A DNA stretch of 61,215 nucleotides, the filler included. It is 12 parts of 12 records of this genome, joined end to end, with 100 filler letters (N's around TTAATTAATTAA, not from the genome) between each part and the next. Parts side by side here need not be neighbours in the genome. Positions count along the whole stretch, not along the records: positions 53,909 to 61,215 come from SRR7504441_26212; 11 more parts are not named here. One strand, given 5' to 3'. Of this stretch, positions 1 to 61,215 are shown piece after piece. Position 1 is the first letter of the stretch, and each line of letters starts with the position of its first letter. Made by a program: the position numbers and the translations under genes. The notes under the pieces were generated by a model, which did not search any database, was not told the DNA's origin, and worked only from the letters and a program-made list of their open reading frames with translations.

Positions 1-7
1 GTCAGTC

Positions 8-1216
8 ATGCGAGTGCAGTGCAAGGTGCCGTTGACCAGCATGATGAGCCGACCAGCAGGACTCGCATTGGCCGTGGTCTGGCTGGCCACCTGGGCACAG
101 GGCCAGGCCCCGGTCCCGGTGAGGCTGGTGGACGCCGTCGAGCTGCCCTCGGACTGGATCCCCACCGTGGACATATCGGCCCTTCTGACGCCCCCCGGCA
201 CAGTCAGCCGCGCCGAGAGAATGCGCGTGGTCACTGCACTGGGGCATGCAGCAAGGAGGTCCGGCTTTTTCATCGTGCGCAACCACGGGGTGGCCGATGA
301 GCTGCGAGCCCACCTGCTAGCCGGGGCCCGCGCATTCGCCAGGATGCCGCTCACCGACAAGATGAGGCTGGCTCCGCAGGCCTTCAACAACCGGTCAAAG
401 CACCGGTACCGCGGATACTTCCCAGCAAGCGTGAATGGCAAGGAAGGTTTTGACTTCACCAATCCTCGGTTTGAGGACCCAGCTGGGAGCAAGAGTGCCG
501 CCCGGTGGCTGCCGGAGCCATGGTCCAGCTGGCCACCGGCCACCGGGCTGCTTGAGGCTTCGGTGTGGCCGCAGGATCATGAGGACCTCGAGGTGCGCGC
601 CTTCCGATCGACTGCCCAGGCGTACTGGATACAGATGCAGGCGCTCGGCCAATCGCTGATGGGCGGGCTCGCTCTGGCAATGGGCGAAGACGAGCATGCC
701 TTCGACCGGGCGCTGTGGCCGCACGGCAGAGCCATCTCGACCGGCCGAATCAATTCGTACCCTAAAGTGAATGACATGGCCGCTGCGCTCAGGAGCGAGA
801 GTGCCTCCCACCAGGCTGGACTCGCCTGCGAGGCGCACACCGACGGGGCGCTTATCACCATGCTATGGGCCTCGCCAAACGTGACTGGGCTGCAAGTCAG
901 GGCCTCCTCGGCCGGATCAGACGGCCCTGTTTGGGTAAATGTGCCTCATGTGTCGGATGGGCTCGTGGTAAACATCGGTGAAGCGCTGCAGAGGATCTCA
1001 AATCAAGAGTTCCGGGCCACAGAGCATCGAGTTGTCTTCTCCCCTCACGAGCGCTGGTCATTCCCCTTCTTTCTCGAGCCGGAAATTGAGTCATCGCTGC
1101 ACTGCATGCACTCGACTACGAGCCCAGGCCGACCGTGCCATGACCAGCCTGTGTCTTATGGTGCTTTTGTCCATACGGCCAATCAAAGGTTTCAAGAATA
1201 CAATGGGCGCGAATGA
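8..1216 (+). CDS. 2-oxoglutarate/Fe(II)-dependent oxygenase (DIOX_N + 2OG-FeII_Oxy, IPNS-like superfamily) with probable signal peptide; start may be ATG at 41
   Basis: IPTVDIS, GFFIVRNHGV, YRGY, HTD...H(RV)...RWSFPFF motifs; hydrophobic N-terminus AGLALAVVWLATWAQG; intronless. Confidence 0.88.
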   Translation: MRVQCKVPLTSMMSRPAGLALAVVWLATWAQGQAPVPVRLVDAVELPSDWIPTVDISALLTPPGTVSRAERMRVVTALGHAARRSGFFIVRNHGVADELRAHLLAGARAFARMPLTDKMRLAPQAFNNRSKHRYRGYFPASVNGKEGFDFTNPRFEDPAGSKSAARWLPEPWSSWPPATGLLEASVWPQDHEDLEVRAFRSTAQAYWIQMQALGQSLMGGLALAMGEDEHAFDRALWPHGRAISTGRINSYPKVNDMAAALRSESASHQAGLACEAHTDGALITMLWASPNVTGLQVRASSAGSDGPVWVNVPHVSDGLVVNIGEALQRISNQEFRATEHRVVFSPHERWSFPFFLEPEIESSLHCMHSTTSPGRPCHDQPVSYGAFVHTANQRFQEYNGRE

Positions 1217-1349
1217 CTATTTTAATTCAAGGATATTTCTTAAATTACTACAATCATGTAGAAACTAAAGTTGCGGTGCATTCTCTCTATGTACTCTCTA
1301 TTGACCAGGTCGACCGATTCAGTTGACAAGGTCAATTGACAATTGATAC

Positions 1350-3772
1350 TTACATCATCATTTCGTCAAAGCTGCGCTTATGGTACCGGAACTGCGCCAC
1401 CTCTCCTCCCGTCCCGCTCAGCTGGCCGTTGTGCACCGCTCGCACGACTCTGATCAGATCGGACACAGCATAGTCGACCTCAAACGCTGGCTCATCAGAC
1501 AGGAATTGATTAAACTGTAGCGTTGCCCTAGCCGGCCCGACCGAAGCCACCCCCTCGACCACCTGGGCTTCCAGCTGGAGTCCCTCGAGCTCGAGCTCCA
1601 CCCTGTCTCCCGCCCGCAGCCAAGGCTCGAGCGGTGCCTCAAGCCCATTCGGGGCCTGCCCGGCCAGCGTGTCCTGCTCTCCAACCAGCATCTCCCAGGC
1701 AGCTGTCATCTCGCGCTTGCTCATCCCGCCCTCCTGCCTGAGCGCCTGCAGAAACTCGTGCTGGTGCAGCCCACTGCCGCCCCGGAGCACGAGCAGGCCC
1801 TGGCCGAGCCCTTCCACAGCCTGCATCGCGGCCGGCTCGCTCGGAGGCCCGCACTGGCAGCCTGGGAGCAGCTCGGCCAGCCTCGAGCGCGCCGGCAGCT
1901 GGTACAGCACAGCCTGGTCCTGCAGCAGCCCGAGCCCGGCTGACTCCGCCCGGCCGTGGCACGCCATCCTCCAGGTGAGCTTCTGGCCCATCAGCCAGCC
2001 GGGCAGCTCATCCGGACTCAACTGAGGCAGGTCTGTTGCAATCATCTCTTCATGGCTAGTGCCCAGCTCGCCGCCCCGGGCTCGCCGCCAGCGCCGCTTG
2101 AGCCCGTGCAGCCAGCGGGGCAGCTCAGACCGGTCGGCCGGCAGCCTGATGTCGGTCCCAGCTTCGGACGGCGCCATCCTGGGAGGCCCGCGCGGCGGTT
2201 TAGAGCGCGGCCGCTTGATAGCAGAGCCAGCCGGGAGCGCCGGGCTCCGCTGCTGCTGGGAGGCCAGCTTCATCTTGAGCTCAAACTTGTGCAGCAGCGA
2301 GGCCAGGCTGCGGTGCCCTCGGCTGAGCGCCCAGCCGCGCGCAGTACGCGAGCAGCCTTCGTTGGCCCGGCACTGGCCGCGGGCAAGCACATTGGCCCCC
2401 GCCAGAATGAGCGAGCTCGCAACGGACAAATGCCCGTGGAAAGCCGCGTTGATCAGCGGGGTGAACCCGCCCACATCGGCCAGATCTGGGTCGGCCTGCC
2501 CCGGGCTCAGCGCGGGGCGGGGCGGGGCGTGCCTTGTGCTGCTCGAGCAGCTGCTTGACAGTCTTGGTCCGGCCGCAGCGCGAGGCCAGATTGAGCACCG
2601 TGTTCCCTTCGAACCCGACCGAGCCCTCGTGGTTGACAGGGTAACTCACACCGCAGCTCAATTTCTGCGAGAGCATCTTGGAGATCGTGGAGCCCGAGTC
2701 CCGGCTCTCGAGACACTTGTGCATCTTGCGCAGCTGCTCGTCGAAAGCCTGTCCGCCGCTCAGCCGGGCCGGCCGGGGCTGCGGCCTGTGACTGCTTCTT
2801 GAGCTCTCCGTAGTGGCAGTGGAAGAATATGCACATCCACGGCCGGCGCGGTCGGGCCGGCAGGTGCCAGCCGGCTCGTTTGGCGTCCTCCTGACTGAGC
2901 CTCTTCCACAAGTCGGCTCGGTCCTGGACAGTCCGCCAGTCCCTGCACACTTCTGGGAGCAGCGAGGCTGTCTTGACAGGCAGGCTTCTGATCAGGACCT
3001 CCAGCTTGCTGAGTCGCGAGAGCGCCAGGACCGAGCTGCTGTCCACATGCACCTGCGGCCGGGCCCACTTGATCTTGCCCCAGTGGACAGTCTCAGTGGG
3101 CCCGGTGTAGAACGTGGAGACAAGCGACCGGGGCTTGGACGCGAGGCACTGGCCACAGAGGTAGTTGGAGATACGGGCGACGGCCCCCTCGTTGATCCCA
3201 ATGCATTCGCCATGGAACCACTCGCTGCAGCTATCGCACCCGATCATGAATCGGTTGCCAGCCTCCCGCCGGCAGATGCAGTATATTTCCACGTCGGCGG
3301 CCCCAGCGTTGGTACTCTGTTGGATGCACTCGGGGCACATCCACTGCTCCCCCACCGAGGCCGCGTCCTCCGCCGCCACTCCCACGCACCTGCCCGGCCC
3401 ATCAGAGCCCGATCACCCGCGCGCGTACCGGCCGTGGAAGCCGCGGTCGCAGGCCAAGCATTGAAGCCAGAATACGCCCGGGGCAAGCTGCTGCTGGCAC
3501 TGGCCGCACGGCCCACTCGGCCGCGTGGGACTCGACAGGTAATCCGTGTCGGGCGACCGCACCTGACCAGCAGACTTAGCTGCGGAGCAGAGCAGCCGCA
3601 CCTTCTGCGATTCGGGCGCGCCTTCTCCCACCTCTGTGGCCAGACTGCCGGGCGGGACGGCCTCCGCCGTTTGCCCCGGATTCGAAAGGACAGGCGCCGG
3701 ATCGGTCAGACAGCCACCGGGTGCCTCCGTTTGAGTGCCACTCAGGCTGCGCTTGGCGTCCTTCAGGGAGCG
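1350..3772 (-). CDS. PHD-PHD-F-box-like-ankyrin repeat protein, 5'-partial, 4 introns (3563-3601, 3390-3428, 2749-2785 GC-AG, 2496-2532 GC-AG)
   Basis: Splicing joins CGQC..CLACDRGFHGR|CVG..WMCPEC (PHD1), YCICR..MIGCDSCSEWFHGECIG..YLCGQC (PHD2), LEVLIRSLP..VCRDWR..LWKRL (F-box-like), GNTVLNLASRCGRTKTVKQLL and GFTPLINAAFHGHLSVASSLILAGANV (ankyrin). Confidence 0.8.
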
Positions 3773-3872
3773 NNNNNNNNNNNNNNNNNNNNNNNNNNNN
3801 NNNNNNNNNNNNNNNNTTAATTAATTAANNNNNNNNNNNNNNNNNNNNNNNNNNNNNNNNNNNNNNNNNNNN
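3773..3872. other. Artificial contig spacer (N44-TTAATTAATTAA-N44)
   Basis: 100-nt unit repeated identically 11 times; the 12-mer puts stops in all six frames. Confidence 0.98.
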
Positions 3873-4180
3873 TGCTGCCGGCTCCTCCGCTGGCACAGGC
3901 TCCTCTGCTTCTGGCACAGGCTCCTCTACTGCTGCCGCCGGCTCCTCTACTGCCACGGGCTTCACTTCTGCTGCTGCCGGCTCTTCTTCTGCAGCCGGCT
4001 CCTCCACTGCTGCCCGCTCTTCTTTTGCTGTTGTCTTCTCCTCCGCTGCTGCTGGCTCCTCTACTAATGTTGCCGGCTCCACTTCTGTTGCAGCTGCCTC
4101 AACTGCTGCAGCTGCCTCCTCAACTGCTGCAGCTGGTGCCTCGGCTGCTGCGGCTGGCTCCTCGACTGCCACGGATTCAT
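3873..4180 (-). repeat. Coding low-complexity repeat (VEEPAAA / EEPVP units)
   Basis: Repeated GAGGAGCCGGCAGCA-like units on the minus strand up to the contig break. Confidence 0.8.
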
Positions 4181-7100
4181 CTGCTGCTTTGACCTCTGGT
4201 TGATCCTCTCCTGCCATTGTTGCCGGCTCCTCTGTTGCTGTGGTCTGCTCTGCTGGCTCCTGAGCAGACGTTGTTGGCTCTTCTTGTGCTGCCGCAGACT
4301 GCTCCTCGGATATGGCCGTCACCTCAGGTGCGTCAGCTTCAAGCGTTGTGCTCAGCTCGCCTGCATCCTCTGCACCTGGAAGGTCCACGGCAGCCGTCGT
4401 TTCCAGGCTCTTGATTGCCTCCTCCCGCAACTGGTCTTCCTCACTTTTATCCAGTCCCGTCGACGTCTCCTGTTTGGCGTCCGCAGCATCTCCTGGCCCA
4501 AACACTTTGCGGTCCATCTGAACAGACATCCGCCGGCTCCGCGACATCCTGCGCTGAGGCACCGGCTCCATGACCTCCTGCGGTGCTTGCTCACTTGGTG
4601 GTCGCGACGGCCCAAGAACCACCGCCTGTTGGCCCATCAGCACCTCTGCTTCTGAGGCTAGCCGCCGCAACTCCTCAGCCCGTCGTTGCTCGGTCTGCCG
4701 CCGACCGACTGAGCCCCGATATGACGATTGGATCCTCACTGCCGCCTGCTCTGCCGACTCCACTGGCTGAGCATCCTCTAGGGACCCGTCTTCCTGCACT
4801 TCCTCATTCAGAATGTCGTCGAGCTCGTCAAGCTCCTTGAGTTCAATTTTCTCCTCGACAGGCGTCGGGCGGCTCAGCACGCCAGACGTGTCAGTTGGCA
4901 GCCGCTCAACCGCTCCATCCAGCTCCTGCATCAGTCGAGTCTGCTCGCCTTCAAGCTCCTCGATCTGGTGCTGGTGCGATATCTTGAGCGGAAGCGGCAC
5001 CTGCGCCATCGCGTGCTCAACTGCGCGCTTGCCTTTGAGCCCAGCTTCAGGCTTGTCGTCGTTCCATGCAGTCATGGAGAGTGAGGCCAACGTGTTGCGC
5101 AACGCAGCAAAGTCCTGCACAGCCTGCTTAGTTTGATCAAGTGCACAGTGGATACCTGGCGGCAACTGCTCTTGAGCTTAGCCTGTCGTAGTGCGAGCTC
5201 ATCGCTGCTCTCCTTGTCGTCCGCCCCACCATCGGCCCCGAAATTGGCTAGTTTGTTCATAATGTTCCGCTCGCTTGCTTCAATCTTGCTCATGAACACA
5301 GTCTGCATTGTCCTGAGCGCCTGGGCCATTTTGTCGTCGTGCTGTTCAGTCAGTGACTGCAGCCGTTGCTCCAGGTTGGTCCGGGCCTCGCTTGAAGTCT
5401 CAGCGTTCCCCACTCCGAGCTCATCTGTCCTGAACTCTAGCCGCTTGATCGCCTCCTTGTTGGCAGTTGTCTCAATCGCGCCCTGCGACGTCTTGAGCCC
5501 AATCTGCTCCAGTCGGCGCTGCAGCCCAGCGCATACCTGCGTCGCGTCCTCCCGGGCCATCTCCCTGTCCCGGCTGCGCTGCATCTTGGCCTCCTCAAAT
5601 CTTTCACCCACTTGCAGTCGCATTTTCTCAATCCCATCAGTCAGCACCCGATGGCTCTCCTTGATATTGCTCATCCCCGGGCGCATCTCGTCATCCATCG
5701 TCTTGCGGCAAGCGTCCGTGTCGGCTTTCAGTCGGGTGACCGCCGCCTCCAGGTGTGCTTGGGCCAGCTTGCCCACACTGTCCATGTCTTCCCGCATCTG
5801 CGAGGCCAGCTGGTCGCATCTGTGGCTAGAATCACGCGCCTGGAGCTCCATCTTGTCCAGCACTGTCCCGAGTTTCTGATTGGACCGAGCGATCATCCCC
5901 TCCAGCGTGGCGTGCCCCTTGGCCGACCGGATCCCCACCTCGCGAGTCATCTCCGAGCAAGTCGTCCTCACCTGGTCTAGCTGTTCTGCCAGCAGCGCCT
6001 CCGCCTTGCCCAGCCGGGCGCTCAGCCCGGTAATCTGGGACTGAAGCTCGGCCTTGGTCGACTTGAGCACACCCTCCTCCCTTTTGATGAGCCACTGCAC
6101 CTTCTGCTCAGTCTGCTCCATCGACTCGAGCCTCGCCCGGACCTCAGCCTGAACCGCGTCGTCAAAGTGAGTACGTGCCTGCTGCACGTCCTCGCGCGCC
6201 CCCTTGATGTTGCTATTGACCAACCGCTCGCGCTCCTCCCTAGACTGCTGCTCCTCCCGCAAACCCTGCTCCAGCACTCGCAGCTTTCCTGCGAATTTCT
6301 CCTCCACAGCCTCTGCCAGTCCGATGCGCTGCCTCCGCTCAGCTGCCATCGCCTGCTCCATCTCGTTTAGCCGCTGGGCCGCCAGCTGACGCTCGCGCTC
6401 CTCCGCTTTTGAGATGTCATTCATTCTGTTGCTGCTCAGCTCTTGTATTTTGGCCAACTCCTTCATCATCTGCTCGAGCTCCGAAGAACTTCGTTGCTGC
6501 ACAGCAGCCACCCTATCGTCCAGCAGCTGCCGGAGCACCGCCGTCCGTTGCTCCATCTCCACCTACTCCGGCTCGCCCGCCGCCCCAGCCGGCAGCGGCC
6601 ACCTGAGTGTTCCGCTCGCGCTGCCTTGCAGCCTCGGCGCCAGAATCCTGCAGCTCCAACTGTCTATTGAGCAGCAGCCTAAGCTGCTCAGTCGACCCCT
6701 CGCTCTCAGTCAGCCGGGCCTGCAGCTCGGCTTGCACTGCCCGGCCAGTCAGCCCCGACACAGTCGCGCAGCTCACCAGCGGCTATCTCAGTCAGATTGA
6801 CTCGACTGATCAGCTGCTGCTCGAAATCGGCCAAATCCCGTTGAAGTGCCCCTGCCTGCTTGGCTCCGATCTGCGAGAGCTCCTCCACTCTCTGGTCCAG
6901 CCGGCCGATCTCGCTGACAACTGCCTGCGTTTGCGAGTTGGTCTGATCGCCTTTCTGGTCGGATCTCTGCGAGAGGATTTCCACCTGCAAACCGCTGAGT
7001 CTGACCAGCCAACGGCAATGATGGCACCTCCTTGAGACGCCGGGCCACGTCCACCACCTGACCCATCTCCCTCCGGGCCTCCATCACCTGTTCGGTGTGT

Positions 7101-7759
7101 GCTTTCGCCTCTGCAGCAAGCGCTTGCTCCATCCTGCGCAGCCTGTGCTCGACATCATCTCTCAGCTTGGTCGACTCGTCGGCCAGGTAGCCCAGCGCCG
7201 TCCCGCACGCGGCCACCTTGCTGATCACGTCGTCCGCGTTCTTGGGAGGCTGGACCAACCCGACCACGTTGGCGTTGAACTCGGCCGGTGAAAGGTCGAC
7301 ACCCCTCGCTGGTTCGCCGTACAGCACCGGCTGCGGGTTGGCCTCGCGCGGGAGCCATTTGTCTGGATTGTACCCCTGCTGCACTACCGGCGGCGGCGGG
7401 CTGGCCCGTTGCACCAGCTCGGGCTCGGGTGGCCCACCTTCCAGAGCGCGCACCCGACGGCGCTGCTCCTCGCCTCGCGAGTTTGGCTTGTTGCCGGTCT
7501 TCGCGTCAAGCTGCTGCTGGACCGCCGCCTTCCACTCGGCGTTCTTGGCCGCCCGCTGCTGCTCCCGCTGCCGGCCCTCCCGGCCCCACGAAATGCCGCC
7601 GCCCTCGTCCACAGCCCGCCCGGCAGGCAGCGGCACCCCGGCCCCAGGAGCCGCCCTATCTCTGGATCCCGGTCGGCGGCCGGGCTCCTCGTTTGCGTCC
7701 GGCTGGTCTACCGAGCCCCGCCGCCCCCCCACGCCGTAAGCCCGCCGATAAGGCTGCAT
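3873..7759 (-). CDS. Long coiled-coil protein with IQ motif and acidic Ala/Glu/Pro repeat tail, 3'-partial, at least 4 introns of about 40 nt
   Basis: GT-AG introns near 6985-7027, 6737-6776, 6563-6602 and about 5115-5155 join the track ORFs into one frame; AAVRIQSSYRGSVGR is an IQ motif. Confidence 0.75.
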
Positions 7760-7843
7760 CGAGACGCCTGTGCCCGCGGCGGATTCCAAAAATAAGTGCA
7801 GCTCCAGCCCTCTATCGGACAATGGGCACCCCGGCGGAGACGG

Positions 7844-7943
7844 NNNNNNNNNNNNNNNNNNNNNNNNNNNNNNNNNNNNNNNNNNNNTTAATTAATTAAN
7901 NNNNNNNNNNNNNNNNNNNNNNNNNNNNNNNNNNNNNNNNNNN
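7844..7943. other. Artificial contig spacer
   Basis: N44-TTAATTAATTAA-N44. Confidence 0.98.
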
Positions 7944-8884
7944 CCCCCCCCCTGGACCGCCCGGAGCACCTCCGCCACGCAGCTCTCTTGAGTGCCGGCC
8001 CCCGGGGCCAATTCGATTAGGTTCACCCATCCGGACTCGCTTGTGCGACTTACTACCTCTAACCGGATCAGCACTGACGAGCATCCCTCCGCCCCCCGAG
8101 CCGCGGCCACCACCCGGCTGTCGGTGTCTGCCTGGTCGAATGGGAGGCTGGTCAGCTGGCTCAGCTCGTCCACGGGGGCGGCTGGGCTGCGGAGTAAGTC
8201 GCACGGCCGCTCGCCTCGGACAGCGACAAGCTGCACGCCGACCGCATTCCCGAGTTCAATAAACTGCGTGGCGCAGAGCTGGAACAACCCGCGTGGGGCC
8301 ACCCCGCCCCCGAGCAGCGTGTGGCTCTTGCCCGAGCCCGGCCCGCCCCGGACGAAAAGGCAGGCCGTCTGCCCGTGGGCGGCCGCCTCGAGCGCAGGCC
8401 ACACCATCTCCCAGACCTCCTGCTGCCCGCCGGCTGGCCCACACAGCAGGTCCAGGCTGAACGCTCGCTCCGGCGCCTCCGGCTGCCGGACCGTGAGCTG
8501 GGCCGCCCCGCCCGGGCCGGCGGCGGCGGCGAGCACGGTGGGCGGATCAGCCCCGTGTCTAATCCCCTCCATGCCGAGCAGCGGGCGCACCCGCGCCATG
8601 CAGACCACCCGCGGCGGGCACAGCCGCAGCTCGAGCGCCGCGCACCGCCGCTCGAGCGCCGCGTTGGCCTCGGCGAGCTCGGCCGCCCGGAGTTCCGAGG
8701 CGTCCAACTCAACCGCCTGCCGCTCGAGCCTTCGCTGCTGCTCTGCCACCTGGACCCGGAGGCGCTGGAGCTCAGACCGGTCCTCGGGACGGGCCGTCTT
8801 GGGCCGGAACTGGGAGAGCTTCCGGTTGGTGTCCAGCTCGGCCAAGGCCGGCCGCCTGCCGCTGCTGGGCCTGCTGGACGCCAT
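7944..8884 (-). CDS. Kinesin-14-like protein (N-terminal coiled coil, C-terminal divergent motor domain), 3'-partial
   Basis: RVVCMARVRPLL, FSLDLLCGP..QQEVW, P-loop GGPGSGKSHT, RGLF, GWVNLIELA (for LVDLAGSE). Confidence 0.7.
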
Positions 8885-8970
8885 GATCTCAAATCAAAGG
8901 ATGGTTTTTCATCTAACGGCCATGTCGCTCAAGTCGGAGCTGTCGCTCAGCCCAGCGCGGACGCAAGCAC

Positions 8971-9658
8971 ATGCCAAAGCCTCGCAACTCCACCCCCCAG
9001 ACGCAGCCCATGCGCGACTTCTGCTCCGGAGACCAGATCACAATCGTGGTCGGGCCACCGGCTGAGCCGAGCTCCGACGCCTCTGTAGATGGATCCAACG
9101 TGAAGCCGGCGACCTCTGATCAGCGGGCCCAGTTTGTTATCGGCGACCAGGTGCTGACGCAGTGCTCCCCGGTGTTTAGGGCAATGGTCGAGGGCGAGTG
9201 GGCCGAGAGCCAGAGCCGCCGGGTGGAGCTGCCCCAGTTCACGCCCAGCCAGCTCGAGCACTTCCTCCGGCTGGTACACTGCGCCGGAGTTCTACATGGA
9301 TGATTCTGGCAGCGAGGAGAGCATTTTGCATGACGTGAATGTGAACGCAGCGCTGCCAATAGCGCACTATTTTGACTGCGCCAGCCTGAAGGAAAAGCTG
9401 GACAAATGGATCGAAGCTCACCCGACCCTGGAGGGGTTCGCTGTCCGGGACGAGAGCGCGCCGGGCAAGCAATGGAGCGAGGCTGCTTATAACAAGGTCA
9501 TGGAGGAGATTACTGAAAAGGTTGGTTACAAAGGTCATTACCACAGAAAACTGAAATCGAATCCACGGCTGGAGAGCCTGACAGCTTTGACCTGGATGGG
9601 GCTCATGAATGCTGCAGGCGCCTGGGGACACCGGGGGGTCCCCGGCAGTCGGGGCTGA
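8971..9658 (+). CDS. BTB/POZ domain protein with an apparent frameshift near 9273
   Basis: VLTQCSPVFRAMVEGEWAESQSRRVELP..LEHFLRL continues in the +1 frame as YTAPEFY..NVNAALPIAHYFDCASLKEKLDKWI. Confidence 0.65.
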
Positions 9659-10125
9659 CTGGTTGACTTGCTTTTGAGTTCATCGACCCTTTTGCTCACT
9701 GTCTTAGCTACCAGCTGTGCTTCTTCTGCATTGCTATTGATTTGTTCCATAATCCTTTGCAGATGGGCGAGCTTGTCCGACACTTCCTGATGCCTTTTTT
9801 CGGATTTCTGTACTGAGTCTTTGACTGCTCCCCCATTCACGCCGCTCCCTAGCACATCAAGCAGCTGCTGATGTGCATCCAGCGCTGTTTCAATGGCCTG
9901 AATACGAGGTCCTGAAACTGTGCTGGCTTGCGATGTTTTGCGAATCTCTATGTCAGCAATATGCTCGCCGACTGCTGTCTTCATGGCTGTTGTGTCCTTC
10001 TGCACCATCATGACCTCTGCCTGAGCGTCAAAGCTCCCGACATGCTCTTTGGGAGGCTGCGCAGCGGGGGTGCTTATGGTGACCGCGAAGGTCACTCGAT
10101 CTCTGTGCCGCCTTTGGCGCATCAC
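9538..10125 (-). CDS. Hypothetical coiled-coil ORF, possibly a pseudogene fragment; overlaps the BTB gene 3' end
   Basis: 195-aa ORF with heptad-like segments and lower GC than neighbours; no clean 5' model found. Confidence 0.35.
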   Translation of the reverse strand: MMRQRRHRDRVTFAVTISTPAAQPPKEHVGSFDAQAEVMMVQKDTTAMKTAVGEHIADIEIRKTSQASTVSGPRIQAIETALDAHQQLLDVLGSGVNGGAVKDSVQKSEKRHQEVSDKLAHLQRIMEQINSNAEEAQLVAKTVSKRVDELKSKSTSQPRLPGTPRCPQAPAAFMSPIQVKAVRLSSRGFDFSFLW

Positions 10126-10779
10126 ACGCGCCAGGAAGTTAAGAGCGCAAGGACAGAACGCTCGCCGATGGCAGCTCGGAGTGCCTCAAGAGTCGCATCA
10201 GGCTTCAATTCTCGAAGCTCTCCTCGAGTTAAACGAATGTCTGAGAAGTTTGCCGCGACTCAGCCGCTAGCAGGAACCCTAGCAGGATCCAAGGATGACG
10301 GCAGCACCCTGCCCATGGCACCACGGTGCTCTACAGGGATGCGAGGTAGCAAGAAGGAGCGGCCTTCGGCATGATGTACCTCAACCTCAACCATTCTGGA
10401 TCACATGTGCGCCAGCGAGCAAGGATGTCCAGTGGTGTAGTAAAGATGTAGCAAGCCCTGTCATGGATCGTGGCAACGGAGCCCTTTCAATTGCAGAGGC
10501 CCTGCTCTCCGTTTCAAAATCAAAACCAATAAAACACTTTGACCGTACTTTGACCGTGACCAAGATTTCTTAATTAATCATAAGGCAATCGCCTAGAGGT
10601 GTATGGTCGATTGACAATCATTGGCCATGATACAGAAAATGATCGATCACGACTATGTCAATAATGTCCACTGACCAAATCAATCATCCGGCGAGAATAA
10701 TAAGACTTGGTACTGTCTCGGGACCAAGTTCGATCAATCGGTATCTAAACAAATCCTAACATAACTATAGTCTCGTTGC

Positions 10780-12412
10780 TCACATCTTACGCATATCAAA
10801 CACCGCCAACGAGTTGGTAGAGAAGCACGCAGCAACTTGATTCCCCTCTGTACTCCAACACACTTCGAATATGCCACCAGTGCCCTTGTAGCTTTTCACT
10901 AGAGATCCGTCGCGCACGTTCCATATGTGCAGATGATGGTCGTCCGAACCGGATGCCAGCCACTGGCCGTCCGGCGAGAACGCCACGGAGTATACCTAGC
11001 ACGGATTGCTCAGCTGCCAGCCGCAGGCAGTCGCACCGCGTCTGTGTGTTTCTTGAGTGTGTGAGTCGCTTTGCCGTACTCAACATCCCAGATCTTGATC
11101 AGAGCATCAAACGAGGCCGAAGCCAGCACGAGCGGCCTGTTCGGGTTGACTGTGCCGGGACCTGGCGCGCCCAATCAGACCCATACCCCCGGGGAACACA
11201 CCGGTTGGGCTCCATTTGATTGTGTAGATTGCCTTGGTGTGAGCCCGCAGGTTGTGCACACATCTATCGCGAGACATTGACCAGATCTTGGCCGTCGAGT
11301 CGTCGGAGCACGAGGCGAGCAGCTGGCCTCTGGGGCACCATTTTATCGCGTTGACCTCATCCTGGTGCCCTTCAAACTTCTTCAGCGGTGACGACGCGCC
11401 CAGCTTACACACATATATCATATCTGCACACGCACACGGCCTGAGGATCGGCGCGCCAGCCTGGCAGATCACCGTCTGTGGAGCATGTCGCGAACGTGCT
11501 CGTGTCCTTCCAGTCGACGTCGAGCGTTGGGGCCGTGTGGAATTTGAACTGCTGCTTCACCATTCCCGTCATCGGATCCCACACAATCGCCGTCTTGTCC
11601 ACACTCGCGCTAAGCAAACTATCCCCGGTCTTATTCCATTTGAGCGAGAAGATTGGCCCCTTGTGCTGGCTCAGCGTGTTGAGCAGCACACCCTGGTCGT
11701 TCCAAATCCGAGCCTGTCCATCATACGAGCCCGTCGCAAGCATGTTGCCGCAGCCGTTCCAGTCCAGGGTGGTCACTTGGTTCGGCGTGTCGCCTGCAGC
11801 CGCGCCCGGTCGAGCCTCGTGCTTTAGCACGATAGGAGCCGTAGCCCCCAGCATTGCATCCATCGACTGCGCGCCCGACACATTCCATATCCGTGCCGTC
11901 GAGTCACTCGAACCCGACGCGAGCAGCGTGCCCGTCGGCCCGGGTTTGGGGCACCACGCGCACATGAACACCTCCGACGTGTGCCCGTCGAGCGTCACCA
12001 CCTGCTCTTTGCTAAACGCCGCCGCCGCCGGCGCCTCGGCTGCTTCCACCTTGACAGGCTCGTTCCCCTGGGCGGCGCCCTGACGGGCCTCCTGGCTCGT
12101 GGTGCCGTTGTCTATCTCCATATCATGCCCGGTGGCGTTCCCGGCCTCCGGCTTGGATTCCTTGGTCGGCGCGATGGTCGGCCGGAGCGCGCTCAGCTTC
12201 TCGTCCTCCTGATTCACCTGCGCCTCGATCTCCAAGTACTGAAGCCCTTTCTGAATGAAGGTGATCAGGGCGCCCGGCGGGACTGATTCGCCGTTGATGC
12301 TCGACTTGGCAATAAGGCTCTCCGAGCCGAAGGTGAAGGCCGAGTGCTGGAAGCCGGACTCGAGCATGTATCTATACACAAGGAAGTTGACCTCGTCCGA
12401 GGTGAGCGCCAT
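10780..12412 (-). CDS. TBL1: TBL1/HOS15-family LisH + WD40 co-repressor subunit, 3 introns (49, 40 and 41 nt)
   Basis: [51 protein letters not shown] repeats ..[33 protein letters not shown]. Confidence 0.93.
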
Positions 12413-12604
12413 CGCTGCCTCGCACAACCCTGTGACCGCCGCAAGCTCTCGCCCGTGGATCCCCCTCTGGCGCGGTGCCCTCAGAGACTCAGCGGTGCCT
12501 TCCCTCCTCGAGCGGCGGCATTTCGTCCGTTGCCGATTCAAGCTGAGCAGACTGGCAGACTGCAAGCCTGGAGCTGTCTGCGGGAGCTCGACTCGTCGGC
12601 GGGC

Positions 12605-13861
12605 ATGCAGTCGCCGTTCCGCAATCTGCTGTTCAACTCGGCGCCCAAGCCCAAGGTGCGCAAGACCGGCCAGCAGCAGCGGATGTCGGCCGCCGCCTCC
12701 AAGAAGCGCCCCCCTCCGGTCCCGAGCGCCGCTGCACAGACCGAGCCCTTCCTCGAGTGCAACAGCGTCAACACGAGCACACGGGTGGAGATCGCCAAGG
12801 AACTCCCGGTCCAGCCGCGGGAGTCCACGTCTGTGCCGACAGCTGTCATCCAAGATCTGCAGCGCGCAGTCGGCGAGCTGACCAAGGCAAACGGGGAGCT
12901 GGCCCACCGGGTTTTCGCTTCTCAGCCCGCTTCTTTCCGGATTTATTTGAGATGGCCAGGTCGCTGTGCTCGAAGCCGCATCCCACGCCAACGTAGTTCC
13001 AGACACGCAATCAAAGCGAGCAGAGAGTGCCGATATTGAGCCGCAGCAAGGTCTTCGCGGCCGAACCTTCGACCGGGCCCTTCACGCCAGCCGTCTGCAG
13101 GCAGAGCGATAGCCTGGCCAACGGTGCTCGCTCAGGTCGAGAATCGCAGGGACGTCGAGCGCATCTTCGAGCAAGGTTGTGACGTCAAGACTTACTCCGA
13201 GGTGCATCAGCGGCGACGTTGGCTGCTCTCGCTCAGTACTGCTTTGTCAAGGGGCTTCGTTACGTGCTGAGCCTGGTCTTAAACCAGAGCAACCCGTCGA
13301 TGGACGGTGGCAGAGCAGACCGCCGGTATGATTGAGCGCGTTTGCCCCAGACATCCACATGCACTCCAAAGCGATGCTCTTTATCGTCGCCTCTCTCACG
13401 CTTGTCATTGAGTCTGACCTGAAGCAATGCATTCAGCCTGACCACTGCATCGAATTGATGGGCCACGTCAAAAAGCACCAGGGCTTGCTGCCCGATGCCG
13501 AGAAACCCAGCGTCCCAGGCTGCTTGGAGAAACTGTTCATGGTCATCTGTGCGACCCGGCTGATCTGCTTAGCCTGCGCTCAGGTGTTTAACGCACAGGA
13601 AGGCAACATCGAGCAGACGCACCAGTGAGAAATCTGCCAGTGAGCGCTGCTACTCGAGCCAGCACACCTCGATACGTTACCAAGTGTCCACAGAATCATC
13701 GTTGCACCAGACCAATATCCGCGCCCCAACTGCGTACCAGCAAACGATGCCTTGAGACATCATCCGATGCGACCATAGATCGCTTGCAAAGCCATGGTGA
13801 TACACTGACCCCAGGAGGAGCCACGGTCGGATCTCTCCGCTGTCAGTCCAAGTGTCCCTGA
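12605..13861 (+). CDS. Hypothetical multi-exon protein (about 6 short introns); 3' end uncertain
   Basis: A continuous frame can be built from ATG 12605 using 38-50 nt GT-AG introns; no recognisable domain. Confidence 0.5.
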
Positions 13862-14040
13862 TGAACAAGATCACTAGTGGTTACAGTGCATATCGCGCGT
13901 TGACGTCGTCGCATTAATGTACATTAGATTTTGTAGAGTGCTTTCATCGTTATTAATTAATTAATTCTTACACGAGCGGCCCTCTCTGGTCCTCGAGGAC
14001 TTTATTTAGTTAACTGTGTGTGCCGTGTATATAATTATGC

Positions 14041-14513
14041 TCTCACGACAGCGTTTCACATATTAAGTTTCTAGACATAGCCCTGAAGGAAGCAGGAGCC
14101 ACAGACAAGTCAAGGGCCCTGTTCAGAGCAGTCTATAGCGCAGCAAGTGCATGCTTCAAACTCACTACAGCAAGCGGTGAGGTTCTGCGCAGCAATGTCT
14201 TTCCAGTAAGGCGTGGAGTAGTACAAGGGGACCTTTTCAGTCCACTTTGCTTCATCATAGCGGTAGAGGCAATAATGCGCAGAGTGAACAAGTCTGCAAT
14301 TTCACCAGGAATCTGCATAAGCGGAGTGGCTATCAAAGAGATGGCCTACGCAGATGACTTAGTGAATGTGGACCCAAACACTGAAGTAGCAACAGAGGCA
14401 GTGACAAAACTAGCAGTAGTGTCAAAAGCGGAAGCAGACATGCAAGTGAATGTAGAGAAAACTGAATGTATGCTGGTAGCACACAGGCTGCCAGCCAAGG
14501 AAATACAAACAGC
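14041..14513 (+). mobile_element. Non-LTR (LINE-like) retrotransposon reverse transcriptase fragment, 5'-truncated, cut by the contig end
   Basis: DSVSH..FLD..L, RRGVVQGDLFSPLCFII, MAYADDLV, VNVEKTECM; A-rich composition unlike host genes. Confidence 0.9.
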
Positions 14514-14613
14514 NNNNNNNNNNNNNNNNNNNNNNNNNNNNNNNNNNNNNNNNNNNNTTAATTAATTAANNNNNNNNNNNNNNNNNNNNNNNNNNNNNNN
14601 NNNNNNNNNNNNN
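14514..14613. other. Artificial contig spacer
   Basis: N44-TTAATTAATTAA-N44. Confidence 0.98.
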
Positions 14614-16436
14614 GGATGGGGTCAACGTGCGGGCTGCCCCGTCGGACGAGGCCGCGCTGGTCGGCGCGCTCGAGCACGGGGCCTCCGTGCAGGTCTCAGA
14701 GACCGACGGCGATTGGCTCCGGCACCCGGCCGGCTGGAGCCGCGCTCGCCAGCGCACAGTCCCGCTCTTGCAGCCGGTTGGGGCGCCGGCTGACCCCCGG
14801 AGCTACTGGCAGCTACGGGCGGCGCTCGATCCGGCAGCGGCTCCGCTGGTGCACGCGGCGCTCACCGGACCGGGCGAGGAGGGCGCCGGGGAGCCGCCGG
14901 CGGACGATGACGGCGGGCGCTGGGCGGTGCTGGTGTGCGGGGGGAGCCGCGGGGCCCAGTACGGGACCAAGAGCCGGCGGTGGCGGGACCTGGGCGGCGA
15001 GGTGCCCTTCCTGATCACGCTGGGCGGGGTGTATGCCCAACTGGCCGCCGAGCTCGGACCCGAGCGCGTGCTGGTGGTGGCCGGGCTGGCCGACGCGCTC
15101 GACTGGCTGCGGGCGATGAGCCAGACCGGGTTCTCGGCGCCGTTTGATCCGGCGGACGAGCCGGTGGCACGAGCGTACTACGGCGAGCCTGAGCAGTCCA
15201 AGCGGAAGTGGGCGGGGCGGCTGAAGGAATTGGAAACGAGCTGCGCTGGGCTGCTGGCGAACGGCGGGGCCGACTACGACTATGCTCAAGTGAACCCGAC
15301 CACCGTGCTCCGGGTGCTGCAGGGCGACACCCGGGCCGGTGGCAAGGTGGTGCCCCACCGGAGGGTGTCTTCGCTATTCTTCTGGGTGTGCCGCTCTCCA
15401 ACAGACGAACCGCTTGATTGCTTCCTATGCTCACAGGTGACCACCCATGGAAGCGCCCACCCGATTTCGGTTGGAGTAGCCCCGCCCAGGCCCGGCGAGC
15501 CGCCTGGCCCGGTCCCAATAGCTCCAGCAGACGAGTGCGACAGCACAGCCTCTCTTGACCTCTCGGAGTGGTTTTTCATCATGCCGCACTGCGCTACCGA
15601 CCCTAGGCCGTATGGGTTCGTCCGGGCAGCCGGGTATTCTATGGACCCGGCGGCCGACCCTGCGGCTGACCACCCTCACCTGCCGCTTTTTTGTGTATAC
15701 TGGCAGCAGCTTTTCAGGGCGTTTTATCAAATGAGGGAGCGGGATCCCGATAGAGTGGTGGTGCGTGGCGGCCGGCTCCCGGGCTGAGTTGGGCCGGCAG
15801 CTGACCTTCTACCAATTTTGCCTGTCTGGCGGGCAGCTGCTCTGCATGCGCCGACCGTCGTACGTGGAACAGTTTAGGGTCGACAAATGGCCGCTCGCCA
15901 TGGTCCGCCTGCTGGGGTGCCAGGGGGTGAGGTGGCCGCAGGTGGCCAGTGCGGGCGCGCTCCAGAACTCTACGGGCGGGGTGCTCACCAATCTGTTTAT
16001 AGACTTGCTCGCCCGTGGGCTGGAGGAGGACATGCAGCTAGGTGAACTGCTCAGCCTTGTGCACAGCGAATATTGGGCCCGGCACACCAAGCTCATCAAG
16101 CTCAACAAGGCCATGCCGCCCCAGATGAGGGTAGGCGAGCTCCAGTTCTATTTCCACCCAGCGGTGGCCGCGATGCCGCTCCGGTCGCTCCTCTCCAACA
16201 AGCGCGCCTCCGACCGACAGGACGTGTTTGGCGGTCCAAACGCCCCAAATATGTACTTTGACGAGCCGCAAGAGCCGGCTGTGCAGGAGGTCGCGAGGCC
16301 GGCCGGTAACGGGCAGGAGATGCTGCTGCAGCTGGTGATGGAGATGGGGTTTGAGCGCGAGAGGGCGGAGGAGGCGCTGGCCCGCAACCCGAGCTCGGCC
16401 CAGATGGCTATTGAATGGTTGCTGAGCAATCTTTGA
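14614..16436 (+). CDS. SH3b-like + peptidase C13 (legumain)-like clan CD domain + C-terminal UBA protein, 5'-partial; introns 15386-15436, 15761-15800, 15903-15941
   Basis: GVNVRAAPS..VGALEHG..DGDWLR..GW (SH3b); RWAVLVCG, DYDYAQVNPTTVLRVLQGD..GKVV, LFFW|VTTHG, VV|LTFYQFCLSGG (C13-like His-Gly and Cys); LVMEMGFERERAEEALARN..QMAIEWLL (UBA). Confidence 0.72.
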
Positions 16437-16603
16437 CCGGTTCGGTTTTAGGAAGGTGTCGATATACTCGTAATCATTTGAATCACTTATAATTTATTGT
16501 TCACCGACCACGACACGATCTCGCATCTCGGGCGATGTATCACATCGACATGAAACGCGTATTATACCACGACGTCGTACGACCGCGCGGCGAGCCGACA
16601 GCC

Positions 16604-17490
16604 TCAAGGGCAGGCCGGGCCTTGGCAGAACTCGGACCACCACGTAGGCAGCTTGGATGCATCCGTCCTGGTCTTGGGCCGCCGGACTGTCTCCTCGCTG
16701 ATCTCGGACGCGAGCAACGCCCAGAACGGGGTCCCCTGCCCGGCCTCCACAGCGCCCCGCGGACCTCGCACCTTTGTGACACACTCCAGCGCAAAGGCCG
16801 CCCCGAATCCGCAGCCTATGCACAAGAGCTCGGTCTGGGGCTGCGAGATGCGCACCGTTGCCCCGGAATCGGTTGATGGCGTACCCAATGCTCACGTGCT
16901 TCACCTTGAGCTCGCCATCGTAGAGGTCCCAGAGCACTGACCACATCTCTCCGGAGCTCTGGATCGTCGCACCGGTGGCCTGTCCGAGCTCCCCAGGCAC
17001 AGCCGGCCGCAGACCTTGACCAGACCAGTCGGCGAGTGCCAATCCCTGGTGTGTGTCCCCGTCGGGTAGTGCACGCAGAACACATGCCGCCCGAACTGAT
17101 TGTCCTCCGGCGCGTGCCAGCAGGCGCTGCCCCCGGCTCAGCCGGCGCTGGCGCGGGCCACAGCACCGTGCATTGGGCCGCAGGTCAGGGAATGCCAGGT
17201 GCGGGGCGGCGGAGTGGTTGCCGTTGGCCATCAGCGTGTGGTAATTGTCCTCGAAATCGAGCGGGCCAATGTCCGGTCCCCGGAACACTGGCGGCCCGGT
17301 CACCGGGGCCGCGGGCCGGCGCACCGAAATCGGGTGCGAATGTGTTGTTGTCGAACGGGGAGTACCAGCCGCTGGCCGAGTTGTAGAACTGGATGGTCCG
17401 CTCGACCAGTGCGGCATCCGACGGCCAGCTCGCGCTCGGCAGCCCGGCCGCCGTCGAGCACAGGCAGAGCAGCCCAGCGATTACCCGCAT
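16604..17490 (-). CDS. Secreted SnoaL/NTF2-like protein, 5 introns of 35-40 nt
   Basis: Signal peptide MRVIAGLLCLCSTAAG; spliced motifs FAPDF|VFRGPDIGPLD, AFPDL, TGTHT, GYAINRFRGN|GCGFGAAF, LPTWW. Confidence 0.65.
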
Positions 17491-17581
17491 CCTCGCGCTG
17501 CAGTGGCTCAACGGAAGCCTGAGCAAAGACGCGACCAAAGACAACCGGTCAAGAGGTCAAGGCCACCCAGCGCAGCTCGCA

Positions 17582-18622
17582 ATGTGTCGCGCGGAGGAGC
17601 TGCGCAAGCCCGTGGCTTTGTTTATCCCGGGGGTGCCGCTGACTCGATTCTTCTATGAGCCATTCCTAGCCAAGCTGGCCGCCGACTTCGAGGTGGTCAC
17701 CCCCGAGATCGGCCGGTTCGAGGGAAGGCACGGCGAGTTCTCCGCCAACCCCGAAGCGATGGTGGACCGGCTGGTCGAGCGCGTGGTCGAGCTGGCGGGC
17801 GGCGCGGAGCGCGTGGCCGCATGGCTCGGCGGGCGGAGGCCCCCGACCTTGGTGGGGCACAGCATGGGGACGGTCTTCGCGGTCCAGCTCCAGAACAGGC
17901 TAGAAAGGCGGTTCGGGCGCGGGTTCGAGTCGTGTTTCCTTGTGGCCCCGCTTTTCCCGCCGTTCGGGTGCGAAGTGCGCCTGCCGTTGTGGGCGGCCTC
18001 GTCGGTGTTGGCCCTGGTGCTGGCGGCGATAGTGTTGGCGGTTCTGCGAGGTGTGCATTACATGTTTAGGAGCAGTTTCGAGAGTGGTCTGGCCCGCCGG
18101 CTGGTTGGCGAGGAGGTCCACCTCATGCCCAGATTCGCAGAGCGGATCGCGTGCGAGCATTCGTTCGCCGTCTTGTGGCTCAACTGGATTTATGTTCGAT
18201 GGCTGTGGCGGGCAGTTGGCAATGTGACCTCTTTCAAGGACGCATACGACACCTGGGGCTCGGCCAAGAGCAGCGCGCCAAGCGACCGCCGAGCATTCCT
18301 CGACCCGCGGACGGTGATTTCATACCACCCTTCGGCGCCGCTCGATCCGTACTTTGGGAGCCAAGCTCGGGCCGAGTTCCTGAGGCACAAGGTCTTCCCA
18401 GTGTATCGCCAGCTAGATGTGAATCACGGCTTTACGATCGAGACTCGCCAGACCAACGTAGTCGCCAAGGCTATTCGAGAAGACTATCTTGATGCGCTGG
18501 GCCGAGATGAGACCACCACGATAATCTGCTCCATGGAACCGGTCTCCGCTAGCCCTGGCATTGCGCTACGCTCCGGCACCATTATACGGCGGTCCTGGGA
18601 ACTGTCTCCTGGCGAGGCCTGA
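17582..18622 (+). CDS. Alpha/beta hydrolase, lipid-droplet-associated-hydrolase-like
   Basis: ALFIPGVP..FFYEPFL, LVGHSMG nucleophile elbow, central hydrophobic segment, late D and HGF. Confidence 0.7.
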   Translation: MCRAEELRKPVALFIPGVPLTRFFYEPFLAKLAADFEVVTPEIGRFEGRHGEFSANPEAMVDRLVERVVELAGGAERVAAWLGGRRPPTLVGHSMGTVFAVQLQNRLERRFGRGFESCFLVAPLFPPFGCEVRLPLWAASSVLALVLAAIVLAVLRGVHYMFRSSFESGLARRLVGEEVHLMPRFAERIACEHSFAVLWLNWIYVRWLWRAVGNVTSFKDAYDTWGSAKSSAPSDRRAFLDPRTVISYHPSAPLDPYFGSQARAEFLRHKVFPVYRQLDVNHGFTIETRQTNVVAKAIREDYLDALGRDETTTIICSMEPVSASPGIALRSGTIIRRSWELSPGEA

Positions 18623-18797
18623 CCTTCTCCTAAGTCACCATTTGATAATGAAGTTGATTATTTGTATGATCATCGAAAGCGCTCGATCGAACAATAGATA
18701 GTTTGATTGATAGATTCAGGATAGATTGTCAATAAGATGCGGACAAGGTGAGCACATCTGCATCAGCTTTATTTACATCAACACTCTGGTCGCTTTG

Positions 18798-19835
18798 TCA
18801 TAGCTGCAGATTCGTGTTCTCGGACGGTCCAGGCTCTGTCTGGGCAGCTGGGTTTTTGGGCGTCCTAGTAGTAGGGCTGCCGCTAGGCTTGCGCGCCCGG
18901 CTTGTGCGTGGAGCCTGGGTGCGGGCAAATATCGAAGGATCGGCAGACCGGGCACCTAGTGCCTGGGCCTGCCGAATCTCCTGCAGCAGTTCCTTCCTCT
19001 CGATGCTCGTGCTGTCGCTCGTCATCGCATCATCTGCGGTCATCATGTGCATTTCTATCGGGAACTCGGGCAGCCTCAGGTCGTACATCACTGCCAGAAC
19101 TCGGATCGGAAGCACCAGCCAGCCGCTCCAGACGATCGCGACCGATTGGTCCACGTGGCACCCCTTATCCAGCATGGCGTACGCCAGCCCCCCGATCAGC
19201 GGCGGCAGCGCATAAATCTCGGCGTGCGCATACAAGATACGGGGCTCTCTCAAGCAGAGCACGTCGCGGGTCATTCCTCCGAACGTCGCACCGAACATGC
19301 CGCCCAGGCCTGCGGCAAGCCATGTCACGTCCGCCGCCTTGTAGGAGGCGACAGCGCCCGAAGCCGCAAACGCAGCGAGCCCGATGGCATCGATCCAGAA
19401 GAAGAATTCTGTCCACTTCGTCGGGTCGAACTTGAGCAGCCGGGCTACACAAAACGTGAACAGGCTCCAGCCAATCACCCAAAGAGGCTCAAACCAAGCT
19501 GTGGCCCACCCCACCGGAGTGGCCCCCAGGAACAGATCCCGCCAGGTGCCCCCGCCCAGCGCGACCGTGAACCCGACAATCACGCAACCGAGCAGATCCA
19601 TCCCGCGCCGCCCCGCCGCCACTGTACCCCCGATGGCGAAGGCCGCGTCGCCGGTGTAGTTGGCCGCATCATAGACGCTTTCGGCAGAGAAGTGGGCGCT
19701 TTTTTGCTGCACGAGCACTGAGACCACCAGTGGTGGGATGGCGAGCACCAGCAGCACCAGCACTCGGAACAGCAGCAGCGGCATGCCCAGCAGCCGCTCC
19801 TCGGCTTGCACGTCATCGTCAGGCATGTTCGGCAT
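18798..19835 (-). CDS. TRIC / UPF0126 (YicG/YadS-type) membrane protein
   Basis: Duplicated motif GDAAFAIGG..GMDLLG..ALGGGTWRDLFLG and DAIGLAAFA..GATFGGMTRDVL; EIYA; intronless. Confidence 0.88.
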   Translation of the reverse strand: MPNMPDDDVQAEERLLGMPLLLFRVLVLLVLAIPPLVVSVLVQQKSAHFSAESVYDAANYTGDAAFAIGGTVAAGRRGMDLLGCVIVGFTVALGGGTWRDLFLGATPVGWATAWFEPLWVIGWSLFTFCVARLLKFDPTKWTEFFFWIDAIGLAAFAASGAVASYKAADVTWLAAGLGGMFGATFGGMTRDVLCLREPRILYAHAEIYALPPLIGGLAYAMLDKGCHVDQSVAIVWSGWLVLPIRVLAVMYDLRLPEFPIEMHMMTADDAMTSDSTSIERKELLQEIRQAQALGARSADPSIFARTQAPRTSRARKPSGSPTTRTPKNPAAQTEPGPSENTNLQL

Positions 19836-19878
19836 GTGCTCGCTCTTTTGTTTTTTTCTGAAGCACGACCGGCCGGCC

Positions 19879-20814
19879 ATGACCTCGGCACTGCGCCTGC
19901 TCCGCTCGCGCCTGTCGCGGCCCATGAGCACAGCGGCGCCGGCGGCACGTGCCGACCATACAGACCTGACCGCGGCGGCTCCGCGGGCCCCGGTGCTGGC
20001 GACTGCCACGGTGACGGCCGTGTCGGAGGCCACCCCCACCGTCAAGCACTACACACTGCGCCTGGACCCGGCAGACGGATTCATGTACCGCGCAGGCCAG
20101 TGGATTGACATGTACCTGCCCGACGTGGATACTGTGGGCGGCTTTTCGCTCTCCTCGGCCCCTTCGGGCCCGGGCGGCGGTCGGGAAGTCCAGCTGGGAA
20201 CCGGCGGGGCCACCGCGATCGAGCTGTGTGTGAAGCAGTCGCGGCACCCGCCGGCCGCCTGGATGCACCGGCTCTGCAGACCGGGCCACACGCTGCAAGT
20301 GCGGGCAGGTGCTCGCCCCGTGTAGCCGGCGGCTGAGCCGGGTGTAGGCGGCCAGTGCGTGCTTGGCCCGGCCGAGGCGTCGTCACCTGTGTTGCTGGTT
20401 GCGGGCGGGATAGGGGTCAGCCCGCTGTGGTCCATGCTGCAGGAGCTGGTAGTGCTCAACCCGCGGGCACGTGCCACGATGCTCCACTCGGTCTCAAAAC
20501 CGGAAGAAAGGTTATTCGTAGAAGACATGGCGGCCCTGGCCGCAGCGCACCCGGGCGTGCGCATCGACACGCGGATCACGCGCGGGGACATCGCCGGCTC
20601 TGCGGGCGAAGGCGGTGATGCCGTGAGGGGGGCCTGCGCAGGGGGGCGGTACAGCCAGGCCGACCTTGCAGCGGCCCTGGAGGCTCTCGGAGGGCTTGCG
20701 GGGGGGGCTGTGGCCTACGTTTGCGGGCCGCCGCCGATGATTGAGGCCGTGACCGCTCAGCTGCTGGCACTCGGCCTGCCGGAGGACAGGGTCAGACTGG
20801 AGCGGTGGTGGTGA
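19879..20814 (+). CDS. OXNAD1: Oxidoreductase NAD-binding domain protein 1-like (FNR family) with mitochondrial-type presequence; intron 20309-20347
   Basis: YRAGQWIDM..VGGFSLSSAPS..IELCVKQSRHPPAAWMH; LLVAGGIGVSPLWSML; YVCGPPPMIE; C-terminal ERWW. Confidence 0.85.
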
Positions 20815-20948
20815 GCCCATAGGAGGTCCCAATAACGGCATAATTAAGGCTCTGGTGGTTGGGTTGTCGAATGCTAAGAGAAGGCACTTTATGCATTGAA
20901 CAATGTATTATTCATCTACACAGTTTATTGCCTAGAGCTGCCGGCTAG

Positions 20949-21296
20949 TTAGCTAGGGTACTCAGGGTGTGCCCTTCGCTTGGGTGGCGACTCCAGCACC
21001 AGCGCCTCCACTTGCCGCAGCGCTGCCCCCGCAGGCGATTCCACAGCCAACGGCCCCTCAGCCTCGCCGCCGGTGTCCACGGCTAGCTCTCGACGCTTCA
21101 GCCCGGCCAGCGGTCGCGGGTCCTGCCGCGCCCGCTTGGCCGGGCTGGTGCCTTCCCCTGGGCGCGGCCTCTTGCCCGGCGGGTCGGGCGGGGGGCGCGC
21201 GCTGCTATGGCGCCGCCGCAGCTGCTGCTGCAGGGTCAGCTCCTGCTCCTGCAGCTCCTGCCAGGCCCGCTCCACTGCCGGACTGCTATCCTGCAT
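20949..21296 (-). CDS. Hypothetical small protein (115 aa)
   Basis: ATG-started ORF divergent from the kinase; short coiled coil and basic S/TP-KR motifs. Confidence 0.5.
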   Translation of the reverse strand: MQDSSPAVERAWQELQEQELTLQQQLRRRHSSARPPPDPPGKRPRPGEGTSPAKRARQDPRPLAGLKRRELAVDTGGEAEGPLAVESPAGAALRQVEALVLESPPKRRAHPEYPS

Positions 21297-21413
21297 CCGG
21301 GAGCCGCCCAGGCCGCCAGGCCGCGGGGCGTGAGTTCACGTCCAGCCGATGAATAAAAAAATAATAATCGGCACAGCATGGCCTGAGAGACACAGGGGAG
21401 AGAGGGGAGAAAG

Positions 21414-22785
21414 ATGCGGCGCAAGGACATTGGCAAGACGACACTCGAGCGCCAGACCTCGGGGCTGCTGCGCACCGAGGCGCTGATGACCAACCGGAGT
21501 CCGGGCTCGGCCTCCGGGGTGCTCAATCAGTACACTCGGCTGGACGGCGGCCTGGTCGGGCGCGGCAGCCAGTCCGCAAGCGTCAAGGCAGCCGGCCCGG
21601 CCCGGCTAGGGGCGACGGCCTGGGGTCAGCTGTACCGGCACACCAGCGGCCAGCTGTACGCGATTAAGTCCTTCCACCAAGTTCGGCAGGGCTCCAAGCG
21701 GCCGGGAGCCAAGGACTCCCTGGCGCTGCGCCCAAGCCATTCGGAGCGGGAGGAGGTCCTGCGGGAGGCAGACATTATGCGCCGGCTGGACCACCCGAAC
21801 GTGGTCCGGATCGTCGGTCCCCGGCCCGTTCACAGGCCGCTCACGTGGTCGGACAGAGCTAATCGATGACTGCTACGGCGATACCCACACCGACACAGAG
21901 AATGACGCAATGTATATGGTGCGCGCTGACCGGTGGCGGCTGCCAGCCCGGGCGGGCAGGTGATGGAGTATGTCCCGGGCGGTTCGGTGATGGACTTTTT
22001 GACGAGCAGTGCGCCTGTGGGTGAAGAGATGATTAGGCAAGTCGCACGCGATACAATTGCTGGGCTAGGATACCTCCACAAGCAGGGCATACTGCACATG
22101 GATGTCTGTTGCCCACCGCTCCCGCAGCCGAACGGTCGGGCCAGATCAAACCAGCTAATCTGCTCTTTAGTGAGGGTCACGAGCGGACTAAAATATGTGA
22201 TTTCGGCACTTCCACACTCTCAACCAGCTTGGATAACGCAAAGTGCCTGCCGCCCGGGCCCAAAGCCGGATATCTGGGAGCAGGCACGGCACCCAGCTGT
22301 TCCGAGCGCCAGAGCTGATGAGCGGCTTTGAGTTGACTCCGAGCAGGTGAATCGATAAGGTCGGTGGCTTGCTCACCCAGGACAGCTTTGAAGCAGGCAA
22401 GGCGGCTGATGTGTGGTCGCTGGGAGCCACGCTGTTCTTCATGGCCGGAATGGGCCGAGTGTTCACCGAGCCTAAACAAGTATTCGAGGCGCTAAACAAA
22501 GACCCAGTCCCGACAGAGCCTCTGGACGGTAGCTGCAGCTGGCTGTGGCCTACCGAGCCATCCGCAGGGCTCTCTGACGGCCTTAAGGACCTCTTGAACC
22601 GGATGCTGGACCACGACCCGTCGAGTGAGTCCGCGGTTGGCCCGGTTGACGGCTGGGGATATGCAGCTCGGATCGTGCTCAAGGATGCTGCAGCTCACGC
22701 TTGGCTCTCTGACTCCACGTTTGGGATGTTTGACTCCACCGTGCTGGGAGCCCCGGAAGAAAGCTCGGCCGGCATGGACAGATAG
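21414..22785 (+). CDS. Ser/Thr protein kinase (CAMKK/GRIK-like, divergent), about 8 short introns including GC-AG 21588-21629
   Basis: Spliced: VGRGSQSASVK|LY..YAIK, EADIMRRLDHPNVV, YM|VMEYVPGG, YLHKQGILHMD|IKPANLL, KICDFG, GTQLFRAPE, AADVWSLG, RMLDHDPS|TRI. Confidence 0.88.
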
Positions 22786-23037
22786 CGTGCCCGAAACATG
22801 TTAATCCAACGAGTATAAGCATTCGGGGCAAAACGTACGGTGCGTGCTGTGATGCGCCTGCGAGGCCCGATGCAAGCTTCGAGCGGCCACCCTATAATTG
22901 TGCACAATTGCAAGGTGTTGCGACCTTGTGTACATTGTGAGAACTAATTCGCACCGTATAGCAACTTTTCACATGTGTATTCAATTGTATAAATTACGTA
23001 CGTACGAGTATAAAATTAATCAAGTGCTCGTGTTTTT

Positions 23038-23259
23038 GTGATTCTGGACCGGTCCGATGCTGACGGGGATTGGTTTAAAGTCTCGCGCTTCGATCAAGCA
23101 GATCGGAAGCGTTGTTCGCGCACGGGTTGGGTAAAGGAGAGCGACCTTGAATCATTTGTGCCAGTCGAATTGCGGTATTCATTCAAGCATAAGAGACTAT
23201 CGATTCGGTTCAAGCATGTAGTTATTGATCATTATGTGGGTTTTCTAGATGACAATTAA
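23038..23259 (+). pseudogene. Possible SH3-like gene scrap in AT-rich spacer
   Basis: DGDWFKV..TGWVKESDL resembles the C-terminal half of an SH3 domain; no ATG. Confidence 0.25.
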
Positions 23260-23280
23260 ATTACATTATAGCCGTATGCA

Positions 23281-23380
23281 NNNNNNNNNNNNNNNNNNNN
23301 NNNNNNNNNNNNNNNNNNNNNNNNTTAATTAATTAANNNNNNNNNNNNNNNNNNNNNNNNNNNNNNNNNNNNNNNNNNNN
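23281..23380. other. Artificial contig spacer
   Basis: N44-TTAATTAATTAA-N44. Confidence 0.98.
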
Positions 23381-23907
23381 TGCGCAGGCACCGACCCGCT
23401 CAGCCTGTTGCGGCCTAGGCCGAGCTGAGTGAGCTGGGCCAGACTGGCCAGCTGCACAGGCACCGTCCCGTTGAGCTTGTTGGCTGGAAGTGCCAAGATT
23501 GTGACCTCACCTGCTGCATTACAATTGACTCCGAACCACAAGCAGTGGCTGGTGTTGGTGTTTAGCCAGTTGTCGTTGCGTGCCCAGGAGGCTCCCTCAG
23601 TGTCTTGATACACCCTCGCCAGCGCTTCCTGCTCGGTCTCGTAGTTGGGTCCATTCATGGGCAGTGTGCAGACGCCACAGGTGGCAGGGCAGGCCGTCCG
23701 CACAGATTGGTGACCAGCCAGGCAGCAAGCGTCGCACGTGTACCACGCTTTCAGGGTTGCACACTCTGAGGGCTCGAGCGAGTCGTGGCACGCCGGTGCA
23801 TTGGTGGATGCATCCACCGAAACGGTGGCCTCCTCCCACACATCCCCGTTGGGCAGCGCGGCCACAAGCAGGCCCGTAAAGAGCAGCCACAGCCACCCGC
23901 GAACCAT
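23381..23907 (-). CDS. Secreted or membrane LRR protein with ShKT-like Cys domain and plant-type LRR N-cap, 3'-partial
   Basis: Signal peptide; CHD..C..C..CPATCGVC; EQEALARVY..GASW..NWL..HCLWFGVNC; LxLxxNxLxGxVP repeats. Confidence 0.82.
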
Positions 23908-24030
23908 TTGCGCGTTGTAACGGCCCCCAGATCACAAATTCTAATTCCGGTCTGGTCGAAATATAATTATATCCATACAACCGATACAGCAAATCATCCA
24001 TAGTGCGACGGAAAACATTAGGGATAAGTT

Positions 24031-24100
24031 ACGCTTAGCCACGCCGGCAAACAGCTAGAGGACGGTCGCACGCTCGCGGACTACAATATTAACGTGCGTG
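24031..24100 (+). pseudogene. Ubiquitin / ubiquitin-like domain remnant
   Basis: 24043-24090 reads AGKQLEDGRTLADYNI; in-frame stops just upstream (24019, 24025); no ATG and no LRLRGG end. Confidence 0.7.
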
Positions 24101-24495
24101 AGTCGGAGGAGCCGGACGGCCGGCGTGCAGCAAATAATAGCTGTCTGCTGCTGTGCGAGCATATCTCGGACATCTACGATGACTTGCCTGGGCTCTTACA
24201 CTGGCACCCATTCTTGCCGCCGAGAGCGCGTCGTCGCAGGCGCGTGCTCGGTGACAATGACGGCGACGAGGATGGCGAGGAGAACGTGCCGTGGGCAGTC
24301 CCTCATCTTCGTACCATGCATCGGTGCTTTTGCCCCTTAATTGATGGGAGGTTTAAATAAGAGTCGATATATCAGTTTTAATCAGCTTTGGCGTACGACA
24401 CAGGCACGTTAACGTACATTGTGTCATGGCTCATGATCACAATCAAGCAAATGGCATCTCGCCCCACCGCCAGCTTGACTGCACACAATCACTTC

Positions 24496-25602
24496 TCAAG
24501 CACTGAAATGCTTGTCCAGCCAGCTGAACAACTCCTTCTCGGTCATCCGGATGTGCTCGCCCATGAAATGCTCAAAGAAGTTCTTGCCGGCCTCATCGGC
24601 CGTCCGGAGCCCAAACAAATCTTCCGTGTACCAGCGCGTCTGCTTCATCGGGAGCACGTCGCTGAACTCCTTGCCGGGCTGCTCCGACATGGCACCCCAC
24701 CACTCGCCCTCGCGCGGCCAGACCACCGTGTCGAGGTCGCCCTTGACCCAGACAAACTTGCTAGTCTTGGCCCAGTTGTTCTTGTACTGCTCGTTTACTG
24801 TGGCCTCGTTGTTCCACTCGGCCAGTTGGCTGTGCTTGAGGTAGCCACTTGCGTTGACGCGGGACGGGTCCCTGAAGTAGTCGGCCTGGAAGAGCACGGC
24901 CTGAGAGATCGGGTTGTAGGCGAGCAGTCCGAGCACTTCGGTGAGTGCCTTGCAGACCGGGCCAACCACAGGGAACTGGGGCGAGCACATCGGGAAGGCG
25001 CCCACCCCTGCGTTGATGCCGCAGATGGACATGAAGTTCCGCACCGGAGGGTCGTTGTACTTGGTAATGTATCCCCGGATCACGTTGTTGCCCTGGGAGA
25101 GCCCGAAAGCGTCAAACCCTCCGGACAGCTTCGGGTCGGCCCGCACTTTGGCCGCGAAGGCCTCGACCGAACGGTCCATGCTCTTCAAGAACCCGTCGAT
25201 CGTGTCGGTGAGCCAGCCGTTCCCAGTCGGGATGCACGTGGCGTAGACTCCCAAGTGGTTGCCGGCAGCCTGAGTCACCGACTTCATGCCGGGGTTGAAG
25301 CAGCTGTCGCCCATCCCATGTGCCACCACCAACGGCACGCTGTTGTTGGTGTCTCGCACCGGCCCGACAGTCACGTTCCGGGCGATCTGGGCAAGCGGGG
25401 ACTCGGCCACCAGCCGGGCGAGCTCGGTCGGGTTGGACTCGGCCAGATCCACGAGCTGCTTGAGGTGGGTGGTTTGGCCGATCAGCTGGCGGGCCTCGGC
25501 GCCCAAGTGGCTCATGTCGTAGATCTCGGACACCGGCGCCCCCCGGCCGAGCGCCACAAGGGCCGCAAAGCAGCACGCGAGAGAAAGAGCAGCACGCGAC
25601 AT
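24496..25602 (-). CDS. PPT1: Palmitoyl-protein thioesterase 1
   Basis: Signal peptide; PLVVAHGMGDSCFN, GFDAFGLSQG, PPVRNFMS, DTVVWPREGEWWG, GEHI. Confidence 0.92.
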   Translation of the reverse strand: MSRAALSLACCFAALVALGRGAPVSEIYDMSHLGAEARQLIGQTTHLKQLVDLAESNPTELARLVAESPLAQIARNVTVGPVRDTNNSVPLVVAHGMGDSCFNPGMKSVTQAAGNHLGVYATCIPTGNGWLTDTIDGFLKSMDRSVEAFAAKVRADPKLSGGFDAFGLSQGNNVIRGYITKYNDPPVRNFMSICGINAGVGAFPMCSPQFPVVGPVCKALTEVLGLLAYNPISQAVLFQADYFRDPSRVNASGYLKHSQLAEWNNEATVNEQYKNNWAKTSKFVWVKGDLDTVVWPREGEWWGAMSEQPGKEFSDVLPMKQTRWYTEDLFGLRTADEAGKNFFEHFMGEHIRMTEKELFSWLDKHFSA

Positions 25603-25615
25603 CGTCTCGCTCGTT

Positions 25616-25628
25616 CCGTTGGCAACGG
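25616..25628. promoter_or_regulatory. Inverted pair CCGTTG-G-CAACGG in the bidirectional promoter between PPT1 and 25683
   Basis: Perfect palindrome of the YAACGG core in an 80-nt head-to-head gap. Confidence 0.5.
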
Positions 25629-25682
25629 TCGATAGCAGTTGAGCGCCACAGAGCATCGTCGGAGCGTCGGGTGGAACAAGCC

Positions 25683-26593
25683 ATGGCCCGGGCGGAGGGC
25701 AAGACTCCGGGCAAGTCCTCGCGGACCGAGCGGTCGACCACCCGGTACGAGGATGGGGTGAAGACAACCACGTACGTGGTGGAGACCACAGGCAGCCCAC
25801 GCTCGCCCAACACTTCCCCGCGGTCGGTCCAGTTTACAGTTGACAAGCTGGAAGATCAAATCGCCACCCTCAAGTTCCGCGAAGGCAACCTGATGGGTAC
25901 CTCCCCCGGGCCCGGGCGCGCCCGAACCGGATGCCGGCAGATGAGGCCAAGTTTCTAAAGGAGCAAATCGACGAGGGGGGGAACCGGCATGGCCGGATCA
26001 AGGTCGTCGAGAAGATGGTGTTTGACTCGCGGGCCCAGATCCAGGAGATGATGTGCCGCCCCGGCCCGGTCCGCGGGCTGACCGGCGCTGCAGGACGGAG
26101 AATGAGCGGCTGCGTGACTTGCTCGATAAGGTGCAGGGGGAGCGGGACTCGGTGCGCCGGCGGTTGGGGCCGGTGCCAGCAGAGGCCAGGGGTTCAAAAA
26201 GCGCGACGAGCGGATCGAGGAGCTTCTCCGGCTGATAGCACTCAAGGAGCAATCGGAGGACTCCAAGCATTTGGTCACTCAGTCACGCCGGGCGGGGGCT
26301 GAAGGCTGGTACAGGCGGAGGCCAAGAGTGCGCAGCTGCGTCAGCTGCTTGCGTCCAACCAGGAGCTCCAGGACGAGGTCGACAACGGACGGGACGAGCT
26401 CGATCGGCTGGTGCCCGGCCGATCTGGGCCGGGCCGAGCTTGGGGGCAGCGTGCTGAGAAGGACAGACTGAGGGAACTGCTGAACGCTTATATCTCAATG
26501 AGACAGGACCTGCGGAACTTGTTAACCCTCAAGAAGCAGGTGGACTCGTTGGTCAAGGTCGAGGTGGACAGCTTTGCCTTCAACACTCTCTAG
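25683..26593 (+). CDS. Hypothetical coiled-coil protein, about 5 short introns
   Basis: GT-AG introns of about 40 nt give a continuous heptad-rich frame ending ..VEVDSFAFNTL*. Confidence 0.65.
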
Positions 26594-27097
26594 AGGCAGC
26601 GGGACTCATTACTTTATAGCGAGCGAGGGACTGATTCAACAGACCGGAGGACTCTAACTACTCTACAGAACCTCGGAACTAGATTTAGGAATCAGTGGCC
26701 CATCCAAGCTTCTTTAAGACTGAAGCTTGACGATAGCGCGCTACCTGGAAGATAAAAGAATCTGCTTGAATCGCGTATAAGCTTACAATTGCGGGTACCG
26801 GTAGATATGAAATAATTAATTGCGTCTCATTGCGCGTGCGCATTTCATATGCACTTATAATGTACTTAGCTATTGCCATGTAGCAGGGCTGTAGCAAGGT
26901 GCAGTCTCGTAGCAAGGCTGTAACATTGTACCCATCATGATCATGATATTATGCACACGGAATTATTGAGACAATTCTTTCTAATCGCACTCACATTAAA
27001 TTAACATTAAATATTCTATCTCGACCAACACACTATACCGGCCGTGGTTCTATATTCACTATACAAACACGCAATTCAGAGAAGAAAGAAGATTGCT

Positions 27098-28166
27098 TCA
27101 TAACTCGAGGTCATCCTTAGGGGCTTTCTTCTCCCGGAGGGCTACACTCACCACCGCCGCCCCCCCGAGTAGAGCCGCCACCACCAGAAGCGTGACCCAC
27201 ACCGGCATATCGAAATGAAACCCGACGTCCGCAACAATCTTGCCAGCGATGAAGCTCAGGACCAATGCAATCCCGATATTCATATAAGCCAAGGAGCTCA
27301 CAGCTTCGACCACCAGAGTATATAACGACCGAAGACACAAGATCGCGCACATGCATGCTGCCCAGACCACCTTCTGGTCAGCGGTCACCTGCCCCGCCAT
27401 TCAGTGACGCCGCAACCGCCGAGCACTTGCCCCGAATATTGCTGGCACGGAGTCTACAGCAAAGACCACATCCGACAGCTCTATCGTGACCAGAACCAGC
27501 AGCAGTGGGGTGGCGCGCATCGCGCCGGTGTGGTCCGACGAGAAGAATTTCGCGCCGTCGTATTCGCCCGACACCGGGGTGACGGCTCGCGCCAGTTGGA
27601 CTACTCTGTTGCCGGACAGGTCGTCGTCGTCATCGTCGTCATCAAACACAAGCATCTGCCATCAGAATCAGCGGGCAGGCTCTGCTGTCACCGGACCTGC
27701 ACCGCAGATACAAACAGCAGCAGCGCACACAGCAGCAGCAGCGGCCTCCAGGCCGAAATAGCCGCGGCCCCCGCGGCCACCATCCCCGCCCGCAGCGCCA
27801 TCGAGCCCAGAATCCCCCTGCCCTGCCCCTCGGCCCCCGATGGCCCGCCAGCCGCTACCAGCGCAGCACGCGTGTCTGGGCCCACTCGCTGGAAAGCTTA
27901 TAGTACCGGAATACTAAGTAGAACGCGAACAGGTTGTCCAGAGACAGGCACATCTCAAGCAAGTAGCCGGTCCAAAATTGCATGCAGGCCGTCCGTCCCC
28001 TAGTCTTGTAGAGTACGCCCGCCACCCCGGCGGCTACGCACACCCCGAGGAGCACCCACCCCACGGCGGCTCGTGTTGACACCGGCTGGTCCGTCTGGCC
28101 CAGCACGATCGGACCAGGCTTGATCGGGGTCCGCTCGTCGACGTCGGTCGGCTCGTCGCCCAGCAT
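27098..28166 (-). CDS. TerC/Alx family integral membrane protein, 3 introns (27389-27430 is GC-AG)
   Basis: [69 protein letters not shown]. Confidence 0.9.
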
Positions 28167-28228
28167 GCCCCGCGTATGCCCGCTCAGCAGCGATTGATCC
28201 TGCCACACCGCAGTGAGCCCGCGCCCGC

Positions 28229-28328
28229 NNNNNNNNNNNNNNNNNNNNNNNNNNNNNNNNNNNNNNNNNNNNTTAATTAATTAANNNNNNNNNNNNNNNN
28301 NNNNNNNNNNNNNNNNNNNNNNNNNNNN
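28229..28328. other. Artificial contig spacer
   Basis: N44-TTAATTAATTAA-N44. Confidence 0.98.
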
Positions 28329-28644
28329 GTGCCGGCTGTGATCCTATTCCACCCTTGCAATACAATTGATGTGCATTATATATAGGCCTGATGACGAGGC
28401 GTGATAGAGTTACAGCTCTATTACAGCGCAGTAGGAGGTCATATGAGAGCAATCGGAGCCAAGTCCGTGCTCTCTGGCACCTACAACCAACTCAAGCCGT
28501 ACGTGCTACCGACAGTTGCCGTGCTAAAGAAGCTGCCCAGAAAGTTGCTCACCACTCTTTTGGCCCCGGGCCGATCGAGCCTCCTCGGGCTCTTTCGCAC
28601 TGCAAGGCAACCCAACAAAGTTAGCAGCCAGCTCGCCCGCTTCC

Positions 28645-29441
28645 TCAGTCCGCACCAGTAAGCATACTCGACGACCAACTACCAGGCTTGCCAGGTCCCG
28701 GCGGTAGCGTAGCTCCCAGCGGAGGACTGGCGGCCGGCCGCAACTTGCTCCTATGCGGCCTCTTGCTGACCCTTCCGTCAGCGCCACCCACCAACCGGCT
28801 GCCACCACAGCAAGATCGAAGGATCTAGCACGCGCTGCCTCCGCCGGGTGCACGCCCGGCCGTGCGCCGCCTGGGCCAGCACTCGCCGCACTGCGTCTGG
28901 CCCGCCCATCAGCCTCCGGATCGAATGAACAGCGCACCGGCAGGGCCCTCGGTCACCTCGCAGCTCTCTGGACCCACCCAGCGCACCGGGCTCCGGGCCA
29001 GATGGCCCAAGGCCTTCTCCCGGCGGGTCGGCTTTGTCCGGCGACACACTGGCTGCCGCGGCTCGGCAAGGTAAGCTAGGTGGTCTGGAGCCAACTGGGC
29101 AGCCGGCCGGCGGGCCGGTGCGGTGGCTGGCGGTCTCTCTGGCGGTGGTTCGGCCGCGGAGGGCTCGGCCGTGAGCTTGGGCTTGCGCTTGCCTGGGCGG
29201 CGGCGGACACCCATGGCCGTGCTGGAGCCCCGACGGCTGGACGGGTCCTGGGCCTCCGGGCAGCGCCTGGCAGCGGTGAGGGGGTGGGGGGCCCCTGGCA
29301 GCACCAGAGGTCGAGCGGGTCGATGGACAGGCCGAGCAGCGAGAGCTTGGCCTCGCGGGAGGGGGTGCGCGGGCTCAACAACGGTTCCGGGGTCCCCACC
29401 GACCGTACCGGCAACCGCCACTGCGCCCCACCGGGCCACAT
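28645..29441 (-). CDS. Hypothetical Pro/Arg-rich multi-exon protein; frame and ends ambiguous
   Basis: GC-rich block with two or three 40-nt GT..CTGAN..CAG segments on the minus strand; no domain recognised. Confidence 0.3.
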
Positions 29442-29666
29442 CCGCCCGCCCCTGTCCTCCGGCACGCCTATAAATATTGAAGTTGAAAGGCGGCATGGCA
29501 CCTGCAGCTGCGCGCGATTAGCGCGCGATAGTGACCATAATGAATTGTAAACGTATAAAGCTCGCGATATACTCGTACGTTTAAATTAAATCGCACTCAC
29601 GCTTTGCCGCAACAATGCGCACTCGGCTACTCGACACGCTGGTTTGTTTGCTGATTAATGCACCTC

Positions 29667-31097
29667 TCATGCGGGACCTATCTGTGCCATCGCTTCAGTC
29701 TCGTTTGTAAAGCACGGCGGCACAGGCCACGTGCCGCCCTTTGCAATGCCGCTCTCGACACCCTCACAGTGAAAGTAGCTGGAGCCAAAGGCGCCGTCTT
29801 GAGGCGGGTCGACAAACCGCACGCCATCAAAGACCACATTGCGCATGGGCACCGAGGCATTGCCGATGATGACCCCTGGAGAGGTTGCCGGTTTGTTGAT
29901 CGTAATGTTGCGAAGGGTAAGGCCGTCAATCACAGCGGCGACACCGGGGCACGCGGCAGTCTTGAGTTTAGGCCAGCACAGGCTGCACGGGTCGCCATCG
30001 CACGGGTTGTACTTCTGGCCGTCCTCCTTGATGCCGGCCTGCTGGGGCCCTATCCAGATCGGCCAGGATCCAGGCTTCTCTATGTGGATGTTCTCGTATG
30101 TGACGTTCCGGATCGAGCCACCAGCTGCAGCCTTGGCATTGAACTTTACATAGATGCCTTTGCTGGTGTGGTGCATCAGCACGTTGCGGAACGTGATGTT
30201 GGCCACCGCGTGAGCCCCAATCGAGCCGATCGAAAGGCCCACTCCGCTGGCCTGCACGTTCTCTATCAAGACATTAGAAGTCGGCGCCTCCTGGCTGGAT
30301 TTGATACAGAAAGTGTCGTCCTGATTCCACACCGAGCAGTCGTGGATGTGGATATTTGTCCCGCTCACGTCAAACCCGTCGGTATTGAACGCAGTCAGAT
30401 CGACCGCGTCGTGCGAGTCCGAGCTAGTCCGGCGCGAGTCCACGTGACAGTTCCTTATCGTCGCATTCCGGAGCAGCGACGACTGGAAGTTGAACCTGGG
30501 CGCCTGATCAAAATTCCACCGTTCCAACAGGAAGTCCTGAGCGTCGTTCACGGTCAAGAGGGGCGGCCGGTCCTTGCCCCGCACGAGGTAGCCGATCCCC
30601 GGGATCCCCCACCAGGCAGCGCCGTTCCCGTTTAGCACTCCGGTCCCGCTGCTGGTGAGCGTCAGGCCGCTGGTGCGCTCGAACGTGATGGCCGTGATCG
30701 GCATTTTGGTGCTCTGGTTGTGCTTGTTCACCTCGGTCGGCCATGCCTTGGTGTCCTTGGACCAGAGCAGGGTGCCGTCGAGCTGCACGGTCGCCCCAGT
30801 CAGGTCCGCACCGTACACGCCGCCCATCATCAAAAACGTCTTGTTCGGCACGTGCAGCGAGTCGCCGGCAGCGAGCACGGCCAGCAGGCTATTCATGGCG
30901 GCTGTGTTCTTGAATGCTTGTGCAGTCTTGCTGTCGCACTCTGAGAAGACAGTCTTCTTACACGGGACGGCACCCTGCCCGCCCGCTCAGCCCGCCCGCT
31001 GCCTGTGGCCCACCGCATCGGTCACGAAATCGTAGACCCTGGCGTGAGCTGCCGCGGCCATCAGCAACTGGCACAGGAGCCCGGCGAGGGCGGCCAT
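29667..31097 (-). CDS. Secreted glycoside hydrolase family 28 (polygalacturonase-like), one 39-nt intron near 30975-31013
   Basis: Signal peptide MAALAGLLCQLLMAAAAHA; GNGAAWW, NTDGFD, NQDD, GLSIGS, NITFRN beta-helix repeats. Confidence 0.9.
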
Positions 31098-31145
31098 TCG
31101 GGAGAGGAGATGTACCAGACCACCCAGTCGCCAACCCGCACCACG

Positions 31146-31165
31146 ATCCGTTGAAATCCGTTGAA
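31146..31165. promoter_or_regulatory. Tandem ATCCGTTGAA x2 (YAACGG core) in the bidirectional promoter between GH28 and 31198
   Basis: Exact 10-nt tandem in a 100-nt head-to-head gap; same core recurs upstream of many other ATGs. Confidence 0.5.
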
Positions 31166-31197
31166 GTGCGGTTGGTCACGGATCGGCGCGCTCGGAG

Positions 31198-31779
31198 ATG
31201 GGCAAGAAGAAGGGAAAGAAGAAGAGCGGAGGCTCGCCCAAAGCGGCCTCGAACGCGTCGCAGGCAGCGGCGGTGGCCGACGACCTGCTCTTTGGTTCGG
31301 AGCCGGTCGAAGCTCCATCGGAGCTCAGCATCGGAGCCGGCGCGATGGAGCCAGCCCCTTCTCACGAGGCGGAGGGGCCTAGCGAGCCGGCCGAGCAGCC
31401 CGACAATGGGGCACAAGACGCGGCAGCCGAGGCGGCTGCGGCTCTGCAGGCGGAACAGGAGGCGTCGGAAGCAGCAGCCGCCCAGGCTGCCATAGAGGCC
31501 AAGGCCAAGGCGGCGCAGAAGATTGCGGAGGAGGAGGCGGCTGCAGCCCAAAAGGCCGCAGAGGAGGAGGCAGCCGCCGCCGCCACAGCTGCACTAGAGG
31601 AGGCAGCAGCCGTGAAGGCCGCAGAGGAGGAGGCAGCGGCACGGAAAAGAGCCGCGGAGGAGGAAGCGGCAGCCGTGAAGGCTGCTGCGGAGACAGCGGC
31701 AGCAACCAAGGCGGCTGAGGAGTCGCAAAAGGCAGCACAGGCAGAAGCAGCCATGAAGGCAGCACAGGAGGAGGCGGCG
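31198..31779 (+). CDS. Ala/Glu/Lys-rich repetitive protein, 3'-partial
   Basis: MGKKKGKKK start; repeated KAAEEEAAA units up to the contig break. Confidence 0.7.
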
Positions 31780-31879
31780 NNNNNNNNNNNNNNNNNNNNN
31801 NNNNNNNNNNNNNNNNNNNNNNNTTAATTAATTAANNNNNNNNNNNNNNNNNNNNNNNNNNNNNNNNNNNNNNNNNNNN
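31780..31879. other. Artificial contig spacer
   Basis: N44-TTAATTAATTAA-N44. Confidence 0.98.
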
Positions 31880-32069
31880 GCGAGCAATGATTATTCCGTC
31901 AAGCATCTAAAAGATCGATCGATTTATATGAATTAACGAGTTCGTCGATCATTATTAGTGGACTCAATCTAGACTCAATCCCTTCTACGTGTACGTGGAC
32001 ATCCCACACCTATCCCACACCCTTGCCTTATCGTCGCGTTGGTCCATACTGCGTTAGCTAGGTTACTAG

Positions 32070-35000
32070 TTACACAGGTGGCCCGGAGTTTGAGGTCCGT
32101 ACGGACTCCAGGCTCACTGCCTTTAGGTCACGCAACGACATTCTCACTGGCTGAAGCCTAGCAGTGTCGAGGTGCTGCCGCACATTACTCAGCTCCGTTT
32201 CTAGCAGGATATTCTTCGATCGTAGCTCCTCAGTCTCCTTTTGGGCAGCTCCAATGTCCTCCTTCACAGCGTGTTGTATTTGCTTTAGCTTTCTCTTGAG
32301 CTCTCTGTAAGATTGCTTGTAGTAGTACAGATCTTTCTGTGTAGACTCCAACTCCTGAGTGAGCTGTGACGGAGCAGGTGGCTGTTTAGCCTCTTTCTCA
32401 CGTTGCAGAACATGCTGCTTTTCGAGCTCTGTGATAGCCTGATCATGCTGCAGGCGCACAACCCGCAGCTCTTCTCTAGTGTTGTCTAGGTCAGATGTCG
32501 CGCTGATCAGCTCACCACGCAATCTATCCTGCTGATGCTTCCACTCTAATTCGTCCTGCTTAGCCCTGATAACCTTATTGATATTTTGTTCGAGTAAATG
32601 TCTCATTTCAGCTGGTGACAGTGATTCCAACTGTCTTGTGATGTTCTCGTACGACCGCTCCGAGTCGACAGCCTTCTCCTGGGCATCCACTACCAGCGAT
32701 GTCCTGTATTCAAGCTGGATGTCCAAGTTATCCACCCGCTCGCTCAGTTCCTCCAAAAGGGTCCGGTCCAACGGCTCAAGGAAAGTCTCATCCTGCTGCT
32801 GTTTCTGAAGCATGTCACGGTCACTCTCCAATTGTGCAATCTGAGCATTTAGGTCCGCCGCTGCTGCCCGGGACTCGCCAGAATCCTCCACAGCCTTGAC
32901 TGCGGATTGTGCCACCTGCAGCTTATTCCCAAGTCCACTGAGTGTTTCTCGCAGTTCAGCGCTGGCTCGCAATCGCTTCAGCTCAACCTTACTCATCTCT
33001 TCCAGGGCTTCCTCCTTCTCTTTGAGCACACTTTCGCGTTCAGCTAGTTGCCGCTCGAGCTCCTCTACTGCTTTCTGCTTGGATATGTAATTGTCAATTT
33101 CTGTCTCTAGCCGCTGCTGAGTGGCTGAGCTGTCGCCATTCTGGCTGCGTTCCAGCTGCAGCTGCTTCACCTGCTTGGTCTTTTTCTCGATCACACTGCG
33201 TTGCTGAGCATTCTGTGACTCCATATCTCGAAGCTTCCTCTGCCCCTTCTCAACTGCGTGCCTCAAGTGCACCAGCTTCCGCTGCTGCTCCTCACGCTGC
33301 TGCTCTTCCCACTCCTTCTCTTCTCGGAGCCGTAACTCTAGCTTCTGCTTCTCGTCCTCCATCTGTCGGATCTGCGCCTCATACTTTCGAATTTTTCGAT
33401 CAGACTCTGCTTTGACCTTTGTAATTGGCTGCTCTGGCTGACCATTCTTTTTCAGCTCCTGGAGCTGAGCTTCACGCTCGGCTATCTGTGCTTCATACTT
33501 AGCGGTCAAGGCCTGCGCCTGTTCGGCATGCTGGGCAGCCTGGGCATCGTGCATCAATTGCTCCAGCTTCTCGTGTGCTGATCGCAGCTCTCCCTCCATC
33601 AAAGTCACCTTGTCTTCATACTCCTCCTTTGCAGAGACAGCATGCTGCTCGTTTCGAACCAGCATTCGAATCAACTCTTGCTTCTGTTTGATATTTATCG
33701 TCAAGTCCTTCATTTGGCGCTGAGTCCGCGTCTCTAGACTCTGCAGCTGCGACATCTGCTGCTGTGAGAGTCGCTCCAGTTCCTGCTTTTGCTGCTCCAG
33801 CTCGTGCCTCTCTGCGTCGTTCTGCAGCTCATGCTCCGATTGCTCAGCGCTTGGAATTTCCTCCCGGCTGTCTTCACAGTAAAGCACCTCGTCCTGCATT
33901 TCGTGCTGGCCGGCTGCATCCCCCAGAGTGGAAACTGTGAGGGCAGACGCTGGTGCGGTCGGAGGTCGGCCCATCATCCTAGATCGCATCTCTTGGACCA
34001 TCTGCTGCGCTTCGTTGCACTGCTCTCTGAGCGCCTGCACATTCATCTGCAGTTCGCTATTTGCAAACTGCAGTGCCGAGATTTGCTTCATCTTGTGATT
34101 GAATATCTCCTCATCCCGATCAAGATCGTCCTTGGCTTCAGCAAGCTCCTCGCTTAAATGCTTGTTTGTGCCCTGCTGCTGCATCAGCGCCTGCTCCAGC
34201 TCTGTTACTCTTTGTGCAGCGCTAATGCTGGCCTCAGTGTCGTGGGTTGGTGCTGGGGGCACAGGGACCGGGCCATGCCCGCACGCAACGAGCAGCTCGT
34301 CGGATGGAATCAGGGCTGCCAGCTCACTGAATATTGTGCCTGGCTGGAGATTGGTCGCACTGGCTGAGAGCTGCTGCATCAAACATGCAACGCCTGTTGT
34401 CACCTTGCATAACGCGGCCGAAAAGTCATTCCGCTCCGAGCAGCATCCAGACAGCTCTCTTGCATGTGCGGCCTCCGCTGCAACGAGATCGGCTGACACA
34501 GTGCTCAACTGAGCCTCAAGCTCAAGCTTCTGATGCGCGAGAGTTTGGACCATTTGGCTATCGGCGGGTGCTACTTGCTTCTTGAGCTTGAGCTGCAGCG
34601 TCTCGATCTCCTGCTGCAGATCCTCAACCATCACATGCTGCTGTCCGGGGTTGACGTTCACAATTGGAGTGTTCTTGATGAAACGTGCGCGTGAAGCGTA
34701 TTTGAGTGTGTTGAGGGTCTCGTCCAGTGAATCCTCTGAGGGAGACACACATGCTACCATCAGGGTCTGCGAATTCCCTCCCAGTGCATCCTGCAGGATG
34801 CGCGTCAATTTGGATTCCCTGCACACCAGCAGATCACACAACAGTAGCCTGGCGGGTGGGACCTGTAAGGCACGTGGCCTGCAGTCTTGTTGGATGAGAG
34901 TGCAGAGATCACGTTCCCCAGCGCCAGCAGCCCCTGATTGATCGACACCGACTCTTTGAACCGTTGGCCCTTTGCCCCGGTCCGCTTATTACGCTCGGAC

Positions 35001-35841
35001 CTGGCCCTCGGGCTCGCCCAGTGCCCCCCGGGCAGCAGCACCCCGCCAGGTCGACCAGGTGGAACTTAGCCGAGATGAACTTATTGGCGTGCTCCCCGAC
35101 CGGGCTGCCGGTGAAGTCCTGCTCCAGCCCTATGCTGAAGATCGAGTGTGATCGGCTCGATTTATCGTTCATGAGCGTGCTCGCCGTCACCCGGTTGGCG
35201 CCCCCGATGGCCATGCACCGGTAGAGGTCGTCCGGCTCGCGCACCTGCTCGCGCTGGGCGCCGACCACCATCACCCCGCTGTCGGGGGCCTCCCGGATCA
35301 CGATGCTCTTGCTCGGGGTGTCCGGGTGGAGCAGGTCGCGCACCTCCTCGTTGTACACCTCCAGGTACGATACGTGGATCCCCACCGTGGCCCCAGAGTG
35401 CTGCTCCTGCTCCAGCTGCTGGAACAGCCCCCGAATCACCCGTGGGATGATCCCGAGCTGGTTCTTCGGCGTGTGCCCCGATATGCCCGAGCCCATCGTG
35501 TAGGTTTTGCCCGCGCCGGTCTGGCCGTACGCAAACACGGTGGCGTTATACCCGCGGAAGATCCCCTGCAGCAGCCCTGCGACGCACTGCTCGTAAATCA
35601 GCTCCTGGTGCGTGTCCTCGTCAAACGCAAAGTCGTACTTGAAGGTCCGGCCCTTGCCTAGCACGACCTGCTGCCCGTCGCCAGCAAACTGCAGGCACCG
35701 GTGGCACCGCTTGGCCAGCTCGGCCTCCACCAGAGGCCGGGCACGCACAGCAACCCGCACATTGTCCGCGGCCGACGGGGTGCCGCTGGGCCCGTTGGTC
35801 GCCTGAGGAAGGCCGGGCCCCGGAGGGCGGCTGCTGCTCAT
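32070..35841 (-). CDS. KIF27: Kinesin-4 family motor, KIF27/KIF7-like, 2 introns (41 and 44 nt)
   Basis: [67 protein letters not shown]; tail motifs [16 protein letters not shown] and [18 protein letters not shown] resemble KIF7/27. Confidence 0.88.
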
Positions 35842-35947
35842 GCCGCACCGCCTGCACGGCTGCACCGCGTTTCAACTGGATGATTCCAATTTGAGGATCA
35901 CCTATTAGAGAATGCCCGATTTGTTGTGTAGAACTTTACACAACAAC

Positions 35948-36047
35948 NNNNNNNNNNNNNNNNNNNNNNNNNNNNNNNNNNNNNNNNNNNNTTAATTAAT
36001 TAANNNNNNNNNNNNNNNNNNNNNNNNNNNNNNNNNNNNNNNNNNNN
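35948..36047. other. Artificial contig spacer
   Basis: N44-TTAATTAATTAA-N44. Confidence 0.98.
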
Positions 36048-36143
36048 CAGATCGAGGAACGTTGAGCCTTGATGAGGGCTAGGCATCCTGGAATGTTGCC
36101 ATTCTCAGCCAACGGAACTGCAGGTTCTGGGCAACAACAACAC

Positions 36144-37166
36144 ATGCACCCTGCGGCGAAGCAGGTGGCGGCGGCGGCCGAGCGGCTGGGCTCGCGGGTG
36201 GTGCGGACCCCTTTGCTCGAGGCCCGGCTGCTCAACGAGCTGGTGAGCGAGCGGCTCGGGCTGGCCGGGCTCCGTGTGTTGGTCAAGGCCGAGTGCCTGC
36301 AGCACACTGGGGCGTTCAAGTTCCGAGGGGCCACCAACCGGCTGCTCGAGCCGGACATGACCGCCCAGGCCCGGGCACGCGGGGTGGTCGCATTCTCCAG
36401 TGGCAACTTCGCCCAGGCGCTCGCCCTGGCCTCCAGCCTCACCGGGACTAAGTGCACCATCGTCAGCCCGCACGATGCCCCCCCCCTCAAGCTAGAGCGG
36501 ACCCGGCTGTACGGCGCGCAGGTGCTGCTCTCGACCGCAGCTGAGGGCGAGAACCGGGAGGTGGCCGCGTCGCGGATGGCCCAGGAGTTCGCCGAGGCGG
36601 AGGATGCCAAGCTGCTCCACCCGTTCGACGACTGGCCGGTTATTTACGGGCAGGGCACGCTCGCCCTCGAGCTGTTCGAGCAGGCCGCCGCGGCCGGGCT
36701 GCCAGCGGTCTCGACACTGATAGTGCCGTGCGGTGGGGGCGGGATGCTGGCCGGGTGCAGCCTGGCGGCCGAGCTGGCTTCGCCCTCGACCAGGCTGTTC
36801 GCCGTAGAGCCGGAGGGGTATGATGATCACAGGCAGAGCTTCGAGGCCGGCCGGCGGGTGCCGCTCTCTGGGGCGCCGGCCTCGACGGTGTGCGACGCGC
36901 TGCAGGCCAGCGCCCCGGGGGAGCTTACCTGGGCGGTGAACGGAGGCCGGATAGCCGGTGCGCTAGCACAAAGCGATGCGGCTGCAAAGGAGGCGATGGC
37001 GATCGCATTCGCCGAGCTGAAGCTTGTGCTGGAACCATCCGGCGCGCTGGGGCTGGCGGCGCTGTTGAGTGGGAACGTGCCGGTGAAGGCGGGCGATGCG
37101 GTTGCAGTGGTCGCTTGCGGAGGGAACATCGACCTCGAAGGATTCATAAACATGCTCAAAAACTAA
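36144..37166 (+). CDS. PLP-dependent serine/threonine dehydratase / serine racemase family enzyme
   Basis: KAECLQHTGAFKFRGA, SSGNFAQA, HPFDD..GQGT, PCGGGGMLAG, KLVLEPSGA, CGGN; intronless. Confidence 0.92.
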   Translation: MHPAAKQVAAAAERLGSRVVRTPLLEARLLNELVSERLGLAGLRVLVKAECLQHTGAFKFRGATNRLLEPDMTAQARARGVVAFSSGNFAQALALASSLTGTKCTIVSPHDAPPLKLERTRLYGAQVLLSTAAEGENREVAASRMAQEFAEAEDAKLLHPFDDWPVIYGQGTLALELFEQAAAAGLPAVSTLIVPCGGGGMLAGCSLAAELASPSTRLFAVEPEGYDDHRQSFEAGRRVPLSGAPASTVCDALQASAPGELTWAVNGGRIAGALAQSDAAAKEAMAIAFAELKLVLEPSGALGLAALLSGNVPVKAGDAVAVVACGGNIDLEGFINMLKN

Positions 37167-37276
37167 ACTCACATATAAGTATAATATAAGTACTGTAAAG
37201 AATTATGTACTTGCAGTGAAGAATTAGATTTTCAAATGTTGTACACAATTAAGATTAAGATGGATCGGGCACATCG

Positions 37277-40242
37277 TTAGTTACACGTGCTCAAGACTTG
37301 TTGAGCAGTGGTGATCAGATCATCGCAGTGGTCGGGCGACTTGTGCAAAAGCCTCACTTCTTGGCATTTCTCAAGAACGCAGCGCGGACTCACCCTCGCG
37401 GCCTCCTTCAGCACCTGCAACGAAACGGTTCAGACGATCACGGCTCGACCACAGGTCACCTTAGTCACGGCGTCCCTGATCTCAGGCCTTGGGTCATCCA
37501 GATGTATCACAAGTGTTTCGACCACTGAGTCAATGTGCTCCTAAACACATCCAAAAAGTCACCAACTGCAATAACGCGGCGCCAACCTGAGCGACGCCTT
37601 CCGTTAGGTAGCAGAAGTAGTGCACCAAACCCTCGAGTGACACTAATCTGACGTCGTCCAGCACATCATCAAGCCTGTGGCCGAGTGTCAGCACGCTCCC
37701 GATGGCTCAACACCTCTTGGACAGCGTCGGCCACAGCTCGAGCAGCAGCTCCGTGCTCACTGTGCCGCCTCGGCCGAGGCTAGAGAGCAGCTCCCCCAGG
37801 CAAATAGTGGACGACCTGCCCAGCGGCTCAGCTGCACTGGCGTAAGCAGGGTCACCGCCGGAGCTCCGGACACCAGTCGTCGTCCACGCCTTGCTGCGAG
37901 CAGTCCAAGATGATCCGAACCATCTGCTCGTCATCCACCAGCTCTTTCATGCAGTTCGCCTTGAGCGTCCGCCTGAGCAGCTCCATGGCCGCCTCGCGCT
38001 TCCGTTCGACTATCCGTCCTGATGACCACTTGGCTGACGGCTGGACGATGTCAATTAGAACGTCCCGATAGCTCGGGCGGAGTGCTTGGCAAATCAGCTG
38101 GTCGGAGCACATGGCGCAGAGCATCATCACCACCCGCAGCTGGACCTCCTGCTCGATCTCGGCCTGTCCGGCCACCACCGCCACCACAGCCTTGACAATC
38201 GGTTTGATCTGGTCGCTCAGGCTGGCTGGATCTGCCAGAAGCAGCACTGCCTCCACTTGAGACAGTTCGGGCGAGTCCAGGCTCCACGGGCACGCCCCCC
38301 CGGCGCCCGCCCAGCCGAGCAGCCGGTCCAGACAGCTGGCGGCACACGCGCCGTACAGCGCCGGCACCGAGGGCAGCCCGAGCAGTTGAGCGAGCTGGAG
38401 CGAAGTCTGATCAATCTGCACTGGGAGTCAGCCCACGAGCCGGCTGCGGCACACCTCGGTGCACAGCTCGGTGTTCTCGACTGCGGCCGCCCGGAGCATT
38501 AGCACGGTCTGAAACAATTGCTCGGCGTGCTCGCTGGCCGCTGCTTGGATGTTCTCGAGCACAGAGGCGACGCAGTCGAGGACCTGGGCATGTACCAGAC
38601 CCGAGGCCTCAAAAGTGACTAGCGGGCTGCTGAGCGCCGGCAGCAGCTCTGGGAGTAACGGCAGCAGCTCGTCCGGAGCGCAGCTGGCCAGCAGCGACGA
38701 AACCACCTGCAGCTGCGACACGCGCACGCTCTGCTGGTAGGAACCTGTCCCACCCACTCTGCCCCGACCGCGGGCAAGCAGCTACTGTTGGTGAGCTCAG
38801 CTCTCATCACGGGAATCCACATGGAGGCCTCGGCCATCTCGCCCAGCATCTCCGCGGTCTCGAATCCCACCGCGGCCACCGCGTCGTCGTCGTCGCGGCA
38901 CAGCTTGCAGAGCGCCTCCAGCACGGTCGCAGTGTGCTCTCCTAGCTCATGACCAACCCAGCGACAGAGCACCCCCAGTGTCTTGCCGGCCTTGCCCCGG
39001 GTGATCGCCCGCCACTCGGCCATGTCCGTCACCACTTCGGCCACCAGCGCCGGTAAGTTGCCCAGCACGAGCTGTTCAGCCGCCTCAAGAGGGTCGGCAC
39101 CTCCCGTTATGCTCGCAGCTGCCTTGGCGAGCGCACCCTCTGCGTAAGTGGAGACTTCCTCCAGCTCGTCGGTCTCGCCCATCAGCAGCTGGAGCACTAG
39201 CTCGGCCAGCTGCGGCGCGGCGGCTCCCTGAACCAGCCAGCCGAGCACTACCTCTAGCAAGCACGAGCGCATCTGCCCAGAGTGTCAGCGTGCCAGCTAC
39301 CCAGCCGCTCGCACCCGTGGGTGCCTGTCGAAATGCACTTTCTTAACAAATTTGATCATCTCCGGCCAGCACTTGGCTGGAGCCGCAGGCATAACCCCTC
39401 CGATCGCTTTGAGCGCTGCCTCACGCACCTGGCCTCGAGCTTGCACCCGCCCAGCGGCAGCAGCGCACCTTGGCGTGCTGGTGCCCAACAGCCGAGCTCG
39501 GCTTGTACGCCAGTCCGTCGAGCAGAGCCTCCCACTGCTCCTCGGAGAGCTCCCGGCCCGCGAGCAGCTGGGCGCATCTGCACCCGCTGATCTTGACAGC
39601 AGGGCATTGGTCGAGGCAGGCTGCGCCGACCGCGGATACCAGTGGCTCCGGCTCCGGGTCGGGTGGGCCAGCCAGCGCCGCCTCGAGCAGCTCGGCTAGC
39701 TGGGCCCGCACCTCCTCGACAGGCTCCGGCTCCAGCAGCCGCCCGGCGGCCGCCCGGCCCAGCTCCGCAGTCAGCTCGCCCTGCTCCTCCGGACTTCGCC
39801 CGTCGACCGCGTGCGGGACTAGGCGGCAGAGCGACAGCGCAGCGTACTCGCGGCAGCCCGAGTTGGGGTCGGTTAGCCGTTCGATCAGGCAGCGGAGGTC
39901 CTGCCAGCACTGCCGCGCTGCCAGGGCGGCAAGCGCCGGGTCAGCGAGGACAGATGAGAGCTGTTTGAGCGCCCCGCGGCGGTCGGCCAGCTCGCCGGAG
40001 ATTACTGAGCGGGTGGCCCTGTGCACCGTCTGGACCAGGTTGTCGGCCGTGACACCGGGCTCGACAGGACGCTCCTCGGGCGCAGGGGCCGGGGCCGGGC
40101 GCTCCTTGATCAGCGGACCGGTCCGGTTGGCCGGCTTGCGCTTGGGCTGGCGTGAGCGGGCGTCCTCCGCCTGCAGCCACAGTCAGCCAGGCCCCGCCGA
40201 TCGGCGCGCCTTGAGCTCAGCGAACAGCTCGTCAATCGACAT
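37277..40242 (-). CDS. DNAAF5: Dynein axonemal assembly factor 5 (HEATR2)-like HEAT-repeat protein, about 8 introns (first, 40171-40209, is GC-AG)
   Basis: EPVEEVRAQL, HQHAK|VR, FDRHPR, AKWSSGRI..R, SK|RLDDVLDDVR, LVIHLDDP, C-terminal HKSPDHCDDL. Confidence 0.8.
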
Positions 40243-40254
40243 TCCCCCGCGTGT

Positions 40255-40354
40255 NNNNNNNNNNNNNNNNNNNNNNNNNNNNNNNNNNNNNNNNNNNNTT
40301 AATTAATTAANNNNNNNNNNNNNNNNNNNNNNNNNNNNNNNNNNNNNNNNNNNN
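40255..40354. other. Artificial contig spacer
   Basis: N44-TTAATTAATTAA-N44. Confidence 0.98.
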
Positions 40355-43300
40355 CACCCCGGTGGCACAGGGTGGGCTCCCCGCGGCCGCCCCTTAGGTT
40401 GGGGCAGCGACCGAGCGGGTGGGCAGGCGACGCTGCCAGCGACACGGAGCCCGTCAAAGATGAAGCCAACCTTCACCACGCTCGCCAGTTCGACAGTGCC
40501 GTTCGCTTGTTCGCCAGAGAAGGCATCAAGTTGGAGGACTACGTCGGGGCCAAGGCCGAGCCAGACGTGTTCAAGGCGGTCCGAAGCATTCCGTGTTTTA
40601 TGGTCCAGAACAGCAACAACGCGGGAATGGCAGCTTATGAGCCCGGCGCGGTAGCGACCGAGGTGGTGGAGGAGCTGCTGCCGGCGGACGGCCCGGAGGT
40701 GGCGGCTCTGTTCGCCACTGAGATGGCCGAGTTCGGGGCGGCTGCCCCGGCGGTCGAGCGTTTCCTGTCGCGGGCGGCTGGCGAGCTGGCGGACCTGCCG
40801 GCCAGCTTCGGGCCCGGCCGGCTGTGGGTGGCGCGATGCGCTGCCGGGCGGGTACTTGGCTGCGTCGGGGCCCGGCCAGCCGGTCCGCGGATGCTCGAGC
40901 TCAAGCACCTGCTGGTGGCCCAGGCGCACCGGGGGCGGGGGCTGGGCCGGCGGCTGGTCCAGGCCGCTCTCGAGTGGTGCGAGGCCCAGGGGAGCGGCGC
41001 GGTGGTGCTCGAGACGCTCTCGCTGATGGTGGCGGCCACTCAGCTGTACCTCCGCGCCGGGTTTTCAGAGCAGCGGCGCACTGGCCTGGGCGAATCCGGG
41101 CTTGAGCTGGTGAGCATGCGGCGCGAGCTGCGGCCGGCCCCGGAACCGGTGTGGCCCACTGGCAGTCTGGTCCGGCTGGTGCATTGCGGCACCGGGTGCG
41201 CGGCCAGGCTGCTGGTGGAGCGGCAGCCTAAGGGCGCAGTCCAGTTGGGGCTGGCAGGCTCACCGTACTCGCGACTCGCAATCGCACAGAATGGCAAGGT
41301 GAGCTGGGACGCGCCGGGCGGCAAGTTCGCCGCTCTCCGGGTGGTGCCCACTGGCCAGCCGGGCGCAAGTCCCGGGGGGCGGCTGGTGCTGCTCGCGAGT
41401 GTGGCCTGCGCGAGCAAGAGTAACCGCAGGGGTGGCAAAGGCTGGCACTTGGCATGCGACGCTCACGCCGGCGGGCACGAGCCGCTGAGCAGCTTAGCTC
41501 TGGCTGGCGATGCCGACGCGGACGAGCCATCCGCGCTGTTTGAAGCGACTCTGGAGGCCCCTGAGTCGGCTGACCGCCCAATAGTGAAGGTATCAAGCCC
41601 ACGCGTGCTCTCCGAAGCTGACAAGGCTTTCATGGAGTCCGCCGGCTATTTAAAAATAGAGCGAGCCGTCCCCGCCGAGTGCTGCAGCCGGGCGCTCGCG
41701 TCGATCAACCGCTGCCTCGGGACGCCGGGTGGGCTGGTGGCTGGCGGCGTGGATGGGTTTGGGAAGTTGGCTGGAGGCGTGCACAGCTCAGCTGCCATCC
41801 TGGATCTTCTGCACCGCTCAGGGCTCGAGCAGCTCGTGAACCAACTGGTCGGCCCGATTGCCAGGCCAGAGGGCGCCCAGATTGCGCTCCGGTTCCCCGA
41901 GCTGCCGCCGGAAGTCCCAACGGAGCTGCCTCCGGATGAATGGCACACGGATGGCATGAGGCAGGGCAAGCAGAACCCGTTTACTCTGCTGGTGGGTGTG
42001 GCGCTGTCGGCACAGCAGGCCGAATTTGTGGGCAACTTGGCGGTGTTCCCTGGGTCGCACTGTGTGATTCACGAGTTGATTGAGGAGGGAGGCAAGCTGC
42101 GAGGGGTCGAGTGTGGGCAAGAGAACTGGTCTGTGGCTGCTGGTCATGCGGACCCGTGGTGTCGGGCGGCTGGCCTGCCACAGCTGGCGCCGCCGCAGCA
42201 GATCCTGGTGCAACCGGGCGACGCGCTGCTGCTGCACGCCAAGACTGCGCACAGAGCCTGCCCCAATTGGTCGCCTGATATACGCTACATGGTGTATTTT
42301 AGAGTTAAGCACTACCAGCAACACTCGAACTGCATGCAGCAGCAGCTGGTCCACGACCTCTGGGCTGACTGGGATCATTTGCCCAGGGGATCTGCCCCGA
42401 GTAGCACCGAAGCAGACCTGCGCATGCAGATTGCCCAGCTAGAGCAGCGAGTGCTCGAGCTGGAGCAGTCAGAGTCACCGAGACCTCCCATTGCATCTGT
42501 CGCCGGGCGAGTGCTGACCGCAGAGCAAATCCACTGCTTCCTGCGTGAAGGTGTGGTGGTCGTCCCCGGGATGCTTTCGGCGCCCGAGTTGCAGGCAGCT
42601 CTGGAGGGGCTTCAGAAAACGCTTGCAGAGATGGGAGTGGACCCGTCCGACCTTGAAGGCACGGGTGGCGCTCTCAGGGCAGCCTCATCGACTGGCGGGG
42701 CTGGTGGAGTGCTCGACAGGTTCTACGACAAATGGAAGCTTGAGCTCACACTTGCAACCGAACGGTATGCCGCTGCGATGTCAGACCTCTATGCCGCCTC
42801 TTTTGCCAAAGACTCTGGGCTGTGGACTCACCCATACGGCGCGTTTGACCCGACAGAGGTGTGGGCCCATGTCGACCGGATCGGGTACAGAGTGCCTGAT
42901 CCGATCTCCCAGTTGCACTCCAAGGGCGCCAAGGCGATGCAACGGTCGCTCACGCCCCATCTAGATTGCTGCCCAAGCAGCATGCACGGCGGTGGCGGCA
43001 AGGAGTTCCCCAGATGGCGACCCATTCAGTGCTTGGTGGCATTGACAGAGAGTCTGGAACCAGACACTGGAGGGTTTGAATGCGTCGCCGGGTTCCACCG
43101 TGAATTCGACGAGTACTTTGATGCGAACCCGGGCGTGTGCAAAGGTGACTTCTGCGCCATTTCAATGAGCTGCCATGCAGAGCTGGTGGCTAGATTTAAA
43201 CACGTGCCGTGCCCAGCTGGCGGGGCCATCTTTTGGGATCAGCGGATACCTCACGCCAATGCGGCCCACAACTTCTCGGACCAGCCACGTGCTGTCGTCT

Positions 43301-43515
43301 ACGGCGGTTTCCTTCCCAAGGTGGATGCCAATAGACAGTTTGTGCTTGAGCAACTGCGGCGATACAAGGAACTTCTCCCTCAAACTGATTTTTGGATCAA
43401 CTCTGTGGATCAGGCTAAGGCTTCAAGTAACTCCATCGGCCCGCCATGCCACCCCATGCCTGTAGAATCGCTATCCGAGTGTGCTTCCAAACTCATAGGC
43501 GCCGATGTCATTTAA
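40355..43515 (+). CDS. Multidomain protein: GNAT acetyltransferase + linker domain + two phytanoyl-CoA dioxygenase (PhyH)-like domains, probably 5'-partial
   Basis: ELKHLLVAQAHRGRGLGRRLV..LYLRAGF; PhyH1 FMESAGYL..WHTDG..PGSH..QPGDALLLH..AHRACPN..IR; PhyH2 FLREGVVVV..PHLD..GGFECVAGFH..PHAN..PR. Confidence 0.85.
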
Positions 43516-43806
43516 TCAACTCGTTACTCATAGTTACTCATAGTACAATCATGCATTATTATACATGTCTTTATCCATGTACTTGTACTTGTATTAAACA
43601 ATACGATCGCGAGTACTTTGAAGCTTGATCTCCTGAGCTACTCCTGAGCATGCAGTGGTTAGCAAGACCGCTGAACAATGTCCTGAGCAAGCAGGTTGGA
43701 TGACGACAGAGCCTACCAAGTTGCATGCAAAGGGCGAGAAAAGCAGCCCGTCGACCAGCCACGACTGGGTTCCTGAGTGCTGCCGCACGCGGGAAACCAG
43801 GCATGC

Positions 43807-46290
43807 CTACTCGATGGGCTCCGCGCTGCATGCAGCTTCGTAGGCTTCTGGAAATCCGACTTGCTTAGGGTACTGCTGAGTCGTCATGCTCGCTACCACA
43901 TGCTCTGCAGCAAGCTTAGTCCGCCACTCACTTCCTCTCTCATGTTCAGGGCTTACTGATCGATCTTCTGCAGGGCGTCTATAACTAGCTGATTTGGGCA
44001 GGGGCCGTGACGTAGCCACAGCATACGTGAGAGGCGTTGCCGGAGGGCTTTCCATCTCGGCCTGTACTGAAGGAGCCCATGCATACCACATATCGCCTTT
44101 CATTTGAAAGTCCTGCTCAAACTCGACCAGACGCTCGTGCTCTCCCAGCTTTGCCTGCACCGCCTGCAACTGCTCCCTTGACTGCTCAAGCTCCAATCTG
44201 AGCTCCTGTCGCACTCGCTCCCCTTGCTCGAGCTCGAGCTGCAGCTCTGCCTCTCTCGAAGCCTGCACGCTCCGCAGAATGTCCACCTCGCTCTTGACCT
44301 TCTCCCTTATCTCAGCTTCCAGCTGTCTGTCCCGCTTCTGTGCAGTTGCGGCCGCTAACTTCAACCCCGCGTCCAGCTTCCGCCGCTCGTCGACCAACCT
44401 CTGGTCAGCCTCGGCCCTCACCGCACCGAGCGCTTGCTGCAGGTCCTCTACAAGCTGGAGCGCTGCCTGGGCCGCCGCATACTCCGCCTCCAACTCGCCA
44501 CCCAGCTTCTCAACCTCAGCCCGGGCTGTCCCGAGCTCCTGCTCGAGCCCATCGATCACCGCAGTGGATTGCGCCCTGCCCTCGGTCCTCGCTGCCTCCA
44601 GCTCCGCGGTCAGCTGACCACTCCCGGCCAGCGCTACGGCCAGCTCGTGCTCAAGATTGGCGACCCGCTCGGCTGCTTCTAGCGACGCAGCTTTCTGCAC
44701 TTCAAGCGCCGCATCGAGCTCTATCTTGGACTGAGCGCAGTCAGCTCGGGCCCCAGCCAGCTGCCGCTCGAGCCCAGCCGCCTTGCTGGCCCCGTCCTGG
44801 GCTGCGGCCCTCAGCGCTTCCCTCAAGGCCTCCAGGTCGCCATCCAGTCGAGCGCACTCAGCCTTGGATCGGGATAGCTCTTGCTGCTGTTCACCGCCAG
44901 CCGCGGTGTCCACATGCTCCTGGCACTTAGCCAACGCCGCGGCCAGCTCGCCCTCCAGCCTGGCCGCTCTATCGGCAGCTGCCTGCCCGGCGGCTCTCTG
45001 TGCAGCCCGCACCACCTGCACTTCCTCCTCGAGCCGATCACACGCCGCCCGCGACGCTGCCAGCTCACTCTCCAGCGCCGCTCGGCCCTCGTCCTGCGGA
45101 TGGCCCTCGCCAGGTGAGCACGCCGGGCTGGCGGACTGGGTGACGAGCACCGTCCTCACGGCCTCTAGTTCCCCTCTCAACTGCACTGCGTCGGCCTGCG
45201 ACGCCATCAGTACCATTCTCACAGCCTCTAGTTCCCCTCTCAACTGGACCACATCTTCCTGCGACGCCGCCAGCTCCTCTTCCAACACGGCACACCCGCG
45301 CCCCGCTGCCGCCTCGGCCCTGGCCAGCTCCAGCTGCTGCTCCAAGGCTGCACTCTCCCCTCGCGACCGCTCCAGCCCAGCTGCAGCCTCTGCATGCTCG
45401 GCCTGCTCTCGCTCCATCTCCTGTCGCAGCGCGTCACACCCGGCCTGCGCGTCGGCCAGGTGTTGCTCCAGCACCTTCCTGGCCTCCTCAGCCGCCTGCT
45501 TGGCGTTCAGCGCGTCTTGCTCAGCTGCCATCCTGGCCTTCTCCTCCTGTTGAATCTGGAGCAGCAGCTGCCGCTCTGCTTCGATCCTCTCCTGCCGCGT
45601 GGGCGACTTGGGCGAGCTCAGATCGTCCATCTCCACTGTAGAGCCTAACTGCTGGCTCTCGGCAAGCTGACTGGCTGTGTCCAGCTGCGCCTCCAGCCAC
45701 AGACAAAGCTGCTCCAGTTCGGCCTCACGTGGGGTGACGGCCCGATGCGACTGCTTCAGCTCCTCCAGCAGGCGGGAGCCATCCAGGCTGCCCTGCCCTG
45801 TGGCTCTGGGCGAGTTCTCCTCTGCTGCCCAGGCCATCTGCTGCCACACTGCCGCATCCTGCCGCGCCGCCCACCCACGCACCAGCGCCTGAATGTCCCT
45901 GGCAGCCGCCGTCTCCTCAAGCAGCCACGCCGTCGACACGGCCTCCTCCTCGCTGGCCGCCTGCGGCTCCGGCTGTGCCTCAGCAGGTTCTTCTGGCCCG
46001 ATCCCGCGCTGCCGAGCCAGCTCTAGCAGACCGTCCTTGCCGAGCTGCCGATCGGCTTCCAGCTTGGACACCCCGCGGCCGATTAAGAACTTCTTGAGCT
46101 TCATGTACGACATACTCGCCAGCCCAGTCCGGCCTGCTGCCTCGGGCGCCGGCCGCTCCACGGGCTGCAGCCACCACTGTTCCAGGCTATCCCCCGGCGG
46201 CTCCTGCGTGGCTGCAATGCGCTCAGGCACCGCAACCTCCAGCTCGTTGGCCCTGCTGTTGTCCCTCGCAGCGGCACTCCGCAGCCGCCG
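43807..46290 (-). CDS. Coiled-coil protein with IQ motif, probably 5'-partial; 3' end uncertain
   Basis: 807-aa ORF, AARDIQALVRGWAAR, long heptad repeats. Confidence 0.75.
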   Translation of the reverse strand, partial: RRLRSAAARDNSRANELEVAVPERIAATQEPPGDSLEQWWLQPVERPAPEAAGRTGLASMSYMKLKKFLIGRGVSKLEADRQLGKDGLLELARQRGIGPEEPAEAQPEPQAASEEEAVSTAWLLEETAAARDIQALVRGWAARQDAAVWQQMAWAAEENSPRATGQGSLDGSRLLEELKQSHRAVTPREAELEQLCLWLEAQLDTASQLAESQQLGSTVEMDDLSSPKSPTRQERIEAERQLLLQIQQEEKARMAAEQDALNAKQAAEEARKVLEQHLADAQAGCDALRQEMEREQAEHAEAAAGLERSRGESAALEQQLELARAEAAAGRGCAVLEEELAASQEDVVQLRGELEAVRMVLMASQADAVQLRGELEAVRTVLVTQSASPACSPGEGHPQDEGRAALESELAASRAACDRLEEEVQVVRAAQRAAGQAAADRAARLEGELAAALAKCQEHVDTAAGGEQQQELSRSKAECARLDGDLEALREALRAAAQDGASKAAGLERQLAGARADCAQSKIELDAALEVQKAASLEAAERVANLEHELAVALAGSGQLTAELEAARTEGRAQSTAVIDGLEQELGTARAEVEKLGGELEAEYAAAQAALQLVEDLQQALGAVRAEADQRLVDERRKLDAGLKLAAATAQKRDRQLEAEIREKVKSEVDILRSVQASREAELQLELEQGERVRQELRLELEQSREQLQAVQAKLGEHERLVEFEQDFQMKGDMWYAWAPSVQAEMESPPATPLTYAVATSRPLPKSASYRRPAEDRSVSPEHERGSEWRTKLAAEHVVASMTTQQYPKQVGFPEAYEAACSAEPIE
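45145..45270 (-). repeat. 63-nt internal tandem duplication within the coiled-coil CDS
   Basis: GCCTCTAGTTCCCCTCTCAACTG at 45161 and 45224; protein ASQ.D.VQLRGELEAVR.VL twice. Confidence 0.85.
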
Positions 46291-46390
46291 NNNNNNNNNN
46301 NNNNNNNNNNNNNNNNNNNNNNNNNNNNNNNNNNTTAATTAATTAANNNNNNNNNNNNNNNNNNNNNNNNNNNNNNNNNNNNNNNNNNNN
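46291..46390. other. Artificial contig spacer
   Basis: N44-TTAATTAATTAA-N44. Confidence 0.98.
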
Positions 46391-46679
46391 CTGGTAACCG
46401 TTGGGTGTCCGTTGGGTGTCGTGTTCGGTAGTGTTCGGCCGCAAGCATTGGGAGCGCCACCGCGACCGGCTCCACCAGGGCGTCGCCGAGCTGGTGTCGG
46501 GCGGGATCCTGTGCCTTCGCACCGTCGGTGGCGAGGTGCTGCACTTCTGGCGGCCGGAGGTGCTCACCCCCGGCGAGGCGTTCCAAGACCACCTGGACGC
46601 GCTCAGAAGCTCGCGTTCGCGACAACAACAACTGGCGGTTGAGATTTCATGGGGCCCGGCTCTGAGATGCGGCCGGGCT

Positions 46680-47937
46680 GGTTCGCCGTGGGCTGGAGCA
46701 GTCGCTGGCTCGGGCGGGGGGTCAGCGAGACGTCGATCGGGGGCTGGTGCGTAGTGCGCTCAAACAGGCGCTGACCGAGATCCGGGAGGCGCCCGCGACC
46801 GACCGGTGGGCTGACGCCTATGCTCAGCTCACTCCCGGGGCAGGCTGAGCGTCTCGCTGCCTGAGGTTGAGACTAGGCTCGCCGCTGGGCGACAGGTCGG
46901 GCTTTGCCCACAGTGCCGCACCGGTGTGTTGGGGCATGCGCGGGGGCCGACCGCTGGGGCAGGACGGTGCTGCGGTGGACAGCTGGTGGATCGAGCGGCG
47001 GTACTGCACCGCCGCAGAGCGGGCGCGAGCGGGGAGCAGGTGGGCGGCCGAGAAGGCCCAGCGACAGATCGAGCAGGCAGCCGGCCCGGGGCAGCCAAGC
47101 GACCCGTGTGATGATGGGTTCGAGGCCCGGTGGGAAGCAGCTCGCAAGGCAGGCGCTGCGCTGCACAGCGGCTCTAGCCGTTGGGATGACTCTGGCCGGA
47201 GCACGCCGCTCGACTGGGATGAACTCGAGTGGATGGCCGCCAACTTCAAGCGATACAAGCGGCAGGCCGAGCTGGCGCAGGAGCAGCTGAGTCAGCTGAG
47301 GGCCCGGTGCATCGAGCTGGAGGCCTCACAGGCTCAGCAGAGCAGGCAGGCCGGCCGGCAGTTGGATGAGTTCAGCCGGCAGGCAGAGCAGCTGGCAGCC
47401 CGGGCCGATTGGCAGGCCGACGGCCGGGATGAGCTGCACGCGAGCTTTCTGCAGCTGGAGGCGGGGCAGGGCGCTGCATCGGCCGAGCTCGAACGGGTTC
47501 GGGTGCGGCTGGGTGAGCTGCAGACGAGTGGGCAGCTCGAGCGGAGCCAGCTGCAGGCCAAGCTGGACGAGCTGGTGGACCAGAACAACCAGCTGGTGGC
47601 CAAATTCAACGGAACGTCCAAGGAGCTCGACCAGGCCAGAATTGAATGCAGCCAGCTGTCGGGAGAGCGCGACAAGCTCGGCGCTGAGCTGTCAGCCTGC
47701 CAGGCGAATCTAGTCTGTGCGGAGGACAAACAGGCCGAGCTTGCGGCGATGCTTAGGGAGCGGGAGCAGGCGAGCTTGAGCGGTCGAGCGGCCGCCGAGC
47801 TGGTGCAGGTAGCGGTGGCTAGCTCGATGCAGTTGGTGGCCACTAAGCTAGGCGACCAGCGGGCGGCTGTGTGCCGAGTGCAAGCTGAGAGCCCCTGGTG
47901 TTTATCAACACCTTGCTCCTTGGGGATACAATCATAA
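46680..47937 (+). CDS. Hypothetical coiled-coil protein; 5' structure unresolved
   Basis: Heptad-rich ORF 46960-47937 with upstream exons joined by short GT-AG introns. Confidence 0.55.
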
Positions 47938-48182
47938 TATAATCATCCGTGTGACTCACACGGTTGCTTCTAGAATGGGTACTTCTAGAATGAGATAAGA
48001 ATGTCATAGTCATACTCATGAATATGACTCGTATGAATATAACGAGTTATATAAGTAACCAGACTGTGTGATAAAATTAATGGTAATGCGGACTAATGCC
48101 ACCCGTGCCACCGTCTCGAGACCGGTACATGTACTCGTAACCTCAACGTAATCTAGATCTAGAGGGCATAACATCGTTCACT

Positions 48183-49743
48183 TCAATCAAAGAGGTCGTC
48201 GTCGCTGTACGCTCTCTTTCGCGATGGTGACAAACTCAAATGGGCCGGCTCTTCGTCCGACCAACAGCCGTCATCGCTGTCACACTCTCTGCTCATATCC
48301 ATTGCAGCGTCGCTGCCCCCACAAATCAACACCAGGCTGCCTGCCACTCATCTCTACCTGAGCCGGCGCTGCAGGGTGCACTCGTACTGTAGATCGAGCT
48401 GGGTTTCGTATACATTATCCCGAGTTTCCATTCGCTCCAGGGTGCGCTCTGATCGCTCGAGAGCCTTGCTCAGCCTGTCAGCCTCCTTGCCGTCAGCCTT
48501 GGCCGCTGCTTTTTGGAGAGTCCCGACTGCCTGCTGCTTCAACGCCACAGCCTGCTCCCGCTTGCCCTCTGCGAGCAGCCGGCTGGCCTCCTCGTCGGCC
48601 TCAGTTGACCGTTGAATACAGCGGGCACAGGCCACTGTCGGGTCTTCAGGAGACAGCTGAGCCGCCTCGGCCACACAGTGCAACTCAGCACTGCCCTGGA
48701 CGCATTGGCGCTGCCCTTGGCCGTCCACATAGTCGAGGGAGTACTGCAGTACACTCTGCCATCCCTCATGCTGAGGCGAGATCTCGAAATCAAGGAGCAC
48801 TCCTCTCGTATTGTCTGCGTGAAGGTCGCCAAGCTCCATCCCGGCAACTAAATCGTGCTCGTCTTCCGAGCCATACAGCTTGGTGACCACCGCTCCGCCG
48901 ACTCCCCTGCCACCGTGGTCAGCCACCTCGATTAGCTGCCCCGCACCTTACAGTGAGCCTGGCCTGAGTGCCTGCCAGGGAGACCAGCCCGTGCACGCTC
49001 TTACTCACAAGGGCCGGTATCATCTCGGGTGACTCGAGGTAGGAGTAGCTACCGTGCCCGCACTCGGCGAGCCCCATCATCAGTTTCTCATCAAAGTCTC
49101 TTCCTATCCCGAACGTGGCTGTCGTGAGACCTTGCTCGGCCAGCTCGGCCACCCTGTCCTGGATCTCCTCCCGACTGGTTACCCCTTCATTCACCAGCCC
49201 GTCCGAGAAGAGCATGATGCGTTTCGCGGAGCTCAGACCGGGCTGCTTCACCAGCCAGTCCGCGGCCAGGTCCAGCCCAGCCGAGAGGTTTGTCATGGTT
49301 CCAGGCTTGATCTCGCGCACTCGCTGCACCGCCGAGTCTTTGGCTGCTTGATCCAACTGGCCTGGGGACACCTCAAACCCCACACTGGCCGACGAGTCGT
49401 AAAGCACCAACGCAAGCCCATCTGGACGGCCAAGGTGTTTGATCATCTTCCGGACCGCCTTCTTGGCCGCGCTCATTTTGGGACCGCGCATCGAGCCGGA
49501 CTTATCCATCAGGCACACCACGTGCAGTGGGAGCCCTTTGGGCTGTTTACCGCCATCGAGACTGCTCGTCTCGATCGTGAGCAGCGCCTGGGCGGTCTGA
49601 GTCACCCCGGCCACGGCCTCCGGGCGGTTCAGCCGGTGGGTCAGACTCAAGCCGAGCTTGGCCGGGGTCGCGGTGGCAGCGGCGTACGATGGCGGCAGGG
49701 GCGCAGGTGGCTCGTCCCGGTTGCGTGAGCAGGCGGACCCCAT
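48183..49743 (-). CDS. von Willebrand factor A domain protein with predicted N-terminal acylation (MGSAC), 2 introns
   Basis: VVCLMDKSGSM (MIDAS), TNLSAGL, IMLFSDGLVNEG, TFGIGRDFDEKLM. Confidence 0.88.
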
Positions 49744-49996
49744 GGTGGTGGTGGTGTTTATGGCGCATCGGTGAACCGTGCCTGTACCGCTGCCGTCTCT
49801 AGATTTAACTAACAACTTTCCAACCTTGAGCCACTTGACCGCTTGACTGCAATGCAATATATTTACTAGTACTCGTATAATACCAGTAGACCGTGCCTAC
49901 CTGTAGCTAAGAACCGCGCATGTAACTAGTCGGTCTAGATTAAATGTAAGTACTAATGACATCAGTATCATAACAGCTATACTAAAGATCTATAGT

Positions 49997-50281
49997 TCAT
50001 TTGATTGCCGAAACACCGAGCCCAACACACAAGACGCTCACCCCAGTCTCGGCCATGATCCCCACCTCTGTGGGCTCGCATTCTTCAGTTCCCACGGCTT
50101 CCTCTTCCTCTTCCTTCGAGTCCTTTGCCTTTTTACTATCCTTTTTACCTGCGGGCTTTTTCTCCTTCTTGGGCTTAACAGCCTAGAGCTCGAATCTCGA
50201 ATGCTGGTGATGTCTCGCCGAGGCGGCATCCGCATCTGCAGCCAGCCTGGCGCGCGACACACTTGGCAGCAAGCTCGAGCC
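49997..50281 (-). CDS. 3' fragment of a Lys/Glu-rich protein
   Basis: AVKPKKEKKPAGKKDSKKAKDSKEEEEE..AIK* preceded by a possible 36-nt GC-AG intron. Confidence 0.4.
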
Positions 50282-50381
50282 NNNNNNNNNNNNNNNNNNN
50301 NNNNNNNNNNNNNNNNNNNNNNNNNTTAATTAATTAANNNNNNNNNNNNNNNNNNNNNNNNNNNNNNNNNNNNNNNNNNNN
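50282..50381. other. Artificial contig spacer
   Basis: N44-TTAATTAATTAA-N44. Confidence 0.98.
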
Positions 50382-50410
50382 CTTTTAGGCTTATAAAAGA
50401 AGGATACTAC

Positions 50411-51513
50411 TCACGGATTCTCACCAGCGCTCGCCTGCGCCAGTCTGTCACACGCGCTACCGTGAAGGCCGCACCTGCAGCCGCTCCTGCAGCACCGCGG
50501 CCTTATGGTACTGCTTGCGCTGCTCCAGGAAGAGCCCCACAAACTCCCCAATCTCAGACTGGCTCGACTCAGCGAGCCATGTTGGCGCAGCACACCTGCT
50601 TGGCCTGCAGCTTGTCCACAAGCTCCTCCGACTTGGCCTCGGCCTCGCGCTGGGTCTGGTTGAGCATCCTAAGCACATTTGCGTGCGAGAACACCTCCAG
50701 CCTGCCACCCGGCTCACCGGCTGGCTGAGCGAACCGCACCTCTGTCGCTGAAGGTCCTGCTTTCCTCCGAGTCTTGCCTCAGCCGCACTGAACTCCACCC
50801 TCAAACGCTCGTGCTCCTGCCCACCGTCTGACCGCCCGAGCATACCCGCTGCGCACCGCCCGAGATGTCTCGATCTGATGCTGCAGCCCCAGGCTCCCGG
50901 CCGCAAGCTCCTCGCTCTCCTCCTCCAGCTTTTGCCTCTCGGTCTGGCTCGCCTGGACCACAGGGTGGCTCTGCAGCAGCGTCTGCAGCCCCAGGTCCGT
51001 GTCGTCCTCCGCCAGCCGCTCCAGCTCCGACGGCGGCAGCTCCTACCGCCCCGGGTGAGCCTTAGTCTCGGCCGGCCTGTGCCTGCAAGTCGGCGACTAG
51101 CCGGTCCATGTGCTGATCGCCGGCGGGCGGCGGCTGGGCCGGCGGGGGCAGCTGCATCTTCATCGGTGGGTTGACGAAGAATTCCTGCCCCAGGGCTCGG
51201 GCTGCACCCAGCGAGCGGCGACCTGAACCACCTCCATCAACACCGGAGTCAGGTTGGACTGATAGTTCCAGCTCCGAAGCCCGGGGCAGCCCACCACGCG
51301 CAGCTCGTTGTCCAGCCAGCTGTGACGGTACCCGGCCCCAATGAGCGTCACCACCGGCGGCTCGGCCGGGAAGCCCGGGGGCAGCGCCGCCCTGAGTTCG
51401 AGCCGGGTGCCGTCCATCTGATCGATCGGAAGCCGGAGCGATCGGCGGCCCTGCTCGACTCTGGCTGTGTGGAACTCGGCCAGCACCCCATCCACCTGGT
51501 CTATAGAGCCCAT
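50411..51513 (-). CDS. VPS37: ESCRT-I subunit VPS37A-like (UEV-like + Pro-rich + Mod(r) domain), several short introns
   Basis: LPPGFPAEPPVV..HSWLD..WNYQSNL; C-terminal EAEAKSEELVDKL..EFVGLFLEQRKQYHK. Confidence 0.75.
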
Positions 51514-51639
51514 CCCTCGTAGACCAGCCGATCCGGGCGCCTGGGGAGGCCCAGAGCCCAAGGCTGGCTCGACTTCCGTCGCTCTTTGACGCCAGCGAGC
51601 GGCCAGCTGCGGCGGGCTCCAGGCGGCCACAGCAAGCTG

Positions 51640-52826
51640 ATGGACAAAGTGAACGCCGTGGTGCGGCGGGGCTGGGGCGGGGGCGCTGACCTGTGGGCCA
51701 GCTCGAGGCGCAGGGCTCGGGGCTGCGCTGTCAGGCCGACCAGCGCCAGGGCCGGTACCTGGTGGCGGTGCGGCCGATCGGGCGCGGGGAGCTGGTGCTC
51801 CGATCGGAGGGGTTCGCCTGCTGCCCGATGGACCAGCAGCGGCAGTTTGTTTGCGCCCGCTGCCTGCGGCAGGCGCCGGGATACTTTGCGCACCAGCTCG
51901 GGTGCAGCAAGTGCAAAGAGGTGTTCTACTGCTCGGAGGACTGCCAGCGGGCCGCGGTGCACTCAAAGCCCGAGTGCCGGCTGCTCAGGCTGCTGCGCAA
52001 GGAAGGGCTCGACGAAGTGCCCCAAACCCAGCTCGCGCTGACCGCACTCACCGCGCTCCGGCTGTGCACCACCGGGGGCGATGATTCGCCCGAGGCCGCG
52101 CTCCTGCCCGAGCTGACCACCCGCAGCTCGTGTATAGACCAAACCAACCGGAGCGAGCACATCCGGGGCGAGAGTTTAAATGCGGACAAGGACCCGACCG
52201 TGCCTGAGCGGGCGATGTTCCGCCGGCTCGCCCAAGCGGTCCATAAGCGGCTGGCCAAGGCAGTGGCCGAGACGGATGCGGTGCCGCTGAGCACCGAACA
52301 GTGCCTCGAGCTGTTGCTGCAGCTCGAGGCCAACGGCTACGGTTGGTGGGGCGCCGGACGGCAGTGTCTGGCCACCGCAGTGTTCCCGGTGGGGTCTTTC
52401 TTCAACCATTCGTGCGGGGCGAACGTCGGAAGGCTGCAGCGCACGGTGCAGGCGTGCCGGCCGCAGTTTGAGTATTACGCATTATGCGATATCGCGCCGG
52501 GCACCCCGACGACTGTCTTTTACACCAGGCCAGACCAGGTAACTGCGCACCGGCAGTCGATGCTGCTGCAGAGCTACAATTTCAAGTGCGATTGTTGGCG
52601 GTGTACAATGCACGGAGAGCCGGGCGAGGTGGAGATGGAGAACCGCTTCCTAGCCCGGCTAATCTGTCGCGACACCGAGTGCCAGGGCGTGTTGGTGCCG
52701 GTGCTCGAGCTCGGACACGTGGTGTGCTCATCGTGCGGGGCTACGGAGGAGCTACGATTAGGTGACGACGCGGATCCGGATATATCTATAGAATCCTTAG
52801 ATCACTCTTCCAATACCAATGAATGA
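51640..52826 (+). CDS. SMYD-type SET and MYND domain methyltransferase; intron 51661-51701
   Basis: QGRYLVAVRPIGRGELV, CARC..CSKCKEVFYCSEDCQ..H..EC, SFFNHSC, YNFKCDCWRC. Confidence 0.9.
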
Positions 52827-52869
52827 CACAATATATCTGAGTGACACTAAATTTGAATACTATACTGGT

Positions 52870-53668
52870 TTAATTGTTCTTAATTGGCATTGTCTTGGCA
52901 AGGCCGTCCACTGCTAGAGGCCTAGTCGGAGATGTTGAGCCGCCCCTTGGTGATGTCTTCTCGTTGCCCTCGTTTCGACTAGACTGTTTAGCCTTCGCTA
53001 TTGTGGTGTCGAACAATGCAGCAAACTCGTGCCACGTGACATCACGCGAATCGTCTGTATCCATTTGCTGGAATTTGAGCTCAAACCGAGTGTGCCACTT
53101 GAACGCCGGCCAGACCTCGCGGCCATGATTGTCAATCAGGATTGGTAGCCCAGGTCCTGGAACAATGACCTCCTCGTCCTCGTCTGCGTCCCCGAAAGGA
53201 ATCGACCATGCCGCAGTCGGCTCCTCTTCCTCTTGGGACTGAGCTGGCTCGGGCTCCTCCGAAACTACGACAAAGGCCTCCTCCTCCTCGTCCTCGTCTT
53301 CCTCCTCATCCTCCTCATCCTCGTCCCTTTGCTGATCTTTCTCGAGCTCACCGCCGTCTTGCTCGCCATAGGCAGCCACAAACTGCTCCTGAGACACCGT
53401 GCTCTCGTTCAGCAGTCCGAGCCTCTCTTGAACTCACCCGCACCCTGTGCTCACCAGGGCGCGCGACCTCCAAAGGCTTCACCCCAAACGGGTCCGACCT
53501 GCCAGCGATCCCCTTTGAGTGCCCGGTGTTCTGCATCAGCCCTGGCCGCTTGGGTGGCGCGACCCGCCGCTCGGCTCGCCGTGCCTCGGGCAGGCTGCTC
53601 GGCCGGCACCGGAGTGCTGCGTCCGCATCCGCCAGCAGCTCAGCGATGCCCAGCGGGTCCAGCGGCAT
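52870..53668 (-). CDS. EF-hand-containing acidic protein; splice junction near 53420-53465 uncertain
   Basis: FQQMDTDDSRDVTWHEF EF-hand; poly-D/E tract. Confidence 0.55.
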
Positions 53669-53808
53669 TGTGTGCCGCCGGGGTCCCGTTTCCAAATTAG
53701 CTCGGGAAGCCGTAACGTAGATCTGGTGGTACAGTCATCACTGTGGCGGATTGCAATCTTGATTTTTTCACGCAAAGGAGGAGCTTTATTTCAAACGAGA
53801 CTACAACT

Positions 53809-53908
53809 NNNNNNNNNNNNNNNNNNNNNNNNNNNNNNNNNNNNNNNNNNNNTTAATTAATTAANNNNNNNNNNNNNNNNNNNNNNNNNNNNNNNNNNNN
53901 NNNNNNNN
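53809..53908. other. Artificial contig spacer
   Basis: N44-TTAATTAATTAA-N44. Confidence 0.98.
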
Positions 53909-54626
53909 CCACCTGGAGGAGGCACTCCGAGTGAACGTAGTGGGCGCCCACTGGTGATCGCCCGGGCGTTGGATATCACGCTGCTTTTCGTGTTCTCTGG
54001 ACTGCAGCTGGTTCGGGCGCCGAGCGATGGACGGTCTCACATCCCAGCGTTTGGCCTACCCGCGGAGTCCTCTGGTGATCGAGCGCGTGATGCAGCGCTG
54101 CTCCCACAATTCTAGCCCCAAGTCGCCCACTGTTCTGAGCCCGGCGCAGCTGATCCGGGAGAACCGCTGGCACTCACCACCACCACCACATTTAGAGCTC
54201 TCGCCAATCACCTCTCCACGGCGAGCATGGCCATCACAGCACCCGCAAGGCGGATGTGGCAGCCCTGCACGACGGATAGCACACGCTAACAGGGCGTACA
54301 GCCCCAGTTGCAACAGCCCCTCCTTATCACCGCCCACACTAAGTGAGTCGCCGGCTGGACCCTCCGACAACTCTCCGGACTGCTCGCCAACTATGAGATC
54401 AGCGGTATACCGTAACCGGCCATCTACATTAGATGTCCGCGGTGTGGACTGGAATTGCTCACAATCTCGCAGTCCACTTCGTTTGGGGCTACCTGTGGGG
54501 ATGGCGGCCATGGACCTATATAACCCCTTGACTCCTAGCCCGCCGTCTACGTCTCCCACGACAATGTCATCTCCCGGTCACGCTTGGGCGAGCATGACTA
54601 CCCACGCAGGAGACAGGCCACTCTAA
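53909..54626 (+). CDS. Ser/Pro-rich hypothetical protein, probably the 3' part of a gene
   Basis: 199-aa SP-rich ORF ending before an AT-rich spacer. Confidence 0.5.
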
Positions 54627-54713
54627 ATATCAATGTACGAGTACATCTATTAAACAGTGTTTTTAAATTTTAAAAATTAGCCAGACTGGTCAACACGAAT
54701 ACAAAATTGTTAT

Positions 54714-57245
54714 TCAGTTAGAATCTACATGTACAAGCGGCGGGAAAGCTGGCTTGGGTGGGCTCAGGTTTCTACCAATGACCTCTGGCATGCATGCTTT
54801 ACTAACAGTTGCATTGAACATTGGACGCTGCCCCCCAATTGGTGCTGTTGCTGGAGGCCTTGGTGTGCAAGGATGTCTTCGCAGCCATCTAGAGCTCACA
54901 GTATAGCTTGCTCCCTTCGCCCGCGTCTTCGAACACGCGTGCTCCTGGTTTAACGGCTCTGGTGGTACTGCAGCAAACTCATCTCGCCCCTCTGTGTGAT
55001 TGCTGCTCTGCATGCGACGTGTCGCCCTTGATGTCTGTGTTGCCCCTGGTGCATCCTTCTGCTTTACAATTGTTTGATCCATGTCTGGATTCCTATGTGA
55101 AGACCTTTCTGGATCACGTGTGCCCATTGTGCGATCTTGAGCCGCCTCTGTTCTACATGGTGTTTGCTGTGTCTCGTTGGAAATTACCCTCCCTGTCGGA
55201 GAATTCCTACTTTGTTGCACATGCAAATTGGAAGCCGTATTGGGTCTTTTACGGGTGGGAACGCCACGCCGGAGTCTGCCCTTGGAAACCAATGGCGGTG
55301 TCTCCTTTTTAGCGGTCTCGCAGTGCTGGTTCTCTAGCTCTGTTATCTCTGCCTTTAGTCTGCTTATCTCCTCTACCGCTTCAGGGCTGTTTTGTAGGTC
55401 TCCTGCTTTTGCCCGTGCCTCTTGAAGCTGTGCCTTAGTGTCTCCTATCTGTTGGTTGAGTTGCTTAGCCTTACCTTTGGGATTGACATCGAACGATATT
55501 GTGGGCTTGCTTAGCTGTACAACCGGATGCTTGGCATTCCAGTAGAAATCTCTCAGCGTGTTCCAGTGCAGAAATAACTCCATAAGTTTGACATTTTTTG
55601 CTGCCTTACAAATAAGTGGGACAGCAGCTACTTGACAAAGAGACCAGGTGTGCCACTTCTGCCAGGCATCTGCAACCGCATGCTGTAAAAAGCGAAATGC
55701 CATCTTCTGAAACTTATGGTACATCATAATAAGTTCCTGGACAAATTCCTGAATAGCTCTGAATCCCTTTCTTATTGATCGCTGGGCAGATATTCTGGAA
55801 GACTTTGCCATGAGCTCCTTATTCATTGACACTGATTTCTGGTTCAGCTGCAATTGAGTAACTCCCTTGCCAAGCCAAAAGCGCTGCACAACAGTCTCAA
55901 GCTCTTGCTGCTTGCAACATGCCCAGAACTCAGCCAGCCATGAGTTCCAGGTCTGTGAAGCCTGCTGATTCCTAAGGTGCCCACAAGTCCACCGCAGCAG
56001 GCGGGCCTTGCGTCTGTGAGCCAAGTAGTCGCGCCAGAGGTCCATGGCTTGTGAGACATGCTTGTGCAGCATCTTGCGTAGCACCTCTTGCATGGTCCTC
56101 AGGCCCAGTGCCATTCCTCGCCAGGCTCGCCAAGCAGCTGTTCTAGTGTAGATGTGAGGCCATGTGCCTTCAAACTCCCGACAACGTGCCTTCAGTTGCA
56201 AAGTGCGCACCGCCTTCAGCCGCCAAGGCTCGACGGATCGTCGGAACCATGTGAGCATGCACTTCCACACCGCAGTGCACTTTAGGGCCTCTGATGGATG
56301 GGGTAACCGGCTCAGTCCAACCCAGTGCTGAAGCCGTCTCCTTAAATCCGCCCGATTCCAGCGATGCATCTGCAGTCTGAGGGTGAGCAGCAAGTCGGTT
56401 ACCCGCTCAGCACTTGCAAGCACCGAGCGCAGCTGCTGCGTTTGCTGCCGCGTGACTCCTAAAGCCATGCATTGGCGGGCTCGCTTGGCCATCTTGCTCC
56501 ACCCCAGCCAGTGCAGCGTCTTGTATTCAAGCGTCGACCGATGGTACTTGTGCACCCTCCGAAGCAGTCGCTCATTCGTTCGATTCTTAAAAGTCAACAG
56601 CAGCCGGAGTCTCGTCATTCCTGTCTGATACAGTACTCGCCGGATCACTTGTCCCAAGGTGGGAACTTTTCGCAGCTGGGACAGTCCCCTCCGTCTCAGC
56701 GGAGCGTGAGCGCCCCGCCGGATGGCGAGGACGGGCTTGCGGTAGGCAGTTCTCCAGGCCGTGTATCCATGGAGCAGCCGGACCGAGACCACCGGCCGAC
56801 CCAAATCAATGAACCGCGCCCAGTCCACCATCCGGCATTGCCGTGCGTGGCGCATCGCGTTCCGCTTGAGGGTCAGCGTCAGGTTCATTTGGGAGACGGG
56901 CTCGTCGCCCAGCCTGTCGATCAGATCAAACAGCGCCTGCCTGTTCTCGGCGGCAGCCAGCTGCTTCTCAACGCCCTCAAGCCGCCGGCGGAGCGCGAAT
57001 GTCCGGCCGGGCGGCGGGACAGGGACCGCAGTGAGGCTCTCGACCAGCTTGGACTTGAGCTCGTCTATTTTGTCGGTGAACCCTCGGATCCGATGGCTCA
57101 GCTCGGTCGCGAGCGGGGTTGGGGTCGCCAGCAGCTGGCCGGGTGGAGCCACCCCTGGGGTGTCGGGCGCCGTGGACCAGGGTCGGGCCCACTGTGGTAG
57201 CACCGTGATGCTCAGCCGCCGCCCGTCCCGGGGTCCCTCCTCCAT
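54714..57245 (-). CDS. 843-aa helical protein with spaced Trp repeats (SFI1-like, putative centrin binding)
   Basis: AAWRAWR, QAMDLWRDY, QTWNSWLA, ADAWQKWHTW, FLHWNTLR; disordered tail. Confidence 0.6.
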   Translation of the reverse strand: MEEGPRDGRRLSITVLPQWARPWSTAPDTPGVAPPGQLLATPTPLATELSHRIRGFTDKIDELKSKLVESLTAVPVPPPGRTFALRRRLEGVEKQLAAAENRQALFDLIDRLGDEPVSQMNLTLTLKRNAMRHARQCRMVDWARFIDLGRPVVSVRLLHGYTAWRTAYRKPVLAIRRGAHAPLRRRGLSQLRKVPTLGQVIRRVLYQTGMTRLRLLLTFKNRTNERLLRRVHKYHRSTLEYKTLHWLGWSKMAKRARQCMALGVTRQQTQQLRSVLASAERVTDLLLTLRLQMHRWNRADLRRRLQHWVGLSRLPHPSEALKCTAVWKCMLTWFRRSVEPWRLKAVRTLQLKARCREFEGTWPHIYTRTAAWRAWRGMALGLRTMQEVLRKMLHKHVSQAMDLWRDYLAHRRKARLLRWTCGHLRNQQASQTWNSWLAEFWACCKQQELETVVQRFWLGKGVTQLQLNQKSVSMNKELMAKSSRISAQRSIRKGFRAIQEFVQELIMMYHKFQKMAFRFLQHAVADAWQKWHTWSLCQVAAVPLICKAAKNVKLMELFLHWNTLRDFYWNAKHPVVQLSKPTISFDVNPKGKAKQLNQQIGDTKAQLQEARAKAGDLQNSPEAVEEISRLKAEITELENQHCETAKKETPPLVSKGRLRRGVPTRKRPNTASNLHVQQSRNSPTGRVISNETQQTPCRTEAAQDRTMGTRDPERSSHRNPDMDQTIVKQKDAPGATQTSRATRRMQSSNHTEGRDEFAAVPPEPLNQEHACSKTRAKGASYTVSSRWLRRHPCTPRPPATAPIGGQRPMFNATVSKACMPEVIGRNLSPPKPAFPPLVHVDSN

Positions 57246-57308
57246 AGCCTGCCGGAAGGGACCCCGTGTGCTACTGCAGCTGCCTTGCTCCGAGTCCGTT
57301 GCAATCCA

Positions 57309-58574
57309 ATGGCGAGCCGGACAGCGTTAGCACGGGCGTGGCGCGCGGGGACCTTGGCGGCTGTTCGCGCACCACGCCCGGCGGGATCAGTGCGAGGGTG
57401 CTCGTCCGTGGCGCCGGCGCCAGCCGACGGTGCCCGTCGCGCCGCCCGGCGCCCTCACCGCGTCGGCAGTCGACGCGCGCCGGACGATCCAGCCAATCCT
57501 GGGAAACTACCCGATCATGTCCCCCGAGTCGTACGTGGCCGCATCCGCCAGCGTGATCGGTCAGGTCCCGTGCCACCCCGCGCCGCCGTCCCGCGACACC
57601 CCGGGGGCAGGTAGAGATCTACGATCGAGCCGTGGTCTGGTATAACGCTGTTGTCCGCGGTGAGCCGCCCCTCCCGCTGCGATGCGCGCCCGTGGCACTG
57701 GTGGCATTAGCAAAGTCCTGGGAGACACCCCGCCCCGTTTGCGGGCTTGTGCGCTCGACTATTTGCCCGCGCTGTCTGTAGTTGGGTGGGCTGATCCGGG
57801 TGCGGTGCGCAGGAGACTTGAATACCATCACTATCGGTGCATTCTCGCACGTAATGGATGGTGCGGTGGTGCTCTCTGATAAGTCGCTACAGCCTGGTGC
57901 CTGGCCCGCGGTCTGAGCCTCGTGCTGATGCTGTCGCAGGCTTTGAGGCCTCGACACACATCGCGAGCAATGTTCGCATCGGTGCCACGCTCTGGATCCA
58001 GCGCTGCTCGCTCTAATCCCCGGTTCAGGCTGCCGGGCTCTGGTCAAAGGCTGCACTATCCTGGATAACGCCACCATCGGGGACGGGGCTGTGGTAATGG
58101 AGGTGCTTGGCCAGCTGCATTCAGGCACGACTCTGGTCTGTGTGCAGGGGGCTCTCGTGGAGGAGGGGGCTGTGGTCGAGCCGGGGAGCGTAGTGCCCCA
58201 AGGCGCGCGGATCCCAGCTAAAGAGGCGAGCTGGCCCACAGTCACCGCACGGTCTGAAGGGCTGGTAGGTGTGGGGCGGCAGCCCGGTCCAATTTGTCCG
58301 CAAGCTCGAGTACAAGGAGCTTACTGCGCCGGAGTACGCGTGAGTGCCCTCCTGCCGTGTCCCGTAGAGCACGCTAGCGCCGTGCGCCCGCTGCAGCGGA
58401 CGGCTAATTTGTGTCTCTGTGCCAGCACTGCAGAACTGTGGAACTTGGCCCTCGAGCATCAAGGCGAGCTACTGCCTCGAGGCTCGGCATACCAGCAGGT
58501 CCTGTTGCCGGATTGTCTTGTGAGCTGATTTATGTTGCTGGTTGCAGCTGGAGGACGCTCAGAATGCTTGCTAA
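57309..58574 (+). CDS. Mitochondrial gamma-carbonic-anhydrase-like protein (complex I CA module), about 9 introns (58226-58268 is GC-AG)
   Basis: Arg/Ala presequence; YVAASASVIGQ|V, VWYNAVVRG|DLNTITIG, GALVEEGAVVEPGSVVPQGARIPAKE|VWGGSPVQFVRKL. Confidence 0.88.
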
Positions 58575-58839
58575 GCGATTGGGATTTCACAAAACGTACG
58601 AGCAATGATTGTTGAGCATAATTGCCCTCGCTCATTCGCCCATTTTTACAATTAGTACCATGCACCTTATGTGATGTGTTACAATGCATTAGGAGAGACT
58701 CACTGATCGTGCCGTTGAAGTAATAAAGGGTGGTAATTTATATTCACCTAACTCTAGTCATTATAATTATATTTTTTGTTTGGGATCATGCTCTACGATA
58801 CGTAATCGTTGTTAATTGTTGTACCGTGGCACATGCCTT

Positions 58840-59360
58840 TTACTTGTAAGTCCGATAAGTTCGTCCATGGAAAGCAACGTTCCCATAAAAGTGAATCTTG
58901 TTCTTTGCGTCTAGTTTGATTGATTCATCCTCCCCAACACCATTGGAAAAACTAATGTAAAAATTGCCATCCCCTCGCACAGCAAACTTCCAGGTTGCTT
59001 GTTGTCGATTCCTTAAACTGAATGAGACCTGCAGTCCAATCCCTTGAGATTGAGGCATATTATATCAAGCCAACCTAGTTAGCCAGGCAAGAGTGTGCGG
59101 TTACCTCTTTCCCCCCCAGAGATGACAGTCTTAATCCGAGATCTTCATCAGAGAAGTAGGAAACTAGTGGCTCTGCCGTCTCGCTCACTCCGACTGCTAT
59201 ATCTGATGCACTTGGCACTTCTAGTATTCGAGTACCCAGACTCACGTTGGCTGCACGGACTGATCGCGTGCTTACAGGGGCACTATAGCCATCTAGCTTG
59301 AGTTTGGTGGTGGACTTGAAATAACTTGGTTGTTTGTAGAAGATAGCACTACCACCTTCC
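58840..59360 (-). CDS. Hypothetical beta-rich protein, last exons only; start not found
   Basis: Exons LGLRLSSLGGKE|VSFSLRNRQQATWKFAVRGDGNFYI..IHFYGNVAF joinable by a GT-AG intron. Confidence 0.35.
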
Positions 59361-59848
59361 TAACCTTTGGCGCTCTGCGCGACAGACCTTAAACCCTTCT
59401 CCGCTCTGCTCACCGCACAGCTCAGCCAAACGGGTAGGTGGCAAGGGCCACCTGCAGTAGCACCACCCCTAAGCTACCCCCAGAGCGCTTGGGAGTCCGG
59501 CATCCGCAGTGCCGATAGGCCAGCTCGCGCGTTCAAACGGTGAGTGATTTGGATGCCGGGATGCACTCTAATGCACTCGGCTTGATCCCGTGGACACGAC
59601 GGACCAGGTGGCGAGGAGCTCGGTGGCTGAGTTGTGTGTCGCCGGGCCTAGTGGCTGTCCAGAACTTGCGGAACCTGGCGCCACGCGGGCGCGCGGGCGT
59701 CAGTTCAAGACTCAGCGCATCAGCTGTACATGTCCGTTGGTTTGGTCGAGCTGCCACGGGCGGAATCGAGCGGCGCGTCCGGACAGCCACAGCAGAGGAC
59801 AGCCGCAGCAGCACTGCAGCAGCTCGACGCGGGGAGGGCAGTCGCAGC

Positions 59849-61192
59849 ATGGGGGCCAGGAAGCCCGGGGTCGAGATCATCGAGCTGAAGGCAGCCGGCC
59901 TGGCGGCTCGCCGGCTCACGCGCCGGCGCAGGACGACCAGATGACCTTTCTGATGACCGACGCCGACGCCAGCTTCGCCAACTCGCTGCGGCGGACCATA
60001 ATCTCGGACGTGCCCACGCTGGCGATCGATCTGGTCGAGTTTGAAAACAACAGCTCGGTGGTCCGCGGGCACAGCCGCGGGCCGAGCGGGGCGGGCAGGT
60101 GCTGAGCGACGAGTTTATCGCGCACCGGCTGGGGCTGATCCCGCTGGTGAGCAAGCGGGTGAACGAGTTTAAGGACAACCGGGAGTGCACCAACTGCCAC
60201 ACCTTCTGCCACGAGTGCAGCGCCGAGTTCAGTCTGCACGCCTCCTGCACCGACAACGAGACGCTCAACGTCACATCAAAGGACTTCTTCTGCCAGGTCC
60301 GGGCGGCCCGCGGCCCCGGACTGAGCCGGCTGGTGCAGGACGTCGACCGTGTGTGCCCGGTGGACCTGGTAGACGACCCGGCCAGCCAGGAAGGCGCCTG
60401 GCTGCGGCGCGCGCAGCGCTGATCGGTCTGTCGACAGAGGGCAGCGGGATCCTGATTGTCAAACTGCGGAAAAACCAGGAGCTGAAGCTGCGGGCGATCG
60501 CCAAGAAGGCGCGCCCAGTCCGCCGGCCGACCGCATGACCGCTGCTGGGTACAGGGAGTGGGCAAGGAGCATGCCAAGTGGGCGCCCGTGTCTGTGTGCA
60601 ACTTTTGGTGACACCCAGTCCCGGCCGGGCTCGAGCCCAGGGCAGGCCGGAGCCGGTGGTCGAGATCAACCCGGTGCTGTCGGCGCTGCTCACAGAGGAG
60701 GAGAAGAGAGAGTGGTGCCAGTCGTGTCCTGCGGGAGGCATTACGTTCAACGAACTCACTGGGTGCATCGCGGCGGCGGCCGGGCTGACGGGGCTGCAGC
60801 GAGTTTGAGATGGTGAATGTGAATAAGGTGGCCCAGTCCAAGGACTTCCTAGACTACTCCAAGCTGCTGGTGCCGGCCGGTCTGGTCCCTGCAGCTGAGT
60901 AGTGGCGTGCAGCTGGCAAAGATCCACGAAAGATCGCAGGTGCCTGCAGAGCACATGTATGACGAGCTAGTAGAGCAGTCTTTCCGGGATGACCGATTCT
61001 ACTTCTACATCGAGGTGATGGGGCGGATGGGCGGCTTTGACCAGGGCTGGTCAGACCACCAAGGCGCTGGCTCCTGAGGAGTGTGTGGCGGCCGCGATCA
61101 ACGTACTCAGGTCCAAGATCAACACGATCAACAAGGACTTGCTGAACGAGGGCGAGGATTCCGGTTACCACGGAATTTCGGCCATTGGCTGA
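59849..61192 (+). CDS. RPB3: RNA polymerase II subunit RPB3, about 10 introns (GC-AG at 59891-59931, 60394-60437, 60509-60554)
   Basis: DASFANSLRRTIISDVPTLAIDLV, NSS|VLSDEFIAHRLGLIPL, C-C-C-C zinc site, ILIVKLRKNQELKLRAIAKK|GVGKEHAKW, FYFYIE|TTKALAPE. Confidence 0.96.
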
Positions 61193-61215
61193 CCGTGTCC
61201 GAATGGCTAGCTATG

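Follow-up and report, generated by a model that had tools for sequence, protein, structure and literature searches.

The RPB3 gene and the make-up of the window

The window analyzed here is a stretch of DNA of 61,215 bases. Close to its end, at positions 59849..61192 on the plus strand, lies a gene for RPB3 that is interrupted by nine introns, three of the type GC-AG and six of the type GT-AG. The exons match the Pfam profiles RNA_pol_L and RNA_pol_A_bac, and the gene model is supported by RNA joints and by an alignment with homologues. For this alignment the nine introns were removed in silico and the product was aligned to eight homologues, which had been found with the help of one exon.

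Intron 1 (59891..59931, plus strand, 41 nt) has the donor AAG/GCAGCC and a CTCAC branch 13 nt before its 3' end. A joint at 59888>59930 in the transcript contigs of run X1 leaves GC..AG as the sole possible reading, and the protein junction IIELK/DDQM aligns without a gap; a homologue reads ILELK-EDTM at this position. The same holds for intron 4 (60394..60437, plus strand, 44 nt, donor AAG/GCGCCT), where GC..AG is the only way to read a joint at 60391>60436 in run X3. Intron 5 (60509..60554, plus strand, 46 nt, donor AAG/GCGCGC) is fixed by the junction AIAKK/GVGKEHAKW, which is gapless against the proteins P0121-P0127 and identical in six full-length homologues. A piece of record 11 from X3 stops at 60506, and 39 letters of the record remain beyond it; the joint lies outside the joints listed, and 60506 is the place where the left-aligned joint of intron 5 is expected. 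All three GC junctions are gapless in the homologue alignment, and the GC introns within 59891-60554 are fully verified. The alignment also places one of the GT introns, with its donor at 60058. A search of metagenome contigs with P0121 as query found one locus, a contig of 1,024 bp that contains no intron and is therefore a cDNA; a genomic relative for comparing intron positions in RPB3 was not found among the metagenome contigs with this query.

The window is not a single molecule but is composed of 12 contigs of 3.4-8.7 kb. These are separated by 11 spacers (44 N + TTAATTAATTAA + 44 N) at positions 3773-3872, 7844-7943, 14514-14613, 23281-23380, 28229-28328, 31780-31879, 35948-36047, 40255-40354, 46291-46390, 50282-50381 and 53809-53908. 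The fact that all 11 spacers are identical indicates a chain of 12 separate contigs, in which the linkage between contigs is not real; the chain is probably a binned assembly. The spacer points cut genes. The GC content of the 12 contigs is 56-65% per contig, third codon positions are strongly GC-rich and many very short introns interrupt the genes.

Among named relatives, haptophytes give the best protein matches. An intronless gene for a PLP-dependent enzyme (36144-37163) has its top named relative in Prymnesium polylepis (74% identity; Ectocarpus 62%). The product of a palmitoyl-protein thioesterase gene (24499-25656) is 63% identical to a protein from Scyphosphaera, 57% to one from Emiliania huxleyi, 54% to one from Aureococcus and 53% to one from Triparma; metatranscriptome proteins reach 81-86% identity. 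Because of these relatives we regard the host as an uncultured marine alga with affinity to haptophytes, an assignment suggested by a few best protein hits rather than by a tree or rRNA. Eight marine metatranscriptome runs (three studies) contain 5-12% of the words sampled from positions 54000-61215.

RNA evidence for introns with GC donors

The RNA evidence consists of Logan contigs, not raw reads, from four metatranscriptome runs (X1-X4), which were aligned to the contig at positions 53909-61215 only. Fourteen contigs aligned, nine of them with a likeness of at least 99%. Among the joints listed there are at least 15, namely 14 on the plus strand and one on the minus strand, the latter for the GT..AG intron 59029-59104. 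Readings that are equivalent under a shift were resolved for the 14 plus-strand joints and for one further joint that is implied by an 11-letter loose end. A GT..AG reading is possible for 12 of these 15 resolved joints and impossible for three. In the latter (58226-58268, 59891-59931, 60394-60437) the sole reading with a G at the start and AG at the end is GC..AG. The three joints come from three runs of two studies, with a likeness of 95-100%.

A sequence-only reading of the window had claimed nine introns with a GC at the 5' end, four of which (58226, 59891, 60394, 60509) are covered by this RNA test; the other five are located on other contigs. Segments with GC..AG ends are missing from the mature message, as in U2-type introns, in three cases according to RNA and in two according to protein or profile continuity.

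One of the RNA-supported GC introns belongs to a second gene on the same contig (57306..58574, plus strand). We call its product gamma-carbonic-anhydrase-like, a putative name prompted by its hexapeptide-repeat look alone. The gene has eight introns supported by RNA, seven of the type GT-AG with lengths of 40-153 nt and one of the type GC-AG, all backed by joints and contig pieces in X2, X3 and X4. The GC-AG intron is number 6 (58226..58268, plus strand, 43 nt, donor GAG/GCGAGC). It was found spliced in X2 and X3, that is in two studies, with a joint at 58223>58267. Record 14 of X4 retains it; this contig is unspliced across 58169-58339, while the two next GT introns are removed. Mapping RNA had been proposed as a check on the junctions. 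The RNA contigs confirmed three of them, whose GC..AG joints have no GT reading; one contig shows retention at 58226-58268. This intron hence occurs in nature both spliced and retained. The retention, in one contig, is possibly a sign that splicing is weaker at GC donors. The same gene contains two longer GT-AG introns among those of about 40 nt, both verified by RNA (57660-57812, 153 nt; 58340-58425, 86 nt). Since they are spliced among such short neighbors, long introns are evidently tolerated.

Between the two GC-rich genes lies an island of low GC content (43% GC; 58716-59354, minus strand), which is transcribed and contains a GT-AG intron of 76 nt (59029-59104). At 58716 the transcript ends in a loose stretch that resembles poly(A). 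After splicing it carries an open frame of 144 codons, which enters from the 5' end and uses AT-rich codons; this frame has no match in Pfam or Atlas. A contig of 1,709 letters from X1 continues past 59354 into unlike sequence.

A further alignment is limited to 33 bases. Record 7 of X2 matches positions 59792-59824, which precede the start codon of RPB3, and is unlike the window on both flanks; it may be a fragment of a relative or of a repeat.

Verified and candidate GC introns on other contigs

The best supported GC intron outside the RNA-covered contig is located in a gene for a TerC protein (27389..27430, minus strand, 42 nt, donor GGG/GCAAGT). Its flanking exons match the contiguous profile positions 98-123 and 124-177, so that the junction is exact at 123/124. 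Retention of the intron would, judging from the sequence, put an in-frame TGA into the gene. The earlier statement that several junctions are fixed by conserved protein motifs, with RPB3 and TerC as examples, was thus borne out at both sites. A GT alternative in TerC, 27389-27457, was rejected; it would remove nine residues of the contiguous profile match.

A second intron on the minus strand (2496..2532, 37 nt) lies in a gene for a protein with PHD and ankyrin domains and is probably GC-AG. The Ank profile has coordinates on both exons. With the GC model the ankyrin repeats are spaced 34 residues from T to T, compared with 25 if the GT alternative is used; the Pfam Ank repeat has a length of 33 residues. 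These features of the predicted protein support a GC-AG intron. Another candidate on the same strand (2749..2785, 37 nt) has the donor CAG/GCCGCA and a CTGAG motif 11 nt before a CAG acceptor; it is proposed from its anatomy. Among the 150 matches listed for the PHD exon against protein representatives, none spans the junction at 2749 or at 2496; all cover the PHD region only.

A protein kinase gene harbors a further candidate of the type GC-AG (21588..21629, plus strand, 42 nt), which is in frame and without a stop. The match to the Pkinase profile begins at the first residue after this segment, which is a weak hint that it is an intron. A branch motif is absent from it, and a search of PDB sequences with a kinase that reads through 21588-21629 gave no matches. 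The fourth of these introns is a candidate in a DNAAF5-like HEAT gene (40171..40209, minus strand, 39 nt). It follows a first exon of 11 codons. A CTGAC motif stands 12 nt ahead of its CAG acceptor, and only sequence downstream of the segment matches TPR_DNAAF5.

As a separate observation, the introns 60763-60799 and 40171-40209, which are located on different contigs, have a common 3' half composed of GGCTGAC, three to four bases and GGCTGCAG. This reflects either a strong extended branch and acceptor consensus or shared ancestry.

The protein kinase gene also contains two GT-AG introns of 41 nt each (22104-22144 and 22243-22283), with T and A, respectively, at position -1. Their removal restores the kinase motifs HMD/IKPANLL and DFG...APE. 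A gene finder that allowed GC donors missed 22243-22283 and misplaced 22104-22144. The GC introns 22087-22127 and 22206-22243 that it proposed are wrong, since it is the two GT introns that restore the motifs.

Taken together, all nine claimed segments read GC..AG. Five of them (58226, 59891, 60394, 60509, 27389) are verified and the intron at 2496-2532 is supported; the other three are candidates. It is necessary to consider whether the GC boundaries are artefacts, with true GT donors nearby or with coding sequence that is simply retained. A gene finder restricted to GT threads alternative GT introns through six of the nine sites, the segment 21588-21629 can be read through without a stop, and one RNA contig does retain 58226-58268. 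On the other hand, GT readings are excluded by the RNA joints at three sites. The GT alternatives 60349-60416 and 60518-60554 conflict with RNA and with the conserved motif, and the one in TerC would cost the nine residues of the profile match. The artefact explanation is refuted for the five verified sites, and as an account of the GC boundaries as a whole it is extremely improbable.

Frequency of GC donors

Of the 18 introns verified in the contig at 53909-61215, four belong to the type GC-AG. Among the 14 GT introns in this count, 13 are verified by RNA and one by protein alignment; for the GC introns these numbers are three and one. Since the figure comes from one contig, with two genes and one spacer transcript, it is a rough one. 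Even so, the earlier claim of a GC-AG frequency far above the usual rate agrees with this count from one contig; the share reported for plants and metazoans is 0.3-2%, and for Cyanidioschyzon 4% (bioRxiv 10.1101/2024.10.30.620910, in the parts considered here). If GC-donor-rich algae are taken as those with a GC-rich genome and a GC-AG share of at least 10%, the present genome is one of them, with contigs of 56-65% GC and 4/18 introns in one contig.

The frequency was also approached ab initio. A Viterbi gene finder was run with GT and one extra donor dinucleotide, with a weak and then with a trained intron model. With the trained model the gain per 1000 sites was 18.6 for GC, compared with 20.7 for CC, 19.1 for CA and 22.7 for AA. 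The test with decoy donors does not single out GC and so cannot provide an estimate of the GC share.

Donor context, branch motif and intron length

The donors of the 14 verified GT introns were compared with those of the nine claimed GC introns. Nearly all verified introns come from two genes, and the set of nine was picked by eye, with a possible bias towards AG/GC. The nine introns, which measure 37-46 nt, run from GC to AG; the exon before them ends in AG in eight cases and in GG in one. A G at position -1 is present in 13/14 GT donors and in 9/9 GC donors. At position +3 the GT donors have G in ten cases, C in three and A in one.

The sequence-only reading had noted that most GC donors lack AAGT at +3 to +6, which is correct, and had taken the weakness of these positions as a trait of the GC introns. 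The latter view does not hold. The mean match to RAGT at +3 to +6 is 1.57 of 4 in GT donors and 1.89 in GC donors; because GT donors are as degenerate at these positions, the weak consensus belongs to the genome at large and does not set the GC introns apart. Donors like GTGCCC, which are typical of the GT introns, agree poorly with the consensus, and it follows that for every intron the extended pairing with canonical U1 is weak.

The contrast between GT and GC donors is located in the exon. An A at position -3 occurs in 1/14 GT donors and in 6/9 GC donors (Fisher p=0.005); for an A at position -2 the numbers are 5/14 and 8/9 (p=0.029). The mean number of exon-side matches to the donor consensus is 2.67 in GC introns and 1.79 in GT introns (p=0.017). 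When only the four best-verified GC introns are considered, the A at -3 has p=0.019, while the A at -2 with p=0.08 is not significant. Counted by hand, the matches at the seven other consensus positions sum to about 4.6 in GC donors and about 3.4 in GT donors. The lone GC donor without the exonic AAG bias, that of TerC, reads GGG/GCAAGT, the classical compensated form. The claim that the exonic AG is all that GC donors have in common is therefore correct for the AG, which precedes eight of the nine, but it overlooks the A at -3 in six of nine and the full AAGT of the TerC donor. In this small and partly hand-picked sample, the C at +2 is compensated at other positions.

A motif of the form CTNAN or TTGAC, with its A 11-15 nt before the 3' end, is present in seven of the nine GC introns, and a branch-like motif in 11 of the 14 GT introns; by these raw counts both classes have the kind of branch site that is found in U2-type introns. 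A length of 37-49 nt is found in 11/14 GT introns and in 20 of the 23 listed introns overall; the remaining GT introns measure 76, 86 and 153 nt. The mean GC content of the introns is 0.79 in the GC class and 0.71 in the GT class. Introns of the U12 type are marked by the donor RTATCCTT, which is highly conserved, and by a branch that resembles TCCTTAAC. Neither a U12-type donor nor a U12-type branch is present in the donors and interiors of the nine GC introns. An Rfam scan of the window gave 0 families and no snRNA.

The GC introns have the same architecture as the GT introns, which we count in favor of an ordinary origin. We conclude, with a probability of roughly 0.8, that they are GC-AG introns of the ordinary U2 type (major spliceosome) and that the nuclear genome to which they belong is that of an uncultured marine alga rich in GC. 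The intron signals would be minimal in this genome: usually a G before the cut, followed by G, by T or C, and mostly by G, then a CTNAN branch about 11-19 nt before a YAG acceptor, in introns that are mostly 37-49 nt long and very GC-rich. A strong mutational pressure towards GC may have turned the T at +2 into C in a sizeable minority of the donors. The pairing lost at +2 would be offset elsewhere, nearly always by an exonic AAG and once by an intronic AAGT. A 5' arm of the conventional U1 type would require just such a pattern, if the snRNPs work in the usual manner. GC donors would presumably be spliced less efficiently.

The data on donors and lengths also have to be weighed for a modified splicing system as proposed by the sequence-only reading, in which the 5' site is chosen by a ruler from the branch site together with an exonic G or AG, and in which the pairing of U1, U5 and U6 is variant or reduced. 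The degeneracy of +3 to +6 in both donor classes, the tight distribution of lengths and the nearly invariant G at -1 are all compatible with such a system. However, splicing also removes GT introns of 76, 86 and 153 nt, all of them verified, so a fixed ruler is not obligatory. The two GT introns of the kinase gene, which are anchored by the kinase motifs, carry T or A at -1, which means that an exonic G is not obligatory either; and the GC donors show a conventional pattern of compensation. Taking both sides together, we regard a modified system as quite unlikely; the sequence-only reading was correct on the frequency of GC donors and on the weakness of the intronic signals, but went too far in proposing a special mechanism.

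Related to this is the idea of a haptophyte-like lineage with introns of about 41 nt, in which the 5' site has been reduced to G/GY and the U1 arm is divergent or dispensable. The choice of the donor would then depend on pairing at the end of the exon (U5 or U1 with AAG) and on a branch site that lies at a short, constant distance. We consider this idea, including its account of donor choice, unlikely. If it were true, the system would be a GC-rich counterpart of the tiny-intron systems of ciliates and nucleomorphs.

Similarity between the introns raises another explanation, namely that the tiny introns, including those with GC donors, are recent copies of a mobile, introner-like element that brings along its own weak donors. 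The pairwise local similarity among 20 introns has a mean score of 9.06, compared with 7.88 (sd 0.15) in controls with shuffled interiors; the top score of 20 was reached in 0/200 shuffles, and two GC introns both start with GCAGCCGGCC. But the mononucleotide shuffle destroys the dinucleotide content as well as the common branch and acceptor signal, and what the best pair shares is essentially GGCTGAC...GGCTGCAG, which are themselves the signals for splicing. Neither a longer family nor terminal repeats were seen among the compared introns. A mobile origin is very unlikely.

Comparison with known splicing systems

The proposal to compare the window with haptophytes and pelagophytes proved useful, because both groups are already known as rich in GC donors. 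In the haptophyte E. huxleyi, GC donors were found in 56% of 241 hand-mapped junctions, in 61% of Cufflinks junctions and in 65% of 270 inspected RNA-seq junctions (Feldmesser et al. 2014, PMC4028052). The acceptor is AG in 98.5-100%, intron retention is the main alternative event, and the authors ascribe the shift in donors to the GC content of 65% in the genome (PMC4028052). As far as the parts of that paper considered here go, the present genome resembles E. huxleyi in being GC-rich, in having GC donors well above 1% and nearly invariant AG acceptors, and in intron retention. It is unlike E. huxleyi in the share of the GC donors. These are the majority (56-65%) there and a minority here, with 4/18 in the verified set and about nine of 70-80 introns in the earlier count. 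In the text of the searched literature, including passages of the haptophyte genome papers PMC12480563, PMC4580454, PMC11347835 and PMC8379373, no statement on the length of haptophyte introns was found.

The pelagophytes Aureococcus anophagefferens and Pelagomonas calceolata have 14-17% GC-AG introns, which has been tied to their high GC content; their introns have a mean length of 103-177 bp and number 0.1-0.9 per gene (bioRxiv 10.1101/2024.10.30.620910). Compared with what this source states in the parts considered, the share of GC-AG introns in our contig is of the same order and the genome is likewise GC-rich. The introns of the window are different in that they measure about 40 nt and number up to nine per gene, and the best protein matches are to haptophytes, with Aureococcus at 54%.

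The introns can also be compared with more distant systems. Classical GC-AG introns of animals and plants compensate the C at +2 by a better consensus at other donor positions. The introns in the window are like these in being U2-type, in the C at +2 and in the better consensus elsewhere, and the GCAAGT of TerC is the textbook form. They are unlike them in that the compensation is mostly exonic (AAG), that +3 to +6 are rarely AAGT and that the frequency is 10-20 times higher. Ciliates and the nucleomorphs of chlorarachniophytes have tiny introns with GT donors in AT-rich genomes. The introns described here share with them the narrow range of lengths near the spliceosomal minimum; they differ from them in their GC content of 71-79% and in the sizeable share that has GC donors.

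Implications

Since richness in GC donors is known from haptophytes and from pelagophytes, the window provides one more example of a known phenomenon rather than a novel splicing system; taken alone, this stretch raises no fresh question about the spliceosome. A possible peculiarity of this genome is that GC donors are combined with introns of about 40 nt, up to nine of them in a gene, and with a compensation that is mostly exonic. The window offers a small, clean set of junctions in which compensation on the exon side is displayed.

The findings have a practical consequence. The gene model restricted to GT broke both RPB3 and TerC, and gene finders of this kind would misbuild a fifth of the junctions in such organisms. 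This matters for the annotation of eukaryotic metagenome bins from the ocean. For the biology of these algae, the host of the window would be the second or third lineage where the T at +2 of the donor has been eroded by GC pressure, in this case at a nearly minimal intron length.
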